From the IMG/VR virus record IMGVR_UViG_3300010400_000004, positions 10,534 to 74,533 of that record: a stretch of DNA of 64,000 nt; one strand, given 5' to 3'. The notes beneath the pieces are model-generated. The model saw only the letters and a list, made by a program, of their open reading frames with translations. It did not search any database and had not been told where the DNA came from. The position numbers were made by a program, and so were the translations under genes. Every line of letters begins with the position of its first letter. Within the stretch, counting starts at the first letter, position 1. The stretch comes from a virus. Positions 1 through 64,000 of the stretch are shown here, in pieces.

Positions 1-501
1 TCTGCAACGGCGGACACTTGGTATTACGTCTGGTTGATTTCGAACGGGACGAACACGAACGGAATTTTTTCCCTCAGTTCGACGACCCCGACACTGCCTG
101 CCGGATACACTTTCAAGGCGTTACTTGGAGCGATTCGGACTGATTCGACGATCGATTTGTTCAAAATCTGGCAGACAGAAAAACGGACGAGTATTCTCAC
201 GACTACCATCGCGAAGGGTCCGGACGGTTTTCAGGATTTTTCAACTCTGGTTCCGCCGATTGCGAAAACGGTTTTCGGTTCAAGCTCTCCCTCTGGCGGA
301 CCGAACGCAAGCGGCGTGCTAACAATTGCTGGTGATGCGAATCTTGTGGGTGGGGTTTCTTCGTTCCTTCAGATTGTCGCTGCGTCTGATACCGCCTGGG
401 CAGGATATTTTGAAGTTCCGTTGATTACTCCCCAGCAGGTTTATGCAACTTTGGCGGGAACGGTGGGAGTCGATTTCAACATCGCTGGATTCGTTCTATG
501 A
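1..501 (+). CDS. Tail fibre/tail protein, C-terminal part (5'-truncated by window)
   Basis: Frame is open from base 1: ADTWYYVWLISNG...SLSSTTPTLPAGYTFKALLGAIRTD resembles a common phage tail-fibre domain. It lies upstream of the ejection-protein block. Confidence 0.6.
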   Translation, partial: SATADTWYYVWLISNGTNTNGIFSLSSTTPTLPAGYTFKALLGAIRTDSTIDLFKIWQTEKRTSILTTTIAKGPDGFQDFSTLVPPIAKTVFGSSSPSGGPNASGVLTIAGDANLVGGVSSFLQIVAASDTAWAGYFEVPLITPQQVYATLAGTVGVDFNIAGFVL

Positions 502-938
502 CGTTAAATGAGCAGCAGATGAGACGCTTTGTCAGCACTGTTCTGGAAGCGAGACCTGACTTGAACGAACGGGAACCGGGCGGATTCGCCAAAATCAACT
601 CGGAGTTTTTGACGGACTGCTGGTCGAAACTAATGGGAATCGGCGCAGGCGTGGCTTATGGCGAAGAAATCGACGGCGAACCGGTTGGGTTCTTGATCGG
701 TAGCCATACGGAAGACGCGATGACCGGTGTTCGGACAGCTTTTGAGTATCTTTTTGTGATGAAACACGGTCATAACGGAATCAACCTTTTGAAAGAATTC
801 GAAGAAGGTGCGAAATTGGATGATTGTAAACAGTGCGTGGTGGGGTGCAATACTGTGTATAAACACGAAGCAGTAGGTTACTGGTGGTCAATGGTTGGAT
901 ATAAACTGTGCTCGCAATCGTTTCAGAAATGGGTATGA
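498..938 (+). CDS. GNAT-family acetyltransferase-like protein
   Basis: GEPVGFLIG...EYLFV...GINLLKEFEEGAK...GY fits the GNAT pattern. A position before internal virion genes is common in podoviruses. Confidence 0.65.
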   Translation: MTLNEQQMRRFVSTVLEARPDLNEREPGGFAKINSEFLTDCWSKLMGIGAGVAYGEEIDGEPVGFLIGSHTEDAMTGVRTAFEYLFVMKHGHNGINLLKEFEEGAKLDDCKQCVVGCNTVYKHEAVGYWWSMVGYKLCSQSFQKWV

Positions 939-1582
939 AGACTTTTTTAATTTATGCTTTGAAAGAACCCGATACTGGAGAGATTCGGTATTTTGGAAAG
1001 ACCTGTCAACGAATCAAAAGTCGATTTAAAGGGCATCTCCACAATAAAGTGAAGTCTCATACTACTAATTGGATCAAAGGATTAAAATTTCAAGGGCAGA
1101 GGCCAGGATACGAAATATTGATGACCGGACTCAATAACGAGGAAGCCTCTGAAGAAGAAATAAATTTGATTTTGTGGGGTAGGAAAACCGGACTGAGATT
1201 GACTAATCAAGCTTTGGGTGGTGACGGGAATCCCGGCTTAAAGCACTCTGAAGAGACCCGGAAAAAAATCAGTCTTAGAAACTCTGGACTAAAGAGAACT
1301 GAAGTTTTTAAACAGAATTTAAGAACCCAAAGGATAGGTTCGGGAAATCCCATGTTTGGAAAGTCCGGAGATTTATCACCTCGCGGCGGCAAAGGAATTT
1401 CCGGATTTTTCGGGGTTACTACCACAAGAGGTTTGAAATGGAGAGCGAGTCTCCATTTTCAAGGTAAAAACATTCACATCGGTTGTTTCAAGACGGCAGA
1501 AGAAGCAGCCCGAGCGTATGATACTGCCGCACTAAAATATTTTGGCGAATTTGCCCGGATCAACTTTCCGGTAACTCGTTGA
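935..1582 (+). CDS. GIY-YIG homing endonuclease with NUMOD3 and AP2 domains
   Basis: IYALKEPDTGEIRYFGKT; HSEETRKKIS; C-terminal KWRASL...IGCFKTAEEAARAYD (AP2). ATGA overlap with the upstream stop. Confidence 0.9.
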   Translation: MKTFLIYALKEPDTGEIRYFGKTCQRIKSRFKGHLHNKVKSHTTNWIKGLKFQGQRPGYEILMTGLNNEEASEEEINLILWGRKTGLRLTNQALGGDGNPGLKHSEETRKKISLRNSGLKRTEVFKQNLRTQRIGSGNPMFGKSGDLSPRGGKGISGFFGVTTTRGLKWRASLHFQGKNIHIGCFKTAEEAARAYDTAALKYFGEFARINFPVTR

Positions 1583-1595
1583 TAGAAAGGCATTT

Positions 1596-2585
1596 ACGGG
1601 CGACATTTTGGGTTTTGTTGGATCGATCGTTAGTTCGCAAATTTCCGCGAAGGCGCAGAAAGACATTGCTAACCGGCAAATCAATGCGCTGGAGCGCCAA
1701 CGGCAATTTGTCTATGACCAGCTCGATCCGTCGCGCTTGCAGCAAGCCGCACTCAAGGGCGACATCGAGAACGTCAAGCAACGCCTGGAGCTTCAGAAGA
1801 AAGTCGATCCAGAACTTTTCAAATTGCGCTTCGGCGCGGAAGCAGGAATCAATGAAGCCCTTAATCAACTTACCAGTGGTGGAGGTGTCGATGTCGAAAA
1901 GCAAGCCGCGAAAGAAGCTCTCGCCGGAACAGATGTCGCTGCCCAGGCGAAACAAAAACTCATCGATGCCGCTTTGGAGCAATTGAGTCTTGGCGCAACT
2001 TTGCCCCCGGATGTCCAGGCGGAGCTGGTGAAGGCCGGTTTGGAGAAGGGCGGTCTCGTGACTGGTGCGGCTGGCCCGAGAGGTGTCGGCGGAACTCTCG
2101 CAAGAACGGTTCTCGGTCAGGGCGGCATTGCGCTCCAGCAGCAACGACAACAAGCCGCTTCAGGATTACTCGGGCGAGCACAAGATTTGGAGACGCAGCG
2201 TTCGCAATTACTCGGGACACTTTTCCCGAACCTAGCGACGACTCAGCTCAACAGATTGAAGGGAACCGAAGGTGCCCTAGCATTTTCTAATGAGATGACA
2301 CCGAACGCGGGACTGAGTGGAAAAGACATTGTAAATCTTTGGCTCAGTCGTGTTGGTGCGAACAGCTCTCTCGAATCTCAGAAAACTCAAGCCGATTACC
2401 TGGGGGGTATCAACCGGGCAGCGGCGTTGCAACAAGGATACGGAGCTGCGACTTCTTATGCGGCGAATGGGGTTCCGAATACAGCTAGTTTTTTCAAAAC
2501 AAATACTGATACTAGCTCATACCCGGTGTCTAAAGATATTGTGACTCGAAATCCTACCCCTAACAATTATTATCCAGTTGGATAG
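1596..2585 (+). CDS. Internal virion/ejection (pilot-like) protein; start probably ACG at 1596 (alternative TTG at 1608)
   Basis: Gly/Ala/Gln-rich protein with an N-terminal GDILGFVGSIVS segment. GAAAGG lies 5 nt before the ACG. Confidence 0.6.
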   Translation, partial: TGDILGFVGSIVSSQISAKAQKDIANRQINALERQRQFVYDQLDPSRLQQAALKGDIENVKQRLELQKKVDPELFKLRFGAEAGINEALNQLTSGGGVDVEKQAAKEALAGTDVAAQAKQKLIDAALEQLSLGATLPPDVQAELVKAGLEKGGLVTGAAGPRGVGGTLARTVLGQGGIALQQQRQQAASGLLGRAQDLETQRSQLLGTLFPNLATTQLNRLKGTEGALAFSNEMTPNAGLSGKDIVNLWLSRVGANSSLESQKTQADYLGGINRAAALQQGYGAATSYAANGVPNTASFFKTNTDTSSYPVSKDIVTRNPTPNNYYPVG

Positions 2586-2714
2586 TATGAAAAACGCAAG
2601 GGCCGAGATTAAAAACGTGGCGAGCGTCTCGATAAATTCGGGACAAACCGCGAAACCGGACACCTCAGTTCAGATTTATGGACTGAAGAAACTTTTGAAA
2701 CAACCGAAATAAAT

Positions 2715-4238
2715 ATGGCAGCGATCGGGCAGGAACCAGACGTGCAGCTTAGACCGGAACTATCGACGAACCGGACGCCGATTGATTTTAACGTGGAGCA
2801 GAATGCGGTAGCTCAACTCTCCGACGCTTTTCGTAAAGGAGTTGTCACGGCTGACGACCTCATTGAGCGTTATGGCACACTAGCAAAGACGAAAGAGAAA
2901 GCGCAAATCCAGGGTCTCGATGAGTTTTTGTCACCCGAAGCAATCCAAGCTCGCCAGCAACAAACCGCTTTGATGGGATCGAAAGCGAAACAAGAAATCG
3001 CTCTTGCCCCTGCTGAGGAAGCGGCCAAGAAAGCTACGTATGAAGCAACTCGAATCGCTGCCGAACAGGGCGATAATGCTTCGGTTCGAAAAATTGCGAT
3101 CGAAAACGGTTTTGGTGGGAATCTTTCTCCCTATTCGGCAGTCAATAAAGATCAAGATTTGAAGGCTTATCAAGACGCGGTAGCGTATAAAGCGGCAGTT
3201 TCCGGGGCTATCGAACTCGGAAAAGATGTTGACCGGCGCGAGCATGTTCAAGATGTTACCAAGGGCGGAATTCAAACAATTACGAAAGATTCATCGAAGG
3301 ATACTCTCGCAAGTAAAACCTCCGGACACGATTATACGAAAGAAGAAACCGGTAAAGCGGCTGCACTCGCCCGAATGACCCCGCAACAATGGATTGCTGA
3401 AGGACGGCCCACACTCGGTCAATATGTTTACGGGGTAAAACCAACAGAACAACCGGCGAATAAACCGGACAAAGTTGTTCAACCTGTTTCGGAATTAGTC
3501 ACCCCTCGGGTGACAACGGAGACCACGACTTATGGCGCGGACGGTTCTCGAACGGTGACTAAAAAAGTCGTCGATCCGACAGAACATCCTGATTTGCCGT
3601 TGCCGGATAATGTGACTACCTCTAAAGAGGTGGATAAACCGATGACCGCCGATGACAAAGGAAAAATTCTCGGTCAGGTTCGAACCGCCGATGAAATGGC
3701 GGAGAAAATCAATGCTGCCCAGGCAATCGTTCACGATGAAGCTCTTCAAGCAGTCGGACCGGGGGCACTTCAGGGGACTCGTATTGCTCAGACTTTGAAT
3801 AAAGTGGGGGCCGCTTTTGGTAGTGATATCGCCGTCAAAAAAGCCGAGGCACAAAACCAACTCGATCAGTTCATCGCACAGAGTATTCAGAACACGATTC
3901 GATCGATGGCTGGTTCCGGAAACAGAGTCATGCAAGCTGAAATTGATCCTCACACCGGTTTGTTCACTCGTGCAAATCCAACAATGTCCAGCACACCGGC
4001 AACCTGGGATAAATGGTTTGGCGAAATGAGAGATTTATTTTCTCGCGCACGGGAAGATTCTGTAAGTTTGTTACCCGATGAATTGAAGGGCAATGTTCCG
4101 AAGGCACCAGTTCCAGTAATTCCCAAAGGAGTCGGGGCGGAAACAAACCCTTCGGCTGCTCCTTCCAAGGTCGTGAACATTCCCGGCATTGGTAAAGGAC
4201 ATTACGACCCGGTAAAGAAGAAATTCATCGTTGAATAA
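2715..4238 (+). CDS. Internal virion/ejection protein
   Basis: 507-aa helical Ala/Gln/Lys-rich ORF between the pilot-like gene and the giant protein. Assigned from synteny. Confidence 0.5.
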   Translation: MAAIGQEPDVQLRPELSTNRTPIDFNVEQNAVAQLSDAFRKGVVTADDLIERYGTLAKTKEKAQIQGLDEFLSPEAIQARQQQTALMGSKAKQEIALAPAEEAAKKATYEATRIAAEQGDNASVRKIAIENGFGGNLSPYSAVNKDQDLKAYQDAVAYKAAVSGAIELGKDVDRREHVQDVTKGGIQTITKDSSKDTLASKTSGHDYTKEETGKAAALARMTPQQWIAEGRPTLGQYVYGVKPTEQPANKPDKVVQPVSELVTPRVTTETTTYGADGSRTVTKKVVDPTEHPDLPLPDNVTTSKEVDKPMTADDKGKILGQVRTADEMAEKINAAQAIVHDEALQAVGPGALQGTRIAQTLNKVGAAFGSDIAVKKAEAQNQLDQFIAQSIQNTIRSMAGSGNRVMQAEIDPHTGLFTRANPTMSSTPATWDKWFGEMRDLFSRAREDSVSLLPDELKGNVPKAPVPVIPKGVGAETNPSAAPSKVVNIPGIGKGHYDPVKKKFIVE

Positions 4239-7200
4239 TGCCAACGACCCTCGAAAGTCTCGATCTCGAACAGAGGTTGTCTCGCCCGAAACAACCTCTT
4301 TTCGATCCTACCCAGGTTGTCGGCTCAGAACCCGTGGAAGACACCACGGTTTCTGCACTCAGAGCACAACCAATTCCGGACCTGAAGGGCTATATCGATC
4401 CTGCCGATTTGGAGCAGGGTCCGCCAGCTCCGCCTCCCGAACCACCAAAACCGGGCGATGAGGTTGATCTAACGCCTGAACAACTCGCGGAGTATCGAAA
4501 GCAAACCGGGGAACTCGATCCGCTTCTCGATTTCACCCCCGAGCAACTCGCCCAAATCGAAATCAACGATCCGGAGGGCGGAAATTTGCGACGGATGTAT
4601 ATGGATCGACCAGACCTGATTGGTGATCCGGACACAATCAAGAAACTCGCCCAGGCGAATAAACTCGTTCACGCGAGGCACGAAATTCCGACTGCGGGAT
4701 TGCCGCCCGAGGTTGCCCTTGGTGCTCGTGTTGTCGGTCTCGGAGAGACGGCGATCGAGGCGGCGAAGCACATGCACCCGCTCAAGGCGGCGAAAGATTT
4801 TGCCGTGGGTGTGGCGAAGTATGCGAAGAATGCGATTCAGGGAATAGCTAGTCCGTTTGTGCCTGAGGAAACCCAGCAAGAATATCGACAAAAGGCGGCG
4901 GAGAACCTTGCTGCGTCTGAATTGGCAGTTACCGGACTTGCTGGTGGTGTTCGGACGGCGGCACACAAAGCCGCTCAGGTTGCCGGAATTGCAAAACCGT
5001 ATTCAGAACTAACCGACCACGAAGCAACCGACCTTTTCTTTTCCGATTTAACAAAGGAAGCGGAACGTCAAAGAATCGTGACCGGCAAAGGCGCTATCAC
5101 ACAGCAAATCGCCGGTCCGGTGATTGAGGAACTGGCGCAAGCAGGCAAACCGATCAGGCCGGAAGAGGTTTCTCAACTTGCGGCTGGTGATCCATTCACT
5201 TTTTATGCTTTCGCAAAAGGATTCGGCGCGGCTGGGAGTCTGGTTCCTGCCGAAGCGAAAGCAGTATTGAACGATGCCGCTACCTGGGTTGGCGAAGTCA
5301 GCGCGGAGTCTGCCGGAACCGCGCTTGAAGGAATCGGCGCGGCTGCTAAGAATCTCGCGAAGCCGATTGAAGTTGTTTCTCGACAACCGAGCAGATTTTT
5401 CAAGACTGGAATCAGTGGTGGACTTTCCAAAATCGCAAAAGAAGTTGGGAAAAGAGTCCCAGGTGCCGCCGAAGGAGTTGAACAAATCGGAAAAGAGATT
5501 CGCCTGGGTGAACGCGCACCATTAGAAAATTACGGTGGAATCGTCAGTGACTCCGCCCAATTTGTTCGGGACGCAATCGAAGCGACTCCCGGTGCTGCTG
5601 GCCATGTTGCGGCAGGCGGACTTTTCGATGTATCGACGGCGGCAGTAATGTCGGAATTTCCCGAGGAAGAACGAGGAACTGGCATCGGTCTCGCGTTCGG
5701 GTTACTCGGTGCGGGTCGCGGACTTGCGGGACGAGTTATCAGCGGTCAGGAAATTGCGCCTCGCAATTGGGGAACCAAAACGCAGATACCAACCAGCGGA
5801 CCTTTCAAGGGAAGCGCGTTCGATCAACAACATGAGGGAGCTTATCGCGGGGCAGCTCCAGCAGTGAAACAGCGAATCAACGCAGTGCGGGAATTTCTTC
5901 GAACTGCCGCGCCCGGAGTTGATTTGTTTTATGTCCCCGATAAAGCTACGTTTAAACAGTCTCTCATCGACCAGGGAGTTTCGGAAGCAGACGCGGAACT
6001 TTGGTCAAGTTCTCAAGGTCTTTCGCTCCGAGACTTGAATGGAAAACCGGTTGCTTTTGCCGCCAACATTGACGCAGCTCCACACGAGTCTTTTCATCCG
6101 TTCCAAGATGTCATAGGAAAACAAGCCAACGACGCCCTCAATCAAAAAGTGTTGTCAGCTTACACCGAGGCAGAGATAAATCAACGCGGAGCAACCGATG
6201 CGAAGAATCTCGGATGGGACGGCAAAGGCGATTACCGGGATTTTCTTCTCGACGTGACTGGAGAAGGCTACGCGCAAGCAATCGATTCTCTCACGCAAGA
6301 AGCCGCGAGAATCATTGAATTTTCTACAGGTCAGAAGGCGACTCCTGCTGATGCTAAGGCCCAGGCAATGCAGATGTTCAACGATGCAATGACTGAGGCG
6401 ACGAGCAAAAATCCAGGTGTGTCGCCTGAAGCGATCCGTCGAAATGTGTGGCGGGGTCTGCTTACTGAAGAGCAGCAAAAAGCGGCAGCGAATAACTACA
6501 TTGCAAACGAAATTTCCGCCGATACTTGGTCAGCCGTTTTCAAGCACGGAAAAGACCCGAAAGGATTGGTGAGGCGGTTTGCGAAGGTCGCAAGCACTTT
6601 CGTTCAATTACTCGGTGGTGAACCTCTCGAAGGACGATTCGAAGATTACACACCACTCCGCAAAAAAGCGGTTGAAGCGGTGCGTGAAGCGGCCAGAGCC
6701 AGAACGGAGCAACCACCGAAACTTTTCGGTGAAGAACCGACAGTGACGCCGAAGATTCCGGAAGCACCTGTTGCACCTCGGGCACCGTCACCATCACCAG
6801 TTTCGCCTCCAGGCACTCCTGAGGAAGAAGCGAAGATTACTAAAGACGTTGCTGCTACCGCTCCGGAAACTCCAACTGGTCCGGAAGTAAATGCTCAATC
6901 TCAGCGGGATATTCTCGGAACAATGGCGGAAGCGAAGGCAGGCAATTACGGAGTGAAAATCACTCGCCGTGCCGCTCCAGGCACTCCAGCAGGCGCAATT
7001 GAAGTCAGCCGGGGACGCCGCCGAGAACAGATTGAGACTGCCCGGGGAATTCCGGACGATCAAAAGCCGCTTTGGGAGAAAAATTTTACGCCGGTCAAGA
7101 CGGTAAAACTGAATGACGGCAGCATTCAAGAGCAAGGCTGGTCGCCGGAAGTTCTCGCTGCGAATGCGGAGAAAGTCGCGAAGTTTTTGGCCGTCGCTGA

Positions 7201-10200
7201 TCCGGCGTTATCGCCTTTCGAAATAGATCGAACAAAAGGCACTTTTACCCCTGAAGGATGGAAACAGCTTTTCGACAAAGTAAATGTCTTCGCTGGAAAT
7301 CAAGCTGCCGGTCTGACAGGCAAAGGCACTCCGCTCGCAATCGGCAAAGCGCGTGCATTCGGATTTTTCGAACCGACCGGCAATCGAGTGCCTGTAGGTA
7401 GCTTAACCGACGCAGAGATGAATTTCATCAACTATTTGTTCGGTTATCCACTCCCGGGTGAAGGTAAACCGACCGTGGCAAGAGGCGGCAGCAAACAATA
7501 CGGCGTGCAACTCATCTCCGAGGCAACTGAACCCGGCAGGGCTTTGCCCTTGGTTGAGCCGAGAACTTTCGCAAGCAAAGAAGCGGAGAGACTCGGTTTC
7601 GCTGGCAAGCAAGTCCTCGAAGTGAATCCGCTTCGCGCAGAAATTGAAGCGACTGCTCGGGCGACTGGAAACACCGCGCCGTCGCTTATTGAGGCTTGGC
7701 AAAACCTCAACTTGCGTGACATTGTTAGGGCGGACGTTGCTCCTGAGTTGCCAGCGGTTCGACCTGTGGGAGTCACGCTTCGGGCCGGATTCAAACCCCG
7801 CGATTTGGTTACTCCAAAGATTGAAAAAGAACTCTTGGAATCGAAAGTTAGATTCGAAGACGGAACTTTGAAACCCGTATTTCACGGGACCGTTTCTAGT
7901 TTTGACTTGAAAGATTTTGATACAAGTGGATTCAGAGCACATTTCGGAGCGCCGGGTCCAGCAGCCGCGAGAACAATAGGACCACTGAGTAGCAGAACTA
8001 CGGGGGCAGTTCAATCTACCGAAGGATCACAAACTATTCCCGTATTTTTAGACATCCGAAATCCGTTGAAACTGGATGATGCGGCTAACTGGAATAATGC
8101 TTTAGATGTGGTTCGGGCTTTAGAAAAAGAAACAAGCGGCAAATTAAAACTACCCCGTAAATTACGAGACAGACAAGTAGGAAATCGATTAAACGATTTA
8201 TCGGATAAACTTTTTAGAGAAAAGCAAGAATCAGGTGTGAGAGAAGAGGACATCGGGGAAGCCTCGTATTTAGAGGCCAACAAAATAGTTATCGATGAAA
8301 TAAAACAACTGTTGAAAGATCAAGGATATGATGGAATCGAATATGAAAACGCTTTTGAAGTCGGTCCCCGGGTGGCACCCGATTATAGCCGAGTAGGTGA
8401 AGAATTTGAAAAGGATTACGGAGACACCTCTTACATACCCTTTTCAAACGATCAGATCAAATCTGCGGTTTCCTTTAAACCTGCCGAACGCAAAGAAATC
8501 GAAATCACTGGTCCAGACGGCAAGCGATACAAAGCGATGTTCGACGGTTATCAGGATTTTTCCGTAACCGGGCGCGGTCTTCAGCCTCAAATCACGGCTC
8601 TCGAAAACATACCGGGTGTTACTACTGCGAAATCGACTACTTACGGGGTCACGTTGGAGAAAGCTGGCTTTACACTACCGGAATTGCCTTCGCCTGAGGT
8701 TGCTTTCAAACCGCCTCGAAGAACGGAGGATTTTGGAACGATTGAAAAACAATTCGCCTTGGAGCACCCGAATAATGCGGGGTCTCGATTTGTGGATGAG
8801 TTTTCGAAGATTCATCAAAAAGATGAAGAACTTCGACGCTTGATGAAGGACGTGTATTTTAAAACACCGGAAGAATCAGATGATTTATATGATCAAGCTA
8901 AAGATGTTCAAAAATCTCTTACGAAACCTTCTAATGTGGCCGAGGCAAAACTCGGGGGATACATACAGGATCGTTATCCAGAACTGGTTAAAGAATCGAA
9001 ACTGGCCAACGATTACTTCGAACAGTTATTGACAACCAAAGAGCAAGACATCCCAAGAATGCCTCTTATTGTTCAGGCAAAAGAAGGTTTCGCGATAGGA
9101 AAAATAGTTCAGGAAGGTCACGACGCCCATGAAGCGCAGCGATTCCTCGATGACTGGCGCGATGAGGGATACGCTGAAGTGAAAAGTGAAAACCCAGCCC
9201 TGGCGCGTTGGATCGATGACAATTTGTTCTCGGGTAGCGGAAAAAACGCAGCTACAGAGGGCGTGGCATTCAAACCAAAGTCGAAACCCAATGCCGCCGA
9301 TGAGGATTTCGATGCGGTTCATTACAGCTCCAATGCCGGTCTTCGGACAGTCGATCCGAGTTTCTTCGGCAAAGGAAAGGCTACTCCCGCCGATCTGAGG
9401 GGCGGACCGAAATCATATTTTTTCGTAAAAGGTAGTGACTTTGGTCAAGATGCTGCTATATTCAAGGATGCTGGTTTGCATGAACACGAGGTTCGGATTA
9501 AAGGCTCTGATCTCTACGATCTTCGAACCGGAAAGCCGGATGATCTCGGTTGGCGGAAGACGGTTAATCGAGAAGAGGCCGATGATTTGGTCAAGGAAGC
9601 TGGATACAAGGGCATTGTTCTCGATACGGCAGACGGTAGGCAGGTAATCGCTATGTTTGAACCGGTCAAAGTCAAAAAACCGGCACCAGTGCAATTTTCT
9701 CCGATGCCCGCGAATCCTCGCGCAATCAAACAAGCTGCGGTGCGCGACGAGAAAACCGGCGAGGTTCATGTCGGGATGTTGCATCCATCCATTGTAAACG
9801 ATCTCATACAAAAATCAGTTGCAGAAGGAAAATATCACGAAGGAATAACTGATAATCTTGTAGATGGTTTTGTAACAAATGACGGAGAATTTCTCACCCG
9901 TGATGAGGCTTTCGACCGGGCAATAGAACTTGACCAAGTATCAGAAAAAGATTTCAAACTGAGGAATTCCTGGTTGGAAAGTCGAGCCTTCGCTGCGGAA
10001 CGAAAATTCAAACCGAAACAAATCGAGCCGCCGACCCAGGCCGAATTCGACGACCCGGACACGATCAAGGACGCACTCGCCAAACCGGGCTGGGCAATAC
10101 TTACCGGCACTCGGGAGAAAATCGACGGAAAAGAAGTGCCTTTCGATCATCCGGAGAACCTGAAGGCGAATGAAGAGCTGAAGGCGGACATGGATGCTCA

Positions 10201-11626
10201 GGGTCTTGATTATTTTCCAGTGGACGGAACTTACAAAGGTCAGCCGCAAGGCGAATCGTTTGTCGTTCTCGGTATCACGCCTAAGAACGCTCAAAAACTC
10301 GCCAAGAATTATGGTCAGGAATCGGTATCCGTTCCAGAAGGATTGTTATACGGCAATGGCACGATTGTCCCAGGTGATGTTTCAAAGACAATCGTTGGAC
10401 CTGAGGCGAAAAAACAGGAATTTTTCTCGACTACTCCTGAGGGAGTGAGTTTCAGCATCCCCTATGAATTCGGCAAGCCGATTGAACCGGTGGGTAATCA
10501 GCCGGAACTTTTCGGGAAATCTGTTTCAGAAACGGAAGACATCAACCGACGCCTGAGGGCACGGGTAAACAACAAAAAAGAGAAGTTTCCCGAGTCAGCT
10601 CCATTGGGTTATGTTAAAGATGACGTGGGAAATTTCAAACTCGACAAGAAAACCGGAAAGCCAATACCAGAGAAACAGGACTATTCGTTCCTCGACTCAG
10701 GGCTTGCCAAGGAAGCCGGAAAAGGATTGCGCGGCGATGATCGAGAGGCCGCTTATGTTGAATCAGCGGGCGATAAGTTAGCCGCCGAATATCGTAAAGC
10801 GGTCAAAGACCCGAAGGTTGCGGCAGGCGCGAAATGGTATTCGACGCTTCGCACCCGGCTCAAAAGTCTCTTCGGAAAACAAGCACAGCTTGTTTGTGAG
10901 ATTCTAGCCGCGCTATCCGCACGAACGCCTGTCGAGACAAATTATCGTTTCGGCATCGACGCTTTGAATAAATTCAATGCCGGGGATTACGATGCCCAAC
11001 TCAAAAAATATCAGGAGGGACTCGATAAATGGGACGCCGGAAAAATTTCGGAATATGTGGATGCAACTGGCTTAGATAATCCAAAGCGCAGCACTTTTCT
11101 TAACTGGTGGATCGATGAATTCGATCTGAAGCCGCGCCAAACCAACGGCAAACTCTTCGCTGCTAATTCGAAAGCGTTATTGCGGGCGTTGCATGGTTCC
11201 TGGGAAGGCGGAAAAAAGACGAGGCAATTTTCTCAGAATATGTCGGGCGCAGATTTCGGTAGCACGATCGATGTCTGGGCTGCACGCACGCTGCACCGGC
11301 TTTCCAATGAAGGGATTGTCGATCGATGGAGAATTTTGCCTGAACACGAGAACGCGGTGCAAGATGACGACTTTGATGTAGCACAGAAAGTGTATAAGCA
11401 TGCCGCCGATAAAGTTGGAGTGAAACCCGATGCACTTCAAGGAACACTCTGGTTCAAGGAAAAAGACTTGTGGGAAAAACGCGGTTGGACGAGAGGCGCG
11501 GGCGCGGAGAAATCTGATTTTTCATCTTTGATTTCCGAGACGGAGAAACATCCATCCGGAGAATATCGTCTGAAGACACCCCAACTTAATTTACTAGAAG
11601 TTAAACCTAGACCAATACGAAAATGA
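4238..11626 (+). CDS. Giant polyvalent virion protein: HExxH zincin-like motif, two ART-like domains, DUF3293-like domain, C-terminal helical glycosylase-like domain
   Basis: APHESFH; KPVFHGT...IPVFLDIRNP...GYDGIEYEN (ART-PolyVal pattern); VHYS...SYFF...GYKGIV; WAILT...NEELKADM...ESFVV...YGQESV; KWY...AALSA...N...STIDVWAAR...LQGTLW. Confidence 0.8.
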   Translation: MPTTLESLDLEQRLSRPKQPLFDPTQVVGSEPVEDTTVSALRAQPIPDLKGYIDPADLEQGPPAPPPEPPKPGDEVDLTPEQLAEYRKQTGELDPLLDFTPEQLAQIEINDPEGGNLRRMYMDRPDLIGDPDTIKKLAQANKLVHARHEIPTAGLPPEVALGARVVGLGETAIEAAKHMHPLKAAKDFAVGVAKYAKNAIQGIASPFVPEETQQEYRQKAAENLAASELAVTGLAGGVRTAAHKAAQVAGIAKPYSELTDHEATDLFFSDLTKEAERQRIVTGKGAITQQIAGPVIEELAQAGKPIRPEEVSQLAAGDPFTFYAFAKGFGAAGSLVPAEAKAVLNDAATWVGEVSAESAGTALEGIGAAAKNLAKPIEVVSRQPSRFFKTGISGGLSKIAKEVGKRVPGAAEGVEQIGKEIRLGERAPLENYGGIVSDSAQFVRDAIEATPGAAGHVAAGGLFDVSTAAVMSEFPEEERGTGIGLAFGLLGAGRGLAGRVISGQEIAPRNWGTKTQIPTSGPFKGSAFDQQHEGAYRGAAPAVKQRINAVREFLRTAAPGVDLFYVPDKATFKQSLIDQGVSEADAELWSSSQGLSLRDLNGKPVAFAANIDAAPHESFHPFQDVIGKQANDALNQKVLSAYTEAEINQRGATDAKNLGWDGKGDYRDFLLDVTGEGYAQAIDSLTQEAARIIEFSTGQKATPADAKAQAMQMFNDAMTEATSKNPGVSPEAIRRNVWRGLLTEEQQKAAANNYIANEISADTWSAVFKHGKDPKGLVRRFAKVASTFVQLLGGEPLEGRFEDYTPLRKKAVEAVREAARARTEQPPKLFGEEPTVTPKIPEAPVAPRAPSPSPVSPPGTPEEEAKITKDVAATAPETPTGPEVNAQSQRDILGTMAEAKAGNYGVKITRRAAPGTPAGAIEVSRGRRREQIETARGIPDDQKPLWEKNFTPVKTVKLNDGSIQEQGWSPEVLAANAEKVAKFLAVADPALSPFEIDRTKGTFTPEGWKQLFDKVNVFAGNQAAGLTGKGTPLAIGKARAFGFFEPTGNRVPVGSLTDAEMNFINYLFGYPLPGEGKPTVARGGSKQYGVQLISEATEPGRALPLVEPRTFASKEAERLGFAGKQVLEVNPLRAEIEATARATGNTAPSLIEAWQNLNLRDIVRADVAPELPAVRPVGVTLRAGFKPRDLVTPKIEKELLESKVRFEDGTLKPVFHGTVSSFDLKDFDTSGFRAHFGAPGPAAARTIGPLSSRTTGAVQSTEGSQTIPVFLDIRNPLKLDDAANWNNALDVVRALEKETSGKLKLPRKLRDRQVGNRLNDLSDKLFREKQESGVREEDIGEASYLEANKIVIDEIKQLLKDQGYDGIEYENAFEVGPRVAPDYSRVGEEFEKDYGDTSYIPFSNDQIKSAVSFKPAERKEIEITGPDGKRYKAMFDGYQDFSVTGRGLQPQITALENIPGVTTAKSTTYGVTLEKAGFTLPELPSPEVAFKPPRRTEDFGTIEKQFALEHPNNAGSRFVDEFSKIHQKDEELRRLMKDVYFKTPEESDDLYDQAKDVQKSLTKPSNVAEAKLGGYIQDRYPELVKESKLANDYFEQLLTTKEQDIPRMPLIVQAKEGFAIGKIVQEGHDAHEAQRFLDDWRDEGYAEVKSENPALARWIDDNLFSGSGKNAATEGVAFKPKSKPNAADEDFDAVHYSSNAGLRTVDPSFFGKGKATPADLRGGPKSYFFVKGSDFGQDAAIFKDAGLHEHEVRIKGSDLYDLRTGKPDDLGWRKTVNREEADDLVKEAGYKGIVLDTADGRQVIAMFEPVKVKKPAPVQFSPMPANPRAIKQAAVRDEKTGEVHVGMLHPSIVNDLIQKSVAEGKYHEGITDNLVDGFVTNDGEFLTRDEAFDRAIELDQVSEKDFKLRNSWLESRAFAAERKFKPKQIEPPTQAEFDDPDTIKDALAKPGWAILTGTREKIDGKEVPFDHPENLKANEELKADMDAQGLDYFPVDGTYKGQPQGESFVVLGITPKNAQKLAKNYGQESVSVPEGLLYGNGTIVPGDVSKTIVGPEAKKQEFFSTTPEGVSFSIPYEFGKPIEPVGNQPELFGKSVSETEDINRRLRARVNNKKEKFPESAPLGYVKDDVGNFKLDKKTGKPIPEKQDYSFLDSGLAKEAGKGLRGDDREAAYVESAGDKLAAEYRKAVKDPKVAAGAKWYSTLRTRLKSLFGKQAQLVCEILAALSARTPVETNYRFGIDALNKFNAGDYDAQLKKYQEGLDKWDAGKISEYVDATGLDNPKRSTFLNWWIDEFDLKPRQTNGKLFAANSKALLRALHGSWEGGKKTRQFSQNMSGADFGSTIDVWAARTLHRLSNEGIVDRWRILPEHENAVQDDDFDVAQKVYKHAADKVGVKPDALQGTLWFKEKDLWEKRGWTRGAGAEKSDFSSLISETEKHPSGEYRLKTPQLNLLEVKPRPIRK

Positions 11627-11787
11627 AAGCTACACCTACAGAGATAAAACAAATCGTGGAAGGCTCTCAGCAGTTCTTGAAGCCGGTTGACGATCCGAGA
11701 GACAACGAATTGTTCGACGCCTCGAAACCCGAGACTCCGCCCCTCGAAGAAAATCTTGCAGCGAGACCGATGAAACCTCAGCACTGA
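11623..11787 (+). CDS. Small hypothetical protein (54 aa)
   Basis: ATGA overlap with the stop of the giant ORF; fills the gap to the next gene. Confidence 0.45.
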   Translation: MKATPTEIKQIVEGSQQFLKPVDDPRDNELFDASKPETPPLEENLAARPMKPQH

Positions 11788-11792
11788 TTACT

Positions 11793-12395
11793 ATGGCAAA
11801 AGAAATGATCGATCCAGCGGCACTCGGAGATACCACCGCTCCAGAACAACCGGCTACCTCCGACCTTCCGGATGAAGTATTGCAGATACCCGCCGTCCAG
11901 GGATTGATAGCCGGTTCGCCGGTTGCAGTCTCCGCGAAAGTCAAAGACGCGGAGAAGACCGAGCAGGGCAAATTGATTATCGACAACGCTAAGGAGTTGC
12001 AGAACAACGGCATCGGTTTCTACCGATCGCTGAGTGGGGATACCGCCGTGTTATTCAACACACTGCATATCAACGGTGAAGACATCAAAAAGGCGGACAA
12101 AGCAGGGAAACTTTTACAGATAGCGCCTCCGTTCGATCAAGTGAACGCTGAAATTTCAAAAATGGGTCCGGATGCTCATCCGTCTTTGAATTCCTCAGGG
12201 GTGCCTGGGGGTCCAGCTTCGCCTGGGGCAGCTTTGCCGCCTCAAAGTGCCCAAATGCCTATGCCAGCGAACGACGGTGCGTCTGCGGACCGTCTGAGGG
12301 CGCAAATCGCGAACATTAAGCCTCAGGCTCCGACTGCCGGTGCCCGCCCGGGGGCTGGTCGTTTACTCAACTCGATTTTGAAGCCCGTTCTTTGA
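11793..12395 (+). CDS. Hypothetical protein, last gene of the virion module
   Basis: 200-aa ORF; converges with the - strand block. Confidence 0.6.
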   Translation: MAKEMIDPAALGDTTAPEQPATSDLPDEVLQIPAVQGLIAGSPVAVSAKVKDAEKTEQGKLIIDNAKELQNNGIGFYRSLSGDTAVLFNTLHINGEDIKKADKAGKLLQIAPPFDQVNAEISKMGPDAHPSLNSSGVPGGPASPGAALPPQSAQMPMPANDGASADRLRAQIANIKPQAPTAGARPGAGRLLNSILKPVL

Positions 12396-12561
12396 AAACG
12401 GTATAACCTTCTTCTCGAAGCCTTCGAACAAGAATTAACCCTCGATCGATTTCGTCACCTGCTTTATCCGCTCCGAGGGTTCCGACTTCCCGGGCAATAA
12501 GCCCCAGGCTGTAAGCAACCACATTCGGCATGCTGTGATCTAGCGGTTTTTCAGTTTTCAT
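12367..12561 (-). CDS. Hypothetical protein
   Basis: ATG immediately follows the putative ncRNA; sequence looks protein-like. Confidence 0.45.
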   Translation of the reverse strand: MKTEKPLDHSMPNVVAYSLGLIAREVGTLGADKAGDEIDRGLILVRRLREEGYTVFKERASKSS

Positions 12562-12565
12562 TTTA

Positions 12566-12739
12566 GTTGGGCATTGTCCGCGATCCCCGATTACGCGGGT
12601 GGTCTCTCGCAGTCTTGAGTCGGTAGCGAGCCGAAACAGAATCCGCAATCTCCCACGGTTTCAGCACCTCGCACCTAGCTCCAGACCAGCTACGGTCCTA
12701 CTCCAGCACGGGCGACGGGGACAGCGGACAACAACCAAC
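12566..12739 (-). ncRNA. Putative ~175-nt structured ncRNA or leader RNA
   Basis: Terminal pairings GTTGG/CCAAC, TTGTCCGC/GCGGACAA and TCCCCG/CGGGGA, plus internal hairpins. Starts 6 nt after a -10 box. Confidence 0.65.
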
Positions 12740-12745
12740 ATCGAT

Positions 12746-12773
12746 ACAATACACCTTCCCAGGAAGGTGTCAA
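12746..12773 (-). promoter_or_regulatory. Sigma70-like promoter TTGACA-N16-TATTGT with a palindromic spacer
   Basis: ACACCTTCC-ca-GGAAGGTGT (12751-12770) spans the spacer. Confidence 0.7.
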
Positions 12774-12775
12774 AT

Positions 12776-13003
12776 TTATTTTATGTTCCCCATGCCTTCA
12801 GGAAATTTCCCAGCTCGAACATGCTCCAGCCACCAGACACGGCGTTCGGTAACTTCTTTCACCGCCCTTTTATAGAGTATCGGGATCATTCTATTCATTA
12901 AATCCGGAAGACACGCATGGCGATATTCCGCGATGAATTTACACTGCCTAAAGTGGCGGAGTCGGAAGACGGCGAGCTTCAGGTCGATCCATGCTTTATT
13001 CAT
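12776..13003 (-). CDS. Hypothetical protein
   Basis: ORF coupled to the upstream gene. Confidence 0.4.
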   Translation of the reverse strand: MNKAWIDLKLAVFRLRHFRQCKFIAEYRHACLPDLMNRMIPILYKRAVKEVTERRVWWLEHVRAGKFPEGMGNIK

Positions 13004-13358
13004 ATCTCGGGGCTTCGATCCAGGGAGTGAGAAAAACTCCATTCGAAGAATCTTCTTTGCTTTTGCATCTTAACGGAAAGCCTTCCGACACTCTTCGGGG
13101 ATCGTTTTCGATAGCGTGAATCTGAGGAAATTCGGGACGTTTAAACAGAACAGGAGAAACCCGATCGAATCCTTGATTACGTAGGAATGAAAGTTCGTAA
13201 GGTGCGTTCAGCCATTCCGGATTGATGACCCAAATACCACCGACTTTTTTATAGGATGCAGCAGTTTTCCAGCATCGATCGAAAGTAATCGCCGGGGGCA
13301 GCACTACCGTCCCGGCGACGGCGGCTGCGAGGGTTTTGAAAAAGCTTCGGCGGTTCAT
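12996..13358 (-). CDS. Hypothetical protein with twin-arginine (Tat-like) signal
   Basis: MNRRSFFKTLAAAVAGTVVLP. Confidence 0.6.
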   Translation of the reverse strand: MNRRSFFKTLAAAVAGTVVLPPAITFDRCWKTAASYKKVGGIWVINPEWLNAPYELSFLRNQGFDRVSPVLFKRPEFPQIHAIENDPRRVSEGFPLRCKSKEDSSNGVFLTPWIEAPRYE

Positions 13359-13756
13359 TTTTTGAGATAGTCGATTGCACGTTCGAGCACTTCGGGATTT
13401 TCCTTAATGTGACCGATATACATATTGCAAGGAGCGCACAGAATTCCACGCACTTCATTTGTTTTGTGATTGTGATCTACATGCGGACGATTCATAATTT
13501 TTTGACAGATCACGCACCGGCTATTTTGCTCACGAAGCATTGCCTCGTATTGTGTAGCAGACAATCCATATCTCGCTTTTAGGTGTTTGAATTTTCTTTT
13601 TACTTTGGTGCGGGGTAGCTGGTCGTATTCTCTCTGTTTAGTATTTTCACAGGTAAAACAATGTCTATTACGATACAACCCTCCCGGAACTTTTTTGTTC
13701 TTCTGTAAACGAAACTCGTGTATCGTTTTTTCTTTCTTGCAAGTTTTACACGTCAT
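13355..13756 (-). CDS. Endonuclease VII-family homing endonuclease
   Basis: CKTC...YGLS...CVIC...HVDHNH...VRGILCAPCN. Confidence 0.9.
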   Translation of the reverse strand: MTCKTCKKEKTIHEFRLQKNKKVPGGLYRNRHCFTCENTKQREYDQLPRTKVKRKFKHLKARYGLSATQYEAMLREQNSRCVICQKIMNRPHVDHNHKTNEVRGILCAPCNMYIGHIKENPEVLERAIDYLKK

Positions 13757-14764
13757 TTATTTCTTGATGATGAGGTGTCCTTTCACCAATTTTGCATCTG
13801 AACGAAGAAAAGGCGTATAATACCCCCTGTCAAAAAACATGTTAAATTCAAGTCGGCATCGGGTTATTGATCCGTCCTCCGGATTAACCTTGAATTCGAG
13901 GATCGCTCCACCAACTTCCATACGAAGACGCTTCTTCCTTGCGAAAATGGTTTGATTTTGAAACCCAGGCATTCCGATGACATGGACATTTCGGTCGTTC
14001 ATGTAGTTACTGACGTGGTAATGACCCTGCACCAGAATAGCCGGTTTCTCGCCGCCTTGAAAAGCTTCCACCTGCTTCTGGCCTGTGTAGCTGCGGGCGT
14101 ATGTTGACCCGCCTCCTGGGTGCTGAACCTTGATGATGACGCTTCGCTTCGCACCTTTCACTTGAACCTCGACATCCGATTCGATGTGGCCGATGTAGTG
14201 TAGGTCTGATCGGTTCGCTGTTTGCGCTACGTGTTCGAGATACGCGCCGAAATTGAAACCCTCTTTTTGCCACCAACCTTCGTGATCGTCGCCTGTGATA
14301 AAGTTCGTTGTAATGCCCTTTCTGGAGGGATAATTGTCCACCACAAACTGCGCCTGACCATCAATGCTCGTTTCTAAGGCCGATCCTCCGTTGATATGCG
14401 GCACGTATCCGTCAACGATGTTCCCCGCGTGAAGCACTGTAGTCAGACCCTCGCGTTTAAACAGGTCATATTGCGCGTGCAAGCTGTCGAGTCGGCATTC
14501 TTTGCACGCGAGGTGCGTATCAGAGACGAGGCCGAAACGAATCCAATCCCCGCCATCGATCGATCTCAGCGGTATGTAACCGAAGTCCGGAGCGTCGAGT
14601 TTTATGTCATGCTTGAGTTTCGGCGCGTTTGGGGAATACGTTAGTTTACGCTCCACCGATTTCCGGCTTCGACCCAGCAGCTCCGCTATTTGGCGGTAAC
14701 TTTTTCCCGACTCTTTTAGTTTTTCGGCTTGCGCCAGTTCGTTTGTCGTCCACGGATTGTTCAT
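13757..14764 (-). CDS. Calcineurin-like metallophosphoesterase with N-terminal HTH
   Basis: SDTH, HAGNIVDG, GDDHE, GHYH motifs; SYRQIAELLGRS HTH. Confidence 0.85.
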   Translation of the reverse strand: MNNPWTTNELAQAEKLKESGKSYRQIAELLGRSRKSVERKLTYSPNAPKLKHDIKLDAPDFGYIPLRSIDGGDWIRFGLVSDTHLACKECRLDSLHAQYDLFKREGLTTVLHAGNIVDGYVPHINGGSALETSIDGQAQFVVDNYPSRKGITTNFITGDDHEGWWQKEGFNFGAYLEHVAQTANRSDLHYIGHIESDVEVQVKGAKRSVIIKVQHPGGGSTYARSYTGQKQVEAFQGGEKPAILVQGHYHVSNYMNDRNVHVIGMPGFQNQTIFARKKRLRMEVGGAILEFKVNPEDGSITRCRLEFNMFFDRGYYTPFLRSDAKLVKGHLIIKK

Positions 14765-15335
14765 TTGTTTTCCCTATTTGTTGTTCGAGCTGCATCTGCC
14801 GTTCTTGTAACCATTCCACCAATTTATCCGGCATCGGATCGCCGGTAAAAAGACTGTCGAAAGCTTCGAGTGCTTCCCGGGGAGTTTTTCCGATGCCGAC
14901 TACCGCATTATCCAAGTCCTCCAAGTCTCCGATATACGCCAGCCACTCGCCAGTAACCGGCAACCGGTTGAGTATCGGCCTATACGAAAAGTGTGGCGTA
15001 TTCACTTCACGCGCTGCCTTGGTTTGTTCCTCGATGAAAACCGATTGTTGGTCGTAAATTTTTTCGAGTTTTCCCTCCAGCGTGTGCTGGGAATCGAAAG
15101 TCCATCGATCGGTGTCGTTGAGTATATCGTCGAGTTTGTCGCACACCTTGATAAACAGTGTCTCCGCACTCGACTTACAGCCGCCGTCGAGTTCGATACT
15201 TTTCTGCGGTTCCGCGTGATTGCCAGCAATCATACTGGAGACGGCGAAACTGCCGACCTGAATCAAATTGGAAATCTGATTGTAGGTAACAACGTCTCGC
15301 TGCGGGAAAGGAACTTTTGATTGTTGATTGCTCAT
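14646..15335 (-). CDS. Hypothetical protein
   Basis: 229-aa ORF in the operon. Confidence 0.55.
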   Translation of the reverse strand: MSNQQSKVPFPQRDVVTYNQISNLIQVGSFAVSSMIAGNHAEPQKSIELDGGCKSSAETLFIKVCDKLDDILNDTDRWTFDSQHTLEGKLEKIYDQQSVFIEEQTKAAREVNTPHFSYRPILNRLPVTGEWLAYIGDLEDLDNAVVGIGKTPREALEAFDSLFTGDPMPDKLVEWLQERQMQLEQQIGKTNEQSVDDKRTGASRKTKRVGKKLPPNSGAAGSKPEIGGA

Positions 15336-15338
15336 GTA

Positions 15339-15824
15339 TTATTTCATTCTACCAAGTCGATTATTCGCCCACAACCAAATCCACACGGCATCAACTCCGT
15401 TATCGTCGAGGTTTTCTGAACCTGGCATCGGTTGAGTTTTCCACAAAGCTTTGGCCATAGCTTCTTTCGTTGCTGCCCCGTTTCCGGTTGCAAATTTCTT
15501 CAAAGTTCCGACCGGGATGCAATCGAAATGAGAACCGAGGGCACAGAGCCAAACTGCACCTCGCAAACTCGACCAGAGTTGAACCTGATACGTGCTGCTG
15601 GCAAACTCGACATCTTCTATTGCGACAATATCGAACGCGCCGAGTGCGGTTAAATTCTCGCATAGCCGTTCAATCCTAGGGTCTTTTGTCCGTCGCTGCC
15701 GATCGTGGCCCCAGGCAGTGATTTCTTTCTTCGTGGCAAGTTCCCAGGTGCCGCAAAAGAACTGTTCGTTCTTATTGTAAGCGTAGCCAGTATGAGTGCC
15801 TAAATCCAGGCCCAAAATATTCAA
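15339..15824 (-). CDS. RuvC-like Holliday junction resolvase
   Basis: ILGLDLGTHTG...IEDV...TLKKFATGNGAATKE...DDNGVDA. Confidence 0.85.
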   Translation of the reverse strand: MNILGLDLGTHTGYAYNKNEQFFCGTWELATKKEITAWGHDRQRRTKDPRIERLCENLTALGAFDIVAIEDVEFASSTYQVQLWSSLRGAVWLCALGSHFDCIPVGTLKKFATGNGAATKEAMAKALWKTQPMPGSENLDDNGVDAVWIWLWANNRLGRMK

Positions 15825-16423
15825 AGCAGTTGATCCTTCTTCGATTGTAGCACCACGCGCAATTTTTTCAAAGCGCCTGAGTGCAGGTTTTGTATATGCT
15901 GTCGAGAGTATCCGAGCCGATCTCCGATTTCACCGAATGAAAAACCGGATTCATATCGGAGTATCAAAATCGCCCTCTCTCTATCATTCAACGATCCGAA
16001 TATAGCAGGCCGCAGGCCGTTGAATAACTCTTTTGTTTCAAGCCGCGAAAAGTCCGGTTCACAATAGGTATCGACGAGAGGTTTGTCTTTTTCCGGGTAA
16101 TCTGCCGAGGTGGTATAAGAATTTTTCACTACAAGGCGGCGTTTGAATTCCCGATTGATCTGACCGCGCAAATATTGCTTCGTAAAGGCGAAAAATCGGA
16201 TTCCGTTCGATTTGCGCTTGCGAAAATTCTTCGCGGCCTGCCTGAGAGCAATCCAGCACATCGACACGAGTTCTCCCTCAGGAAACTCACCCCGCGAACA
16301 GTGCCGGGAATAGTCGAGTGCTTCCGCCATATTGACGAGTGCGAGTTTGTCGAGGGCACGCTTGTTGCCCTTTTTGATTAGCTCGAATTCTTCGGATGTA
16401 TCTATTGCTTTGGGAAAATCCAT
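15821..16423 (-). CDS. Sigma-70 family RNA polymerase sigma factor (regions 2 and 4)
   Basis: ALRQAAKNF...IRFFAFTKQYLRG (region 2); LNDRERAILILRY...EIGDRLGYSRQHI...ALKKLR (region 4). Confidence 0.85.
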   Translation of the reverse strand: MDFPKAIDTSEEFELIKKGNKRALDKLALVNMAEALDYSRHCSRGEFPEGELVSMCWIALRQAAKNFRKRKSNGIRFFAFTKQYLRGQINREFKRRLVVKNSYTTSADYPEKDKPLVDTYCEPDFSRLETKELFNGLRPAIFGSLNDRERAILILRYESGFSFGEIGDRLGYSRQHIQNLHSGALKKLRVVLQSKKDQLL

Positions 16424-18489
16424 AATCGCGATTTGTTTTCTCCGGTCTCAACGAAGCATTTAATCATGCCGTCCTTTTGTAACACTTCAAGAAACCGGTT
16501 GATTTGTTCGAGTTTGTAACCTCTGAGCAAAAAATCATTCATCGGATTGCTGTTCAACAATCGGGCGAGTTGTGTGAGAGTGCCGCGCCACTCCGTTGCC
16601 TCCGGAGTCTGAGCGAAAAAGTCCTTGAGTTGTTCGAGTAAAATTTCCTTAATCGGAGCTGCCCTGCTGGTCTGGTGTGTTTGGTCAATCAAATGGGCGT
16701 CGTGATACGGCAAATACCCGTATCGACCGTCCCGCGCAATGTAATCGGGCGGAGTCCAGGCGAGGGCATAAGCACAGAGTTGCGGCAATTCCGTCTTGAG
16801 CCTCTTCTGCAATTCGTATCTCTCGGGAAAATCGATTTTATCGGTAGTGCATCGATACACACAGGTTTTCTCCGCCGAAGAGTTATCGAGTGATCCGAGT
16901 ATCCTCGAACTGGTAAAATCCATATTGGCGGTGATGCCAATTCTACCGGCCCACTCAACTGTTACAGGAACCCGGAATTTTTCGTTCACTCGGAATTCTT
17001 GATTCGCTGCCGCCTTTTTCAGCATAGCACTAAACCGGTCGTGAGCACTGAGAGAATTGCCCGGGGTCTCGTCGTCGATCGCCCACAACGGAACGTGATA
17101 GTTTTCTGAGCCAAAGTCGTCGCCCTGCACAATATATTTCGCGGCATCCACGAATCCTCCGACAGTTGCTCCGACAACATGCCGAAGCGCGAAGGTCTTG
17201 CCGCGATTCGCTACACCGAGGATGAAAATATTCTGTCCTGGACGGGGCAATAATTCGTATCCGGAGGTGTAAAAATGCTTATACCATGCAAGGAACCATT
17301 CGAATTGAATCGGCCCGAAAAGCTGTTTGAGGAAATCCAGCACCCACAAATTCTCCGAGTAGGTCTCACTCGGACGCATCACGTTGTTACGCCAAGTGTT
17401 CAGGACTTTCCGATGATTGTATTCGATTAAGCCCGGTGTGCGATACACGAACGGAGCTGCACCGACCACCCGGGCGTTTTCGTGAAGATGAAATAGCGTG
17501 TCTTCGATTTTCTTCTCAGGAATGCCGCAACCTTTCTTGAGATAGATTTTCATCGCTGATTCGTTCACCGATTGATAAATCCCATCTATTTTTCGCCAGT
17601 AAGCTTGCCCATCGTGGTAAATATCTAGCGTTGCTTTTGCGATTGCGCCTTCATTGATCTCTTTGACGAAATCTTTGCCGAGGATTTCCGACCAGGGATA
17701 GAAGGGTTTACTTGCGTGAGCACTGAAGGTAAGCATGCCTTCAGCTTTGATAATGGCAGAAAGCGGACTAACCGATTCGGCAATCCAAAAACTCGGCCCC
17801 TGTGTATCAAGATCAAATGCCGAGGGCCATGAAAAACCTGGGAACCTTTCTTTAATCGCCGCTTCCACCACTTCAAGAGGGATTTCGTTTCCTTCGGGGG
17901 CTTTGAATTTGAACTTTTTGATTGCTTCGACATAGAATGACTGTAGTTGAATTTCACTTACGGCATCGGGCGAACCAAGAACTTTACGCCAAGCCGCTCC
18001 GTTACAGTAAAGACGGGTTGGGTTTTCAAAAGCTGGCGAATCGAGACCCGGAAGTAGATCGAGAGAAAGCCACTTGCGAGCCATCTGAAGAATCCAGACA
18101 GCAAAGTCTGTGGTTTCAACCGCCATCGGACGAGACAATAACCAGACGAGACGGCAATTACCTCCCAAGGATCGTTCGATCCACTGAGGCTTGATGGACA
18201 TGGATGCCACGGCTTCGTCGATTCTATCATCGGGGATTCGGACATCGTAATCGGCCACGAAGGCGTGAATGAACTTGGCGGGGTTATCTTTACTGAGTCT
18301 TTGATTGCAGTTGGCGGGTTCGATGGATGTGTAGAAGTTCCATTTTGTGTTATGAGTTCTGTAAAAAATTTGTCTCTCATTTTTATCCTGTTTTACTTTT
18401 TCGGATGGCATCTGATCTGGTTTGTATTCCCAAGGAATACAGGGGACCAGAACCTTCTCAATTAAATTTCCACAGGCAAAGAACTTCAT
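16402..18489 (-). CDS. Primase-helicase (AEP/RepB-like N-terminus, P-loop helicase C-terminus)
   Basis: FVADYD...ERSLGGNCRLVW; Walker A GVANRGKT; Walker B WAIDDE; NEKF. Confidence 0.75.
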   Translation of the reverse strand: MKFFACGNLIEKVLVPCIPWEYKPDQMPSEKVKQDKNERQIFYRTHNTKWNFYTSIEPANCNQRLSKDNPAKFIHAFVADYDVRIPDDRIDEAVASMSIKPQWIERSLGGNCRLVWLLSRPMAVETTDFAVWILQMARKWLSLDLLPGLDSPAFENPTRLYCNGAAWRKVLGSPDAVSEIQLQSFYVEAIKKFKFKAPEGNEIPLEVVEAAIKERFPGFSWPSAFDLDTQGPSFWIAESVSPLSAIIKAEGMLTFSAHASKPFYPWSEILGKDFVKEINEGAIAKATLDIYHDGQAYWRKIDGIYQSVNESAMKIYLKKGCGIPEKKIEDTLFHLHENARVVGAAPFVYRTPGLIEYNHRKVLNTWRNNVMRPSETYSENLWVLDFLKQLFGPIQFEWFLAWYKHFYTSGYELLPRPGQNIFILGVANRGKTFALRHVVGATVGGFVDAAKYIVQGDDFGSENYHVPLWAIDDETPGNSLSAHDRFSAMLKKAAANQEFRVNEKFRVPVTVEWAGRIGITANMDFTSSRILGSLDNSSAEKTCVYRCTTDKIDFPERYELQKRLKTELPQLCAYALAWTPPDYIARDGRYGYLPYHDAHLIDQTHQTSRAAPIKEILLEQLKDFFAQTPEATEWRGTLTQLARLLNSNPMNDFLLRGYKLEQINRFLEVLQKDGMIKCFVETGENKSRLWIFPKQ

Positions 18490-18965
18490 CGAAAATTCGG
18501 GGCTGCAAATTTTCCAAAATATTTCTTGGCTGCACGGTCATACGCAATGGCAGCTTCTTTTTCATTATGAAAGTAACCTAAATGGAAATGCCGTCCACCC
18601 ATCCTAAGACCCGCCCTCCATTTACCGGCGAAACGATTCCAGCACACCCCCCGATATTTTGACGACTTCCTAGCTTGGGGTTTTTGAACAGACATGTGGT
18701 TTTGACTGTTAGTTGCTATTCGTATTTTTCTCCGTCGATTATCGAGACCGTTTCCGAATCTATGATCGACCTCAACTCCGGAGGGAGCGTTCAATACTTC
18801 CCGATGCATTAAGACTAGATTCGGTTTCTCTCCTTTAGGACGGTGCCGTGCAGCATAAAACTGCTGGCCCATTTTAGAAGCATACCATTTGTAACGATTC
18901 AACCGGTGAAAATCTCGATTATCCACCATCGCAAATTTTCCTTGCGTCAAAGGTATTAGTTTCAT
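18486..18965 (-). CDS. HNH-AP2 homing endonuclease
   Basis: LMHREV...VDHRFGNGLDNRR; SKYRGV...EAAIAYD. Confidence 0.9.
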   Translation of the reverse strand: MKLIPLTQGKFAMVDNRDFHRLNRYKWYASKMGQQFYAARHRPKGEKPNLVLMHREVLNAPSGVEVDHRFGNGLDNRRRKIRIATNSQNHMSVQKPQARKSSKYRGVCWNRFAGKWRAGLRMGGRHFHLGYFHNEKEAAIAYDRAAKKYFGKFAAPNFR

Positions 18966-18966
18966 G

Positions 18967-19161
18967 TCAGTTCTTCGCTATCGACGCCAGATGCCAAACA
19001 AAATCGTGCATCAGAATTAGTTCGCCATCGATCATTGCTTGCGCGTAATCTTTACCTTTTACGCGCACAAGATGCCATTTGTGTTTGTTTATCTGTTCAA
19101 ACAAATCGTCGTCCACGGTTGCTTGTTTTCCGTTACCATTTACTAATTCTATTTTTTTCAT
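18967..19161 (-). pseudogene. Truncated HNH endonuclease N-terminal fragment
   Basis: MKKIEL...ATVDDD...KW...YA...LMH parallels the neighbour's N-terminus but stops before the DH...N core. Confidence 0.55.
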
Positions 19162-19163
19162 AT

Positions 19164-21149
19164 CTACTTTAAATAATGCAGAACCTCTTTTGCCTCGGCT
19201 TTCACTGGCAACCCGGCGCACCATTCCGGACACTCCGACATGATGGTTTCAACATCGTGTTTGGTGATGTGTTGGTCCGCTTCGAGGATCGCTTCATCGT
19301 GGCTGGAAAATAAAATGTCAATTCCGGATGTGGCATGCAGGGTTAATAAGTGATCTGAAAATACGTCTCGCGCCATTCCTTGAGTAACGTTGGCTGTAAA
19401 AGCTCCCCCATAGTATTCAAAACGTCTGCCGCCGATTTCGCATGTAAACACTGTTGACAGTTTTGGTTTGCCGTCCTGGTCCGGTTTTATCCGTCTCTCA
19501 CATCGGACTTTTTCATACAATAGCGCACGTCCATTCGGGAGAACAACTCTAAAGTCTGAGCCGACGCTGCGTTTAAACATTGCGTCAAGTCTTGCCCAAA
19601 TGCCTTTTTCTTTGTCAGCAATCAAAGGATTTTTAGACCGATAATCAGCTACAATTTCTTTCGATTTTTTTCCATACCCACTGATACGAGTGCCATCCGG
19701 CAATTCGATCCATTCGGGGTCTTCGGCTGTTAAATCCGTGCCCGTATAGAGGGCACTCATCGCTATAAATTTTTCCCAGCCAGCCCCATAACCGAGTGCC
19801 AATTCTCTCGCCTTCGCTTCTGCATAAAGCAGCGGATTTTCTTCCTTCAAATCGCCCCCGGTCCACCCAAGGTTCGTTCGAGCGTGCGCTTCGTAAATAC
19901 TCATGCCGCCGCGAACCCAATCTAATTTTGCGGTATCTTTAGCAAGCCACGCAAGACACCTTGGCTCGATTTGCGACAAATCAGAAACAATCATCTTCTT
20001 TCCAGGGCGCGGTATTACGAGGTGTCTGAAATCAATCGGATACTTTACCCACTCCGGAAAATTTCCCTCTTTTTTCTTTTGTTCCAGTGCTGCTTTGATT
20101 AGTTTTTCATCGGTCTCCATTACTCCGAGTTGATTGCAAAGAATCGGTTCTTTTCGCATGTTTTGCATGTTTATCTTTGCATCTCCGCTCCACCTGCCGG
20201 TAATCGCACCGAAATACTTCAAACCAAAGGGCATCGTTCCGTCCGAGCGAATTCTTTCCTTCACCGTGAGAAAAGTTTTGTAAAGCTTGTTGATCGATCG
20301 CCAGCTACTCAAAGCACTGATCCAGGGATTAGCATCTCGATATGTATTTTCCCATTCTTCGTAAGCCTCTTCGCCCTCATGCGCTTTTACCGGAGGTGAC
20401 GGAATGCCGACTCTCCTACACTGCTCTGCAATACATTTTGTGGAAGTCGGGGCTGTATCGAAGTCCTCCCAAGTGTCCTCGTCGCTTCCGTCGTCTTCGA
20501 GCCAAGGCAACAGTTTTTCGGTCGCCAGCTTCATTGAATGACTCTGACAAATGTAGGTATCGAGCAGCTCAGTATTGATCTGCACTCCCCGCATGCCCTG
20601 GTCGATTGTCATGTTCGATAATCGCTTTTCTTTCTCGGGCCATTTCGCAGAGTGATCGACCCAAATTTTTCGACACCAAAAAGGATCGTTGCGCGAATAC
20701 TCCAGCATGATTTTTTGCTGTTCCGGCGTGAAGTCTGCGGGCCATTTTTTACCATCCGAGCTGTCGCGAGGGTCTTTGGACAACTTGATTTTGTAGAGGT
20801 ATTCGAGTGCCTGAGAGAGTGATCTTCGATTGCAGAGGTATGCGGTTAAGTTCGCACTACAGTGCCACTCCGCATAAGCAATTTTTGGTGCCCAGCCGCG
20901 AGTCACCATTTCATTGTAAACGGTATTGTCGAAATATCGATTATGACTGATAAGCGTTGCCCCTTCTAGGCACGACCAATTAAAGTCTCTCGGAGAACCG
21001 GCCCAGCAACTTGCGCCGTCTGAGACAGAAATTAAATACGGATCAAAGAGGGAATGCTTGCAGTATTGCTCTGCAATCATCTGCTTCAAGCCGTATTTCA
21101 GGCGTTTTGAGAAGTAGGTCTCAAAATCGACCCCGAGGATTTGTCCCAT
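19164..21149 (-). CDS. polA: DNA polymerase family A with 3'-5' exonuclease
   Basis: VDFET (exo I); TGRWS; DLSQIE (motif A); KARELALGYG (motif B); SHDE (motif C). Confidence 0.95.
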   Translation of the reverse strand: MGQILGVDFETYFSKRLKYGLKQMIAEQYCKHSLFDPYLISVSDGASCWAGSPRDFNWSCLEGATLISHNRYFDNTVYNEMVTRGWAPKIAYAEWHCSANLTAYLCNRRSLSQALEYLYKIKLSKDPRDSSDGKKWPADFTPEQQKIMLEYSRNDPFWCRKIWVDHSAKWPEKEKRLSNMTIDQGMRGVQINTELLDTYICQSHSMKLATEKLLPWLEDDGSDEDTWEDFDTAPTSTKCIAEQCRRVGIPSPPVKAHEGEEAYEEWENTYRDANPWISALSSWRSINKLYKTFLTVKERIRSDGTMPFGLKYFGAITGRWSGDAKINMQNMRKEPILCNQLGVMETDEKLIKAALEQKKKEGNFPEWVKYPIDFRHLVIPRPGKKMIVSDLSQIEPRCLAWLAKDTAKLDWVRGGMSIYEAHARTNLGWTGGDLKEENPLLYAEAKARELALGYGAGWEKFIAMSALYTGTDLTAEDPEWIELPDGTRISGYGKKSKEIVADYRSKNPLIADKEKGIWARLDAMFKRSVGSDFRVVLPNGRALLYEKVRCERRIKPDQDGKPKLSTVFTCEIGGRRFEYYGGAFTANVTQGMARDVFSDHLLTLHATSGIDILFSSHDEAILEADQHITKHDVETIMSECPEWCAGLPVKAEAKEVLHYLK

Positions 21150-21260
21150 AAAATTTGTGGGCGGTCTCTCCCGCCAGTCACGGTGTCCGGTATGGCGCAA
21201 TTCTTTGCCGTTAGTATTTTCCGGCTCACGCTCTGGCTGTCACCGTTTAACCGTTAAGTT

Positions 21261-21470
21261 CTAAGACGCTCCGCCGTTCCATTTAAGCGGATCGAGCCGA
21301 CTTTCTAAGTTTGCCACTTCTTCCTTCAGGTTCACAACTTGTTTTTTCAGTTGTTCAACCTGGGTGTCAACGATGAGTAATTCCTTGTCGAGCCGTTCGA
21401 TATTGAAACATACCGGGCAGCGGTCCGACTCGAAAAGCACCGGATCATGGCCAGCGTGACAGGTCTTCAT
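21261..21470 (-). CDS. Hypothetical Zn-finger/coiled-coil protein
   Basis: CHAGH...CPVC followed by heptads. Confidence 0.5.
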   Translation of the reverse strand: MKTCHAGHDPVLFESDRCPVCFNIERLDKELLIVDTQVEQLKKQVVNLKEEVANLESRLDPLKWNGGAS

Positions 21471-21775
21471 TCGGGCACCTCTTCCACAAGTTTGACGATG
21501 GAGGCTTCTCGATTCGGATAGGCCCGATTTTTAAAATCAAGGGCATCTTCCCGAAGGACAAAAAATTGACTTAATAGCCCGTATTCCGAAATATCCAGGG
21601 CGTATCGAACCCGAGGTTCCGGCTTGATTCGATATTCACAGCGCGGATTTTCGAATCCGAGGTTTTCTCCGTTCAACCAAATATCATTAGATTCTGGAAA
21701 CCGATATTGAACAGGTTTTCCTTCAGCATAAGCCGTGATAAACGGCAACATTTTCTTTGCGTGTTCTCGTGTCAT
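21467..21775 (-). CDS. Hypothetical phage protein
   Basis: AYAEGKPVQ...EYRIKP motif common in small phage ORFs. Confidence 0.6.
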   Translation of the reverse strand: MTREHAKKMLPFITAYAEGKPVQYRFPESNDIWLNGENLGFENPRCEYRIKPEPRVRYALDISEYGLLSQFFVLREDALDFKNRAYPNREASIVKLVEEVPE

Positions 21776-22125
21776 TGGTTTAGTAGTTGTTCGGAAGTTT
21801 CGAGGACGGTTCGAAAAAATTCGAGATAATCTTTACGGCATACCACGTTTACTTGTAGCAGTGCCCGGGCTGCGGTGTCTCGCATCTCTTTGATCTGAGC
21901 ATGAGATTTGCCCAAGTCGATTGGCTTTGCTGATGATCCACTTATCGATGTTTCATCGAGTCGTTTATTCGGTCCGAGATTGCTACATGCCGTCCGGATC
22001 GTCGCTGAGACACTGGCGTCGAGCGCAGTAAGAAAACCCGGGCCGGATTGGTTGCCAAGACCCTTGACTAATTTTTTCACCGCCGAGGTGACGATGAATT
22101 CCGGTTTTGATGTTTCTTCACTCAT
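21772..22125 (-). CDS. Putative prokaryotic histone-fold protein with C-terminal helical extension
   Basis: FIVTSAVKKLVKG...SGPGFLTALDASVSATIRTAC...NKRL resembles the pattern of minimal prokaryotic histones. Confidence 0.5.
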   Translation of the reverse strand: MSEETSKPEFIVTSAVKKLVKGLGNQSGPGFLTALDASVSATIRTACSNLGPNKRLDETSISGSSAKPIDLGKSHAQIKEMRDTAARALLQVNVVCRKDYLEFFRTVLETSEQLLNQ

Positions 22126-22744
22126 TGTCGTCGCCTTCCTCTTTCGTTCCAGCCGGTTCGAGCTTCTGCAAGCAGCTCGGACAATCCGGGGCACCGATGT
22201 CGAGCCACTTTTGCGTTATCCGGATCGTGTAGCCGCAACCTCCGCATTCGCATTTCAGAAGTCGCGTCGATTGTTTCTTGCCGGGTGCCTTGAGACCGTT
22301 GAGTGGCGAGTGCGGATATTCGCCAAGCACCGCCGTCCATGTCGAAAACTCCGAAATCAGTTTTTCGCCCGCGTTGGTGGAGGTAAGTTTTCCTTCCAGA
22401 CCGACCGCCCGAGCGCACTTTCCGAAAACTTTATTGTGACCTTCCTTGTGTCCGACTACAGCGTGGACAACCTCGTGAACGAGCGTTGCGAGGACTCCCG
22501 TGTCCGAGTCGATTTCCTCAATCGCGGGACTGATGAAAATCTGCGCGGCCTTTTTGTCGGCACTTGATGTTTTCGACCAGCATTCACCGAGGACTCGTTT
22601 CTTGTTCGCCAAACCGCCGCGCACTGGCCAGCCGCACGCAACTCTCACCTGGGGCACTTCGTATCCTGAGGCTTTGAAAAGGCTCGTCATCGCGCCGACT
22701 GCCGCCTGGAGCCATTCTTCCCGAGTTTTGTATTGTTTGCTCAT
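22118..22744 (-). CDS. SprT-like Zn metallopeptidase with Zn ribbon
   Basis: LVHEVVH...GH; C-terminal CECGGC...CPSC. Confidence 0.8.
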   Translation of the reverse strand: MSKQYKTREEWLQAAVGAMTSLFKASGYEVPQVRVACGWPVRGGLANKKRVLGECWSKTSSADKKAAQIFISPAIEEIDSDTGVLATLVHEVVHAVVGHKEGHNKVFGKCARAVGLEGKLTSTNAGEKLISEFSTWTAVLGEYPHSPLNGLKAPGKKQSTRLLKCECGGCGYTIRITQKWLDIGAPDCPSCLQKLEPAGTKEEGDDNE

Positions 22745-22948
22745 ATTTTTTGTGGAACGTAATTCGCTAGTTCGTATTGAATTTCCGGCCATTGTTTTCG
22801 GCAGTCATCGAGGAAAGTCTCTGCTGCTTCGACAGACTGCCCGATATTACAATACCACACCTCGCCATTTTCCTTGCGCGTGCATCGAATCCAGTAGCAT
22901 TGACTGGCTGGCAGAATTTGATCCGCCTTCATCGGTTCCCGGTTCATG

Positions 22949-23248
22949 TTACTTGCTCCCGTGTTCAAGTCCGCGAAAATAGGCTCGCACGGTGGGATAC
23001 CGGCCAGCCTGCAAAAACGACTTCGCGATGTCCACCGACAATTCAGCGATAGCGCGGAGGTTGGCCTTGTAAAGTTTCGAAACCCAATAGCTTTGGTCTG
23101 CGATTGCGCGAACCTGATCGTAAGCAATCACGCTTAGTTTCGCGGGATTCTGCTGTTCAGCGATTTTCTTTTCGGCAAACTGCAACCAGTCAATTGCCAC
23201 CATCGAAGCCACCGCTTCCGCGTATTTTGAATTGTGTTTTTGTTTCAT
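22949..23248 (-). CDS. Hypothetical protein
   Basis: ATG after an A-rich leader. Confidence 0.45.
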   Translation of the reverse strand: MKQKHNSKYAEAVASMVAIDWLQFAEKKIAEQQNPAKLSVIAYDQVRAIADQSYWVSKLYKANLRAIAELSVDIAKSFLQAGRYPTVRAYFRGLEHGSK

Positions 23249-23294
23249 ATTTTTTTTTGTTGGTCGTTTATTCGACTTCACTACTTATCGCACC

Positions 23295-25127
23295 TTATCC
23301 AACGAATGTCAAATGTTTCTTTGCCCGGGTCAGCGCCACGTAGTAAATATTCGCTTCCTCGTCTGACCGCCCAGGCTTGAAAGTCGCCTGGAGAAGAAAT
23401 ACTCGACTCCACTCTAAACCCTTGGCCTTGTGGACACTAGAGAGAACCACAGCGGGTTTCGCGGTCTTGCTGTCGGAGTCTTGGAAAAGGCTGTAAATTC
23501 TTGACTCGATGTCACTTACACTCGAAGCGTCTTGCGCCACTGCCGCGAGGGTTTCAACAGTATCGTTGACCTGGGCGATCTTCGCTTCCGCATTCTTGCC
23601 GACTGCCATCCGTTTGCGTTGCTTTGTCGCCCAAGAGTCGAGCTTACGGAAAAAGTCTGGAACCGATTTCGCCCTGAGTTTCCTCACCGTGTTAACTAGT
23701 TGGGCACCAATGTCCCGGCCTTCAATTCTGGCGGAAACGCCGCGTTTCAGCAAATTCAAGCAGGTGGACATTAAAGGCGCGTTTAAACGGCTGAGGATCG
23801 CGTCCCCGATAACCGCGTGTTCGACGGCGGAGACAACCTCGTCAACGATACCCTCCGGAGCACTCGGGGCAGCGTTGTAATCGGGCACGATTTCAGCCGC
23901 CAGAGCCACTACAGCCTTCGGGCAACGGTAAGTGGTGGTAAGAGACAACTTCGTTGCCGAAAGCCTCTCCTGCATCATCCTCATTCCATCCTGAGCCGCT
24001 CCACGAAACGCATAGATCGCTTGGCGGTCGTCGCCCACTACGCAAATCCGGCCTCCAGGCAAGCACGCCCGAATCGCCATTTCGAGCTGAGGGACATTCA
24101 TGTCCTGGCATTCGTCAACCACGACCAGCGGGAACCTGGGGAAAACCCAATTCATCGCGACTGGCAACCAGACCATATCGTTGAAGCTAATTCGGCCTTC
24201 AACATCTCGCTCTTTGGCCAGTTCCAGGGCGGTGAATGCGACCGAGGCGAGGCGAGCCACTGTCCAGCCGCCGTCTTCAGGGGCTTCACTGGCGGAGAAA
24301 ATACCCTTGTCGTTCGCCAAGTCGATCAGAAGATCAATTGTGGGCGAAATCAGGGTATTCTTGGCGAAAGCCACAAGACGTTCAACGCAACCGGAGACTT
24401 CCTCCGGAATTCCAGGGCAGGCGGCTTCGATCCGGGCCGATTCAACCGATGAGTCGGGCTTTACACCCGGCCAAACGGTTTGAATGTAAGAAAACCCAAG
24501 AGAGTGTTCGGTCCGGATTTCAACTCGCTTGTCCTTGATTTTGCGCTCCGCTTCGATCTGGTTTTTCTTGTTGAAAACGAGATACAAGGCGGAGGACTCC
24601 AGGGCATGCTTGAAAGCTTCTTCGATGGTGGTCGTTTTGCCAGTCCCGGCACGAGCACCGACAACCGCATTGCCAGTGCCCGACGCAAACCAAGCGAAAA
24701 TCGCCTTCTGCTCATCGGACCAAATTCGGGAGGGAGTAGAGGGAATCGAACCCTCTACGCCTGCGCTCAAACTATCAGTGCCAGTCGAGGCACCCGAGAC
24801 GCTTGACGACTGCACAGGCACGGAACCATCCACTCCCACTGAACCGACAACCGATACGTTGGAGTTGTTTGTCTCCTGTGCGATAGAGTGAGTAGTCGCA
24901 CTCGTATCGGTTGTCGAGCCAGTAGTATCTAACGGTTTCTCCCATAGCAGCACCGACCAGTCGCCGGTTTGCTTGTCCTTGTCGCAACTAACGCCCTCTG
25001 CTTTCAGAGCCGCTTTATTCGACCTCCAGGCAACCCAAAAAGCCGGTGTAGGATTCGCCTTGCGGAGATTGCCAACCCTCGTGAGTTTCGGCTCGCTCCA
25101 TTTCAGATTCAGTCCGTCGATCAACAT
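23295..25127 (-). CDS. UvrD/Rep-like SF1 helicase with extra N-terminal domain
   Basis: ARAGTGKT, VDECQD, VGDDRQAIY, TYRCP, HKAKGLEW, YVALTRAK. Confidence 0.92.
   Translation of the reverse strand: MLIDGLNLKWSEPKLTRVGNLRKANPTPAFWVAWRSNKAALKAEGVSCDKDKQTGDWSVLLWEKPLDTTGSTTDTSATTHSIAQETNNSNVSVVGSVGVDGSVPVQSSSVSGASTGTDSLSAGVEGSIPSTPSRIWSDEQKAIFAWFASGTGNAVVGARAGTGKTTTIEEAFKHALESSALYLVFNKKNQIEAERKIKDKRVEIRTEHSLGFSYIQTVWPGVKPDSSVESARIEAACPGIPEEVSGCVERLVAFAKNTLISPTIDLLIDLANDKGIFSASEAPEDGGWTVARLASVAFTALELAKERDVEGRISFNDMVWLPVAMNWVFPRFPLVVVDECQDMNVPQLEMAIRACLPGGRICVVGDDRQAIYAFRGAAQDGMRMMQERLSATKLSLTTTYRCPKAVVALAAEIVPDYNAAPSAPEGIVDEVVSAVEHAVIGDAILSRLNAPLMSTCLNLLKRGVSARIEGRDIGAQLVNTVRKLRAKSVPDFFRKLDSWATKQRKRMAVGKNAEAKIAQVNDTVETLAAVAQDASSVSDIESRIYSLFQDSDSKTAKPAVVLSSVHKAKGLEWSRVFLLQATFKPGRSDEEANIYYVALTRAKKHLTFVG
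24731..24837 (-). ncRNA. tRNA-like (TLD-like) element embedded in frame in the helicase gene
   Basis: Acceptor stem GGGAGTG/TACTCCC; T-arm GAGGG-TTCGATT-CCCTC; long central helix GCCTGTGC/GCGCAGGC. Confidence 0.65.
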
Positions 25128-25133
25128 GGCGCT

Positions 25134-25161
25134 AATATACACGAGACTGAATCACGTTCAA
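25134..25161 (-). promoter_or_regulatory. Promoter TTGAAC-N16-TATATT before the helicase ATG
   Basis: Direct motif match; ATG follows 6 nt after the -10 box. Confidence 0.55.
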
Positions 25162-25235
25162 CAACTATTTTGAAAAAAGTTAGCCGATCGCATCCCGACC
25201 GGCTAACCACTTGAACCCGAGCAGCTTAAGACAAA

Positions 25236-26093
25236 TTAAGCAGATACCGGCTGCACGATATTCCGAATGAATTCCAGCACTTCCGGCGACGTAGGCCGAA
25301 GCGGTGTAGCGACAGGAACCGGTGCCGTAAAAGCGCCATCCGGCAACTTGAATTGCTTCGGCTTCGTCGTCAGTCCGAAGGCATGCGTGTAATATCCGCC
25401 GCGCAGCAATCCCATCAGCCGGTGATAGTTGAAAACGCCCTTGACAGCCTCAGTGTATGCCGATCCCTTGCAAGACCAGAATCCGATGGTGAATTGTTTG
25501 TCTCCGACAGGGAAACCGAAAACCGCTCCGCCGTCGTTGACATGCGCGGGCTTTTCGATTGCCACGAGAAGTTCAACGAGAGGCTCGAATCGACGCATGC
25601 CTTCGCCCTTCTTCAGATTCCACTCTTTGTAATCGAGTGTGCCGCCAGCGGCACGAACCTCTGCTTCGCTATCCACAATTTCACCGCCCATGCCACCCTT
25701 GATTTTCTCGGAAAAACGTTCGCTCACGATGCCGAGAACGTAAATCACGACTGGCGGCAGAGCCGCTTTCTTGATGACGCCTTGCGCTTGATCGATCTCG
25801 GGCGGAGTGTAGAGAATCGTTTCCTTGCCGAAAACAATTGCGCCAGCGGGAAAAGATTTTCCAAGTTCGCCAACTGAATACACGATATTCAATCGCGGGA
25901 GCGTAACGTCCTTGAACCCTGGCAGACGATCTCCGAGCCGGAACGCATTCGCGCCCTGAGTGGCCGGGACAGAGTGAGTGGTTGTGGTTTCGACTTTCAC
26001 GTCAGCGACGGGAGTGTTGACCACTTGCTTTGTTTCCTCTACCACCGGTGCCGGTGCAGAGCCGTTATCATTTCCGAATTTTACTTCAGGCAT
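25236..26093 (-). CDS. Putative ssDNA-binding/recombination protein
   Basis: 285-aa ORF near the DUF2800-like nuclease and PolA. Assigned from context only. Confidence 0.4.
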   Translation of the reverse strand: MPEVKFGNDNGSAPAPVVEETKQVVNTPVADVKVETTTTHSVPATQGANAFRLGDRLPGFKDVTLPRLNIVYSVGELGKSFPAGAIVFGKETILYTPPEIDQAQGVIKKAALPPVVIYVLGIVSERFSEKIKGGMGGEIVDSEAEVRAAGGTLDYKEWNLKKGEGMRRFEPLVELLVAIEKPAHVNDGGAVFGFPVGDKQFTIGFWSCKGSAYTEAVKGVFNYHRLMGLLRGGYYTHAFGLTTKPKQFKLPDGAFTAPVPVATPLRPTSPEVLEFIRNIVQPVSA

Positions 26094-26137
26094 TTTAGTT
26101 TTGTGTTAGTTGTTTGACCGACATTTTCAAATAGTTT

Positions 26138-26242
26138 CGGGGAGCCGGTTTCAGCCGAGTCCCCGGCGACTGTTACGCCGCTTGCCTTACAGGGCATTCG
26201 GGTTTTAGCTCAACCGACTGTAATCGATGAAGCGTTGTCCCC
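26138..26242 (-). ncRNA. Putative structured RNA (multi-stem, possible pseudoknot)
   Basis: CGCTT/AAGCG; TGCC-CTGTAA-GGCA with loop complementary to TTACAG; CGGCG/CGCCG; GGGGA/TCCCC. Confidence 0.5.
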
Positions 26243-26246
26243 AAAT

Positions 26247-26346
26247 TGGCGACAGACGGGGCGTATCGGGTTTGCGCCAGCGGTTTGTCCCGAACCACCG
26301 CTACCAGAGGAAGCTATCCTCGATTGGTCTTTCCTTCCGTCTGTCA
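26247..26346 (-). ncRNA. Putative CCA-terminated multi-hairpin RNA
   Basis: GACAGACGG/CCGTCTGTC closing stem followed by G-CCA; three internal hairpins. Confidence 0.6.
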
Positions 26347-27399
26347 TAAATTGTTCGCTTGATTCTGGATATAAGCCACGAGTCTTTCTGTGTTACAAAT
26401 AATGTCCAAGAAAAACTCTGCGCCACGTTTCGTCTTCAGTTCCGGCCTGGGCAAGTCCCAAATAGACGCTGCGAAGGCGAGTAATTTTTCCCGATCCGGC
26501 GCAAGCATCGCGGCCAATTCGATCGCTTTTCGTTCCGCGATTACCTTTTCCTCTTCGGCCCTTTTCGCAGCCATTTCTGCCTCTGCCTTCGCCCGGGCTT
26601 CGCGTTCGGCCTTCAAAACCAACTCTGCCGCTTCTCGTTGTTTGCGGGCCTCCATTTCCACCTTTGCGAGTGCGGCGAGTTTTTCCGCCTTGAGACGATT
26701 CGCTTCTGCGTCCGCCTTCGCTTGAGCAGTTTTCAAATTGTCAGCGATTTGTTTTTCAAGTCGAATTCTTTCAACTTGAGCTGCACGAACTGCTGCTTCT
26801 TGTTCGATAGCGAGTTTTCTCAGCCGTTCATTTTCGAGACGCTGGGCTTCAAGTCGCTCCGCTTCTATCCGCTTCGCGGTTTCAATCGCTTCACGTTCCG
26901 CTTTTTCCCGTTCGAGTTTCGCGGTGTGCGCGGCAATCGAATCGCGAAGAAGGGCCGAATAATTTTCCTCAGTCAAATCTGCAAGGTCGATGACGACCGG
27001 AGCGGAGAGATACGGACTCAATTCAGCGGTTCGCGATTCTCGGACCCCGGTTCGAATTCGCTCAGTTTCCCGCTCCGCAAAAGTTTCCTGCAACAGCAAA
27101 CGTTCTTCAAGAGGTTCGAGGATTTTCAGCAGTTCATTCTTTCCGCCGTCAATCTTCCGACTTTCCTCAAGAACGCTTTCCTTCAGCTCTCGGTGTTTGT
27201 GGACGATCGCAATCCGGAGGTTTTTGATCGTAAGACGAGTTGCCCGGGCCAGTTTCATTTCTGCCACCTGGGAAACATCAGTCACCGTCAACGTCTCCGC
27301 CGTGGTCTTCAGTTTCTCCGCCTGGGATTTAAAGTCGTCCCACACCACGAGCTGCTTCATCCGGGCTTCCGGCAATGAATCTACAATTTCAATTTCCAT
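26344..27399 (-). CDS. Coiled-coil hypothetical protein of the replication/recombination module
   Basis: Long E/K/R/A-rich helical C-terminal half. Confidence 0.6.
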   Translation of the reverse strand: MEIEIVDSLPEARMKQLVVWDDFKSQAEKLKTTAETLTVTDVSQVAEMKLARATRLTIKNLRIAIVHKHRELKESVLEESRKIDGGKNELLKILEPLEERLLLQETFAERETERIRTGVRESRTAELSPYLSAPVVIDLADLTEENYSALLRDSIAAHTAKLEREKAEREAIETAKRIEAERLEAQRLENERLRKLAIEQEAAVRAAQVERIRLEKQIADNLKTAQAKADAEANRLKAEKLAALAKVEMEARKQREAAELVLKAEREARAKAEAEMAAKRAEEEKVIAERKAIELAAMLAPDREKLLAFAASIWDLPRPELKTKRGAEFFLDIICNTERLVAYIQNQANNL

Positions 27400-27403
27400 A
27401 TTT

Positions 27404-28522
27404 TTAGTCTTCTTTGTTCACCGCTTGCAAAAATACTGCTTCGCGTCCTCTTTCTACCACTTCCGCCTGTTCGATCACAACTTTAAAATCTTGGATCGCT
27501 TTTTTCTTGCTGCCTCGTGGTTGTTTGAATCCGATTGCGTCTTCGACTGCGCCGAGACCGACTTCGAGCGTCTGATTAAATTCCTCTTCCGTCAGATAAT
27601 GCATCGCGTATTTTTTGAATTCAGGAAGGTTCGTCACTTTCCGACTGCCAGCCCGAGATTTCAATTGATAACCGTCAGGAAGCGGAGCGCCACGTAGCAC
27701 TCGATCGCACGTAACCTTACGAAAAGCTTCAGACCATACCTTCATTACCTGGGCGAGCTGCATTCCGAGGGAGGTGTTTGCGGGGTCTTGAATCATTGAC
27801 GGCGTGACACTCTCAGGAATTTTCAGTGGGGAAAATTTATGTCCAATCTTTACAGCAAATTCCGTTACCTTCGGACAGACCCCGACGTGCTTACAGAACA
27901 GACAATTCGGAATAGTCGGATTTGCAGAAGAAAAGTCGGCTTTTCCCCGCGCCTCCCTCGCCCGAGCGACCACCACTGTAACTCGAAGTAGGAGCGCCGG
28001 GATTTCTTCCCGTTTAAAGACATGCTCCGACACAACATCGATCGCTGGCTGTTTGAAGAAGAATCGTATTGCTTCCAGTTTAGGAAACGCTTTAAAAAGT
28101 CCCAGGACATACGCAATTGCTTGAAGATTGTTTTCTGTTTTCTCGACCGCCCAAAGGCCCGACTTCCAGTCGAAGGCTTCGCAATAAGTTCCGGACCGAT
28201 CAATGAAAGCACAGTCAAAATATCCAGCAGTTGTTTCGTTATCATCCACCGGAAGATATGTCTCTGAAATTTCAGTGAGCGGGCCTTTTAACTCCGAAAC
28301 ACATTGTTTTCTTTTTTCGTAAAAATCCAGGCAATCCGCCGCAATTTCAGCATCGTCGTCGCTGAGGGAATTATCATCTGTTCGATCTTCAATCGCTTTG
28401 TGGATTTTGGTGCCGACTTCAGCTCTAATATGAGTCTCTGAATTGCCCTGCCAGTGAGGGCAAGACTCTAGGGCTTGGAGAGTGCTTGGGGAATATTCGT
28501 GATGCTTGCGTTCTTCGCTCAT
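27404..28522 (-). CDS. PD-(D/E)XK exonuclease (DUF2800/Cas4-like)
   Basis: SPS...C...GTKIH; GYFD...DWKSG; Q...Y; CLFC...C. Confidence 0.8.
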   Translation of the reverse strand: MSEERKHHEYSPSTLQALESCPHWQGNSETHIRAEVGTKIHKAIEDRTDDNSLSDDDAEIAADCLDFYEKRKQCVSELKGPLTEISETYLPVDDNETTAGYFDCAFIDRSGTYCEAFDWKSGLWAVEKTENNLQAIAYVLGLFKAFPKLEAIRFFFKQPAIDVVSEHVFKREEIPALLLRVTVVVARAREARGKADFSSANPTIPNCLFCKHVGVCPKVTEFAVKIGHKFSPLKIPESVTPSMIQDPANTSLGMQLAQVMKVWSEAFRKVTCDRVLRGAPLPDGYQLKSRAGSRKVTNLPEFKKYAMHYLTEEEFNQTLEVGLGAVEDAIGFKQPRGSKKKAIQDFKVVIEQAEVVERGREAVFLQAVNKED

Positions 28523-29001
28523 TGAAAATTAAGTCTCGCGAATTTTCCGAACTGAGATTTAGCTGCACGATCATAAGCCTTAGCTGCATCTTGTTCATTC
28601 GCGAACGAACCAAGATGTTGTTTTTTGTTGTCGATTGAGATTTGGGCCGTCCATGATTTATGGTTACAAGCCAAGGACACTCCCCGAAATTTAGAATGCT
28701 TGTTGTCCGGAAGCTTAATCCGGTTAGCGTGGTTCTGACTCCGAGTTGCAGGTCGGAGGTTCCGAATCAAATTATTGAGGGAGTTTCCGTCTTCGTGTTC
28801 TCCGTCGAGCGGCTGACCCCGCAACTTGAGAATCTCCCGGTGGAGAAGGATGGTTTTCTTTTTTCCATTTCGGATTACGTCTCGGGCAGCGTAAAATTTA
28901 CCACCGCCATTGCTGAGAGAATACCAGTTATATTTTACTGCCCAGGCGAAGGTTTTTGGATCGACTTCTGTTGAAAGCCCCCGTGTAAGGAAAATTTTCA
29001 T
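28519..29001 (-). CDS. HNH-AP2 homing endonuclease
   Basis: LLHREI...EHEDGNSLNNLIRNLR; SKFRGV...AAKAYD. Confidence 0.9.
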   Translation of the reverse strand: MKIFLTRGLSTEVDPKTFAWAVKYNWYSLSNGGGKFYAARDVIRNGKKKTILLHREILKLRGQPLDGEHEDGNSLNNLIRNLRPATRSQNHANRIKLPDNKHSKFRGVSLACNHKSWTAQISIDNKKQHLGSFANEQDAAKAYDRAAKSQFGKFARLNFQ

Positions 29002-29192
29002 AACTCATAACCTGTCAGTTCTTTCAATCTCTTCGCCACTTTCCACAAGGCGATTGCTTCGATTTGCCTGAGTCGAGTTGTGGAAATGCCGAATTGCGCG
29101 GCGACTTCTACCGGCGATTTGAGGGGCGTCAGTTTGTTTGCGATTGCCGCGCCGATCCTCAGCCGCTCTTTGTTTTCGGGAGAGAGTGTCAT
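28998..29192 (-). CDS. Small HTH (sigma region 4-like) protein
   Basis: EVAAQFGISTTRLRQIEAIALWK. Confidence 0.65.
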   Translation of the reverse strand: MTLSPENKERLRIGAAIANKLTPLKSPVEVAAQFGISTTRLRQIEAIALWKVAKRLKELTGYEL

Positions 29193-29500
29193 ATCAAAAG
29201 CCTCGAAAATTTTTGATGAAAACCCACCAGAGAAAAATCACGGTGGCGATTACGCCGAGTATTACCCCGGCCAGGATTAACAAGAGAGTTGTCATTTAGC
29301 ACCTGCCTTGAACCGGCGATATTCCGGCTTGTCAGATCGAAGATTTTCGTGCCGGGTGATGCTGAATTTCTTGCCGTCCGCATCGACGTTGTGATAGACA
29401 ACCATTTGGACGTTCTTGCGTTCGGAGGTGGAGACTACTGTTCTGGCTTTCATGTTTCACTTTCTGCTGGCGCTTTATTGCTCCAGCTACCGAGTTTTGT

Positions 29501-29692
29501 TTAGTGTTTCCGCATTACCGCTTTCTTCAAATTCTCTTTGCCTTTGTTGTGGGTTGGAACCCAGCCATGATCGACGGCATTTAAAAGCCGCTTCTGTGCT
29601 TCGGCGTTTTTCTTCGTCATGTTCCGGCCCTTCACGCCGCCCGGTGTCGAGTTGGTGTAGCCGCCTTTGGTTTTGCGAGTGGTCACTGGCAT
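29501..29692 (-). CDS. Small basic hypothetical protein
   Basis: Lys-rich ORF preceded by a class-II promoter motif. Confidence 0.55.
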   Translation of the reverse strand: MPVTTRKTKGGYTNSTPGGVKGRNMTKKNAEAQKRLLNAVDHGWVPTHNKGKENLKKAVMRKH

Positions 29693-29883
29693 ATTTGAAC
29701 TGTGTCAGAGTTTTGGTTTTTTCGCAACCTTTAATTTCCAACCATACGGGATTTCTTTTTGTTTCGCGGGTCGGGTCCGGATGGGATAAATCATCTGAAG
29801 CATTGCACAACCGCCTTCTAAAATTTCAACGACCACGAAAATTTGTCTAAGCGGAGTTTCCCACCGATCGTTAAGTTTCCAGT

Positions 29884-31344
29884 TCATTTTTTGAGTTTTA
29901 GATTTTCGGGTTGCAGATCGCCGTCGTTAAGAGCCGAAAGATTATCCAGTTTGCTCCGCAACGCACTATACATTTTCATCTCCACCGTGCCAGCAGCGAA
30001 CAACACCCGGTAATGCGATTTCGACTTTCCGCCGTCGCGAGGGAACCTGCCGACGAGCTGTTTAAACGTCGTTGCGCTCCACGGCGGCGACACGAGGCCG
30101 AACCGTGGGAAATTGCCGTCTAAGTCTTGGAGTCCGATGTTGACGCTTCCGACTTCTGAGTTGAGAACTAAGCATTTCAGATCATTGTTTTGATATTCAG
30201 CAATAATTTCATCGCGCTTTTTACCCGTAACGGTGCCGTCGATAAAAGGGCAATGAAGCAATGCGGAGATTCGTTCCAAAGAGTCTCGAAAGTTACAGAA
30301 AATTCCGACGCTGAAACCTTGCTCCATTCGGTCTCTAGCTCGCTCAACAAAGAGCGGAACTTTAAGGAGTTCGATTGCCTGTCTTGCGCGGAGGATTTTC
30401 GTAAGTTCGTGCTCGCCTTCGATTTCTTTGTAGAGTTCTTCGATTTCTTTTTCATAATCTGTGTTGAGTAGCTCCGCCTGGATGTCCACCTCGGGAAAAT
30501 TCGGCACTTCATCCGTCGTTATCCGAATGCCGCGACTCGGAAAAATTTGCTGGCGAATAGTGTCCATCGTCTGACGCTGCTTTTCCGCGCTGACCCACCA
30601 TTTCCACGAAGAAAATTGTCTGTCGAATTTCGCGCCGTGACTAGCGAGCCAACCTGAGAAAACCTTTTTGACGTGTCCCTTGCTCTCCAGCAGACCGCGC
30701 ATGTCGAGCGCGTGAAGGTCCAGGCTGAAGCCGATTGCCTTGAGTTGAAGTATCGTTTGAGCTGGAGTGGCCGAGAGCATGAGGTGTCGGATGCGTTGTC
30801 GCTTTGCGGCTATAAGCAGCTCCGAGTTGAGCGAGTCGAGTCCGCCGCATTTGTGACATTCGTCGAAGATGATAAATTTAACAGCGGCGTTGAACCTGAA
30901 GTCGCCTGGATTGATCCGTTTGGTTCGAAGGTCAACGCAGTGTATCCCTTCGGCGTTTGCAACGCAAGGTGATGACAAATCTTCGACCGACGAATATTTC
31001 CTCTGACAGCATTCACAAACGAATATAACGGGTCTCCCGGCGTCGAGCGCAACCTGATTTGCCCAAGAACCGTATAAAGTGTGTCCAAGTCTAAGCTTTT
31101 CATAATTTACGATGCTGAGTTTTTCGTTGAAGTGTTCGCAGACTCGCTGCCATCCACTGACGGCGATTTTCGGCACGACCGCCAGAGTAGGTAGATTGAT
31201 CGCTTGTGCAATGGCAACGGCAACAAAAGTCTTACCTGTGCCTGTATCGCTTCCATCGATAGCGGATATATTTTGCTGTAGTATCTCATAAAGCCGGTTC
31301 GCCGGTTGCAGTTGCCAGGGCTTGAGTTTGTCAGTAGTTATCAC
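29884..31344 (-). CDS. SF2 (SNF2/DEAD-like) helicase with Cys-rich insertion
   Basis: DTGTGKT, FDECH, SATP, QLVGRFPR; CECC...C...HC insert. Confidence 0.85.
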   Translation of the reverse strand: MITTDKLKPWQLQPANRLYEILQQNISAIDGSDTGTGKTFVAVAIAQAINLPTLAVVPKIAVSGWQRVCEHFNEKLSIVNYEKLRLGHTLYGSWANQVALDAGRPVIFVCECCQRKYSSVEDLSSPCVANAEGIHCVDLRTKRINPGDFRFNAAVKFIIFDECHKCGGLDSLNSELLIAAKRQRIRHLMLSATPAQTILQLKAIGFSLDLHALDMRGLLESKGHVKKVFSGWLASHGAKFDRQFSSWKWWVSAEKQRQTMDTIRQQIFPSRGIRITTDEVPNFPEVDIQAELLNTDYEKEIEELYKEIEGEHELTKILRARQAIELLKVPLFVERARDRMEQGFSVGIFCNFRDSLERISALLHCPFIDGTVTGKKRDEIIAEYQNNDLKCLVLNSEVGSVNIGLQDLDGNFPRFGLVSPPWSATTFKQLVGRFPRDGGKSKSHYRVLFAAGTVEMKMYSALRSKLDNLSALNDGDLQPENLKLKK

Positions 31345-31572
31345 GACGATAAACTCCGACGAACAATTTGTAAACCTGAATCATCCAGCGGCGACGGGCT
31401 GGGCAATAAGAAAAATCCAGCCATCGAGTGCCTTCGTAGTATCTTTGCCATGCCCAATGAATTTTCATGCCCGGGAAATCCACGCGATGATTTTGAACTG
31501 AATCCTCAGACGACCGATGCAAATCGTTTTGATCGGTCCGACTGCATACCAACGGAAAAAGTTTCTCATAAT

Positions 31573-31845
31573 TTAAACGTGGCGAGTAACGAGGTAAAAG
31601 GAGGTGTAAAGTCCGGTCTCTCGATCCGAGCAATTATACCACTCGAATTTTACGACATTCTTGTTGAAGTCGCCAATCTCGGGAACCTCGGTCGCGAAAA
31701 ACATTATCTGAGGTGCCCACGGAAACCCAGGCCGGAGATTCACCGGGCAAAAAGCGATGTCGCGCTTGCCCCACAGGGCACGCGCACGGGCTTTTGATAC
31801 CCGGGTGAAGGTGGTTGCGCCCGACTTGATGGTAAAGTGCCTCAT
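31573..31845 (-). CDS. Hypothetical protein
   Basis: ORF in an early operon. Confidence 0.5.
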   Translation of the reverse strand: MRHFTIKSGATTFTRVSKARARALWGKRDIAFCPVNLRPGFPWAPQIMFFATEVPEIGDFNKNVVKFEWYNCSDRETGLYTSFYLVTRHV

Positions 31846-31852
31846 AAACGAT

Positions 31853-32098
31853 TTAGAGCGACAAGAACGCTTCGATTTGTTGCTTGGTGAAACCTTCACG
31901 AAGAGCCTTCGCTCGAAAAACGTCAGTCTTGGAAACCGGCTTACCGAAAGCTCCGAAGGAAGGCCAGGAGTTTTGAGAAATGCGGGACAATGCTTCGGCG
32001 CGGGACATTCCGCCGACAAAATCCACAAAAGCATCTTGAGTCGCTTGCTCATCGATACCGCCGAATGTTCCGATTACTGGTTTGAAGTTTTTGCTCAT
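31853..32098 (-). CDS. Hypothetical protein
   Basis: First gene after a promoter and hairpin leader. Confidence 0.55.
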   Translation of the reverse strand: MSKNFKPVIGTFGGIDEQATQDAFVDFVGGMSRAEALSRISQNSWPSFGAFGKPVSKTDVFRAKALREGFTKQQIEAFLSL

Positions 32099-32139
32099 GT
32101 TTTTTGTTTCAGTCCGCCTTTATTGGCTGACCTACCCAC

Positions 32140-32167
32140 ACAATAGTCCATCCCGCGCCATTGTCAA
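32140..32167 (-). promoter_or_regulatory. Promoter TTGACA-N16-TATTGT
   Basis: Direct motif match, followed by the 20-bp repeated leader hairpin (32112-32131). Confidence 0.7.
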
Positions 32168-32248
32168 CAGGTGAGGAAGAAAATAATTGCGATTATCCGC
32201 AAGTTCCTGATACGCATACACCTGCAAGTGTATTCGATTCTATCAGAC

Positions 32249-32464
32249 TCACTGTATTTTTTCAACCGAAGAAACATCGTTGTCGAAATAGGCCATGATT
32301 GTGTTCGTGAGGTTCACCGCCATCGTGAGCGATAGCGTGAATAACTCGAACCAGTCCATAGACTGCCACGTCGAGGCTTTAAATCCTTTCGTTCCGGCCA
32401 GGAAAACCACTGCGGCGGCAGTGAAACCGTAACAAGCCCGCTTGAAAATTTTTCGCGCTTTCAT
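32249..32464 (-). CDS. Small membrane protein (holin-like)
   Basis: 71 aa with two hydrophobic segments. Confidence 0.4.
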   Translation of the reverse strand: MKARKIFKRACYGFTAAAVVFLAGTKGFKASTWQSMDWFELFTLSLTMAVNLTNTIMAYFDNDVSSVEKIQ

Positions 32465-33390
32465 TTTGTTCGAGCGGCAATTGTTGCGGTATATGCCGAG
32501 GTGCCCGTGCTATTCGATCGGTTAGCGCGAAAATAATACAATCGCTTTCGCTTGAGGCCGCTCTTTGTAAAAGTCGATCTCGGATACCGGACCGTTCCAG
32601 CGAGTATAAAATTGTTGAGGGACATCTCGGAGTAGAAAACCGAAACAGATTCTCCGTCGAGGGTAACGTCCCATTGTAATCCGATGGTGTTCCCGGTCGA
32701 TCCGGTCACTCTGAAATTCGCCGGAGGTGCTGGAGGTTGCGGAGCTGGCGCGGCGGTTACTATGAAACTCGTCATCGGTCCGCCGAGCCAGACGGAGGTT
32801 CCATCATTCACTGCGAGGTAAGCGTTCCAAGTTCCGAGTGAACTATTGCTATCAACCGTCCAAGTGCCTGAGTAATTTATCGTCTGCCCGGGAACAATCG
32901 TCTGTGCGGATACTGCTGGAGTTGCCCAGCGATACGGACCATCTGCGCGAGTCGCTCCGGGTTCGAGTAGCGTAAGACTGCCTTGAGTGACTACATAATT
33001 TGCAGTTCCAGTATTTTTAATCGTCGCAGTGAAGGCTATAGTCTGTCCGATTGCGACACTTGTTTTATCAACTGTCGGGGCTGTGAACACAAGGTTCGAA
33101 GTTGCCGGGGGCGCTATATAAGTGGCGGTGCTACTCGGTCCCGATTCACCACCGCTGTTAAAAGCAGTGACGTAATAAACCGTGGTGACGGTCGCCGGTC
33201 GAGAAAACGTAAGATCGCTGGTGGTTCCGACAGCAGAAAAATTTACTCCGCCGTCTGTCGATTCAAACAATTTATATCCCGTTGCTCCGGACGAGGGGTC
33301 CCAGGCCAGTGTTACCGTTGCTGCCTGAGAGAAAACCTGACATGCGAACAGCAAGAGGGAGGTTAGTATCGATGAGGTTAGTTTTTTCAT
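32461..33390 (-). CDS. Secreted fibronectin type III/Ig-like domain protein
   Basis: Signal peptide MKKLTSSILTSLLLFA; VTLAWDP...YYVTAFN.GGES; second FN3 domain LQW...YYFR. Confidence 0.75.
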   Translation of the reverse strand: MKKLTSSILTSLLLFACQVFSQAATVTLAWDPSSGATGYKLFESTDGGVNFSAVGTTSDLTFSRPATVTTVYYVTAFNSGGESGPSSTATYIAPPATSNLVFTAPTVDKTSVAIGQTIAFTATIKNTGTANYVVTQGSLTLLEPGATRADGPYRWATPAVSAQTIVPGQTINYSGTWTVDSNSSLGTWNAYLAVNDGTSVWLGGPMTSFIVTAAPAPQPPAPPANFRVTGSTGNTIGLQWDVTLDGESVSVFYSEMSLNNFILAGTVRYPRSTFTKSGLKRKRLYYFRANRSNSTGTSAYTATIAARTK

Positions 33391-33922
33391 TGTAGGTAGT
33401 TTGTTGTGTAAGGACGTTGAATCGACTAAGGAACAAGTCTCGGACTGCGGAGCGGGGCAAACTTTCGCCCCAGGAAAAATCCCACCAGTCGATCGGGTTC
33501 GGCGCGGCGACGATCGGAATATCTTCGTCTTTGCCGAAATAGCACGACTCCGCATACATAGCGGCTGCATCGGCTTGATGAACGAGAGGCGGCAGCGGAA
33601 ACTCGAATCCGAATTTGGCTGCGATGATGGTCATTAACCGGTTTTCATAGTGCTGATATTCCGGCATGCCGCGTTTAATCGGCTTCGCTAGATCGCCCAG
33701 GTATGCCTCGCTTGCATCGTGCAATAGCCCAGCCAGCCCGGGACCGGCATAGCTGACATAAAGCGAATGAAGACCCACGCTGTAAAAGTGCGGGATATGT
33801 CCAGCCCATCGGCAAACCATACTGAGGGAGTGGGCGATGTCCGAGAGATGAATGTCTGCGGGGTCTGGTTCAAGCGGATAAAACTTAGTGCCCGAGATCG
33901 TTCGAATAAAATCACTCTTCAT
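33272..33922 (-). CDS. HD-domain 5'-deoxynucleotidase-like protein (YfbR/YfdR family)
   Basis: DIAHSLS..CRWAGH..FYSV..HS; LLHDASEAYLGD. Confidence 0.85.
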   Translation of the reverse strand: MKSDFIRTISGTKFYPLEPDPADIHLSDIAHSLSMVCRWAGHIPHFYSVGLHSLYVSYAGPGLAGLLHDASEAYLGDLAKPIKRGMPEYQHYENRLMTIIAAKFGFEFPLPPLVHQADAAAMYAESCYFGKDEDIPIVAAPNPIDWWDFSWGESLPRSAVRDLFLSRFNVLTQQTTYNEKTNLIDTNLPLAVRMSGFLSGSNGNTGLGPLVRSNGI

Positions 33923-34127
33923 ATATCGTTGAATGAACTTCCAGCTTCAAAATTCGCAAAGTTGTGTTCTTAGACCAACCTGATTTCCTTTTGGCAATTT
34001 CAGGCTTGACGTAGTTGTCTCGATGCCAAATAGCCTCAAAAAGAGTCTCGTGGTTTTCACCGATGACGTATTTTTTACCGTCCTTCGGATCGACTGCTTC
34101 GACTTGCCAATACCGTTTGATTATCAT
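33912..34127 (-). CDS. Hypothetical protein
   Basis: ORF coupled to the HD gene. Confidence 0.45.
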   Translation of the reverse strand: MIIKRYWQVEAVDPKDGKKYVIGENHETLFEAIWHRDNYVKPEIAKRKSGWSKNTTLRILKLEVHSTIYEE

Positions 34128-34167
34128 GCTGCTACCTTCTCAAGAAGCCACGCCGTTGATTTAGTGC

Positions 34168-34770
34168 TCACAATTTTGCTGTAGTTATTCCAGTTTGATT
34201 TTGGTATTTTCCTTTTTTATCGGCATACGAAATTTTACACACGTCCGAGGCTTGGAAAAAAATCAACTGTGCGATACCTTCGTTGGCGTAAATTTTCGCG
34301 GGCAATGGAGTCGTGTTCGAAATTTCGATGGTGAGGTGTCCACTCCATTCTGGCTCAAGAGGCGTGACATTCACGATGATACCACACCTTGCGTAAGTGG
34401 ATTTGCCAACGCAGAGAGCGAGAATGTCCCGGGGTATTCTGAAATACTCTGCACTGACTGCGAGCGCAAAGCTATTCGGCGGAACGATGCAATATTCTTC
34501 CGTATCAATCGTAACGAAGGCATCGTCTCGAAAATCCTTAGGGTCAATAACGGTGTTGTGGACGTTGGTGAAAACTTTGAATTCGCTGCCAACTCGAATG
34601 TCGTAACCGTAGGACGACAAACCGAAGCTGATTGCTTTTTCAGAGATAACCCCGCCAGGAGATTGTCTGATTACTTCCCTTACTTGGTGGTCGTGAAACG
34701 GATTTATCATCGAGCCGGGGCCACGACCGACACAACGCTCTGAGATTTGTTTATCACTTAACACGCTCAT
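34168..34770 (-). CDS. dcd: dCTP deaminase
   Basis: [12 protein letters not shown]; [23 protein letters not shown]; YANEGIAQ; GKYQNQ. Confidence 0.95.
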
Positions 34771-35096
34771 ATTTCATCTATCTTTCTACCGGCCACGCCT
34801 GCGATCACCCAATTTATTCCCCGGCGTCGTTCATTCTGTAATTCTGCCTCGCGCCAGGAACAATATTTCTCATCGAGACGGCGGATTGTTTCTTCAGAAA
34901 ATCTTCGGTCTCTATCGCAGAGATGTTCGAGATTAGGTTGTAGTGTTATCAGGATGAGATTTGCTGTCAACAATCGGTATCGTAGTTTTTTCTTCGCCGT
35001 CTTTGATTACCTGAGGTTCGAGTGTGGCATCCCCGGGCCACGGCACGGTTGCGTTCGTCATATCCTCTGTAACTATTTTGGTTTTGTCGTCGTTTT

Positions 35097-36101
35097 TCAT
35101 AGAGCGAGGAATTCTGCGGTTGTTAGTAGTCGGTTAGTCGGGCATGGCAGAGAATCGTTCCAGATACAGTGCAGCTTCGGACCGACTCGTTGTTTTGAGA
35201 TTTGCTGTGTCAAATTGTTATCGAGACCACGAGCGAGTTTTTCACTCATGTCGGCGGTTTCCGGTGAGTCCGTCTTGAGACCAACAGAAGCAAGACGAAG
35301 CGCCCAGGTCTGCGGCGAACACGTTACATGAAAATGTTGCCAGCCATCGGCAATTAGCTTTTTGTATTCGTTGTTGAATCGGCAGTTTGTGACCGCCATT
35401 TTTCCTTCAGTGACTTCGGAACGTCTGAGTAATCCATCGATCCACAAATCTCGATTCTTTCCATATTTAGACCACTCCACTCCACCAAAATCGATGAGCT
35501 TCTGAGCCGCGAGAGATCGCACCATCAAACAAAACATTGAGCGTTCTACGGTATAGGGATACTGTTCGTTGACTTCATCACGACCAAATTGCCCGATCTG
35601 CTGAAGCATCTTCCGGATTCCAGCAATATTTTTTCCGTCGTTTGCTGTAACCTTTACCCCGGTGAGGTATTCAACGAGGGCATACATCGGGTCAGCGAAG
35701 CCGAGAACTTTTGCGCCAATAGCATTAGCGAGATAGTCTTTGCCTACTCCGATCCGGCCAGTAAAGAAAATTTTCCCCCCAATCGATATTCCGTTTATTG
35801 ATCCGAGTGGTGGGACTGAGGCGGTAGGACTTTGTTCGGATACTATCGATTGGGAGGGTGAAGACTGCGAAGTAAACACAGGATCGGTGGTGATGACCGA
35901 GGTGCCCCTTCGGTCAAAGACTTGTGCTATCTCCGCCCGAGCTTCAGGCGGAACTACTGCCCCGGTGATCTCCGGATTATTGAGGAAACCAACCAGGCCG
36001 CGCAGTGCGGCAGCTTCAGTGCCGAGATTGAGTTTGTCGAGGGGCTTCTTCAGCTCACCCGGCTGCATTAAATCTTTTGTGTCGGCAGAAAACTTATCCA
36101 T
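35097..36101 (-). CDS. Deoxynucleoside monophosphate kinase-like protein
   Basis: TGRIGVGKD; FADPM; RKMLQQIG; CRFNNE. Confidence 0.75.
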   Translation of the reverse strand: MDKFSADTKDLMQPGELKKPLDKLNLGTEAAALRGLVGFLNNPEITGAVVPPEARAEIAQVFDRRGTSVITTDPVFTSQSSPSQSIVSEQSPTASVPPLGSINGISIGGKIFFTGRIGVGKDYLANAIGAKVLGFADPMYALVEYLTGVKVTANDGKNIAGIRKMLQQIGQFGRDEVNEQYPYTVERSMFCLMVRSLAAQKLIDFGGVEWSKYGKNRDLWIDGLLRRSEVTEGKMAVTNCRFNNEYKKLIADGWQHFHVTCSPQTWALRLASVGLKTDSPETADMSEKLARGLDNNLTQQISKQRVGPKLHCIWNDSLPCPTNRLLTTAEFLAL

Positions 36102-36830
36102 GTTTAAAAGGTGCCAGATTTTGCGTCGAGTCACAACTCTTTTCTATGGTGAAATCGGGGAGGTGTCCGTGCCGGTCAAAATACCAGACTAGCTGTTTAA
36201 ACAGTGCTTCACGATCTTTCTTCGCCTCCGGACATGCGACCAAGGCGGCATCGAGCCGAGCGTCGATGGTGTGTTTCAGCCAGCCGGGTAAAATAATGCA
36301 GCTCATAACGATTTGGCCTTCGTAGCATCCAGAGCTTCGCGAATTACCTGCCTGTCGCCGTCACTTCCAGCAAAACATGGATTTCCATCAGGATCACAAA
36401 GCACCGAAAAAACCGCTTCTCTCAGCCGTGCCACATTAGCGCGAAGCTGATTGCGTTCCTCGATCAGAGCGAGACCAGCGTTTACCTGGGCAGTCTGGAA
36501 TTTCTGCGGGGTGGAAATGTCTGTCCCGGCAATACTGAGACTACTATTCAAAGCGGCTAGTCTCCAGTCGAGAATCTCAGCTCGGAGTCCCATAACATAC
36601 GTTTCTTCACTCGTCATAATTTCTCCATTCGAGCGATGAGCCGCCCGAGCCTCTCCGGAATTTCCCGGGCCGCTTCGCGTGTCTGCTCCATTCCGAGCTT
36701 CGTTCCTTGCAAAATGCCCGAGAGAACTTGCTCCCGGTGGCGGTAATTTTCACAGGCGGTGTGTGCCCATTCTTCGCAAGCGAGGCGAACAATTTCAGTC
36801 CACTCTGACATCGGTCGAGAGTCGAGTTGT

Positions 36831-37049
36831 TTAGCCGCTATTTCCCAAGGCTTCATAATGTTCTCGCAGTCCTTTTCTTAGTTTTCTCAGAGCGGATCGC
36901 TCCAGTAAATTTACGTTTTGCCGAGTAGTGTTGAGGATTTCCGCTACTTGGTCAGCGGTTCGAATTTCAAAATGATACATGGCATCCTTGGCCGGATAAA
37001 CCCGCTTGCGCGGGTTATTCCGGATTCGAAAAACCTCGTCAGACTCCAT
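36831..37049 (-). CDS. Small HTH (sigma region 4-like) protein
   Basis: QVAEILNTTRQNVNLLERSALRKLR. Confidence 0.65.
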   Translation of the reverse strand: MESDEVFRIRNNPRKRVYPAKDAMYHFEIRTADQVAEILNTTRQNVNLLERSALRKLRKGLREHYEALGNSG

Positions 37050-39511
37050 AATGAACGGCGGGTTGAATTTTCACCTGGGAAGCACGAACAGTGGATAACC
37101 ATTCGAGTTGCTCTATCGGACGATGAGTCACCGTGGAGCAAGTCGATCCATCCGGCCACTGCCAGATAACCCGGCACAAAGTTTTTTCACGCAGAAAACG
37201 GATAATCTGAAAATCGAGCTTCACGTTTCGGCGGAATATTGCGGGACTAGGAGGTCTTCCGATTGGCTTTTTCATTTCGATGATTTATTTCGGTTTCGAT
37301 TGCGTTGGCCTGGGCGATAAGCGGAACGACGACGGTGATGATGAAATCTTGTCGCAAGCTCTCGATCGCGAAGGTGGGAATGATCCGGTTAACTCCCCGG
37401 ATTCGTTTCTCCGCCCGGAGCTTCGCCCGCTTCAGGCGGTCGATCGGCAGCCGAGACATCCGACTGGCGAGTTTCGTTTCGAGTGTCTTCGGCGTCTGTG
37501 TCGAGGTGTAATAAGTCCACCGTGCCCGATGGCAGGTCCGACGAAAAGTTCCCGTGATCCGTTTCTGACCCAGTAATATTTCCGTCGCTGTTTCCCGTGG
37601 CATGTGATCCATGTCCAAGTTTTGTTTTATCATAGCAATATCCGCGTGTTTCAAGTTCAGGTGTTCGTGGTAGAATTCTTCCGCACCGGCATACGAAGTT
37701 GTTCGGGTCTGCCTGCAACTTCAGCCAGAGCGGTTCTCCGATTTTCAGCGGTTCGAGTCCATTGACGTGTCGTTTTGGGCGAGGCATATTTGAATTGCTT
37801 TCCAGCTCTCAGGAGAAATTCAATTTCTGATTCGCTGGGGGCTTCGTTGATTAGTTGTCTGAGGCCAATGTTACGCATTGACGATGACTCCTTCGTAAGC
37901 GTTGACGATCGAGGCCGCTTCGTCCGGAGTGAGGCTGTCACCAGCTCCGAATTTTTTCGCCGTTCCGAAGTCGATAGTCAGCGAACCGACAATACGCATG
38001 ACTTTGTAAGATTCCTGAACGTTGCTGAGTTTCTTGGTGAAGTCGTCGGGATTCGACCGAAGCAATGTGATTTTGATTTGTTTGTTTCTCATGTTTGGTT
38101 TTGTTTTTGTTCGTTTACAAATTTCCTATACCGGGCGCGATAAGAAAAATCATCTGCGCCGTTCTCGACATACCGATGACAATTCGGACATCGACAATAC
38201 CGGGCTACACCAAAAAGTTTCATCTCTGTTGCGTGGCTCTCACCTCTACCGATTAGTTGCAGGCACACGCTGCATTCGAGTGCCTGGATTTGTAACTGTT
38301 GAAAGGTGAGTCGCACAACTTCAATATTTGGTTGTGTCGTCGGGCATCGTGCAAATCCCCACCGATATGATAACCGAGACCACGATTATCCAGAACAGGC
38401 GGAAGATTTCGAGTTCGATATTCATATTCAAAATGTCCAGTCGTCGCCGGAAATTGTCGGCATGCGATTGGCCGAGGTAACGTTGGCGGAAAAGTTCCAC
38501 CAGTCTTCGATGGCACGTTTGGCGACGGCAAGCCTGGTGAAATATCGCTGGCTATCGGGATTGAGGGGGTCGTAATTTGGATTTTCGAAAAATTCCCGGA
38601 ACTGTTTGATGGCGGCGATTTTATTCTCAGGCCGAATGTTCCCCAAGGTGGTGACGAACGGTGCCATTGCCTCGAAAAACCTCGCAACCTCCGGATCGAG
38701 GGTCGGTGTTCGGATTACGTCCAGTTCGAAATTCTGAAGGCCGAGCTTTGCGGCGACGATGGCGTGGACTTCGGCGAGTGTGAGTGTGATTTTCATTGGC
38801 GAGCCTTTCGAACACTGACGAGGTTTTCCGCCGTGGCCACTCCAGGCGTGCCGAAACGACCGCCCATATTCAGGGCGACGTAGCCGGGTGAAATGATTCG
38901 TGCAGTGCCCGTCTTCGGCTTGTATTCGACTCCAGAGCGACCGATGCCAGCGGGGACGAGGATTGTGACACGATCGCCTGGGCGAATCGTCTGAAGCAAT
39001 TCTGCGGCGTTTCTCACTTGGCACCTCCGAAAGAAAACCGAGTTGCGCTTCCGTCGATGCCCGTCCAATTCTGTTGTCGGCACCAGACGAAAAGGTCTCC
39101 CACGTTATCGAAAACCGGACTGACCCGACTGTCATAGTTCAGGTGGGAATTGCCCACGAACAGAAAAGACCCGAGCTTGCGAGTGTTCGCGCAGCGGCAT
39201 TGAACCGCTACCTGGGCGGTTGTGCCTGGGCGATGAACCTTGCGGGGCGTTTGATCGATGATGAAGCCATTCACTTGGCACCCCCGTTGACGCCGCAGGC
39301 GGCGAGAAAAATGTTGCGGTTGAATCGCGGATTGGCGTCCGCGAAGGTCGCCGCCAGGGAAAACGCAGTCATGCGGATTGCGTTCTGTCCCTCAGGGGAG
39401 GACTGATTCGAGTTGAATGCTGTTTTGATCGCTGCCGCCACTGCTACGAAGTCTTTTATGCTCATAATTTTTTTTTGTTTTGTTGTCCGCCTTTATTGGC
39501 TGACTGGTGTT

Positions 39512-39539
39512 AATGTATCAGAGTCCGAGGGATTGTCAA
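39512..39539 (-). promoter_or_regulatory. Promoter TTGACA-N16-TACATT
   Basis: Followed by the second copy of the 20-bp leader hairpin (39485-39504). Confidence 0.65.
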
Positions 39540-39817
39540 ATTTTACCAACAGGTCTGAATCTCGTAAATCTCATCGGCGCAGCTTTGGGCGGCATTCAGA
39601 TTCGTGCAGACCGCCGTGTAGAATTCGCCGCTACCCTCTTGATCGTGAGATTCAAGCTTGTTGGCGTCGATTATCATACGTCCCGCCCCATTACTGTCGT
39701 TCCACGAGGCAACCCAGGAGGCGATTGCCGAAACCGCTTTTTCGTATCCGATTACTGTTTCGAGGACTCTGTTTTTCATTTTCTTTCATCCGGTCTTTGT
39801 TCTTCGACCGTGGATAC

Positions 39818-39845
39818 ACAATACTCCATATCAGAGGCAGCGCAA
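39818..39845 (-). promoter_or_regulatory. Promoter TTGCGC-N16-TATTGT
   Basis: Same spacing as the other class-I promoters and the same -10 as those at 12746 and 32140. Confidence 0.55.
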
Positions 39846-40609
39846 CTATTTTTTCAACTTTTTTTCGGGCCTTCGCAAGTGGTTGATACCAAGCCAAGTG
39901 TGACGCCAGCTAAGGCTGAATCAGGTAGTTTTGCACGCTTTCTTTCAAGTGAATCAATACGTTGCAGATGAGCCAGCTTGTTTTGCAAGTCTTCGTTGAC
40001 CTGTTCGAGATGAACACAACGGCGAAAAACCTCAACGCGCTCCGTCCAGGCTTCGTTTCGTTGTTCGGCGCAAATGATTTTGTATTTGCGCTCGGTCTCT
40101 GCATCCGTCCGGGCATTATCTATTTCTTCCCGGGCAATCAAAAGCTCGACCTTCAGTCGATCGATTTCGTCGAGGGCGTCACCTGACATGAAATTAAGGA
40201 ACCAACGATATATTTTTTTCATTTGATTGTTACACTCGCTTCATCATCGATGAGTAGCGCCCTGATTGCGTCAACAAGGTCTTCGACTCCTTGATAAACG
40301 AAAATTTCCTCATTAGACGGCAGCGTATTGTAATGAGGCTGGAAAGGACTGACGATCCATCCGTTGTTTACACGCCGCACTTCGAAATGTTTTTTCATGG
40401 TTGTGAAGTTTCGAGATTGTTGAGCGCAAGAATGAGCGAGTCAGCGAGAGTCACCGCTTTTGTTGCGATTGTGTATGCTCCGGATTGGTGATCTTGTGCC
40501 GCTGACAAAAGTCCTTGCAGCGCGTGGATCGCGAAAAGTTCGCGCTTCGTCAGTCCAGTTCCAGGCGCATCATCGATGCCCGCGACAGTGTTTTCGTTCG
40601 GATTTGTTT

Positions 40610-40904
40610 TCATACAAGCATTCCGAGACAATCATATTCAGTTAACCGAACACCGCAACGAATCAACTCCACGATTTGCGCTTCTGTGACGACTGCGGCA
40701 AGTTCTGAGAGATCGATGCTGAGAAAAAAACTCATCATGTTCTGCGGCGGAGATAATGTCTTCTTTCCCAGGCACAATTTCGTTGAGCAAAAGAAAAGCG
40801 TGCAAGTCAGCACGTTTTGACTTTTTATTTGCGACACCAGCGAAGTTCAAAAATTCTTCGTCCTCGTGATGATTCCACAGTTCTTTCATTTTTTCTATAT
40901 TCAC
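40610..40904 (-). pseudogene. Hypothetical gene split by a one-base frameshift in a T7 run
   Basis: ...SAAEHDEFF continues as LSIDLSELAAVVTEAQIVELIRCGVR only if one T of 40724-40730 is removed. Confidence 0.55.
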
Positions 40905-41402
40905 TTGTAAACCTTTCGTGTCCGAGGGCCGCGAGTGATCGCGCCGGGTATGAATCCACGCCAGCGGATTTCCGCATACTTCTCCCGCCATTTCGTTGAT
41001 CGCTCCGCGCTACCTTTGCCAGCACCGGGCAATCCGATGTCCCGAGCATTACTCTTTGCCATAGTTATTTCAATCGTGCCTCGATATGGGCGTTGATGCC
41101 ATTTGAGCGACGAAGCAGACCAGCTACGCCGTTCATCAGCGGTTCGTATTCATCTTTGCAGGCGAGCCAGCTTCCGATGAATTCAGAGGCGTGTGCGCGA
41201 AGAGTGGCGCTAAGAAAAATCTCCGCCGTTTGAGTCTCGGTATCGCGTTCTTTGCTGACGAGTTTTTTGTTGGAATTCTCAGCGATAGTTGCGAGTGCCC
41301 GGGCAAGCTCGATGACCGTTTGGCGGTTAAGTGACGGGTGGATTTGGTGGATGGTTTTTTCTTCTGTAGTTGTGCTCATCATGTTGTCTCCGCGTTTGTT
41401 TG

Positions 41403-42053
41403 TTACCATATTGTGTTGGGTGTTTTTGGTGGTTCAGGATCAGGGACAGAAACTCCAGTAAGGATAATTGAACAGGTGTTTTCGGGCGTGATTACTTCGT
41501 TGTATGGAAGACGAACACCTGGGACTTCAGTCGTATAAATTGGAGCAGTTTGTTTCGATTCGAGGTTCGCGATACGCGATTCGAGGTTCGCGACGATTTT
41601 CTCCAGCTCAACCACACGAGAATTGAAAGGCTTGCCAATTCGCTTCAGTTTGAGTTTCGGTTTCTCGTCCTGGGTATGGAGGAGGTCGTCCATTTGAAAA
41701 CTCGTCTCCAATTGGGCGAGGATGAAATTGGCAAGTGTTCCGCCTGATTCTTCCTCGTTCATCGTGTCGATCTTCGCCTGAGTTTCGCTGAAATTAAAAC
41801 GCTTCGGACCTTTGCGGTATTTAGCGAAACGAAAAGTGGCCATGTCAGCAAAGCGAGCTGCGGTTACTCGATCGTTGAAATAGCCGAGGGTGTGCTGAGT
41901 GCCTGAGATGCTCATTTGCACCACGAATCCGGGCGTGAATGGATAGACATAATACCCGGGCAGCGGATCGGGCACCTCGAACGGCTGGTCGTCGAAAAGT
42001 ATGTCCCGAGTTTTACGGATGATTTCTTTTGTGGCGTCGTCTAGTTTTTTCAT
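41403..42053 (-). CDS. Hypothetical protein with AP2-like DNA-binding segment
   Basis: HTLGYFNDRVTAARFAD...FNF. Confidence 0.45.
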   Translation of the reverse strand: MKKLDDATKEIIRKTRDILFDDQPFEVPDPLPGYYVYPFTPGFVVQMSISGTQHTLGYFNDRVTAARFADMATFRFAKYRKGPKRFNFSETQAKIDTMNEEESGGTLANFILAQLETSFQMDDLLHTQDEKPKLKLKRIGKPFNSRVVELEKIVANLESRIANLESKQTAPIYTTEVPGVRLPYNEVITPENTCSIILTGVSVPDPEPPKTPNTIW

Positions 42054-42493
42054 TTGAATTCGGGCATGACTGAAAGGTCCAGATCATCGTCAAGACTAAC
42101 CCAACCCCAAGAGACCTTCAATCGATTTTGTCTCTTTTTTCTTTGTTTCTTTTTTTCGGGCTGATGATTGAGGTTCAAAAGATCACAATAATTACCCCAG
42201 AACAAAATCCACTTTTTCTCAGCGGCGTTTAAATCGCTCAACGGGTATCTCCCAAGTATTCTCATTGATACTTCGCTTCCGGAGCTTTCCACTTCTTTAA
42301 CCCATCTGAACACTCGATATTTCCTGTTTTGTGAAAAATGCTGATAGAGCCTAATTACAGGAGAGATCGAAGTTTGACCAACATACCTCAATTGCAAAGG
42401 GAAATATTGATCGAACAATCCATAGACTACCCCAACCCCGGGAGGGAGAGCCGTCGCCCGAACATCTGTTTGAGTATCACAAAAACTGTTCAC
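42050..42493 (-). CDS. GIY-YIG nuclease
   Basis: VVYGLFD...RYVGQT...RLYQH...AEKKWI...LLN. Confidence 0.75.
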   Translation of the reverse strand: MNSFCDTQTDVRATALPPGVGVVYGLFDQYFPLQLRYVGQTSISPVIRLYQHFSQNRKYRVFRWVKEVESSGSEVSMRILGRYPLSDLNAAEKKWILFWGNYCDLLNLNHQPEKKKQRKKRQNRLKVSWGWVSLDDDLDLSVMPEFK

Positions 42494-42582
42494 AGGAGAA
42501 CCGTATCAAAAACAACCAGATCGCACAACTTCTGTTTTGCGGAAAGAAAAGTGTCCTAAACAGGACAGTTTTCGGAACCATT

Positions 42583-42741
42583 GGTAACTTCTACCGGGGA
42601 CCTCGGTAGGTAGGGACAATCGCTCCTACATATATTCTTCCCAATTTAATCTAAAAGTAGTAGTAGTAGTAGTAAGGGCGCGGGTCGTCCCCAAAAAGGA
42701 CCGATTCTCCCTACCTACCAATATCCCCAGGCAAAGTTACC
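42583..42741. repeat. 45-bp imperfect inverted repeat around an (AGT)6-containing spacer at the strand switch; candidate origin/control region
   Basis: Arms 42583-42627 and 42697-42741 align without gaps at 36/45 positions. Confidence 0.75.
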
Positions 42742-43203
42742 CCGGGTCACTTTTCTGCCCTCAACCGGGCAGGACTAACTTTTCATGGCGACTTTTCGTC
42801 GCGCCGGTCACTTTCAAGTGTGAAGAGAGACGAGGACGAACTTTTCGATCGGGCCAGCCCCGACATCAAACGTTTAAACCGCCAAGCTCGAAAAGAGCGG
42901 CGACTCAAGAAAAGGGAACAATGGAAACGAGACCGTTTGTTGAAGAATACCTCTATTTTGCAGGCGGAAGAACCATAGCAGGCAAAGAAGGCCGACCGAG
43001 TGACGATCGCGAATACGCCCGACAAGTTGCTGACGTAATCGAATTTGATCTGCCCTGGCCGAACACTGACGGCAATCGACCGCGTGAGTTGCTCGATCAG
43101 GACAGATTGAAAGCCGGTCAGAAGTGGGCGAAGACCGGAGACGTGGTGAATTGTTTTCCACCAGCGAGGGAGATCGTCCACTACCCGATTGCAGAGTTGA
43201 ATC

Positions 43204-43893
43204 ATGGAACCGATTAGCATTCCGAAGAAACACACGGAGGTTGATATTGCAATGGACCGTGAGCAAGTTTTCTTGCTCTACGCGACGTTCACCGGAGACG
43301 TTGAGAAAGTCGCGCATGCAATCGGTATGCGTGCTGTTGATGTTTTGCGTATGGCTGATGAGGAAGGCTGGGCAAACAAACTCGCGCCAATTCTTGAGCT
43401 GAAGAAGAGCACTAAGCCCGGGGACTTCGAACGCGCCGTCAATCGTGCGCTCAATTTTGTCCAGGCGCGGCGACTATGGCTTTTCTTAGAGCGCGTCATG
43501 TCTCGTGTGACTGGAATGACTGAGACCGAGATGGCTGAATACCTCTTCACTGGCGAACAGTTTTTCAATAAGGACGGCAGCGTCCAACGCGAAGTCAAGA
43601 AGCTCTCCACTCGCGCTCTGGCTGACCTTGCAGCGGCGATTGAGAAGTGCCAAGCTCTGACATACCTCGCACTCAACGACACCGCCCAGGACCGTAATAG
43701 ACGCAAAGAACAGGCTTCCGATAATGATTCAGACGCGGGAGATTTAAGCGTGAGGATTGCAAAGAGTATGGCGGCAATCAAATCGAGCAATAGCACCCGG
43801 GCACAACTGTTCGATGTAAAGCTCGAAATGGCTCAGGCCCAGGTCAAGGCAGCAGAGCATCCGGTGAATCCTTTGGACAACGACGATCACTGA
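43204..43893 (+). CDS. Putative terminase small subunit
   Basis: N-terminal HTH-like segment (VEKVAHAIGM...W) and helical body; first large gene of the + strand block. Confidence 0.45.
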   Translation: MEPISIPKKHTEVDIAMDREQVFLLYATFTGDVEKVAHAIGMRAVDVLRMADEEGWANKLAPILELKKSTKPGDFERAVNRALNFVQARRLWLFLERVMSRVTGMTETEMAEYLFTGEQFFNKDGSVQREVKKLSTRALADLAAAIEKCQALTYLALNDTAQDRNRRKEQASDNDSDAGDLSVRIAKSMAAIKSSNSTRAQLFDVKLEMAQAQVKAAEHPVNPLDNDDH

Positions 43894-44262
43894 TATTACT
43901 GATGATTCAGTAATTTCTGTCAAGACAGAAATCACAGAATAGAAAGCGAAAATCTCCCGAGCGGGACGGATTAGCCCTTGAATGCAGCTAAATTTTACAG
44001 TGAGTGATTGCTCACTGTCGGTAAAGCGACACTTTGGACAGCAATCTGAGGTTTAATGGGAGTCCGGCCACCTCGAACCGCCGACCGGCGATCCGATCCG
44101 CGATCCGACCAGGGCGTTATCGGTCACGTTACGGTAAAGTTGGGGTGGGTGCCTTGGGGGTTTGGAGCTGGAACAACTTCGCTTAGAGCCAGTTACGCGA
44201 ATTAAGAAAAAGACATCGAGAAAAAGTTGTGTAACGTTACTGAATCTGGTATGATTTAAAAA

Positions 44263-44523
44263 ATGGACATCGAAGCCGAAATAATCAAACTAATCCGCGA
44301 AAAGAACATCGCGGTCGAGAATCTTACCGCCGATCAACTGGCCTCCGCCCTGAAGCAAGCGATTGCCTGCGGGGACTTCCAACGGTTCATCCATCACGAC
44401 GCGCAGCAAGTCGTTTATGTTCCGTTCGCCCGGGAACTGGAGCTTACTCTTCAGATCGAGGAACTCAAGAAAGAGAACGCGAAGCTTTTGCGTGATTCAT
44501 TACGATGGGGAGACCCCGTGTGA
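44263..44523 (+). CDS. Hypothetical protein
   Basis: ATG follows TTGTGT-N17-TATGAT. Confidence 0.55.
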   Translation: MDIEAEIIKLIREKNIAVENLTADQLASALKQAIACGDFQRFIHHDAQQVVYVPFARELELTLQIEELKKENAKLLRDSLRWGDPV

Positions 44524-44635
44524 AAAAATCCCTTGGTGATTTCGATGCCAGCCTTTTTCATTGCTGGGAAGATGATCCGAATTGCGAAAAACATCGGTTG
44601 ACACTCCGCCACTCCCGCGTCACCTCTCATTACGT

Positions 44636-44851
44636 ATGGCAACATTATCGACGGCGGAAAAGGCGAACATTGCGTATCTAATCGAGTTTCAGCGCGGGAA
44701 TTATGACACTCCCCTGGACAGTTTTGTGGCGGAGCAATTGAGCAGATACCACGCGAAGTTCGGTTATGATTCTCAAATTGTGTATCTCGAAGCCCTTCGT
44801 GATGCTCCCCACCGCACACTACTTCAATCTCTCCTGGCAGTAGCCGCTTAA
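44636..44851 (+). CDS. Hypothetical protein
   Basis: ATG follows a class-II promoter (44598-44627). Confidence 0.55.
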   Translation: MATLSTAEKANIAYLIEFQRGNYDTPLDSFVAEQLSRYHAKFGYDSQIVYLEALRDAPHRTLLQSLLAVAA

Positions 44852-44857
44852 TTTTCT

Positions 44858-46018
44858 ATGGGCTGGCCACTAACCGGAAATAATCTCAGCCGTTTCAATC
44901 GGCTGCTCGACGATCTGCGACAATACGGAGATTTTCCCCTCGTTGGTAGTCCGGATGACATTACCTGGCTCTGGCAAATAATTCGCGAGGCAAGTGATGG
45001 GCAATTTTCTCCGGAGCTTGATGATGTCGCGAACCGCAGTCATTATTGGATGCTCCGGCTGGTTTCTTTTCTTGGCGATCGGATTGTTCCACCGACTCCT
45101 CCGACCGAACAAACGGGAATTCATTGGGGGCCCGATGAAACTACTATTGATGTTTCGGATAACGGAGAATTCGATTTATATTATTTGACTTACAACGACC
45201 CCACAATTACTTCGCTTACCTTTGATTCATTAGAGACAATGACGGGGGGAGGCTTTACCGGAACCAACAATACTTTTTTGACTTTCTTTTCTGCCCCAAA
45301 GTTGATTAACGTATTGGGGGATGTGGATTTTTCGGGTCAGAATTATACCAGTTTATCATTTCCGGTTTTGACAAATGTTTCGGGTCGGCTGTTCGCTAAT
45401 ACCATCCCCCTAATATTTTTGGATGTCTCTAAGTTGGAGACTGTCGGAGATTTTTTAGATATAGTCGATGCAGTTCCGCTAGTTCACGCAGAGTTTACGG
45501 CCCTTAAATCGGTCGGCTTGATAACAAGTGGAGTAACTTATTACGCCGCTTATTCCTGTCCGAACCTCACCACACTTTTGCATCCAGCACTCGAAGAGGT
45601 GGACAATGCCTTGGTGATTTTTGATTGTCCGCTGTTGACAACTCTGGAGTTTCCTTCCCTTTTGTCAGCGAACATTCAAATATCAGACTGTGCCTCACTA
45701 ATTAGCCTTTCTCTTCCTTTGTGGGGCGGTCTTGCTGCGGCTAATCCGAGTTTAGATACAATTGTTAACAACACATCTTTAACTACTGTGAATGTTCCGT
45801 CTTGGTTTCCACCTGACGGCACTGGGTTTGTCTTGTCCGGAAATGCTTTTTCAGCCCCGACAGTCAATCACATTCTGGCTCGTTGTGTGGCGAATCCCGC
45901 ATTCGTTTCTGGATCAGTTGACCTCAGCGGTCAGACACCAGCGCAACCTCCAACCGGCCAAGGCATCGCAGATAAGGCGACTCTTCAAGGTCGCGGCGTA
46001 ACAGTCATCACAGATTAA
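44858..46018 (+). CDS. LRR/receptor-L-like beta-solenoid protein (possible virion appendage)
   Basis: Repeated LxxLxFPxLxxV units; C-terminal VNHIL...ATLQGRGVTV cap. Confidence 0.65.
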   Translation: MGWPLTGNNLSRFNRLLDDLRQYGDFPLVGSPDDITWLWQIIREASDGQFSPELDDVANRSHYWMLRLVSFLGDRIVPPTPPTEQTGIHWGPDETTIDVSDNGEFDLYYLTYNDPTITSLTFDSLETMTGGGFTGTNNTFLTFFSAPKLINVLGDVDFSGQNYTSLSFPVLTNVSGRLFANTIPLIFLDVSKLETVGDFLDIVDAVPLVHAEFTALKSVGLITSGVTYYAAYSCPNLTTLLHPALEEVDNALVIFDCPLLTTLEFPSLLSANIQISDCASLISLSLPLWGGLAAANPSLDTIVNNTSLTTVNVPSWFPPDGTGFVLSGNAFSAPTVNHILARCVANPAFVSGSVDLSGQTPAQPPTGQGIADKATLQGRGVTVITD

Positions 46019-46158
46019 CTTATGACACGAGAAGAAATAATCCGCAAGCACGACGAGCTTCACGCACAACACGCGGAACAACGCCAGCAAAGACAACTAA
46101 TCAAGCTGAAGAAAATTCAAGCGGGAAAATCCAACACACAGACTAAAGCAGAGAAGGT

Positions 46159-46977
46159 ATGAAAAAACTATCACGAATTTTGTTGACCTCAGCGATTTGT
46201 GGATTGTCGATCCTGGCATTGATCGCCGCTCCCAAAGGACATGCTGGAGGTAAAAAGCCCCCGAAGAATAACACGGGCTGGTGGTTGCCGCCACTGACGT
46301 TCATTTCTCTCGATCCAGCAAATTGGAGCATTCGATTTTCTATCGGCATGCCGCCGAAACCTACACAAAATCCCGCTGGCCCAGGATGGTTTTTCGATTT
46401 CCCGGTTCATGCTACTTCCAATTTTTCCGATTGTAATACGACAACGTGCGTTACCCCTGGTCCGGAGTCTGTGGCGGTGTCATGTTGCGAAAGCATTCAT
46501 TATCTGACGGTGCCCCATGCTGCCCCGCTTCCCGCAGGCCAGAGTCTCAAAGCAGTTATCGATATTTCGACTACGGGAAATCCGGTATTCCTTTACGACA
46601 CAGAACCCGGCAATACTGGCGGCAGTCCTGCCAGCGTTCGATTTTTTGTGCAAGTTTTGGAGAACCCTCGTCCGCCTCCTTACGTGATGCTTGATGAAAA
46701 CGCAAGGTGGTGGTCTAATCCGGTTGCGCTCACACTCCAGAATACTGGTGGAGCAGTTCTTGTTTCTGTGCCCATCGACCCGAGCCAATGGTCGAATGTC
46801 TCAGGACAGAGGGGAGACCTGAACTCCAACACGCTCGCTGCTTTCAACGAAGCTATGCAGAACCACGACGGAATCGGATTCACCTTCGGAGGTGGATCGT
46901 TCTTCGGTCACGGCGTCGGTTTGGCGGCTGGTGGCACTGCCCGATTTACTCTCACTGATTTGAGGATCGAACCTTGA
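46159..46977 (+). CDS. Secreted hypothetical protein
   Basis: Signal peptide MKKLSRILLTSAICGLSILALIAA; beta-rich body. Confidence 0.6.
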   Translation: MKKLSRILLTSAICGLSILALIAAPKGHAGGKKPPKNNTGWWLPPLTFISLDPANWSIRFSIGMPPKPTQNPAGPGWFFDFPVHATSNFSDCNTTTCVTPGPESVAVSCCESIHYLTVPHAAPLPAGQSLKAVIDISTTGNPVFLYDTEPGNTGGSPASVRFFVQVLENPRPPPYVMLDENARWWSNPVALTLQNTGGAVLVSVPIDPSQWSNVSGQRGDLNSNTLAAFNEAMQNHDGIGFTFGGGSFFGHGVGLAAGGTARFTLTDLRIEP

Positions 46978-47014
46978 AAAAGAAAAAAGGTCACAAGTCC
47001 AAGAAAAAAGGCTA

Positions 47015-47042
47015 TTGACGCCAGCCGTTCTTCTGCTATAGT
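47015..47042 (+). promoter_or_regulatory. Promoter TTGACG-N16-TATAGT
   Basis: ATG (47049) follows 6 nt after the -10 box. Confidence 0.65.
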
Positions 47043-47048
47043 TTTGAC

Positions 47049-47372
47049 ATGAACGAATTTTTCGAGCATGTCTTGAAGTTGTGTGAAGAACACGACATCG
47101 CAATTTATCTCCACCCCAAGTGCAGGCCCGTAGCTTTTCCTGAGGGCCGACAGATAAACATTCATCCGGTCCGGTCAGTTGTGAATTACTGTGAGGCACT
47201 CCATGAAATCGGACACATAATCACTTTTCGCTCGAATCAAACTCGCATGGAAAAAGAACTTGCCGCCTGGGAGTGGGCTGTAAACAACGCTCTTCAATGG
47301 GAAGAAGAGCACCATATTTTTATGGCGAAATGTCTTGCGCTTTGGCGGGAAGAGTGTAAAGTGAATGTATGA
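47049..47372 (+). CDS. Small HExxH metallopeptidase-like protein (ImmA/IrrE-like)
   Basis: ALHEIGH...EKELAAWEWA. Confidence 0.6.
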   Translation: MNEFFEHVLKLCEEHDIAIYLHPKCRPVAFPEGRQINIHPVRSVVNYCEALHEIGHIITFRSNQTRMEKELAAWEWAVNNALQWEEEHHIFMAKCLALWREECKVNV

Positions 47373-48148
47373 GTTATATCGAGCGAAATCCAGTTGAGGC
47401 GAAACAAGTCTATTCTTATATCCGGGTCAGTGGCAAAGGTCAAGTCGGCGGCGAAGGTCCGGACCGCCAGCGAGAAAGCATCAGCGCCTTCTGCTCAAAC
47501 AAGGCACAACTGATTGGAGAGTTTTTCGAGGCAGGCGTCAGCGGCACAGTTGACGGCCTGGACAGACCGGAATTCGCGGACATGATCGAGAGGATTGAGT
47601 CGTGTCGTTTAAACGGAATGGAAGTCGCGGGCTTCATCGTTGAACGGCTCGATCGGCTGGCGCGTGATTTAATGGTGCAAGAGGTTTTGCTGTCCGAGTG
47701 CCGCAAGCGGTCAATTTGCGTCTATGCGGCTGACCAGGGCGATTTTGTTGACTTGGCGAGTGATGCCGTCGATCCGACACGCAAACTCATTAGACAGGTA
47801 ATGGGCGCGATTGCTGAGTGGGAAAAATCTCAAACAGTTTTGAAGTTGCGTAAAGCGCGTCAAGCTGTTAAAAGAAAAACGGGACGGTGCGAAGGTCGCA
47901 AACCATACGGTGTTACACCGGAAGAACAGGCTATCCTGAAGGTGTTGCAGATTTTCGTCCGTCCCGAACATACTATTCAGGAAGTCGCGGACATCCTGAA
48001 TCAAGAAGGACTCCGGACTAGGTTCGGAACTGAGTGGAACCGCAAATCTGCATTCCGGATAATGAAGGTCGCCGGGGTGTGGACGAGGAAAGACCAGAGA
48101 GAACAACGGTTGAAAAACCTGAAAGGAACACATGGACGGAGCGTTTAA
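47369..48148 (+). CDS. Serine recombinase (resolvase/invertase catalytic domain plus partial recombinase domain)
   Basis: YIRVS..GQ; GVSG..DRP; ERLDRLARD; GRKPYG; LNQEG.RTR.G.EW. Confidence 0.9.
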   Translation: MSYIERNPVEAKQVYSYIRVSGKGQVGGEGPDRQRESISAFCSNKAQLIGEFFEAGVSGTVDGLDRPEFADMIERIESCRLNGMEVAGFIVERLDRLARDLMVQEVLLSECRKRSICVYAADQGDFVDLASDAVDPTRKLIRQVMGAIAEWEKSQTVLKLRKARQAVKRKTGRCEGRKPYGVTPEEQAILKVLQIFVRPEHTIQEVADILNQEGLRTRFGTEWNRKSAFRIMKVAGVWTRKDQREQRLKNLKGTHGRSV

Positions 48149-48334
48149 AGCATTTGTGAAGGGAAAGGGAACTTGCGTGGTGGAGGATTTCGCTCGCAGG
48201 CATCGGGAAGACTGCCAGATTCGTCTTGCGCGTAAGATGAACGGGGCTTTGCCTGAGTATATCAATGGCAACCCAAAGCAACCTAATTTGAAGCGGGGTA
48301 ATTAAGACTTTCCCAGCTTCAGACATAGCAATAG

Positions 48335-48372
48335 CGACCACTGGAGGGCAAAATTCCAGTGGCCGTTTTTTT
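48335..48372 (+). terminator. Intrinsic terminator overlapping the promoter of the tRNA cluster
   Basis: CGACCACTGGAG/TTCCAGTGGCCG hairpin followed by T7. Confidence 0.65.
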
Positions 48373-48393
48373 GTGCCTAGGTCACTTATCTTA

Positions 48394-48471
48394 TGCGGGC
48401 GGCTGGTGTGAATCAGGAGTCGCCTCATAAGCTTGCTGTTGAAACGGGTTCAACTCCCGTGCCCGCAACCA
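48394..48471 (+). tRNA. tRNA-Met-like (CAT) with mispaired anticodon stem
   Basis: TGCGGGC/GCCCGCA; loop CTCATAA; T-arm ACGGG-TTCAACT-CCCGT; ACCA end. Confidence 0.65.
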
Positions 48472-48473
48472 GT

Positions 48474-48548
48474 GGGACTGTAGTTTAACGGGAGAATGAC
48501 CGGCTTGCACCCGGTAGATGTCAGTTCGATTCTGACCTGTATCCACCA
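48474..48548 (+). tRNA. tRNA-Ala (TGC) with irregular acceptor stem
   Basis: ACCGG-CTTGCAC-CCGGT; GTCAG-TTCGATT-CTGAC; G3:U70 possible; ACCA end. Confidence 0.75.
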
Positions 48549-48554
48549 ATTTTT

Positions 48555-48630
48555 CGGAATGTAATGTCAGCGGAAGACGGCTCGGCCTGGAACCGAGAGG
48601 CCGAAGGTTCGAATCCTTCCATTCCGACCA
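48555..48630 (+). tRNA. tRNA-Pro (TGG) with atypical C33 and A37
   Basis: CGGAATG/CATTCCG; CTCGG-CCTGGAA-CCGAG; GAAGG-TTCGAAT-CCTTC; ACCA end. Confidence 0.8.
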
Positions 48631-48639
48631 ATTTTTTAT

Positions 48640-48711
48640 AGGGGTCTGGTGTAAATGGAACACGCCGGGAGAATTCCCGGGGATGGTCATCTGAAGGGCC
48701 GACCCCTGCCA
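48640..48711 (+). ncRNA. tRNA-shaped RNA lacking a normal anticodon loop and T-loop
   Basis: AGGGGTC/GACCCCT followed by GCCA; D-arm GTGT/ACAC; CCGGG-AGAATT-CCCGG. Confidence 0.65.
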
Positions 48712-48836
48712 GTTGTCAGCAGAGTGCGATACCAACCGGAATAGGCCCCGGTCGTTGCAACGAGTTCCTACCCTATGTTCAGACGCCATAGGGAATCAGG
48801 AATGTGGCTCAGTTCCACGGTCTCACTCTGCAACCA
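48712..48836 (+). ncRNA. CCA-terminated ~120-nt multi-stem RNA
   Basis: GCAGAGTG/CACTCTGC closing stem; four internal hairpins; ends AACCA followed by ATTTT like the neighbouring tRNAs. Confidence 0.6.
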
Positions 48837-49008
48837 ATTTTGAAAAAGAAGAAAATAGTTTACACACGAATCGATACTTCGCCCGCAGCACCCAGGCGAC
48901 AAGGCGAGGACATTCGACTTTGGGACGAAGCCTGGAGACGCGCCGGATACTCAACGAAGATTTTGATCCCCGGGGTTAATCTGCCACTTTTCGCAAAGTT
49001 TGCTGAAC

Positions 49009-50955
49009 ATGCTGACCGACCCACTTGAGAAATCCATCTCGGCTCGGGTAGCGAGTTACGTTCACGCCAACAAAAAATTCGAGGCGGCGAATTTCATTGA
49101 CGATGCTCTCCGCCTGAATCTCAGGCTCGAAGATAATCCGAAGCAATACATTCCGGTGTTGCTTCATTACATTCACCACCTCCTGAATACGGGCGGACCG
49201 GCTGAAGCTGCTCAAATACTTTGGACACCGAGTCAATTTTCTCCGCACCCACAATACACACAAGACGTGTGGAAACTTTTCGATCGGACTTCCCAAGGTC
49301 TGATTATGGGCGCGGCAAGTTGTAGCAAATCTTATGGAATGGGCGTTCGTTTTTTTCTTGAGTGGTTACGTGATCCAGAGTGGACAGACATTCGTTTGCT
49401 TGGACCTAGCGAAGCACACCTCGAACAAAATCTTTTCTCTCATCTCGTGCGACTTCACAAGACGGCAACTCTGCCGATGCCCGGTGAAATTGGAGAGTTG
49501 TTCATCGGCCTCGATCGACGCAACCAACTCTCAAGCATCAAGGGAGTAATTATCCCGATTGGTCAAAAGAAAAAGGCGGGAAGACTTCAGGGCGCGAAAC
49601 AAATCGGGCGAACAGTTCCGCACCATGTTTTCGGAACGCGCTCCCGGCTTTTTATTTTCATCGACGAAATTGAAAATGTTCCTGGCGGTCTCTGGTCCGA
49701 TGTCGATAACATCCTTTCTAATATTCAGGAAGAAGGCGATCCGAGTGGCTTCAAAGTGATGGGAGCTTTTAATCCGACAAATCAGGGAGATGAAGTAGCA
49801 AAGAGAGTTGAACCGCCCTTTGGTTGGGAAGGTTTCGACATTGAAAGTCATTATGAGTGGGTCTCGAAACGTGGCTGGGATGTTCTCCGTCTCGACGGTG
49901 AGCGATCGGAGAATGTAACCTCGGGCAAGGTTGTTTTTCCCGGCTTGCAAACAGATAACGGCCTCAAGGTTATCGCTCGCAATGCAGGTGGCAAACAAGC
50001 CGCAGGATATTTTTCAATGGGGCGCGGGGCTTATCCGCCACAAGGAATAGAATTGACAGTGATTCCTCCAGGCATGCTCGCGAAATGGAGGGGAAAGTTT
50101 ATTTGGTATGACGAACCTCGGCCAGTTGGAAGCGAAGACCTTGCTCTCGAAGGTGGAGCAGCAGCGATTTACACTTTGGGAAAATGGGGGAGAGCAACAG
50201 GTATTCTTTTTCCTCCTTCACTTGAATTTCCCCAAGGGCGTAAGTTCATGTTCAAGGACAGAAACGGGCACTCAATATCTCGATGGGCGTTACAGGCTAA
50301 CCAACAGTTCATCGTGCCAAAGGGCGATACCATAGCGATGAAGGATCGAACGATTGAGGTAAATCGACGCGCAGCAGTGCGTGGGGAATATTTTGCTTGT
50401 GACAGAACAGGCGCGGGCGCGGGAATTGCAGATTTGCTCAAGCATGAATATTCTCCGAGTATCCATGATGTGAATTATTCCGAGGCGTGCAGCAAAGACA
50501 AAATCATGGTCGAGGATACCAAGACATGCGATCAACAATTCGAGCGAATGAATTCAGAGCTTTGGTTTGCAATGCGATCCTGGGGAGAGTTTCAATATTT
50601 TCTTATCAGTCCTGAAATCGACATGACAAAACTTCACGGCCAGCTAACGCAGCGAAAGTTTCGCACTGTTGGAGGTAAGAGTCGCGTCGAGCCGAAGAAA
50701 GACTATATGTCGAGAGGATTCGAGTCTCCGGACGAAGCGGACAGTCTCACGTTGCTCGTTCACGCCGCTCGTAAAGGCTCAGGCGTAACACTCAGCATGT
50801 CCCTCGATAACCAAGGTGAAATCGGCGGAGGCGACGACATGGACGGTTGGTATGATGAAATGACTTTGGTGGGCGGATCGAGGATCGACGAAAGCAATCG
50901 CACGAGTTTTCTCGATGACGGCAACAGGCCGATGAGGGAGGACGCGATTTTGTGA
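49009..50955 (+). CDS. terL: Terminase large subunit
   Basis: Deviant Walker A GAASCSKS; Walker B IFIDE; FNP; RNase H-like acidic residues (EDLA, CDRTG, SPDEADS). Confidence 0.8.
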   Translation: MLTDPLEKSISARVASYVHANKKFEAANFIDDALRLNLRLEDNPKQYIPVLLHYIHHLLNTGGPAEAAQILWTPSQFSPHPQYTQDVWKLFDRTSQGLIMGAASCSKSYGMGVRFFLEWLRDPEWTDIRLLGPSEAHLEQNLFSHLVRLHKTATLPMPGEIGELFIGLDRRNQLSSIKGVIIPIGQKKKAGRLQGAKQIGRTVPHHVFGTRSRLFIFIDEIENVPGGLWSDVDNILSNIQEEGDPSGFKVMGAFNPTNQGDEVAKRVEPPFGWEGFDIESHYEWVSKRGWDVLRLDGERSENVTSGKVVFPGLQTDNGLKVIARNAGGKQAAGYFSMGRGAYPPQGIELTVIPPGMLAKWRGKFIWYDEPRPVGSEDLALEGGAAAIYTLGKWGRATGILFPPSLEFPQGRKFMFKDRNGHSISRWALQANQQFIVPKGDTIAMKDRTIEVNRRAAVRGEYFACDRTGAGAGIADLLKHEYSPSIHDVNYSEACSKDKIMVEDTKTCDQQFERMNSELWFAMRSWGEFQYFLISPEIDMTKLHGQLTQRKFRTVGGKSRVEPKKDYMSRGFESPDEADSLTLLVHAARKGSGVTLSMSLDNQGEIGGGDDMDGWYDEMTLVGGSRIDESNRTSFLDDGNRPMREDAIL

Positions 50956-51176
50956 ACAAAATAATCAATGGCGAGTGGTGGAAATTAACCGAGGTGTATG
51001 TCTCGCCGTGCGGATTCGTCGCTCATTGGTTCAGTCATTCCGGACAACATTTTTATGAACCTCTCAAAACGAAGTGTGAAATTGATAGCAAAAGCCCTGG
51101 CCAAAGAAGTTACTCGTTCCAAACGAGAGTGGAGGATTTTCTTCAAGCGGGCACTCGATGCTCTGCCGCGTAAATA

Positions 51177-51758
51177 ATGGAACGAATCAACGTAAATCTT
51201 TTCCCGAAAGACGGGTATCTCTTCAAGGACTCAGACGGAACGACCGTCGCGGGCAACACCTGGGATGGAGTTGTGGCCCGAGTGCGAGCATATCGCAAAC
51301 GTGCTGGTCTTCCTCCAGGCGATCCGGAGAATGAAGTGCGGGCACAAGCATGTCAGAGAAATCCGGCTCTCTGCACGAACGATGATGGACAGCACGCCGC
51401 AGCGGTGAAAGTGGCTACGCTAAAATCGAGGATACTTCAGTGGTTCGCCCGCGTGAAACGGGAAAACTCCCGATTGCCAATAGAATTTTTCAAGTTCGAA
51501 GAGGACATGAAAAAACACGCGGACATTTGCGCGAGTTGCCCGCAGAATAAAGAAATGCCTGATGGTTGTTCCAGTTGCAGGGCGGCAGTGTCGGAACTGA
51601 GGTCAGAGATTATTGGAGGACGCCGGGTTGATGGACGCCTGACACACCACGGCTGCAATGTCCTTGGCTCGGACCTTGCGACATCGGTTTGGATAAACGA
51701 GCCAACGGTCGATAACCCGGAATTACCCGGCCATTGCTGGAGAAAGCGCACTCTATGA
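51177..51758 (+). CDS. Cys-rich hypothetical protein
   Basis: Several CxxC pairs. Confidence 0.6.
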   Translation: MERINVNLFPKDGYLFKDSDGTTVAGNTWDGVVARVRAYRKRAGLPPGDPENEVRAQACQRNPALCTNDDGQHAAAVKVATLKSRILQWFARVKRENSRLPIEFFKFEEDMKKHADICASCPQNKEMPDGCSSCRAAVSELRSEIIGGRRVDGRLTHHGCNVLGSDLATSVWINEPTVDNPELPGHCWRKRTL

Positions 51759-51789
51759 TGATTACCATTCTTTTAGCGGTCACACTCGC

Positions 51790-52095
51790 TTGGTGTATTT
51801 GGGATTCTCGCAACGACCCCGATCAAAACTGGTGAAAAAGATTTTTCAACTCTCCTGGGCGGCGATCCGGTTACTCATTGCAAGGTTTCTTGGTTATCGC
51901 ACGATAACGACCGTGCCAGAGAGGGCGCAGCGTTTAAACGTGTGCGAACCTTGCGGATATTTTGAGCCAAACGAACGTCTTTGCACTGTTTGCGGCTGCT
52001 TCACTGATGCCAAGGTGATTCTGACAACCGAGAAGTGCCCTAAGAAGAAATGGTTGCCTATTTGGGACCGCAAGCGCACTACTCAATCGAAGTAA
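51790..52095 (+). CDS. Small Cys-rich protein (CxxC...CxxCGC...CP..KW)
   Basis: RLNVCEPC...CTVCGC...KCPKKKW. Confidence 0.6.
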   Translation: MVYLGFSQRPRSKLVKKIFQLSWAAIRLLIARFLGYRTITTVPERAQRLNVCEPCGYFEPNERLCTVCGCFTDAKVILTTEKCPKKKWLPIWDRKRTTQSK

Positions 52096-52096
52096 T

Positions 52097-54205
52097 ATGC
52101 CCGATAATTTAGGGACCGAATACCAGACTGGCCAAGACTACCCCGGCACGATAATTCAATCTCCGCAGATTGATTCATCCGGTGAACCGACCCAACGAAG
52201 CATCAAAGATGCGAACATGGGCCGCGAAGTGGTCAAACTCATTATCCAGGCAGGCAGAAACCGATCGATCGTTGGCTCTCGAATCCTGGCGAAATACAAC
52301 GCAGAGAGGCCATACGATAGCTACAAGTTAGAGGCAGAAGGTCTCGGGTGGAAGCAAAACTTCACGACCAAGCCAATGCCAAGCATGATCGAGAAAGTCG
52401 CACCTCGATTCACTCAGGCAGTTGACGGACTGAAATATCTCACCAACTCAAAACTTTCCGAAGATTGGGAAAACGCCTCAGAGAAAACGGAGACTTTTCG
52501 TGAAGTGATTACGCGCACGATTCGAGGGCGCAAGGGATGGACTACTCTCGTTGACGACATCGCTTTTAACAACGCCCTCTTTGGTTATTCCGCTGTTGCT
52601 TGGCTCGACGAGTTTACTTGGTTCCCGAACCATTTCAAATTCGATGAAGCGTTCGCTCCCGATGGAACGAAGCAGGATAGCACGTATTGTCAGGTAATGA
52701 TTTTGAAGGAAACTTTTCTTCCGAATGAATTGTTTTCAAAAATCCGTGACGCAGAATCAGCGAAGCAATCCGGATACAACCTCGAAGAAACCCGGGCCGA
52801 GATCAACATCGCCAGTCCGGTGCAGATTCGCGATCGTCTCAATGTCGGCGGCACGCTCGAATTTTGGTATCAGAACGCTTTGCGAGAATTGACTATTGGC
52901 GCAAGTTACATGGCGGGCGCGAGCGTGATTGTTGTTTATCACTTACTCGCTCGCGAGGTAAACGGAAAAGTTTCCCATTATCAATTTGCTGGCCCAGGTC
53001 TCAAAGCGATTTTTTCTAAGGACGACAGGTTCGAATCGATGGAAGCCTGCCTTACATTTTTCTCTTACCAAAAAGGAAACGGCACCCTTCACGGTTCGAA
53101 AGGCGTTGGTCGTGACATTTACGAACTCGCTGGGATGATCGACAGAACACGAAATGAAATCGTCGATCGGGCTATTCTTTCAGGAAAAATTCCGATTCAA
53201 GGCGACGTAAAACGCATTCATACTTTCAAAATGTCGGTCGTTGGCATGACGTGTATTTTCCCGACCGGCTGGAATATTTTGGAGCAACGTCTCGACGGCA
53301 ACATTGAACCTTTCCTCAAACTCGATGCTTACTTTTCTAGTCTTGTGGATCAGCTTATTGGCAATACTTCTCCACCTCAAATGGCAGGAGGCGAAGCGTT
53401 CCGATCACCGGCTGCGTGGAACCTTCTTGCAGCGCGGGAAGAAGAAGGAAAAGATTCGCGCATAACTCGTTTTATGACGCAGTTCGTGAATATGGTGCAA
53501 ACAATGCAGCGACGAATTTGCGACAAAGAAACGATCGAAGATGATGCGAAAGCCGCCCAGGAAGAACTTCTCAAGAAGATGACTCGGAAAGAAGTTGATG
53601 AACTCGCGAAATATCCTGTGGCTGGAACTGTTCGAGACTTGACTCCGCTCGAACGCCAAATGATAGCTCTCGTGGCTACTGAAAAAAAGGGAAATCCGTT
53701 ATACAATCAGAGAGCGTTGGAGGTGGAGGATTTGACAGCTCGTGTGGGAACTGAATTTGCAGAACGAGTTTTGTTACCCGGCAACGATCCTTCTGAGGAA
53801 GCGGAACAGCACCGACTTCAGCAATTCGAATCTAATATTTTGTTGCAAGGGGCTGCTGTCCCGGTTTCGGCAAGAGATTCGCACATTGTGCATCTCCAGA
53901 CACTTTTACCGTTAGCAGAACAAGTTGGCGGGGGTATTATGAACGGACAAACTCCGAACGGAACCCAAGTTTTTGAGGCTATTATATCCCACGCAGCAGA
54001 ACATTACTCTCGTGCGGAAGAACAGGGAGCGGATAAAAAACTTCTAGCACCCGTAAAACAGTTTTTGGATAAGGCAATTCCTACGCTTCAGCAGTTGAAG
54101 CAAATCGACAGTCAGCAAAATTCCATCGGCCAAGCCCTCGGACACCCCGATCAACAAATACCCCCGGATGAGCAACAACAGGCACAATCTTCCGCAGCAG
54201 TCTAA
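52097..54205 (+). CDS. Portal protein
   Basis: 702-aa ORF after terL with a Gln-rich helical C-terminal barrel; podovirus-like synteny. Confidence 0.7.
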   Translation: MPDNLGTEYQTGQDYPGTIIQSPQIDSSGEPTQRSIKDANMGREVVKLIIQAGRNRSIVGSRILAKYNAERPYDSYKLEAEGLGWKQNFTTKPMPSMIEKVAPRFTQAVDGLKYLTNSKLSEDWENASEKTETFREVITRTIRGRKGWTTLVDDIAFNNALFGYSAVAWLDEFTWFPNHFKFDEAFAPDGTKQDSTYCQVMILKETFLPNELFSKIRDAESAKQSGYNLEETRAEINIASPVQIRDRLNVGGTLEFWYQNALRELTIGASYMAGASVIVVYHLLAREVNGKVSHYQFAGPGLKAIFSKDDRFESMEACLTFFSYQKGNGTLHGSKGVGRDIYELAGMIDRTRNEIVDRAILSGKIPIQGDVKRIHTFKMSVVGMTCIFPTGWNILEQRLDGNIEPFLKLDAYFSSLVDQLIGNTSPPQMAGGEAFRSPAAWNLLAAREEEGKDSRITRFMTQFVNMVQTMQRRICDKETIEDDAKAAQEELLKKMTRKEVDELAKYPVAGTVRDLTPLERQMIALVATEKKGNPLYNQRALEVEDLTARVGTEFAERVLLPGNDPSEEAEQHRLQQFESNILLQGAAVPVSARDSHIVHLQTLLPLAEQVGGGIMNGQTPNGTQVFEAIISHAAEHYSRAEEQGADKKLLAPVKQFLDKAIPTLQQLKQIDSQQNSIGQALGHPDQQIPPDEQQQAQSSAAV

Positions 54206-54881
54206 ACTTTTCACATTATACGGATTGAAGCGTCCCGACGAGGACCGAATCCGATATATTGGGATCACGTCGTCGAGCTTGAAGCTTCGTCTTAGAAAAC
54301 ATATTACTGATAAAGGAAGCAACACTCATAAAGATCACTGGATCAATAAAATGTTTCCTTTAATGCCCGTGATAATTCCGATCGCGGTGGAATTATCTTT
54401 TGACGAAGCGTGTGATTTAGAGATTTTCTTGATACAGTCTCTTCGAGAAAAATTGAATTTGGTGAATATTTCGAACGGCGGGACCGCTCCCACGTTGGGG
54501 CGTAAAGCATCCGAAGAAACTAGAGAAAAATTGCGCCGGATACATACGGGAAAAAAGCAAACTCCAGAGCACATAAAAAACTCTTCTGATGCCCGAAGAG
54601 GTTGGAAACATTCTCCGGAAACAATTCTAAAATATAGTCAGACTCGAAGGGGTCGGAAGCACTCTGAGGAAACAAAAAAGAAAATGTCGGAATCTCAAAA
54701 AGGAAAACATTTTGTAACTGAAGAAGGTAAACTTAGTATTTCTAGGGCTAATTCCGGATCGGGTAACGGCATGTTCGGGAAGAAGTATTCTGAAGAGGAA
54801 AGAAAAAAACTTGCAGTCTCTCAGCAACTCAGAAGAGGCCGGGAAAAAATGGAACGAATACTCGCAGAAATGTGGAGATAA
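54168..54881 (+). CDS. GIY-YIG homing endonuclease with NUMOD3 repeats
   Basis: LYGL...IRYIGIT; HSEETKKKMS repeats. Confidence 0.9.
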   Translation: MSNNRHNLPQQSKLFTLYGLKRPDEDRIRYIGITSSSLKLRLRKHITDKGSNTHKDHWINKMFPLMPVIIPIAVELSFDEACDLEIFLIQSLREKLNLVNISNGGTAPTLGRKASEETREKLRRIHTGKKQTPEHIKNSSDARRGWKHSPETILKYSQTRRGRKHSEETKKKMSESQKGKHFVTEEGKLSISRANSGSGNGMFGKKYSEEERKKLAVSQQLRRGREKMERILAEMWR

Positions 54882-54883
54882 CT

Positions 54884-55189
54884 ATGGCCGAAATAGAATT
54901 CAATTCCGAGGACCAGTCACTTCTCAGACAATTTTTGGAATCCCGTTCGGGACTAAAATTTGCTCCGAGACTTGCTGAACTAGCGCCGACGTTACTCGAC
55001 GGCGGACATGCGAACAAAACTCTCGTTCGCAATGGCGAGCTGCGTGGATACCAACAAGCTCTCCAGAATATTTTCTTTCTCGCATACCCGCCCGCAGAAG
55101 CCCCGAAAGAAACCCAGGCGTATCCTCCGATCGAAGACGACTCACAGTGGAACGATGGACAAAAACTCAGTGAACCGGAGAAGAAATAA
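54884..55189 (+). CDS. Hypothetical head-module protein
   Basis: ORF between portal and scaffold. Confidence 0.55.
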   Translation: MAEIEFNSEDQSLLRQFLESRSGLKFAPRLAELAPTLLDGGHANKTLVRNGELRGYQQALQNIFFLAYPPAEAPKETQAYPPIEDDSQWNDGQKLSEPEKK

Positions 55190-55192
55190 TTT

Positions 55193-56572
55193 ATGGCAGA
55201 TAATGCAAACCCCCCACTAAATCCCGACTTGACGTTCGAGCAACTTCAAGCGCAAAACGAAGAAACCGCTCGCAAGCTTGTGGCACAAGGCAACGATGTC
55301 CTTAAAGCGCCTGGACCGGACGATTTTCGTGCTGCTTCCGAGGGACTCGACGCACTCGCTGAGTCGATTAGCAAGAAGAACGACCCGGCAGTGATCGAAG
55401 CCGAAGCGAAAGCAAAGGCGGACGCAGAAGAAGCGGCTCGCAAGGCGGCTGAATCACCCGAGGCAAAAGCGGCTGCTGAAAAGGCAGCGGCAGATAAAGC
55501 CGAAGCTGACGCAGCGAGGGAAGCAGCCAAGAAAAGAGCCGACGAGATTTTTAAAGACTCTCCGACTCTTCCTCCGAATGCCAGCCCGAAATCAACCGAA
55601 GCTTTTGATGGGATCAAGATCAGGGCCGCTCAAGAAGTTTCAGCTAAAGAAGCGGAAATCGAAAAACTGAAGAAAGACATCGCGGAGCGCGACGAAAAAC
55701 TCAAAAACCCTATTCCGCCCGAGACTGAGAAGGAAATCAAAGACCTTCGCGAGTGGAGGGCGAAGCTCGATGTTGAAGCCGACCCGAAATTCAAGGAATT
55801 CGACAAGAACGCGGAGAACATTCGCGAATTCATTTACGAACAGCTTCGGAACTCTCCCAACGTCGCGGGAGACAAATTGATTGAGAAAATTAAGTCCCTT
55901 GGCGGTCCTGAGAAAGTGGTGTGGGACAAGATTTTCACCAGTCTCAACGACCCGACGCTCCAAAAAATTATCGAGTCGAAAATCTCCGACATCGAGTTGA
56001 TGAATTTCAACAAAGCCGAAGCGATTAAGACGGCAAAGAAGAACATTCAGCAATATGTCGCAGAACGAAGCTCAGAGGTGGAGAAAAACAAGACGGCCCG
56101 ATTCACTGAGACACAAAACCACCTCAAGGAACTGACCGGCAAACTCGATTTTCTCAAGCCGATGCCCGACGATCCGAAAGCCGACGCGCCGAAGAAAGCG
56201 GCAATCGCGGAGCACAACAAATGGGTCGCTACCGTCAACGAGAACATTCAATATTCGATTACCAACGACAACCCGGAGACCTACGCAATCCTCGTTGCTG
56301 GTATGGCAAACCTAATGCACGCAAACCGACAGCTCGACGTGAAGGACGAACAAGTCAAAGTTTTGACTGCTGAGAATTCTGAACTGAAAACATCGTTAGC
56401 CAAATTGAAGAACGCCAGCGTCAACCGTATCCGCGAGGGTAACGCGCCCGCGAGCGGAGATTTGCCGAAACCGAAGACCGACGAACAACGGCTTTTCAAT
56501 ACACCGGCAACCCAGGCACTCGATGACATTGCCAAGGATATTTCGGAGAAACGAAAGGCAGCAGGACAATGA
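55193..56572 (+). CDS. Putative capsid scaffolding protein
   Basis: Charged coiled-coil protein between portal and MCP. Confidence 0.6.
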   Translation: MADNANPPLNPDLTFEQLQAQNEETARKLVAQGNDVLKAPGPDDFRAASEGLDALAESISKKNDPAVIEAEAKAKADAEEAARKAAESPEAKAAAEKAAADKAEADAAREAAKKRADEIFKDSPTLPPNASPKSTEAFDGIKIRAAQEVSAKEAEIEKLKKDIAERDEKLKNPIPPETEKEIKDLREWRAKLDVEADPKFKEFDKNAENIREFIYEQLRNSPNVAGDKLIEKIKSLGGPEKVVWDKIFTSLNDPTLQKIIESKISDIELMNFNKAEAIKTAKKNIQQYVAERSSEVEKNKTARFTETQNHLKELTGKLDFLKPMPDDPKADAPKKAAIAEHNKWVATVNENIQYSITNDNPETYAILVAGMANLMHANRQLDVKDEQVKVLTAENSELKTSLAKLKNASVNRIREGNAPASGDLPKPKTDEQRLFNTPATQALDDIAKDISEKRKAAGQ

Positions 56573-56817
56573 AAGAACTTCGACCCCCTAAAAAGTTCAA
56601 GGTAAAGATCGAAATCAAACTCGGTGTATTTTCTCCCCACGGTTTATGGGCACGATTTGTGACCAATGTTTTAAAGTGTCCGAAGCTATTCAGAGGCACC
56701 ATCAAAACCAAATACCGATCACACAATTTTCCGTTGTATTCTCGAAACATTCCTGATTGGGCGAAGAAAGAAACCGAAGCGGCCCTGGATAAACTTTGTA
56801 ATGATCGAAAGAGCTGA
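56569..56817 (+). CDS. Hypothetical protein
   Basis: Overlaps both neighbours. Confidence 0.4.
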   Translation: MKELRPPKKFKVKIEIKLGVFSPHGLWARFVTNVLKCPKLFRGTIKTKYRSHNFPLYSRNIPDWAKKETEAALDKLCNDRKS

Positions 56818-57706
56818 CCATACCCACGGACTTCCGGCCCTCCCGGTTAATCCCCCGAAGGCGATCAACATTTTCGACAAGAAAGTGATGGTCTGCCTGC
56901 CCTGGCACAAGTCGAGTCACCCGATCACGAGCTTTTGTGTGGCACAATTACTCGACAAAAGGCGCACCTCCAGCGTGCTTAATTTTGGTGATGCGTTCGT
57001 TGCTCACTCTCGAAACAGTATCGCGGACGCTTTTCTCAAGACGGACCTTGAATACATGCTGAGTATTGACGATGATATGGTGCTTCCGATCGGAAACGCG
57101 CCTTGGTTCAAGATGTATTCGGGTTGGGATTGGATGCCCGATGATTTTGCGGGCTTGAATACTATCGATCGATTGATGTCACACAAAAAGTCAATCGTTG
57201 GAGCACTTTATTTCGGTAGATATAAGCACGGACCGCCTGTTTTTGCTGAAGGCGTCAACGAAGAGGCGGCAAAACTGGCTCGAAGTGCCCCGATTGATCG
57301 TATCCAGGCGACGAATTGGGTTGGCACCGGCTGCATACTTATCCACCGGCAGGTTTTCCTCGACATCGAGAAGAAATTTCCTCGTCTTGCGCGTGATAAT
57401 TCCGGAAAATATGGCCAATGGTTCACTTCCAGCGAACACGGTATCATGGAAGGCATCGATGCTATGCGAAAAATGCTCTCAGTCGGACCGATGGACGGTA
57501 ACAAGGCCATGAAAGCTTATGAAATGGCCGAGGGACTCGCCGCCAAAGCTCAAAATTCGAGCGGCTTGGGCGTTGGTGAGGACGTAATTTTTGCTCGTCG
57601 CGCCCGGGAGTGCGGTCATCAATGTTATGTAGATTTGGGTTTGGTGTGTGGACATATTGGATATGCTACGTATGGGCCGCGTAATACCTCTCAACGACCA
57701 AAATGA
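56801..57706 (+). CDS. GT-A fold glycosyltransferase (GT2-like)
   Basis: SRN; SIDDD; VGALY; GTGCILIHR; GEDVIF; CGHIG. Confidence 0.8.
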   Translation: MIERADHTHGLPALPVNPPKAINIFDKKVMVCLPWHKSSHPITSFCVAQLLDKRRTSSVLNFGDAFVAHSRNSIADAFLKTDLEYMLSIDDDMVLPIGNAPWFKMYSGWDWMPDDFAGLNTIDRLMSHKKSIVGALYFGRYKHGPPVFAEGVNEEAAKLARSAPIDRIQATNWVGTGCILIHRQVFLDIEKKFPRLARDNSGKYGQWFTSSEHGIMEGIDAMRKMLSVGPMDGNKAMKAYEMAEGLAAKAQNSSGLGVGEDVIFARRARECGHQCYVDLGLVCGHIGYATYGPRNTSQRPK

Positions 57707-58311
57707 ATACTTTCATCTATGCTTTGAGGGAACCGGATACCGGAGAAATTAGGTATATCGGAAAAGCTAACGATCTTCAAGAAAGATTGAGAATGCACGT
57801 CGAACATGCTTACATAGAAAAAAATCACAGAGCATGTTGGGTGAGGTCTTTGTTGGAAAAAGGGAAAAAGCCGATCATCGAAATCGTGGACGAGGTTTCT
57901 TTTGAAGATTGGGCTGCTTTAGAAGCGGCCTACATTCAATTTTACTTAGAAGAGGGTTGTAGATTAGTAAACGGGACTTTTGGTGGTGAAGGATTCGGAA
58001 TTCTGTCAGAAGAAGTTCGATTAAAAATAAAGATGGCTTTGAAAGGCCGAAAAATTTCTGATGAAACTCGTAGAAAAATGAGTTTGGCTCATCGAGGAAA
58101 ACAGCTTACCTCCGAGCACCGAAAAAATTTGAGTTTAGCTCGCCTGGGTAACACCAACAAGAAGGGGAAAAAGCACACCGAGGAATTTAAGGAGCGGTGT
58201 TCTGAAAGATGCTCTGGAAAAGGGAATCCTTTCTTCGGTAAAAGGCACACTCAAGAAACAAAAGATAAAATGCGACACCGCAGACATGAGAGAATTGCCA
58301 AAAACCAATAA
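57703..58311 (+). CDS. GIY-YIG homing endonuclease with NUMOD3 repeats
   Basis: IYALREPDTGEIRYIGKA; N-terminus closely resembles 935-1582. Confidence 0.9.
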   Translation: MNTFIYALREPDTGEIRYIGKANDLQERLRMHVEHAYIEKNHRACWVRSLLEKGKKPIIEIVDEVSFEDWAALEAAYIQFYLEEGCRLVNGTFGGEGFGILSEEVRLKIKMALKGRKISDETRRKMSLAHRGKQLTSEHRKNLSLARLGNTNKKGKKHTEEFKERCSERCSGKGNPFFGKRHTQETKDKMRHRRHERIAKNQ

Positions 58312-59047
58312 AATTCTCATCGCGTTGCAGTATTGGCACGGTGACAAGGACCAAGCGAACAAATTGGCACGTCTGATCGCTGATTTGGAGCCGAAAACGA
58401 GTGATTACGCAGATTTTTTGTTCGTGTGTCGGTTCGATTGCACTCACGATGACGCGACAGTGAAATATGTTGCTCGAAAGTTCAAAACTTTCACCTACAT
58501 AAGCAAAAGACGAGGCACCGGCTGGCCCGCTGGCTGCAACGGAACATTTTTCGGGACGATGGAGTGGTTTTTCCACAAGAAAAATCACAAACAGATTCCA
58601 CCATACAAAGCAGTCCTTTTAATCGAGGCTGACGGCGTTCCGGTGTCTCTCGATTGGATAAAAAACCTGAATTCTGCCTGGGATCGAGCGAATTCAGCGA
58701 AACCTGTCTGTGTGGCGGGACCGTGGCTCGACAACGGACCGATACCGGACTGTGGACATATCAATGGCAATGCTTTTATCAGTGGAGACCTGTATTTTTT
58801 GAAATGGCTCGTTACCCGAGTGCAAGACGTGTCGGTAAATGTCGGTTGGGACTACATTCTCGCGCCACAATTCAGAGATCGAGGTTGGGCGAACCTTCCA
58901 GAGATGCGAAGCGCCTGGAGATACCCGATTACGGAAGAGATTTTCACCAGCCTATTAAAAGAAGGGGTTGTTCAATACTGGCACGGATCGAAAGGGGAGA
59001 CTGGCGTTAAGTTGTGCAGGAAATATTTACTAGGACAAAACACATGA
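58286..59047 (+). CDS. Glycosyltransferase-like protein
   Basis: GWPAGCN; LIEADGVP (ExD); HINGN; GWD; HGSK. Confidence 0.6.
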   Translation: MRELPKTNKILIALQYWHGDKDQANKLARLIADLEPKTSDYADFLFVCRFDCTHDDATVKYVARKFKTFTYISKRRGTGWPAGCNGTFFGTMEWFFHKKNHKQIPPYKAVLLIEADGVPVSLDWIKNLNSAWDRANSAKPVCVAGPWLDNGPIPDCGHINGNAFISGDLYFLKWLVTRVQDVSVNVGWDYILAPQFRDRGWANLPEMRSAWRYPITEEIFTSLLKEGVVQYWHGSKGETGVKLCRKYLLGQNT

Positions 59048-59763
59048 GCAAAACACTCGTCGCTATTTCGGGGTATTCCGGGGATCAACACCAAATTGAA
59101 AACAATTGGGGAGTTTACGCTCACCACGGACACCCGATTTTGATTCTGTCCCCTGAGGACGCGCCAATTCCGAAAATCAATACTTCACAAAATATTTCGG
59201 CGGGAGAGAAAGGATGGATCGGTCCGCAGACTTTGGTCAGACAGCAATTGTTCTTGAGAGAGTTGCTCAATCAGAATTTTGATTATTATCTGTTCCATGA
59301 CGCCGACTCGGTTTGTCTGGAGCCGAATATTCCAAAATATCTTTACGACTCTCCGCATGTTTTCTGGTCGAACGAAGTTCCGGACCTGAACCCGTCGCCG
59401 TCTCGTCTGCCGAAAATCGCTTTGCAGCCTCCCTATTTTTTCTCGCTCTCAGTCTTGCGGGCACTCTTCCGACACTCAGTCACGCCAGCGATGTCTTTCT
59501 ATAGACCAGTGAAACAAAAAGCGATGCCGCTTCCTACAGAGTGCATTGACCATTGGATGCTTCAGATTGTATATTCAGCAGGTATTCCTCATGTAACTTT
59601 CCCCGATGGGGCAAGCTTCGAAACCACGAGCGAGCACGGTCTCAACACTATGTCCGAGCATGTCCGGGCACACGGGAAAGTTTTTATTCATCAAGTGAAG
59701 ACTCGTCCAGTTCTCGACCGTCTCTTGTCGGATCGACAAATTTTTATAGATACTCATAAATGA
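59044..59763 (+). CDS. Glycosyltransferase-like protein (paralog A)
   Basis: FHDADS (DxD); IDHW; HQVK. Confidence 0.55.
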   Translation: MSKTLVAISGYSGDQHQIENNWGVYAHHGHPILILSPEDAPIPKINTSQNISAGEKGWIGPQTLVRQQLFLRELLNQNFDYYLFHDADSVCLEPNIPKYLYDSPHVFWSNEVPDLNPSPSRLPKIALQPPYFFSLSVLRALFRHSVTPAMSFYRPVKQKAMPLPTECIDHWMLQIVYSAGIPHVTFPDGASFETTSEHGLNTMSEHVRAHGKVFIHQVKTRPVLDRLLSDRQIFIDTHK

Positions 59764-59863
59764 AAAAATTATCATAAATCGTGGATAACGTTTTTGCTTT
59801 ATTGTGGTTCGTGTTACTTGCTTTTTGGTTTTATGTTGTTTTACGATTCGTGATTTTCGCGCT

Positions 59864-60529
59864 ATGAATGAAAGCACACTCATCGCAGTTTTCGGATACG
59901 GACCGAGCAAACACGGTTCTGACACTTGGGATTACAAAAATTCCGGTGATGTCGAGCGTATTCGAATGTTGCTTCCATTTTACGAGCATCACGAGTGCCC
60001 GGTTGTAATCATGTCGCCGTCAGACGCGCCAATTCGCGAACTCGGTCCGCATATCTGCCGACAGGCGGGCAAGCGGGCATATACGGGACAAGAATCTCTC
60101 GATCGACAGAGGGACCATCTTCGAATTTTGTTGGAGTATCCTTTCGATTGGTATTTGTTGAATGATTCAGATTCGTGCTGTATCACTCCAGAGATACCTC
60201 CAAAATTCTATCGATATGGGTCGAATACTTTTTGGTCGAATGAAGTGAATGAGACCAGACCTCACGAATCTCCATATCCAAAAATCGCACTTCATCCTCC
60301 TTATTTTGTGCATCGTCAAACACTCGGACAAATGCTGAGTGTGGCAGACCGAATCACCGCCCACCCTATCACGCCGTTCATAGATCACTACATGCTTCAG
60401 CTTGTTTGTGAATCAGGTGTTATACATCGGTCCTTTCTGGATTTTGTGACGGATCGACGGATCATGCTTCATCCGGTGAAAACGAAAGAGGACATAATCA
60501 ATTGTCAATGTATAGGAAATCCAAAATGA
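59864..60529 (+). CDS. Glycosyltransferase-like protein (paralog B)
   Basis: LNDSDS (DxD); shares FWSNEV, PKIALxPPYF, IDHxMLQ and HxVK with paralog A. Confidence 0.55.
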   Translation: MNESTLIAVFGYGPSKHGSDTWDYKNSGDVERIRMLLPFYEHHECPVVIMSPSDAPIRELGPHICRQAGKRAYTGQESLDRQRDHLRILLEYPFDWYLLNDSDSCCITPEIPPKFYRYGSNTFWSNEVNETRPHESPYPKIALHPPYFVHRQTLGQMLSVADRITAHPITPFIDHYMLQLVCESGVIHRSFLDFVTDRRIMLHPVKTKEDIINCQCIGNPK

Positions 60530-61497
60530 GAGATTTACACGTTGTATGCGGCGGTAGCGGGTTCGTTGGCAAAGCACTCATTGCCAAACTAAAATCCGAA
60601 GGTCACGAAGTCAAGAGCGTTAGCCGGGGTGTCGGTCACGGCGACTGTGGCTGGTCGAGCGAGCCTTGGGAAATCAAGGATGGAGTTGAATACGTGAAGG
60701 CGGACCTATCGAAGCCGGATCATGCGGTAGGGGTAGTCCGAGACGCTCGTTATGTTTACAACCTCGCGGCCTCTGTCGGCGGCATCGATTTCATCCAGAA
60801 CAATCGTGCCGATTGCATGCTCTCCGCTCAGATCAACATGAACCTTCTTCGGGCGTGTAAACAGTTCGGAACGCAGAGGTATTTTTTCGCCTCCAGCGCG
60901 TGCGTGTATTCGAGTAACGATTTTCCCATTCAGGAAAACTACACTTCCCCGGCAAATCCCGAACGTGGTTATGGATGGGAGAAGATTTTCGGTGAACAAC
61001 TTTGTCGGGAATTTCGAGAGGCTGGGTATGTCGATACCCGGGTGGCTCGATATTTCACACTCTATGGTCCTGGCGACGACAAAAAGCACAATCATTTTCC
61101 TGCTGAGTTGTGTAAGAAAATCGCCCGGGCAAAATTTCTCGCTCACAAAGAAATCGAGGTTTGGGGAAATGGCACACAAACTCGGTCTCTTCTTTTTATC
61201 GATGACTGTGTGGAAGGAACAATCCGATTGATGAACTCAGGAGTCACTGAGCCACTCAATCTCAGTGGGGCGGAATACGCGACAACGAATCAAATGATCG
61301 ACATCGTTCAGCAAATCGCGGGCACTGACCTGGGTGTTCAATATGTCATCGGACCGACTGGTGTTCAATCGCGCTTCTCAAACAACACCCGGATTCAGCG
61401 AGTGTTGGGGTGGGAACCGAAAGTTGGATTGCGGGAGGGGTTTGAGAAGACTTGGCGGTATTGGTGGGATAAGACGAATAAAGAGTTGTCTAGATAG
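60526..61497 (+). CDS. NAD-dependent nucleotide-sugar epimerase, GDP-mannose 3',5'-epimerase-like
   Basis: GGSGFVG; NLAASVGGIDFI; ASSACVY; YGWEK; WGNGTQTRS; LGWEP. Confidence 0.8.
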   Translation: MRDLHVVCGGSGFVGKALIAKLKSEGHEVKSVSRGVGHGDCGWSSEPWEIKDGVEYVKADLSKPDHAVGVVRDARYVYNLAASVGGIDFIQNNRADCMLSAQINMNLLRACKQFGTQRYFFASSACVYSSNDFPIQENYTSPANPERGYGWEKIFGEQLCREFREAGYVDTRVARYFTLYGPGDDKKHNHFPAELCKKIARAKFLAHKEIEVWGNGTQTRSLLFIDDCVEGTIRLMNSGVTEPLNLSGAEYATTNQMIDIVQQIAGTDLGVQYVIGPTGVQSRFSNNTRIQRVLGWEPKVGLREGFEKTWRYWWDKTNKELSR

Positions 61498-61521
61498 GGA
61501 AATTTTGATAGGGTGTCTCAG

Positions 61522-62004
61522 ATGACTAAGATTTGCAAGAAATGCCACTTTAAGAAATTCTTACCTGAGTTTCATCAAGATGGGGATTCTCCGGACGGGA
61601 GAAAATCGGTGTGTGCGGAGTGCAAAGGGAAAGAGCATGCAGCTTGGCGCGAAAAGAATCGGGTGAGAATAAACAAACGAGCAAAAGAATACCGAGAGAA
61701 CAATCGATCGTTGGTTAGACATGCCGTTTGGAAGAGCGGGATTAAGACTAAATATGGTTTGACGCCAGAAGCTTTAGAGAATCTTCGAAAATCCCAAGAC
61801 AATAAGTGCGCTTGTTGTGGGGACGTATTTGATGATACACCTCACATAGATCATATTCACGGTAGCGATCCGGTCATTGTAAGAGGGCTTCTTTGCAAAT
61901 TCTGTAACCCCGGGCTGGGCAATTTTAAAGACTCGGTTTCCAGACTTTTGAAAGCCGCTCAGTATCTTCAAAAATTTGTAGTTGACACCCTTCAAAATTC
62001 TTAG
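61522..62004 (+). CDS. Endonuclease VII-family homing endonuclease
   Basis: CKKC...YGLT...CACC...HIDHIH...VRGLLCKFCN. Confidence 0.9.
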   Translation: MTKICKKCHFKKFLPEFHQDGDSPDGRKSVCAECKGKEHAAWREKNRVRINKRAKEYRENNRSLVRHAVWKSGIKTKYGLTPEALENLRKSQDNKCACCGDVFDDTPHIDHIHGSDPVIVRGLLCKFCNPGLGNFKDSVSRLLKAAQYLQKFVVDTLQNS

Positions 62005-62011
62005 CACTACT
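61982..62011 (+). promoter_or_regulatory. Class-II promoter TTGACA-N17-CACTACT upstream of the capsid gene
   Basis: The same CACTACT at N17 spacing occurs upstream of the portal gene (52054-52083). Confidence 0.6.
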
Positions 62012-62159
62012 CAGAGAAGCTAAAAAAGTTCTCTGCTCGCTTCACCAGGGACGGCCTAAATTTCTTCGTTGTTGGCCTCAACGTAAAACTAAATTCTGCA
62101 CAGAGAATCGTTTTCTGTGACCGGTTCAGACTCGGAATAGTCTGGAAAGTTTTTACGTT

Positions 62160-63461
62160 ATGCCTAGTTTCTTCTGCGACAGTCCATCGGACATCTCTGA
62201 CATCGCGTCCAAAGATGTAAACCGCATCGTCGGAACCATCGCTAAAGCGTTGGCAGCCAACAGTCCCTACATGAACGTTATCACCGGAGGGACTTTTCCG
62301 TCCGGAACTAGCGATTCGATCCGGAGCGTCGTTCAGATGCAAGCTGCTCCAGGGGACTCACTTGCAATCCCTACGTTCCTCTGCGATACGGAAATCTGCG
62401 GAAACCTCGGTATTCAGGATTTGACCGACACGGTTGAATTCACTCTGCGCCTCGAATCTTTTCGTGGTCGCGGTCCTAACATCTGCGTCAAGAAAGGCTA
62501 CAGCGCCTTCAAGGGCAGCTATGTCATGGCCGAGGACTCCCTGAAGAAACTCGTCACGCAGTATGTCAATGCCGACATTCGCGCTCAGTTGTATCTGCGC
62601 TCCGCCTCGAAGTTCACGGCGAACGCTGGATACGACTTCAACAGCCTTTTCACTGGCGGTCTGGAAACCGACCTGGGCGTAAAGTTCGCCCCGTTGCTTC
62701 CTACCGGACCGATGACCTTCAAGGCGCTCCACTACATCGCTCGCTATCTGCGAGAGGTGCTTTTCGGTGAGTGGTATTCCCAGGACAAGGGCATGCCTCA
62801 CTTCCGATTCATCGGAGGTTCCGATCAGGTTGAATATTTTCGATCTGAGGTTGGCGTCCAGAACGTGATGATTGCCCTTACGACCGGTCAGTATAAGCTT
62901 GGCGAAACCTCGCTTACTGCCTATTCGTTCGAACAGTCTCCCGCGTATCGCGGAATCGCCTTCGGAGTCGATCAACGCCCGCTACGTGCAACCGGCTTCA
63001 ATCCGGACGGCACACTCGCGCTTGTTGACCCGGTGACTGTGGTTTCGAACCCGGCACGTAATACCGCCTTCGCCAAGCCAAATCCGGCATGGCTGAACGC
63101 GCCTTACGAAGTCGGCGTTCTCATCGCGGACGGATCGTTCGAACGGCTCGTTCCCGAGAAGTATGTCGGTGAAGGTAGCTTCAAATTCGCTCCGCAATTG
63201 CACATGGGCGAACTCGAATGGCACTACCAGATCGACAACCAATGTAACCAATGGGGCGACTTTGGATGGCACAAGTATCAGATTACTCGTGCTTACCGTC
63301 CTTTGCGCCCTCAGCACATCATCCCGATCCTTTACAAACGCTGCTTGGCAGACCTTGGCCTCGTGAGCTGTGCGGATACTAGCTCTTCGAGCTTCACCGG
63401 AGCTGACTCGTTCGTGGAGGTAGGCGTGTGCGGCGACGACGAAACGCCCGTAATCCACTAA
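62160..63461 (+). CDS. Major capsid protein
   Basis: 433 aa; last large head-module gene downstream of the scaffold; appears C-ending codon biased; followed by a terminator-like hairpin. Confidence 0.7.
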   Translation: MPSFFCDSPSDISDIASKDVNRIVGTIAKALAANSPYMNVITGGTFPSGTSDSIRSVVQMQAAPGDSLAIPTFLCDTEICGNLGIQDLTDTVEFTLRLESFRGRGPNICVKKGYSAFKGSYVMAEDSLKKLVTQYVNADIRAQLYLRSASKFTANAGYDFNSLFTGGLETDLGVKFAPLLPTGPMTFKALHYIARYLREVLFGEWYSQDKGMPHFRFIGGSDQVEYFRSEVGVQNVMIALTTGQYKLGETSLTAYSFEQSPAYRGIAFGVDQRPLRATGFNPDGTLALVDPVTVVSNPARNTAFAKPNPAWLNAPYEVGVLIADGSFERLVPEKYVGEGSFKFAPQLHMGELEWHYQIDNQCNQWGDFGWHKYQITRAYRPLRPQHIIPILYKRCLADLGLVSCADTSSSSFTGADSFVEVGVCGDDETPVIH

Positions 63462-63514
63462 GCAATTAGTCGAGCCAATAGCCTAATTGCCTCGACTATG
63501 GGGGTAGGTGAATC

Positions 63515-63546
63515 AGGGCGGACATCTTAATCGGTGTCCGCCCTTT
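63515..63546 (+). terminator. Hairpin terminator after the capsid gene
   Basis: GGGCGGACATC-ttaatc-GGTGTCCGCCC-TTT. Confidence 0.6.
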
Positions 63547-63557
63547 AAAATATCAAC

Positions 63558-64000
63558 ATGGCTGCTGACGAAACGACATTCAAACCAGGAGACTTAAACA
63601 ACGATCTGTTGAGAAAGATTCTTTTCGTCATTCAAAGTTGCGCCGGTCCGTCCTTCATAAAACCGGCTTTCAAACTTGGGGATAACGGCAACAATCTGCT
63701 TAGAAAAATCCTGGCAGTCCTCAGTAACTCCGCCGAGACGACTTATCGACCTGGAGACGACGACAACAACATCCTCAGAAAAATACTTACCGTAGTCAGT
63801 AACTCCGACGAGACGGCTTACAGATTAGGAGACACCGACAACAATATTTTGAGGAAAATTTTAGCCAGCATCAGTATTTCCTCGGACACAATTTTTAGAC
63901 CGGGCGATACGGATAACAACCTCTTGAGAAAGTTTTTAGCCGCTACCAGTGCCGTAGGAGGACTAATTGGTTGCCCCAATCCCCCGCCTCCTGAAGAATT
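63558..64000 (+). CDS. Repeat-containing virion protein (3'-truncated by window)
   Basis: Open frame with five (F/Y)(K/R)(P/L)GDxxNxxLRK(I/F)L repeats. Confidence 0.65.
   Translation, partial: MAADETTFKPGDLNNDLLRKILFVIQSCAGPSFIKPAFKLGDNGNNLLRKILAVLSNSAETTYRPGDDDNNILRKILTVVSNSDETAYRLGDTDNNILRKILASISISSDTIFRPGDTDNNLLRKFLAATSAVGGLIGCPNPPPPEE

Follow-up and report, generated by a model that had tools for sequence, protein, structure and literature searches.

The giant open reading frame (ORF) P0001 of an uncultured soil phage encodes a protein in which a conserved N-terminal core of ~1185 residues, bearing a predicted zincin peptidase signature, is followed by an array of cassettes, and the boundaries of these cassettes are marked by a short peptide joint whose consensus throughout the protein family is A-Q-F-x-P-K, with a variable middle residue x. 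We put at about even the chances that P0001 is a giant protein of polyvalent type that is ejected and acts as a self-processing polyprotein. The ORF lies in the stretch of 64,000 nucleotides of the 74.5-kb phage genome that was analysed here (the window); the coordinates of its features are collected in Table 1.

Table 1. Features of the giant ORF, with positions in the window
Feature	Position	Strand	Remark
Giant ORF P0001, 2462 aa	4238..11626	+	Ends the series of large genes in the + strand late block
Zincin-like metallopeptidase domain, aa 540-828	5855..6721	+	AlphaFold2 mean pLDDT 83 and topology
HESFH, aa 616-620 (H616 E617 H620)	6083..6097	+	Predicted zinc-binding/catalytic motif
E758-x-x-A761-D762, second helix	6509..6523	+	Predicted third zinc ligand; gluzincin-type ExxA[E/D]
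C-terminal core part, aa ~869-1179, WYL/Sm-like beta-barrel	6842..7774	+	VIA-align
Joint 1, FKP (GFKP), aa 1185-1187	7790..7798	+	Closes the core; family-wide '..TLxAGFxP'
Module 1, ART-PolyVal ADP-ribosyltransferase domain (predicted)	7799..8473	+	Pfam PF18760
Joint 2, FKP (SFKP), aa 1413-1415	8474..8482	+	End of low-pLDDT segment, model residues 211-256
Module 2, small beta-rich domain, ~74 aa	8483..8704	+	pLDDT 84-98
Joint 3, FKP (AFKP), aa 1490-1492	8705..8713	+	Low-pLDDT segment, model residues 331-341
Module 3, helical domain, ~185 aa	8714..9268	+	AlphaFold2 model
Joint 4, FKP (AFKP), aa 1678-1680	9269..9277	+	Low-pLDDT segment, model residues 506-523
Module 4, RES/ART-like domain	9278..9694	+	Weak fold matches
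Joint 5, FSP (QFSP), aa 1820-1822	9695..9703	+	Low-pLDDT segment, model residues 658-665
Module 5, alpha/beta domain, ~100 aa (PRAIK...GFVTNDGEFLTRDEA)	9704..10006	+	AlphaFold2 model, homology blocks
Joint 6, FKP (KFKP), aa 1924-1926	10007..10015	+	End of low-pLDDT segment, model residues 751-767
Module 6, DUF3293 domain, fold of phage T3 SAM lyase/hydrolase	10016..10507	+	Pfam and fold
Module 7, C-terminal DUF7178 domain	10508..11623	+	Pfam PF23802

Genomic context and protein family

The start of the giant ORF overlaps the stop of an upstream gene of 507 aa, the product of which resembles a P22 injectosome protein (ESM Atlas, score 0.92), a match that serves as a lead only. Synteny is conserved in relatives, the genomic context of which was taken from 24 JGI metagenome loci only: the giant gene comes after tail and virion-like genes. 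Pfam and PHROGs recognised hardly any of the late proteins encoded nearby, with no capsid, portal, terminase or head protease among the matches, and comparison of three large late proteins and the core with PDB sequences returned nothing useful. No match to P0001 was obtained among INPHARED phages at the DNA or protein level, in IMG/VR (by single-module query, degenerate DNA pattern and alignment) or among GTDB genome contigs.

The family set comprised 31 homologues, 24 metagenome loci and at least 150 clusters at 50% identity (116 at E<1e-30). All members share the core, of which 1,100-1,200 residues are conserved across the family, and then carry differing modules, including GNAT, radical SAM, His-phosphatase and methyltransferase domains. 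P0001 itself joins an ART-PolyVal domain to unrelated effector domains, and this combination, together with the swapping of domains among relatives, bears out the original prediction of a polyvalent-type giant protein. That is, the data support the view that P0001 is such a protein, encoded in a late, structural-side operon. Its association with the virion is putative and is suggested by gene order and weak annotation matches.

A peptide joint at the cassette boundaries

Translation of the ORF placed all six predicted F[K/S]P motifs in frame, and a motif of the form [A]-[Q/G/K]-F-x-P-[K/R/S/A] was found at six of the seven cassette junctions, 3-6 residues before the start of the fold; no canonical joint motif occurs between modules 6 and 7 (DUF3293/DUF7178). 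The proposal that the motifs mark domain boundaries held on two counts. BLAST blocks against the 31 homologues start or end at aa 1186-89, 1411-13, 1484-97, 1672-88, 1812-22 and 1923-32, and five of the six joints fall outside the predicted folded domains, in segments with pLDDT<50 between confident domains (AlphaFold2), the sixth (aa 1185) lying in an unresolved part of the model. Two further candidates were rejected: 'FGKP' at aa 2078, considered for a seventh joint, is where the DUF3293 module ends and is conserved as part of it, and FEP at 1807 is internal to module 4 and is conserved as FKP even in proteins whose joints carry Q at x (Q-type).

Within P0001 alone the motif count is compatible with chance: FKP occurs 5 times versus 0.58 expected, and some tripeptide was equally enriched in 439 of 1000 shuffles of the protein (44%). 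It is the family that shows the motif to be real. One F-x-P tripeptide is significantly repeated in 67 of the 159 long family members (x being Q in 41 of them, L in 6, S in 5, K in 4 and M in 4), and 27% of 9137 homology-block endpoints lie at most 6 aa from the dominant F-x-P, versus 5% expected. A logo built from 209 joint sites has A at -2 in 36%, Q at -1 in 39% (an 8.6-fold enrichment) and K at +1 in 30%. In homologues the motif recurs at exactly these points, which are also where modules are exchanged; module 5, for example, is preceded in relatives by FQP, FSP, FMP, FLP or FAP. The joint of the original prediction stands, whereas its F[K/S]P form gives way to the consensus A-Q-F-x-P-K, FKP being a minority form of FQP.

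The residue x is mostly Q; P0001 and no fewer than two further lineages, independent of it, have K instead. Sister proteins differ in x at homologous joints, as in L008 (FKP, seven times) versus L017 (FQP, nine times) and in P0001 (K) versus P0034 (Q in 7 of 9), for which the outgroup P0033 has Q in 10 of 10, and at least 14 state changes of x were counted on the core tree. Judging from these sequences, FKP is a derived form of the common FQP, and the K of P0001 is derived from Q. Compositional drift behind this switch was rejected, since K and Q contents are equal in K-type and Q-type proteins. We read the uniformity of x within a protein, and its shifting in concert between lineages, as a sign that x co-evolves with the factor by which the joint is recognised. 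On the other hand, x is mixed in 61 of 118 members and is therefore not a strict specificity determinant.

We also considered that the motif might be a recombination junction in the DNA, left by the exchange of cassettes or used for it and without function in the protein; the original prediction had put forward a TTYAAACC microhomology. Such a junction would fit the cassette turnover, which falls exactly at the joints, and the foreign base composition of module 1, which begins directly after joint 1. At the codon level, however, the proposal fails: the joint codons vary freely (TTT/TTC, AAA/AAG, CAA/CAG and all four CCN), the synonymous codons for F, x and P follow gene-wide usage (the five AAA codons at the P0001 joints are in line with 70% AAA usage over the gene), and the joint flanks share no DNA identity. 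Furthermore, the amino acids are kept across lineages with differing DNA, and x switches though the modules remain homologous. Since the joint codons vary freely, selection acts on the protein and not on a DNA microhomology, and the junction reading is largely refuted by the codon evidence; we consider it extremely improbable.

Cassette modules

The first cassette was predicted to be ART-like and AT-rich, and it proved to be both. PF18760 matches aa 1207-1411 (E 1.4e-13, 52.2 bits versus a 31.2-bit cutoff), BFVD returned an ART-PolyVal-like entry (E 3e-7), and GC3 is 0.34, as compared with 0.38 in module 5, 0.41 in module 3 and 0.46-0.54 in other parts of the gene; the AlphaFold2 model failed to fold this module. 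Module 2 is 50-60% identical in many homologues and is common directly after joint 1 in relatives. Module 3 matched no Pfam family.

For module 4, predicted to be a second ART-like domain, the matches are weak and point to a RES/ParT-like fold (MbcT 6fkg_B, Z 6.2, 117 residues aligned; ParT 6d0h_A, Z 5.5), with equally weak Pfam scores for ART-PolyVal (E 0.1) and RES (E 0.23) and a weak resemblance to the cyanophage A4 pre-ejectosome chain 9k3a_B (Z 5.7). It is the best conserved module among the homologues bearing it (38-72% identical) and ends with the domain-internal '..DGRQVIAMFEPVKV'; none of the 24 metagenome loci has it. Module 5 is frequently duplicated in relatives.

The remaining modules agree with the predicted order of a DUF3293-like and then a C-terminal domain. 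Pfam assigns aa 1970-2030 of module 6 to DUF3293 (E 2e-8, above cutoff), and its fold resembles that of phage SAM lyases (7ock_L, Z 10.3, rmsd 3.6, 125 aligned; 8bb1_E, Foldseek probability 1.0, TM 0.60). Moreover, BFVD matches it to SAM hydrolases of T7-like phages, and the Pfam S-AdoMet_lyase model gives E 0.014 and 15.8 bits, under its 28-bit cutoff. Module 7 matches PF23802 (DUF7178) at aa 2176-2405 (E 4e-13), a domain found at the C-terminus of most relatives.

The conserved core and its predicted peptidase

The HExxH motif that was noticed in the N-terminal half of the protein corresponds to HESFH and belongs to a signature conserved in the same polypeptide as the joints. H616 and H620 are present in 118 of 118 family members and E617 in 116; on the second helix, E758 and an acidic residue (E/D) at 762 are likewise present in all 118, and A761 in 115. 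In the AlphaFold2 model the domain runs in the order N-terminal helix, three strands, HExxH helix, helical insert and Glu helix (in model B, strands at residues 23-26, 56-61 and 64-69, HExxH helix at 72-87 and Glu helix at 205-231), a topology that agrees with the zincin MPTase core as described in PMC5512222. Structural matches to known zincins are weak (Certhrax 4fxq_A, Z 6.1; catalytic domain of anthrax lethal factor 1yqy_A, Z 5.0, 139 aligned, and E 0.17 for lethal factor in Foldseek). Foldseek against the PDB gave zero hits at E<=0.001 with either model, no PDB sequence matched the domain, and aa 540-830 matched no Pfam family at E<=5, the MPTase-PolyVal model included. The signature HExxH...ExxA[E/D] marks a predicted zincin peptidase domain in the core, judged on sequence conservation and the model. 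In the barrel that follows, the best match is PafBC 6sj9_B (Z 9.4, 88 aligned), with CapW, DriD and BrxR at Z 7-8 (VIA-align).

Proposed processing of the polyprotein

Zincins usually accept a bulky hydrophobic residue at P1', which would place Phe at P1', x at P2' and Pro at P3'. We propose that P0001 is cleaved at the joints, immediately before Phe and most likely by its own zincin. This would leave the core and six pieces of ~228, 77, 188, 142, 104 and 539 residues, the last being the SAM-lyase-fold DUF3293 domain fused to DUF7178. Once released, the pieces could act separately on the host, by ADP-ribosylation, NAD+-directed chemistry, and removal of SAM against restriction-modification.

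The joints might instead be cut by another protease, either one of phage head maturation at work in the capsid or one of the host once ejection has taken place, in which case the HExxH domain would be an effector or an envelope-breaching enzyme. Prohead proteases commonly trim phage internal proteins at short motifs, as in T4 and phiKZ, and a lineage-specific x might track differing hosts or proteases acting in trans. Moreover, joint 1 is disordered in the core model and undocked from the active site in cis, and two members that have HDxxH or HDxxGH in place of HExxH, that is, Asp for the catalytic Glu, yet retain Q-F-x-P joints. (The HExxGH forms, for their part, were not taken as dead peptidases, because HExxxH is already described as a variant of polyvalent zincins in PMC5512222.) Against a protease acting in trans, the zincin signature is as invariant across the family as the joints themselves, and FKP is rare in the rest of the 74.5-kb genome and enriched in no other ORF, so that the capsid and scaffold candidates share no such site. 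In addition, no protease family was recognised in the 30 ORFs scanned (the late + strand block and the neighbourhood of the giant gene, with PHROGs and, for ten of them, also with Pfam), a negative that is weak because most of these proteins matched nothing. We regard cleavage by another protease as unlikely.

Alternatively, the joints may not be cut at all. That is, F-x-P could be a linear motif or hinge that opens each cassette of one multi-enzyme chain, serving as a cap or docking site for capsid packing, tail threading or chaperone binding. The motif directly precedes each fold in the manner of an N-cap, and recognition would seem to be loose, given that half of the family mixes x. There is also precedent for delivery without processing, in the N4 virion RNA polymerase and in some plasmid polyvalent proteins (PMC5512222). 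A structural cap, however, would be unlikely to hold x constant before the unrelated folds of one protein and yet to switch it in concert between sister proteins, and the preference for A and Q at -2 and -1 falls in the disordered linker, outside the fold that follows. Furthermore, a long Pro-rich linker within the core (residues 286-317 of model B) is without the joint motif, and F-x-P is therefore not a general property of linkers. The uncut reading seems fairly unlikely.

For self-processing by the zincin, a more specific version may be considered, in which the joint serves each lineage as a processing code of its own. In it, the zincin would cut before Phe, x would be a P2' determinant co-evolving with a residue of the pocket, and each lineage's polyprotein would be cut only by its own peptidase. 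Among 571 columns scanned for covariation with x, positions 684, 900 and 1105 emerged as leads, and K684 is the candidate pocket residue: ~90% of family members have a basic residue at position 684, and each of the three independent FKP lineages has lost K684 and carries a neutral residue there. With three pairs (sign-test p 0.25) this is a lead only, and because there are just three independent pairs the covariation between x and the peptidase cannot reach significance. N-terminal Phe is a primary bacterial N-degron (ClpS/ClpAP), and effectors starting with it would, if the code were true, have a built-in short lifetime as injected enzymes. Taken as a whole, we think this version quite doubtful.

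Polyvalent proteins have been proposed since 2017 to be cut into effectors (PMC5512222), and the family joint gives exact places at which to test this. The joint comprises only four to six residues, recurs across more than 150 sequence clusters and comes with natural variants at x (Q, K, L, M, S and A) and with sister pairs that differ in x, which makes the cleavage hypothesis directly testable. Moreover, the joints permit automatic delimiting of effector cassettes in metagenomic phage genomes, and the cassettes (ART, RES-like, SAM-lyase-like and several uncharacterised folds) form a catalogue of candidate first-minute counter-defence enzymes.

Comparison with known systems

In polyvalent proteins, as in P0001, effector domains of unrelated kinds are combined in a single giant chain encoded by a phage, and processing by the MPTase domain was proposed for them (Iyer, Burroughs, Anand, de Souza and Aravind 2017, PMC5512222). 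Both share ART-PolyVal, an HExxH/Glu zincin with a helical insert, and HExxxH variants. The passages of the paper on cleavage and processing define no site, the word 'linker' is used nowhere in the paper (0 occurrences), and no cleavage site for polyvalent proteins was found in the literature searched. Unlike the proteins described there, the P0001 family marks cassette boundaries by A-Q-F-x-P-K with a lineage-specific middle residue, and P0001 adds a WYL/Sm-like barrel to the core and DUF7178 at the C-terminus. The P0001 peptidase also differs from Pfam MPTase-PolyVal in that it is unmatched by that model.

Like the podophage ejection proteins (T7 gp14-16, P22 gp7/gp20/gp16 and cyanophage A4 gp26-29; PMC12002296), which are encoded beside tail and portal genes, P0001 is large and is encoded near tail and virion-like genes. 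Some ejection proteins carry enzymatic domains, as P0001 is predicted to; descriptions of these proteins mention no array of cassettes with recurring joints, and they show no detectable sequence homology to P0001.

Picornavirus 3C cuts its polyprotein between the Q and the G of AxxQ|G. Like such cis-cleaved viral polyproteins, P0001 has a short conserved peptide at domain junctions and a protease signature in the same chain, and the predicted sites lie in disordered linkers adjoining the start of the next domain. P0001 differs in being a dsDNA phage protein, putatively virion-associated, with a zincin rather than a chymotrypsin-like protease, and cleavage is only inferred. Finally, the SAM lyase (SAMase) of the phage T3/T7 group is an anti-restriction enzyme, and module 6 has the same fold (7ock_L, 8bb1_E). 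Unlike that enzyme, module 6 is a cassette in a giant protein, is DUF3293 by sequence, and has the activity as a prediction from its modelled fold.

Giant gene and its surroundings

The window belongs to a single 74,533-bp contig, in which the giant gene is the last large one of a long plus-strand block containing tail-like and virion-like genes; the genes beyond it lie on the opposite strand and have DNA-metabolism functions. The start of the giant gene overlaps the stop codon of a 507-aa gene, which had no match in Pfam or PHROG and, among named ESM Atlas clusters, lies closest to the P22 injectosome translocase (PF16928, score 0.92). Together with a 325-aa gene, these two genes may form a three-gene ejection module. 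A 200-aa gene directly follows the giant gene and is kept immediately downstream in 19 related loci; a family search with it gave no match. Several HNH/homing endonuclease genes, together with two that are endonuclease VII-like, are spread over the late and early regions, and two tRNA genes come after a serine recombinase/invertase-like gene.

Features of the giant gene, its product P0001 and the surrounding region (window coordinates, or P0001 residues where marked aa, or L026 positions where so marked)
Feature	Position	Strand	Remark
325-aa gene	1608-2585		
507-aa gene	2715-4238		overlaps giant gene start
Giant ORF (P0001)	4238-11626	+	2462 codons
Residue 684	6287-6289		
Joints 1-6	aa 1185, 1413, 1490, 1678, 1820, 1924		F[K/S]P
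Module 1	7799-8473		
ART-PolyVal	aa 1207-1411	+	Pfam
DUF3293	aa 1970-2030	+	Pfam
End of DUF3293-like module	10469-10480 (aa 2078-2081)		F-xx-P
DUF7178	aa 2176-2405	+	Pfam
200-aa gene	11793-12395	+	
HNH/homing endonuclease or endonuclease VII-like genes	908-1582, 54168-54881, 13355-13756; L026 1750-2202, 6478-7104		
Serine recombinase/invertase-like gene	47369-48148		PHROG integrase/invertase, E 1e-28
tRNA-Ala(TGC), tRNA-Pro(TGG)	48474-48630		

A conserved core followed by exchangeable cassettes

P0001 consists of a conserved N-terminal core of ~1185 aa and seven modules. A word-indexed search with aa 1150-2000 gave 31 giant homologues (1467-3485 aa) that differ in their enzyme domains (GNAT, radical SAM, His-phosphatase, methyltransferase), and a metagenome scan added 25 loci, mostly from soil, with complete contigs of 72-75 kb. 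When the core (aa 540-1191) served as query for an exhaustive HMMER search, 150 clusters at 50% identity were recovered (116 at E<1e-30), and in nearly all 150 the match stops at about residue 1050-1280 of the target. Searches of INPHARED, IMG/VR and GTDB genomes yielded no relatives.

Module 1, proposed to be ART-like and noted as visibly AT-rich, is indeed ART-PolyVal and has a GC content of 0.42 and a GC3 of 0.34, versus a GC3 of 0.38-0.54 elsewhere in the gene (0.46-0.54 without modules 3 and 5, which are also somewhat AT-rich). The shift begins immediately past joint 1, and this foreign composition is as expected of a recently acquired cassette. For module 4, proposed as a second ART, the predicted fold is RES/ParT-like with weak support (Z 5.5-6.2), and Pfam matches were weak; the predicted structure of module 6 has a T3 SAM-lyase fold (Z 10.3; TM 0.60). 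Module 4 ('..DTADGRQVVAMFKP..') occurs in most homologues from the aa 1150-2000 query, at 38-72% identity, but is missing from all 24 giant proteins of the JGI metagenome loci; therefore, even the best-conserved cassette is optional.

The F-x-P joint

All six F[K/S]P motifs of the original prediction are in frame and at the coordinates claimed. FKP occurs five times in P0001 versus 0.58 expected, but the count alone is not significant, since 439 of 1000 shuffles contain some tripeptide equally enriched; it is comparison with relatives that argues for a real motif. Every homologue listed for F-x-P repeats it with a lineage-specific middle residue x (nine FQP in P0008, seven FSP in P0014, eight FLP in P0030, five FMP in P0032). 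Among long members, 67 of 159 significantly repeat one such tripeptide; 41 of these use Q as x, and only 4 use K. The logo of 209 sites reads A(-2), Q(-1), F, x, P, K(+1), and joint 1 ('..TLxAGFxP') closes the conserved core family-wide. The joint is thus a real feature, common to the whole family. A distinct repeated F-x-P element, four or five tandem 'FDPxKAGA' repeats, occupies the extreme N-terminus (aa 1-70) of P0022, P0023 and P0026.

The proposed placement of the motifs at domain boundaries, with module turnover there in relatives, was borne out. When P0001 is aligned with its homologues by BLAST, blocks begin or end at aa 1186-89, 1411-13, 1484-97, 1672-88, 1812-22 and 1923-32, and family-wide 27% of 9137 block endpoints fall within 6 residues of a dominant F-x-P, versus 5% expected. 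AlphaFold2 modelling of aa 1160-2100 (35-row alignment, mean pLDDT 67) places joints 2-6 in segments of pLDDT<50 (model residues 211-256, 331-341, 506-523, 658-665 and 751-767) that part confident domains, the motif usually standing at the end adjoining the next domain; because the ART module did not resolve, the linkers bear on joints 2-6 and not on joint 1. A long Pro-rich linker within the core (residues 286-317 of model B, the core model) has no F-x-P, so the motif is specific to cassette junctions. FEP-1807 was ruled out as a joint, being the conserved end of module 4. No canonical joint separates the DUF3293-like module from DUF7178: in P0001 and relatives this module always ends in '..IPxDF-xx-P..', leading into '..GEQEQLFGG' and then DUF7178. 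If the joints are cut, these two would remain joined.

The motif had also been proposed as a microhomology (TTYAAACC) for module swapping. However, the F, x and P codons vary freely within each gene, tracking gene-wide usage (the five AAA codons at the window's joints agree with 70% AAA usage), and the DNA flanking the joints shares no identity. The microhomology is therefore unsupported, and a DNA recombination scar is largely excluded; selection acts on the peptide.

Furthermore, x changes in concert. The core tree pairs P0001 (K) with P0034 (Q at 7/9 joints) and puts P0033 (Q at 10/10) outside both; L008 (seven K) and L017 (nine Q) are likewise sisters, and a third K lineage comprises P0006 and P0007. 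The tree requires at least 14 state changes, and where the same modules follow, homologous joints have K in one sister but Q in its partner. Since overall K and Q content is alike in K-type and Q-type proteins, some reader of the joint must constrain x within a lineage, as a preference rather than a rule, given mixed x in 61 of 118 members. Any reading in which the joints stay uncut, F-x-P serving as a hinge or docking motif, has to meet this concerted change, and we regard such a reading as rather unlikely.

A predicted zincin in the same chain

The HExxH motif noted in the N-terminal half is part of an invariant zincin signature: H616, H620 and E758 are present in 118/118 aligned members, E617 in 116 and A761 in 115, and position 762 is E or D in all 118. 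Pfam and PDB sequence searches with the peptidase region gave no match. In model B (aa 540-1191, mean pLDDT 83) an N-terminal helix leads into three strands; the HExxH helix comes next, then a helical insert and the Glu helix. This predicted topology corresponds to the zincin core as described in PMC5512222, where the HExxGH form seen in a few members is also already known for polyvalent-protein zincins. Structural comparison gives weak matches, to anthrax lethal factor with Foldseek (E 0.17) and, in VIA alignments, to the catalytic domain of lethal factor (Z 5.0) and to Certhrax (Z 6.1), and the remaining core contains a WYL/Sm-like barrel (PafBC, Z 9.4).

We infer that the joints are cut by this predicted zincin in cis, probably on the amino side of Phe, and that the pieces would act separately following ejection. 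Zincins generally prefer a bulky hydrophobic residue at P1'. Residue 684 is Lys/Arg in ~90% of family members, whereas the three independent FKP lineages all have a neutral residue there (S/Q/I/Q); only three of 571 columns covary with x in this way. Three independent K/Q pairs give p 0.25, short of significance because three pairs can never reach it. K684 is a candidate pocket residue for the middle position and a lead for cis recognition, to be set beside the quite unlikely alternative that another protease cuts the joints.

Literature searches found no description of the F-x-P joint or of DUF7178. Among known classes, phage-type polyvalent proteins with a zincin hub come closest; their processing was proposed in 2017 (PMC5512222). 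The word 'linker' does not occur in that paper, and the passages found there on cleavage and processing specify no site, whereas the F-x-P joint of this giant-protein family offers a defined candidate site.

Follow-up and report, generated by a model that had tools for sequence, protein, structure and literature searches.

In Escherichia coli, 5′-terminal stem-loops of the kind found in the ompA 5′ UTR stabilize the mRNA, the helix lying within about 0–2 nt of the 5′ end and the start codon being left accessible. In the early mRNAs of phages, RNase III sites such as the R sites of T7 and that of the lambda N leader are local hairpins with long imperfect duplexes of about two helical turns, located in the leader or in an intercistronic region of the early transcript, and RNase III accepts helices in the size range of 24 positions. 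Phage morons are autonomous units lodged between conserved genes; each consists of one small accessory gene and the promoter that drives it, and is absent at the same place in close relatives. The 6S RNA (Rfam RF00013), ~175–180 nt in length, folds into a largely double-stranded rod that has a central bubble, a paired apical stem, and a closing stem joining both ends; as a stable, discrete species it associates with the RNA polymerase holoenzyme and serves as template for pRNA. The present study concerns a locus of an uncultured, soil-type phage that a preliminary description had presented as a regulated noncoding RNA of ~175 nt, with its own promoter and with a size and closed ends recalling 6S RNA. 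Our analysis suggests instead that this RNA is probably the folded 5′ leader of the mRNA of a small conserved gene, ORF64, and that its helix would stabilize the message or take part in its processing. Most likely, this is an ordinary architecture and not a new regulatory RNA.

The phage genome, a complete IMG/VR genome of 74.5 kb with direct terminal repeats, was analyzed through a stretch of 64,000 nt (the window, whose numbering is used throughout). A simple ORF map divides the genome into two arms: a plus-strand arm, presumably late/structural, that ends at 12395, and a minus-strand arm that runs from about 44800 down to the locus of ORF64 and its leader. The leader locus therefore lies at the junction of the convergent late (plus) and early (minus) arms. 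The promoter, the helix, the motifs inside it, and ORF64 are all on the minus strand, and their positions are collected in Table 1.

Table 1. Positions of the elements of the ORF64 leader locus, of its neighboring genes, and of the related promoters (window numbering)
Feature	Position	Strand	Remarks
Last gene of the convergent plus-strand (presumed late) arm, 200 aa	11793–12395	+	End is the far edge of the putative 380-nt insert, 12396–12775
ORF64, 64 aa	12367–12561	−	ATG at 12561; ATG at 12531 is an alternative start
3′ arm of the closing helix	12566–12589	−	Ends 4 nt before the ORF64 start codon
Leader interior, 126 nt	12590–12715	−	No Rfam family; predicted branching without statistical support
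5′ arm of the closing helix	12716–12739	−	Starts at the predicted first transcribed base
Sigma-70-type promoter	12746–12773	−	−35 TTGACA 12773–12768; 16-nt spacer; −10 TATTGT 12751–12746
Perfect 9 + 9 palindrome, 2-nt center, ACACCTTCC-NN-GGAAGGTGT	12751–12770		Fills the promoter spacer
ORF88	12776–13042	−	Stop codon 2 nt before the −35 hexamer
Further promoter of the class	32094–32194	−	20-mer hairpin at the predicted start, then an A-rich tract, then ATG 32098
Further promoter of the class	39466–39566	−	20-mer hairpin at the predicted start, then an A-rich tract, then ATG 39465

The TTGACA-N16-TATTGT promoter that had been reported is present on the minus strand (12773–12746) and is probably real. 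It scores 10/12 against a consensus that assumes sigma-70 rules, which may not be those of the host, and its position predicts a transcription start near 12739. When the whole genome was scanned for TTGAC[AT]-N16-18-TAnnnT, four matches were obtained, three of which, at 12773, 32167, and 39539, have the TTGACA-N16 arrangement followed by TAnnnT; all three are on the minus strand and all lie ahead of minus-strand ORFs. The −10 hexamer at site 32167 is identical to that of the promoter at 12773 (TATTGT), and site 39539 has AAATTTGACA in common with it. Moreover, sites 32167 and 39539 carry an identical 20-nt hairpin, GTCAGCC-AATAAA-GGCGGAC, which starts 7–8 nt past the −10 hexamer, and in the ORF64 leader the long helix starts 7 nt past the −10 (which ends at 12746, the helix starting at 12739). 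The design thus recurs three times, which supports the view that this is a genuine promoter class with a shared feature, namely a transcript predicted to begin with a stem. The transcripts of the other two promoters of the class would likewise start with a hairpin, as in the ompA-type stabilizers.

The spacer of the ORF64 promoter holds a palindrome that the preliminary description had called operator-like, and its 9-bp arms are indeed perfect; it begins 5 nt after the ORF88 stop codon. Perfect 9-bp palindromes with a loop of ≤8 nt occur four times genome-wide versus 1.65 in shuffles, so the palindrome is not rare per se and only its position is notable. No second copy within ≤3 mismatches was found in the window, and no extra half-sites were found. 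On the plus strand it scores as terminator-like, with an 8-bp stem and the tail CAAATTTATT, the U run starting only after CAAA; on the minus strand the tail, ATTGTATC, has four T in eight positions, below the T rule of the scan. It is a candidate repressor operator and/or terminator hairpin, and as such it could be the site of a repressor or could halt late plus-strand transcripts that run antisense into the early arm. The additional site copies or the cognate DNA-binding protein that would mark an operator were not found, and ORF64 has no recognizable DNA-binding domain. A second perfect 9 + 9 palindrome with a 2-nt center, ATTTCTGTC-AA-GACAGAAAT, is located at 43913–43932, near the divergent region between the arms, and is unrelated in sequence to that at 12751–12770.

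The pairing of the transcript start with sequence ~170 nt downstream, through three stacked helices, was likewise borne out. As minus-strand RNA, 12739–12716 pairs with 12589–12566 at 22 of 24 positions (19 Watson–Crick and three G–U pairs), in stacked segments of 5, 10, and 7 bp, and this closing helix is present in both the minimum free energy (MFE) and the centroid structures. The 186-nt stretch 12555–12740 folds at −78 kcal/mol (z −3.67 versus dinucleotide shuffles), an energy that the 178-nt leader reaches by itself. The 126-nt interior alone has a z of +0.17, 109 of 200 shuffles being equally or more stable; the only structure beyond chance is therefore the 24-nt inverted repeat that forms the closing helix. 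The inner TAGCT/AGCTA hairpin with its TGGTCT, and the downstream AGACCA, were all found where they had been described, and by a rough estimate several 6-nt complementarities such as TGGTCT/AGACCA are expected by chance in 178 nt. When the genome was scanned in 180-nt windows with correction for GC content, the best-registered leader window ranked 59th of 2479 on the minus strand, so that the locus is among the top few percent of that strand and is not its top outlier. The strongest fold of the genome (z −5.6) is a very large hairpin at 42494–42790 on the minus strand, with many pairs per side, located in a 290-nt intergenic gap and containing both a (CTA)n microsatellite and an AT-rich stretch; it has no Rfam match and might serve as an origin of replication or in packaging.

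An inverted repeat of this kind might be a feature of the DNA without any role in RNA, whether as MITE-like ends, as the scar of an insertion, or by chance, and we consider this rather unlikely. Consistent with such an origin, the folding scores are similar on the two strands (z −3.67 for the minus strand versus −3.41 for the plus strand of the 178 nt), the interior is without structure, and the cassette is inserted relative to the two closest relatives described below. Chance itself would supply some such repeats: ungapped inverted repeats of at least 19/24 with a loop of 3–200 nt occur at three places in the 74.5-kb genome versus a mean of 0.58 in shuffled genomes. Against a purely DNA-level feature, the arms fit precisely into the interval that separates the predicted start site from the start codon, and all three of the transition-type mismatches are G–U pairs on the transcribed strand. 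Because of these three pairs the minus-strand RNA is more stable than the plus strand (−78 versus −67.9 kcal/mol), and a G–U bias that favors the transcribed strand may be weak evidence for selection at the RNA level. Furthermore, of the signs of a MITE-like element (inverted repeats, a target-site duplication, and copies), the loci searched offer only the repeats: there is no duplication at the arm ends (TA versus AT), and no second copy was found in the phage, in 93 related loci, or, by 17-mer, in IMG/VR. The third long inverted repeat of the genome (24834–24927; 19/24 Watson–Crick and 22/24 with G–U pairs, minus strand) lies inside a 615-aa ORF, 23295–25142, within a run of strongly folding windows at 24658–24838.

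What lies beyond the helix argues for the leader of an mRNA. Conserved ORF64 follows right after the helix, and no hairpin-plus-U-tract terminator is found between the helix and the ORF64 ATG, the sole minus-strand match of the terminator scan inside the leader being a weak 6-bp stem at 12658–12643. The supposed noncoding RNA is therefore best read as the 5′ leader of ORF64. Of the original proposal, the promoter and the pairing of the transcript start with downstream sequence are retained; a free-standing RNA is not, given the lack of a terminator and a conserved ORF that starts 4 nt after the helix. In a 241-nt fold, CUAAAAUGAAAACUGAAAAACC is unpaired, as are the ORF64 start codon and the A-rich codons after it, in the MFE and the centroid structures alike. 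The start context, caactaaaATG, fits the starts of this phage, which in a sample of 36 larger genes mostly have A-rich sequence upstream and no Shine–Dalgarno motif, which suggests that translation in the host begins independently of such a motif.

In the model that we favor, 12396–12775 would form a compact transcription unit of its own where the late and early arms meet, in which a host-type early promoter (12773–12746) would start a monocistronic mRNA near 12739. The first 24 nt of this mRNA would pair with the 24 nt ending just before the ORF64 start codon and would enclose 126 nt, and the start codon and the A-rich codons that follow would stay single-stranded, so that translation would not be blocked. 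Located at the extreme 5′ end, the helix might shield the message from RNases that depend on the 5′ end; with 22 of its 24 positions paired, it might also be a site at which RNase III trims the leader. By analogy with the stabilizer stems and with the RNase III sites of phages, the helix should protect or process the message without blocking its translation. The predicted position of the helix and the predicted accessibility of the start codon would be those of the ompA-type stabilizers. Unlike them, the helix is long-range, closing over the whole interior and ending only 4 nt before the AUG. As in the T7 R sites and the lambda N leader, the duplex is long and imperfect, spans about two helical turns, and would be placed in the leader of an early transcript, but those sites are local hairpins. 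The helix described here is a putative site.

A further reading would have a 34-codon upstream ORF translated, from a GTG at 12667 to a stop at 12565–12563, with its ribosomes opening the 3′ arm and being coupled to ORF64. The stop lies only 1 nt before the ATG at 12561, in the arrangement UAA-A-AUG, which suits such coupling, but the GTG is buried in the interior, without support, and the genes of this phage use A-rich starts; we find this barely credible. Conservation of an overlapping short ORF, and not of the pairing, had been named beforehand as the outcome that would speak against a noncoding RNA. Our findings correspond to it in spirit, in that a conserved ORF adjoins the RNA without overlapping it. 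None of the overlapping ORFs is conserved, the plus-strand 100-aa ORF having no homologue that we could find, and no homologous leader was found by which conservation of the pairing could be judged.

The conservation of ORF64 itself is clear. Six metagenomic homologues share 62–83% identity with it, and a profile search gathered 280 clusters at E ≤ 1e-3. Conservation is concentrated in the core, MPNxVAYxLG...GDEIDRGLILVRRL; the N termini vary (alignment A1), and the homologues do not share the in-frame extension that would carry the N terminus of ORF64 into the leader. The protein has no Pfam, PHROG, PDB, or NCBIfam match; its AF2 model consists of two helices (pLDDT 73, moderate confidence) and has no Foldseek match, and the Atlas rows were uninformative. 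Members of the family have domains of ~55 aa with invariant G, I-D, G-L, and G positions and the motif GDxIDRGL (proteins P0001–P0154; alignments A1 and A3). They are found in phages and in Proteobacteria genome contigs that are possibly prophages, and are sometimes fused to longer proteins. Of 27 family loci, 20 or more leave no room for a leader, the gene following immediately on the upstream ORF. One homologue with 75% identity (L062, 545–770) has an upstream region of its own of ~215 nt, unrelated in sequence and very strongly folded (z −7.0), which ends in a hairpin 10 nt before the ATG; the stem of this hairpin, GUCCGC/GCGGAC, consists of the hexamers at the core of the closing helix in the window, a likeness that may be coincidence.

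The origin of the unit can be approached through related phages. With the neighboring metallophosphoesterase gene as probe, 58 related phage loci were fetched, of which the closest relatives are L004 (85% identity) and L003 (78%). In both, the homologue of the plus-strand 200-aa gene runs up to or into the last small gene of the minus strand, with neither a leader nor ORF64 between the two. In the phage studied here, the stops of ORF88 and of the plus-strand gene are separated by the 380 nt of the promoter–leader–ORF64 unit (12396–12775). ORF88 shares its C-terminal motif, W(L/I)xxVxxGxFPxG, with the small genes that come last in L003 and L004 (pairwise E values of 3e-5 and 2e-4). Ancestrally, the minus-strand arm thus probably ended with ORF88, and 12396–12775 would be an inserted promoter–leader–gene unit, apparently of the moron type, placed where the two arms converge. 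It has in common with morons an autonomous promoter, a single small accessory gene, and absence from the same junction in the closest relatives. It differs from them in that no clear terminator was found after ORF64 and in its unusually long leader, 178 nt versus 35–40 nt at the other two promoters of the class. Nearby, an endonuclease VII (HNH-type) gene (13355–13756) stands between the metallophosphoesterase gene and a small TAT-signal gene, and it was not found at the same junction in L003 and L004; the junction is therefore variable, a hot spot for variable cargo.

The leader was sought more widely. Searches of the region by blastn and nhmmer against the loci of 59 relatives returned only the end of the neighboring gene in L004, and blastn against phage GenBank returned no match to the region. 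A 17-mer scan of IMG/VR gave four matches, each of which extends for just 20–24 nt and is therefore a chance match. With a single-sequence covariance model run over 813 kb of related loci (93 loci), only the leader itself was recovered. Thus, no homologue of the leader, in sequence or in structure, was found in the relatives or in 34 ORF64-family loci, and the regions upstream of the ORF64 homologues L061–L065 cannot be aligned with it. Because no homologous leader was found in the collections searched, there is no covariation to draw on.

The likeness to 6S RNA, in contrast to the promoter and the pairing, did not survive closer comparison. The length and a closing stem that joins both ends are shared, but the ORF64 leader has no terminator and is followed directly by a coding gene, and its interior is multibranched in the MFE structure and unstructured beyond chance, unlike a rod with a central bubble. 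Rfam searches with E values up to 10 found no 6S match in a 601-nt region or, for the 6S families, in the whole phage, whereas control genomes scored; nor is there a counterpart in the relatives. Rfam searches of the window and of the loci of ORF64 homologues yielded nothing relevant. In the window and the 601-nt region, the only matches were subthreshold and attributable to chance (sR53, 15.9 bits; ZFAT-AS1, 12.8 bits), and no curated family of riboswitches or cis-regulatory leaders was matched. A retron noncoding RNA (msr-msd), which is bounded by inverted repeats and adjoins a reverse transcriptase gene, was also considered and rejected: no RVT_1 match was found anywhere in the phage, and the downstream gene encodes 64 aa. 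The idea of a target in trans was dropped as well, the phage offering elsewhere just two 13-mer complementarities, judged unconvincing.

It is quite improbable that processing of the transcript, perhaps by RNase III in the closing helix, frees a stable closed-end RNA of ~174 nt that acts alone, for instance as a protein decoy or as a 6S-like binder of RNA polymerase. Its size, closed ends, and own promoter would suit such a product, and a helix of 24 positions with 22 paired is within the size range of RNase III; yet the RNA matches neither 6S nor any other Rfam family, its interior is no more stable than its shuffled versions, it lacks a terminator, the searches turned up no conserved counterpart, and a sigma-70 region 2 went undetected in this phage. 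A more specific version, which we regard as very improbable, has the 174-nt segment excised from the ORF64 mRNA and building up as a stable phage RNA, closed at its ends and functional in its own right; such an RNA could sequester a host protein or RNA polymerase, with ORF64 as its partner protein. A likeness to 6S RNA had been called notable in a phage that encodes a sigma factor. A 200-aa ORF on the minus strand (15821–16423) does contain a sigma-70 region-4-like HTH (30 bits, above the Pfam cut-off), but region 2 was not detected anywhere in the phage, and the label of sigma factor is therefore unconfirmed.

If the reading of the RNA as the 5′ leader of ORF64 is correct, its value is mainly practical. 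A false lead for a phage 6S RNA would be removed, and the annotation would gain a small conserved gene of a kind that automatic gene callers might overlook. In addition, a promoter class whose transcripts would each start with a 5′ stem would be documented in an uncultured 74.5-kb soil-type phage. The ORF64 family, uncharacterized and without a Pfam model yet widespread in phages and prophages, with its 280 clusters and its GDxIDRGL motif, is a modest target in itself.

What the first reader, a model, noticed from the sequence alone, without database searches (positions are those of the whole stretch)
26247..26346. Second CCA-ending non-tRNA with possible kissing loops, in the replication operon
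Seen: the element starts at the stop codon of 26344-27399. A 9-bp stem GACAGACGG/CCGTCTGTC is followed by G-CCA-ATTT. Inside are three hairpins (ACCA..GAGGA/TCCTC-TGGT, AGCGGT/ACCGCT, GGCG/CGCC), and the last two loops contain complementary TCGGG and CCCGA. Inference: the loop-loop contact could mimic the tRNA elbow. With 48640, 48712 and 24731 this suggests a repertoire of tRNA-mimic RNAs across the genome.
Basis: partly seen in the sequence, partly recalled or inferred. Interest (0 to 1): 0.7.

Follow-up and report, generated by a model that had tools for sequence, protein, structure and literature searches.

The report
tRNA-shaped RNA between phage genes
A 99-base RNA fold that copies the stem, CCA tail and probably the corner of a tRNA, but has no anticodon, sits between two replication genes of an uncultured soil phage. 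It most likely tells host tRNA-trimming enzymes where to cut the long message, though no RNA data show this yet.

Summary
On the minus strand, window 26345-26247 is a 99-nt fold. Its 9-bp closing stem begins inside the stop codon of the upstream gene and is followed by G-CCA-AUUU.

A stem plus NCCA alone occurs at chance frequency in this 74.5-kb phage genome. Comparison is what makes the element real. Four related uncultured phages hold five more folds of 71-75 nt in the same gap, between a coiled-coil gene and an OB-fold, SSB-like gene. A fifth relative has a similar fold without CCA. The six share almost no sequence, but all have a G-C first pair and a purine-CCA tail. Two homologous pairs show compensatory stem changes, and one phage carries two elements in tandem.

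Three are cloverleaves. Their last arm stacks on the closing stem (11-13 bp, the tRNA ruler), and the loops of arms 2 and 3 are complementary with one covarying pair. None has an anticodon loop or T-loop, and ARAGORN and Rfam find nothing.

Most likely it is a tRNA-like punctuation signal. Host RNase P and 3' tRNA-processing enzymes would cut it and free the SSB-like message. This scan has noted tRNA-like spacers in many other phages. This one is a different, kissing-loop form.

The parts
26247..26345 (-). The 99-nt tRNA-like element, from G+1 of the closing stem to the A of CCA
26337..26345 (-). 5' strand of the 9-bp closing (acceptor-like) stem. Its first two bases are the GA of the upstream stop codon TGA (26346-26344). 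U-1 (26346) can also pair with G26250.
26251..26259 (-). 3' strand of the closing stem
26303..26328 (-). Arm 1: a 4+5-bp hairpin with a 3-nt bulge and a 5-nt loop. Pair probability is 0.8-1.0 in the ensemble.
26279..26302 (-). Arm 2: a 6-bp stem with a 12-nt loop that holds UCGGG (26293-26289)
26260..26278 (-). Arm 3: a 4-bp stem with an 11-nt loop that holds CCCGA (26270-26266). It abuts the closing stem with no linker, giving a 13-bp coaxial stack.
26247..26250 (-). Purine discriminator G plus CCA (an RCCA tail)
   Evidence: The RCCA-RNase P RNA pairing is described in PMC11143913.
26243..26246 (-). AUUU trailer, the same as after the phage's own tRNA-Ala, tRNA-Pro and the 118-nt RNA of the tRNA cluster
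26125..26242 (-). Second structured segment of the same intergenic region. It has no CCA and lies next to the leader. The fold covered 26085-26250, which also includes the CCA trailer, the CA-rich leader and the first codons.
   Evidence: z = -3.5
26094..26124 (-). Unstructured CA-rich leader without a Shine-Dalgarno motif, in front of the downstream gene. It is conserved in related phages.
26344..27399 (-). Upstream gene: a 351-aa coiled-coil protein with no Pfam or PHROG family
25236..26093 (-). Downstream gene: a 285-aa OB-fold protein, probably a single-strand-DNA-binding protein (weak structural evidence)

Best explanation
The element is a cis-acting, anticodon-less tRNA mimic inside the long minus-strand replication-operon transcript.

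Shown: its acceptor-like stem (G1-C pair, purine discriminator, encoded CCA) stacks on arm 3. The loops of arms 2 and 3 can pair and so form a corner.

Inferred: this shape is read by the host's tRNA-maturation enzymes. RNase P would cut at the 5' end of the closing stem, at the last base or bases of the upstream stop codon. A 3' endonuclease (RNase E or Z type) plus exonucleases would trim back to the CCA. That would detach the message of the downstream SSB-like gene from the upstream cistrons. The two messages could then have different stability and translation. A roughly 99-nt CCA-ended RNA would be released as a by-product.
For: 1. Positional recurrence. The same gene junction in related phage contigs holds five more CCA-ended folds: L085:1821-1894, L086:1736-1806, L114:141-214, L114:221-295 (two in tandem in L114) and L003:3653-3726. 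blastn finds no similarity to the window's element. Per-region chance of such a fold is 0.008-0.09.

2. Covariation. There are 3 compensatory pairs between L086 and L114 element 1 and 5 between L003 and L114 element 2. By eye, the window and L085 closing stems differ at three positions with both sides changed.

3. RNase P determinants. All six elements have G+1 paired to C, a purine discriminator and CCA. The closing stem plus arm 3 stack is 13, 12 and 11 bp in the three cloverleaves. The known ruler is 12 bp, and the RCCA tail is known to pair with RNase P RNA (PMC11143913).

4. Size. Five of the six are 71-75 nt, the size of a tRNA.

5. Trailer. CCA-AUUU also follows the phage's own tRNAs.

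6. Precedent. RNase P cuts phage M3 RNA, the P1/P7 C4 RNA precursor, plant-virus tRNA-like structures and the T4 gene 32 mRNA (PMC11143913). A pseudoknot aptamer is cut only if it carries a 3' RCCA (PMC12710915 abstract). Plant mitochondrial t-elements define mRNA ends (PMC1920247).

7. Host dependence. The phage encodes no CCA-adding enzyme, Ro60 or RtcB, so host enzymes would have to act.
Against: - No RNA ends are known. Sequencing runs could not be reached.
- There is no T-loop or D-loop sequence, so whether the kissing loops give the stacking surface that the RNase P S-domain reads is unknown.
- One relative (L084) has a similar fold without CCA. The window's own leader-proximal structure also lacks CCA.
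- Only six sequences from three or four independent lineages are available, and two of the three groups have different interiors.
- The host and its RNase set are unknown.
- U-1 can pair with the discriminator, which could shift or weaken RNase P cleavage.
Confidence: 0.45

Rival explanations
1. Translational operator of the SSB-like gene, as in T4 gene 32. A folded, pseudoknotted element nucleates cooperative binding of the gene's own product along the unstructured leader and shuts off translation when free protein accumulates.
For: - The downstream product is an OB-fold protein. Its best structural matches include phiC31 gp3 (Z 6.5), T4 gp32 (Z 5.0) and RB69 gp32 (Z 4.2).
- In L003, L085, L086 and L114 the CCA-ended fold directly abuts a roughly 30-nt unstructured CA-rich leader.
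- The T4 operator is a pseudoknot 67 nt upstream followed by an unstructured A+U-rich tract (PMC3014915).
Against: - In the window the focal element is about 120 nt upstream of the leader, and another structure lies between them.
- This model does not explain the G-C first pair, the purine-CCA tail, the tRNA size or the tandem copy in L114.
- More distant phages keep the leader but have no fold.
- The structural Z-scores are middling, so the SSB assignment is weak.
Confidence: 0.15
2. Passive mRNA stabiliser or insulator. A very stable multi-branch fold placed right after the stop codon blocks 3'-to-5' exonucleases for the upstream message, or shields the 5' end of the downstream message, without any specific cleavage.
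For: - High stability (about -41 kcal/mol, z -3.5).
- The fold starts flush with the stop codon in the window and in L085.
- L084 has a comparable fold without CCA.
Against: A barrier needs only a stable stem. It does not explain purine-CCA in 6 of 7 folds, the 11-13-bp stack, the loop-loop covariation or the tRNA-like size.
Confidence: 0.13
3. Trans-acting tRNA mimic. After excision the CCA-ended RNA is the product that matters. It would act as a decoy or sponge for a host factor that reads the top half of tRNA, such as a tRNA-directed defence toxin, the CCA-adding enzyme or a sensor of uncharged tRNA.
For: - The tRNA-like top half and encoded CCA.
- The same genome keeps other conserved CCA-ended non-tRNAs in its tRNA cluster.
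Against: - There is no anticodon loop, so it cannot decoy anticodon nucleases.
- The interior is not conserved between lineages, which is unusual for a specific ligand-binding RNA.
- The position is conserved relative to genes, which fits a cis role.
Confidence: 0.12
4. Decayed tRNA gene or unusual decoding tRNA (for example of the tRNA-Sec or allo-tRNA type with a long acceptor stem).
For: - The 9+4 = 13-bp acceptor/T-type stack equals that of tRNA-Sec.
- 8/4 and 9/3 tRNAs exist in soil bacteria and phages (PMC5389517).
Against: - No 7-nt anticodon loop with U33 and no T-loop. ARAGORN is negative and no Rfam tRNA, tRNA-Sec or tmRNA match appears even at E <= 10.
- Compensatory changes argue against a decaying pseudogene.
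Confidence: 0.05

Closest known systems
t-elements of plant mitochondria and the mitochondrial tRNA-punctuation model (Forner et al. 2007, PMC1920247)
   Same: Both are tRNA-like folds without a decoding function. Both sit at the borders of cistrons in polycistronic transcripts and are thought to act as cis signals for RNase P and RNase Z.
   Different: This one is in a DNA phage of a bacterium. It has an encoded CCA and no canonical T-arm, and its corner is apparently made by a loop-loop helix. No cleavage has been shown here.
Non-tRNA substrates of bacterial RNase P in phages: phi80 M3 RNA, the P1/P7 C4 antisense RNA precursor and the T4 gene 32 mRNA (review PMC11143913)
   Same: These are phage RNAs that RNase P recognises through an acceptor-like helix and, for the model substrates described in that review, a 3' RCCA. 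One of them also lies on the mRNA of a phage SSB gene.
   Different: There is no sequence or fold relationship. The element here is a full cloverleaf-like four-way junction, and cleavage is only predicted.
T4 gene 32 translational operator (PMC3014915, PMC535899)
   Same: Both have a folded, pseudoknot-type element followed by an unstructured leader in front of a phage ssDNA-binding-protein gene.
   Different: The T4 element is a small H-type pseudoknot without an acceptor stem or CCA. In the window the focal element is not adjacent to the leader.
3'-terminal tRNA-like structures of plant RNA viruses (TYMV type)
   Same: Both are viral RNA folds that end in CCA, use tertiary pairing to imitate tRNA shape, and (for TYMV) are cut by RNase P in vitro (PMC11143913).
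   Different: The plant-virus structures are genome-terminal, aminoacylated, have an anticodon-like loop and a pseudoknotted acceptor stem. Rfam models do not match here.
tRNA top-half mimics (acceptor stem plus canonical T-arm) noted by this scan between early genes of many other phages (AI notes, unchecked)
   Same: Both lie between phage genes, have an acceptor-like stem often followed by CCA, and are proposed to serve as processing signals.
   Different: Those have a canonical T-loop and no other arms. The element here has three arms, no T-loop, and a kissing-loop corner.

Membership tests
Canonical tRNA (Rfam RF00005) | Detected by a tRNA covariance model or ARAGORN | tested here: not met
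   ARAGORN finds only tRNA-Ala and tRNA-Pro. Rfam gives no hit at 26247-26346 at gathering score or at E <= 10, and none on the relatives' elements.
Canonical tRNA (Rfam RF00005) | 7-nt anticodon loop with U33, and a T-loop (UUCRANY) | tested here: not met
   Loops are 5, 12 and 11 nt in the window and 4-8 nt in L003 and L114.
Canonical tRNA (Rfam RF00005) | Acceptor stem, unpaired discriminator and 3' CCA | tested here: met
   A 9-bp stem, G and CCA are present. The stem is longer than 7 bp.
tRNA-Sec / allo-tRNA (9/4, 9/3, 8/4 forms) | 12-13-bp acceptor plus T stack | tested here: met
   9 + 4 = 13 bp.
tRNA-Sec / allo-tRNA (9/4, 9/3, 8/4 forms) | Functional anticodon arm, long variable arm, and a match to RF01852 | tested here: not met
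   No 7-nt anticodon loop is present, and RF01852 does not hit the element.
RNase P substrate (bacterial type) | G+1:C+72-type first pair and a 3' RCCA that can pair with the GGU of the P15 loop | tested here: met
   Present in all six CCA-ended elements. The rule comes from PMC11143913.
RNase P substrate (bacterial type) | Coaxial acceptor/T-type helix of about 12 bp, ending in a T-loop/D-loop corner | tested here: inconclusive
   The stack is 13, 12 and 11 bp. The corner would have to come from the loop-loop helix, and its geometry is untested.
RNase P substrate (bacterial type) | Actual cleavage by RNase P | not testable with these tools
   This needs an enzyme assay or end mapping.
t-element-type processing signal | tRNA-like fold at a cistron border of a polycistronic transcript | tested here: met
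   The element lies between two same-strand genes in a long minus-strand gene run, starting at the stop codon.
t-element-type processing signal | Transcript ends map to the borders of the element | not testable with these tools
T4 gene 32-type operator | Structured nucleation element directly followed by an unstructured leader of an SSB gene | tested here: inconclusive
   This holds for L003, L085, L086 and L114. In the window the focal element is about 120 nt from the leader. The SSB assignment rests on Z 4-6.5.
Plant-virus tRNA-like structure (Rfam TLS families) | Match to an Rfam TLS model, and a genome-terminal position | tested here: not met
   No Rfam hit. The element is internal to a dsDNA phage operon.
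Intrinsic terminator | GC-rich hairpin followed by a U tract | tested here: not met
   No minus-strand terminator-like site is found at the element. Only three U follow the CCA.
Y RNA / YrlA | A partner Ro60 (TROVE) gene | tested here: not met
   PF05731 is absent from the phage genome. A host-encoded Ro cannot be excluded.

The most novel reading that the evidence does not exclude
This phage lineage keeps a fast-evolving set of anticodon-less, CCA-ended cloverleaf RNAs whose tRNA corner is built from a kissing-loop helix. After excision from the replication-operon transcript they accumulate and act in trans as tRNA decoys. They would occupy or mislead a host factor that reads the acceptor/elbow half of tRNA, for example a tRNA-directed defence enzyme. 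In addition, RNase P cleavage inside the stop codon would turn the upstream message into a non-stop mRNA as a built-in down-regulation switch.
Probability: 0.12. Interest if true: 0.85.

Novelty: new variant of a known kind. Interest (0 to 1): 0.6.

Why it matters
tRNA-like folds are known to punctuate transcripts in mitochondria. They are also known as isolated RNase P substrates in a few classic phages. I found no paper describing conserved, encoded-CCA cloverleaf mimics as intercistronic elements of DNA phages.

If cleavage is confirmed, it would show that phages recruit the host tRNA-maturation machinery to set the stoichiometry of replication proteins. It would also give a natural example of a tRNA elbow built from a kissing-loop helix. 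That is directly useful for understanding what RNase P, RNase Z and CCA-adding enzymes really read. Finally, it would add an unannotated RNA class to phage genome annotation.

Tried and rejected
- Rfam at gathering and at lenient thresholds, on the window and on five relatives, found nothing at any element.
- ARAGORN on all loci found no tRNA at the junction.
- blastn and tblastn against 50,697 deposited phages found no match. No cultured relative exists.
- blastn of the element against 111 related loci found no sequence similarity.
- IMG/VR pattern scans were uninformative. The window's two loop motifs gave 12 hits, all unrelated simple hairpins. The L086/L114 motif returned only L114's own contig.
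- Scans of GTDB genome contigs found nothing with the upstream protein. With the downstream protein they gave one distant hit in a Peribacteraceae MAG, which is not informative for the host.
The contigs of the closest protein relatives could therefore not be fetched, for example P0123, which is 90% identical to the downstream protein.
- Genome-wide scans for stem plus purine-CCA in this genome and in G001 showed no enrichment and no further convincing non-coding case. G001 17706-17805 lies in an ORF, and window 39298-39356 is antisense to a small ORF.
- No phage-encoded CCA-adding enzyme, Ro60 or RtcB was found.
- The intrinsic-terminator and promoter readings were rejected.
- The tRNA-Sec/allo-tRNA reading was rejected for lack of an anticodon loop.

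Full report
WHAT IS THERE

The window is part of a complete 74.5-kb phage record with terminal repeats. Genes from about 42.5 kb down to about 21.8 kb all run on the minus strand. They encode replication and recombination functions: two helicases, an HNH endonuclease and a PD-(D/E)XK exonuclease.

The finding lies in the 250-nt gap (26094-26343) between two genes. The upstream gene encodes a 351-aa coiled-coil protein with no family (26344-27399). The downstream gene encodes a 285-aa protein (25236-26093).

Read on the minus strand, the GA of the stop codon TGA opens a perfect 9-bp stem. Its 3' strand is followed by G, CCA and AUUU. Inside are three all-Watson-Crick hairpins with no linkers between them or before the closing strand. 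The loops of the second and third hold UCGGG and CCCGA.

IS IT MORE THAN CHANCE?

The fold is unusually stable: -41 kcal/mol, z = -3.5, and no shuffle folds as well. But a stem of 7 bp or more followed by N-CCA occurs at about the chance rate in the genome, 20 against 14 +/- 4. For stems of 8 bp or more the count is 4 against 4 +/- 2. The 5-nt loop complementarity alone has P of about 0.04. The case therefore rests on comparison.

RELATIVES

The phage has no deposited relative. Homologues of the two flanking proteins are common in soil metagenomes and IMG/VR.

- In every close relative whose junction is available, the gap holds a stable multi-branch fold.
- In four of five relatives at least one fold ends in purine-CCA directly after its closing stem. 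These are L085:1821-1894 (74 nt, also starting in the stop codon), L086:1736-1806 (71 nt), L114:141-214 and L114:221-295 (74 and 75 nt, in tandem, each followed by AUUU) and L003:3653-3726 (74 nt).
- L084 has a comparable 80-nt fold without CCA.
- blastn finds no similarity to the window's element.
- Shuffles of each intergenic region produce such a fold in only 0.8-9% of trials.
- More distant phages keep the downstream gene and its CA-rich leader but have no fold. The element is therefore a feature of one clade.

COVARIATION

L086 and L114 element 1 are 72% identical and show 3 compensatory pairs. L003 and L114 element 2 are 55% identical and show 5 compensatory pairs in the closing stem and arm 2. 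Their third arms have entirely different sequences yet both pair.

The window and L085 closing stems share GACA.../...UGUC and differ at three inner positions with both sides changed (read).

G-U pairs occur on the sense strand only. This points to RNA of the operon strand.

tRNA LIKENESS

- All six CCA-ended elements start with a G paired to C and have a purine discriminator before CCA.
In each, arm 3 abuts the closing stem, giving stacks of 13, 12 and 11 bp.
- The acceptor/T stack of tRNA is 12 bp and serves as the ruler for RNase P. The RCCA tail pairs with the P15 loop of RNase P RNA (PMC11143913).
- The loops of arms 2 and 3 are complementary in all three: UCGGG/CCCGA, GUUA/UAAC and GUCA/UGAC. 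The last two differ by a compensatory double change. Individual P values are 0.04, 0.10 and 0.04.
- In the window the same two pentamers pair in the nested MFE as well. The pairing itself is therefore robust, but its topology (kissing or nested) is not settled by energy.
- Both arm stems are retained together with the loop match in three divergent sequences, which favours the kissing form.
- L086 and L114 element 1, and L085, have other interiors. They still show complementarity between a hairpin loop and a segment just 5' of the closing strand.
- None of the elements has a 7-nt anticodon loop, a T-loop or a D-loop. ARAGORN and Rfam (tRNA, tRNA-Sec, tmRNA, viral TLS families) are silent.

CONTEXT

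The downstream protein folds with good confidence (pLDDT 82) into an OB-fold-type beta structure. Its best matches are phiC31 gp3 (Z 6.5), a BRCA2 OB domain (5.4), T4 gp32 (5.0), RB69 gp32 (4.2) and many other ssDNA-binding proteins. The scores are middling, so 'SSB-like' is a reasonable but weak call.

Its roughly 31-nt leader is CA-rich and unstructured, and it is conserved. Shine-Dalgarno motifs are not enriched before this phage's ORFs: 8 of 80 against 10 +/- 3 at random sites. The host therefore probably initiates translation without them.

The rest of the window's gap is also strongly structured but has no CCA. The CCA-AUUU junction is the same as after the phage's own tRNA-Ala, tRNA-Pro and a 118-nt RNA in the tRNA cluster. 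The genome encodes no CCA-adding enzyme, Ro60 or RtcB.

MECHANISM

Shown: a conserved, stable, sense-strand RNA fold with the acceptor-end determinants of a bacterial RNase P substrate, a tRNA-length helical stack and a probable loop-loop corner. It is placed exactly at a cistron border.

Inferred: host RNase P cuts at the base of the stem and 3' tRNA-processing nucleases trim to the CCA. The SSB-like message is thereby released from the upstream part of the operon transcript.

One corollary is also inference. In the window and in L085 the cut would fall within the stop codon, leaving the upstream message without a complete stop.

Precedents:
- RNase P cuts phi80 M3 RNA, the P1/P7 C4 RNA precursor, plant-virus tRNA-like structures and the T4 gene 32 mRNA (PMC11143913, citing Mans et al. 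1990).
- A pseudoknot aptamer is cut only when it carries a 3' RCCA (PMC12710915 abstract).
- Plant mitochondrial t-elements define mRNA ends (PMC1920247).

I put this reading at about 0.45.

Rivals:
- A gene-32-type autoregulatory operator (0.15). It fits the relatives better than the window, and it does not explain RCCA.
- A passive stabiliser (0.13).
- A trans-acting decoy (0.12).
- A decayed or exotic tRNA (0.05).

These readings are not mutually exclusive.

COMPARISON WITH WHAT IS KNOWN, AND NOVELTY

The element works like a t-element or an RNase P model substrate, but it belongs to no described family. Literature searches found no description of conserved intercistronic tRNA mimics in DNA phages.

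Earlier notes of this scan report tRNA 'top-half' mimics with canonical T-arms between early genes of many other phages (unchecked AI notes). The present element differs in having three arms, no T-loop and a kissing-loop corner. I class it as a new variant of a known kind.

LIMITS

- Only six elements from three or four lineages are available.
- There are no RNA data, and the host is unknown.

Noticed in passing
window 24731-24837 (minus strand), inside ORF 23295-25142: A block of about 110 nt in the linker of the UvrD-like helicase gene is about 90% identical to the relative G001, although the flanking proteins are only 60-70% identical. It holds a canonical T-arm (5-bp stem, UUCGAUU loop) with one compensatory G-C to A-U change. 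The ORF stays open in both genomes. It looks like an RNA element embedded in coding sequence.
   Followed up: partly
window 48719-48836 (+): A 118-nt RNA right after tRNA-Pro has an 8-bp closing stem, several hairpins, and ends in AA-CCA-AUUUU. It is conserved in G001 (L112:1756-1874) with 4 compensatory pairs. From memory, it recalls the stable non-tRNA RNAs of the T4 tRNA cluster.
   Followed up: partly
window 48394-48471 (+): A tRNA-like gene that ARAGORN misses. It has a 7-bp acceptor stem, a T-arm, A-CCA, and an anticodon loop that reads CAU (Met/Ile type) by eye. It gives only a weak tRNA-Sec model hit (E 0.9). G001 keeps it, with two G-U pairs in the acceptor stem.
   Followed up: partly
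window 48640-48711 (+): A 72-nt cloverleaf with a 7-bp acceptor stem and G-CCA but only a 6-nt middle loop. At the same place G001 has a much longer (about 165-nt) stretch that also ends in a stem plus A-CCA.
   Followed up: no
window 26125-26242 (minus strand): The second part of the same intergenic region is also unusually stable (z -3.5 for a fold of 26085-26250) but has no CCA. It occupies the position that CCA-ended folds hold in L003, L085, L086 and L114.
   Followed up: partly
window 26094-26124 and loci L116-L142: A CA-rich, Shine-Dalgarno-free leader precedes the OB-fold gene in about 30 otherwise distant phages. Across this genome SD-like motifs are not enriched before ORFs: 8 of 80 against 10 +/- 3 at random sites. 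This suggests a host that does not rely on SD pairing.
   Followed up: partly
window 25236-26093 (protein P0121): This protein has no Pfam family. Its best structural match is the recombination directionality factor gp3 of phage phiC31 (Z 6.5), followed by OB-fold ssDNA-binding proteins including T4 and RB69 gp32.
   Followed up: partly
window 42608-42720 (+): A 9-bp stem closing 113 nt and followed by A-CCA-AUAU lies in the divergent intergenic region between the leftward and rightward gene blocks. That region also holds a run of GTA repeats. The fold z is only -2.1.
   Followed up: no
L003:3499-3708: In the relative G001 a 69-codon ORF that overlaps the upstream stop (ATGA) fills the first 150 nt of the gap. 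Its 3' end overlaps the CCA-ended fold. Whether it is a real gene was not tested.
   Followed up: no
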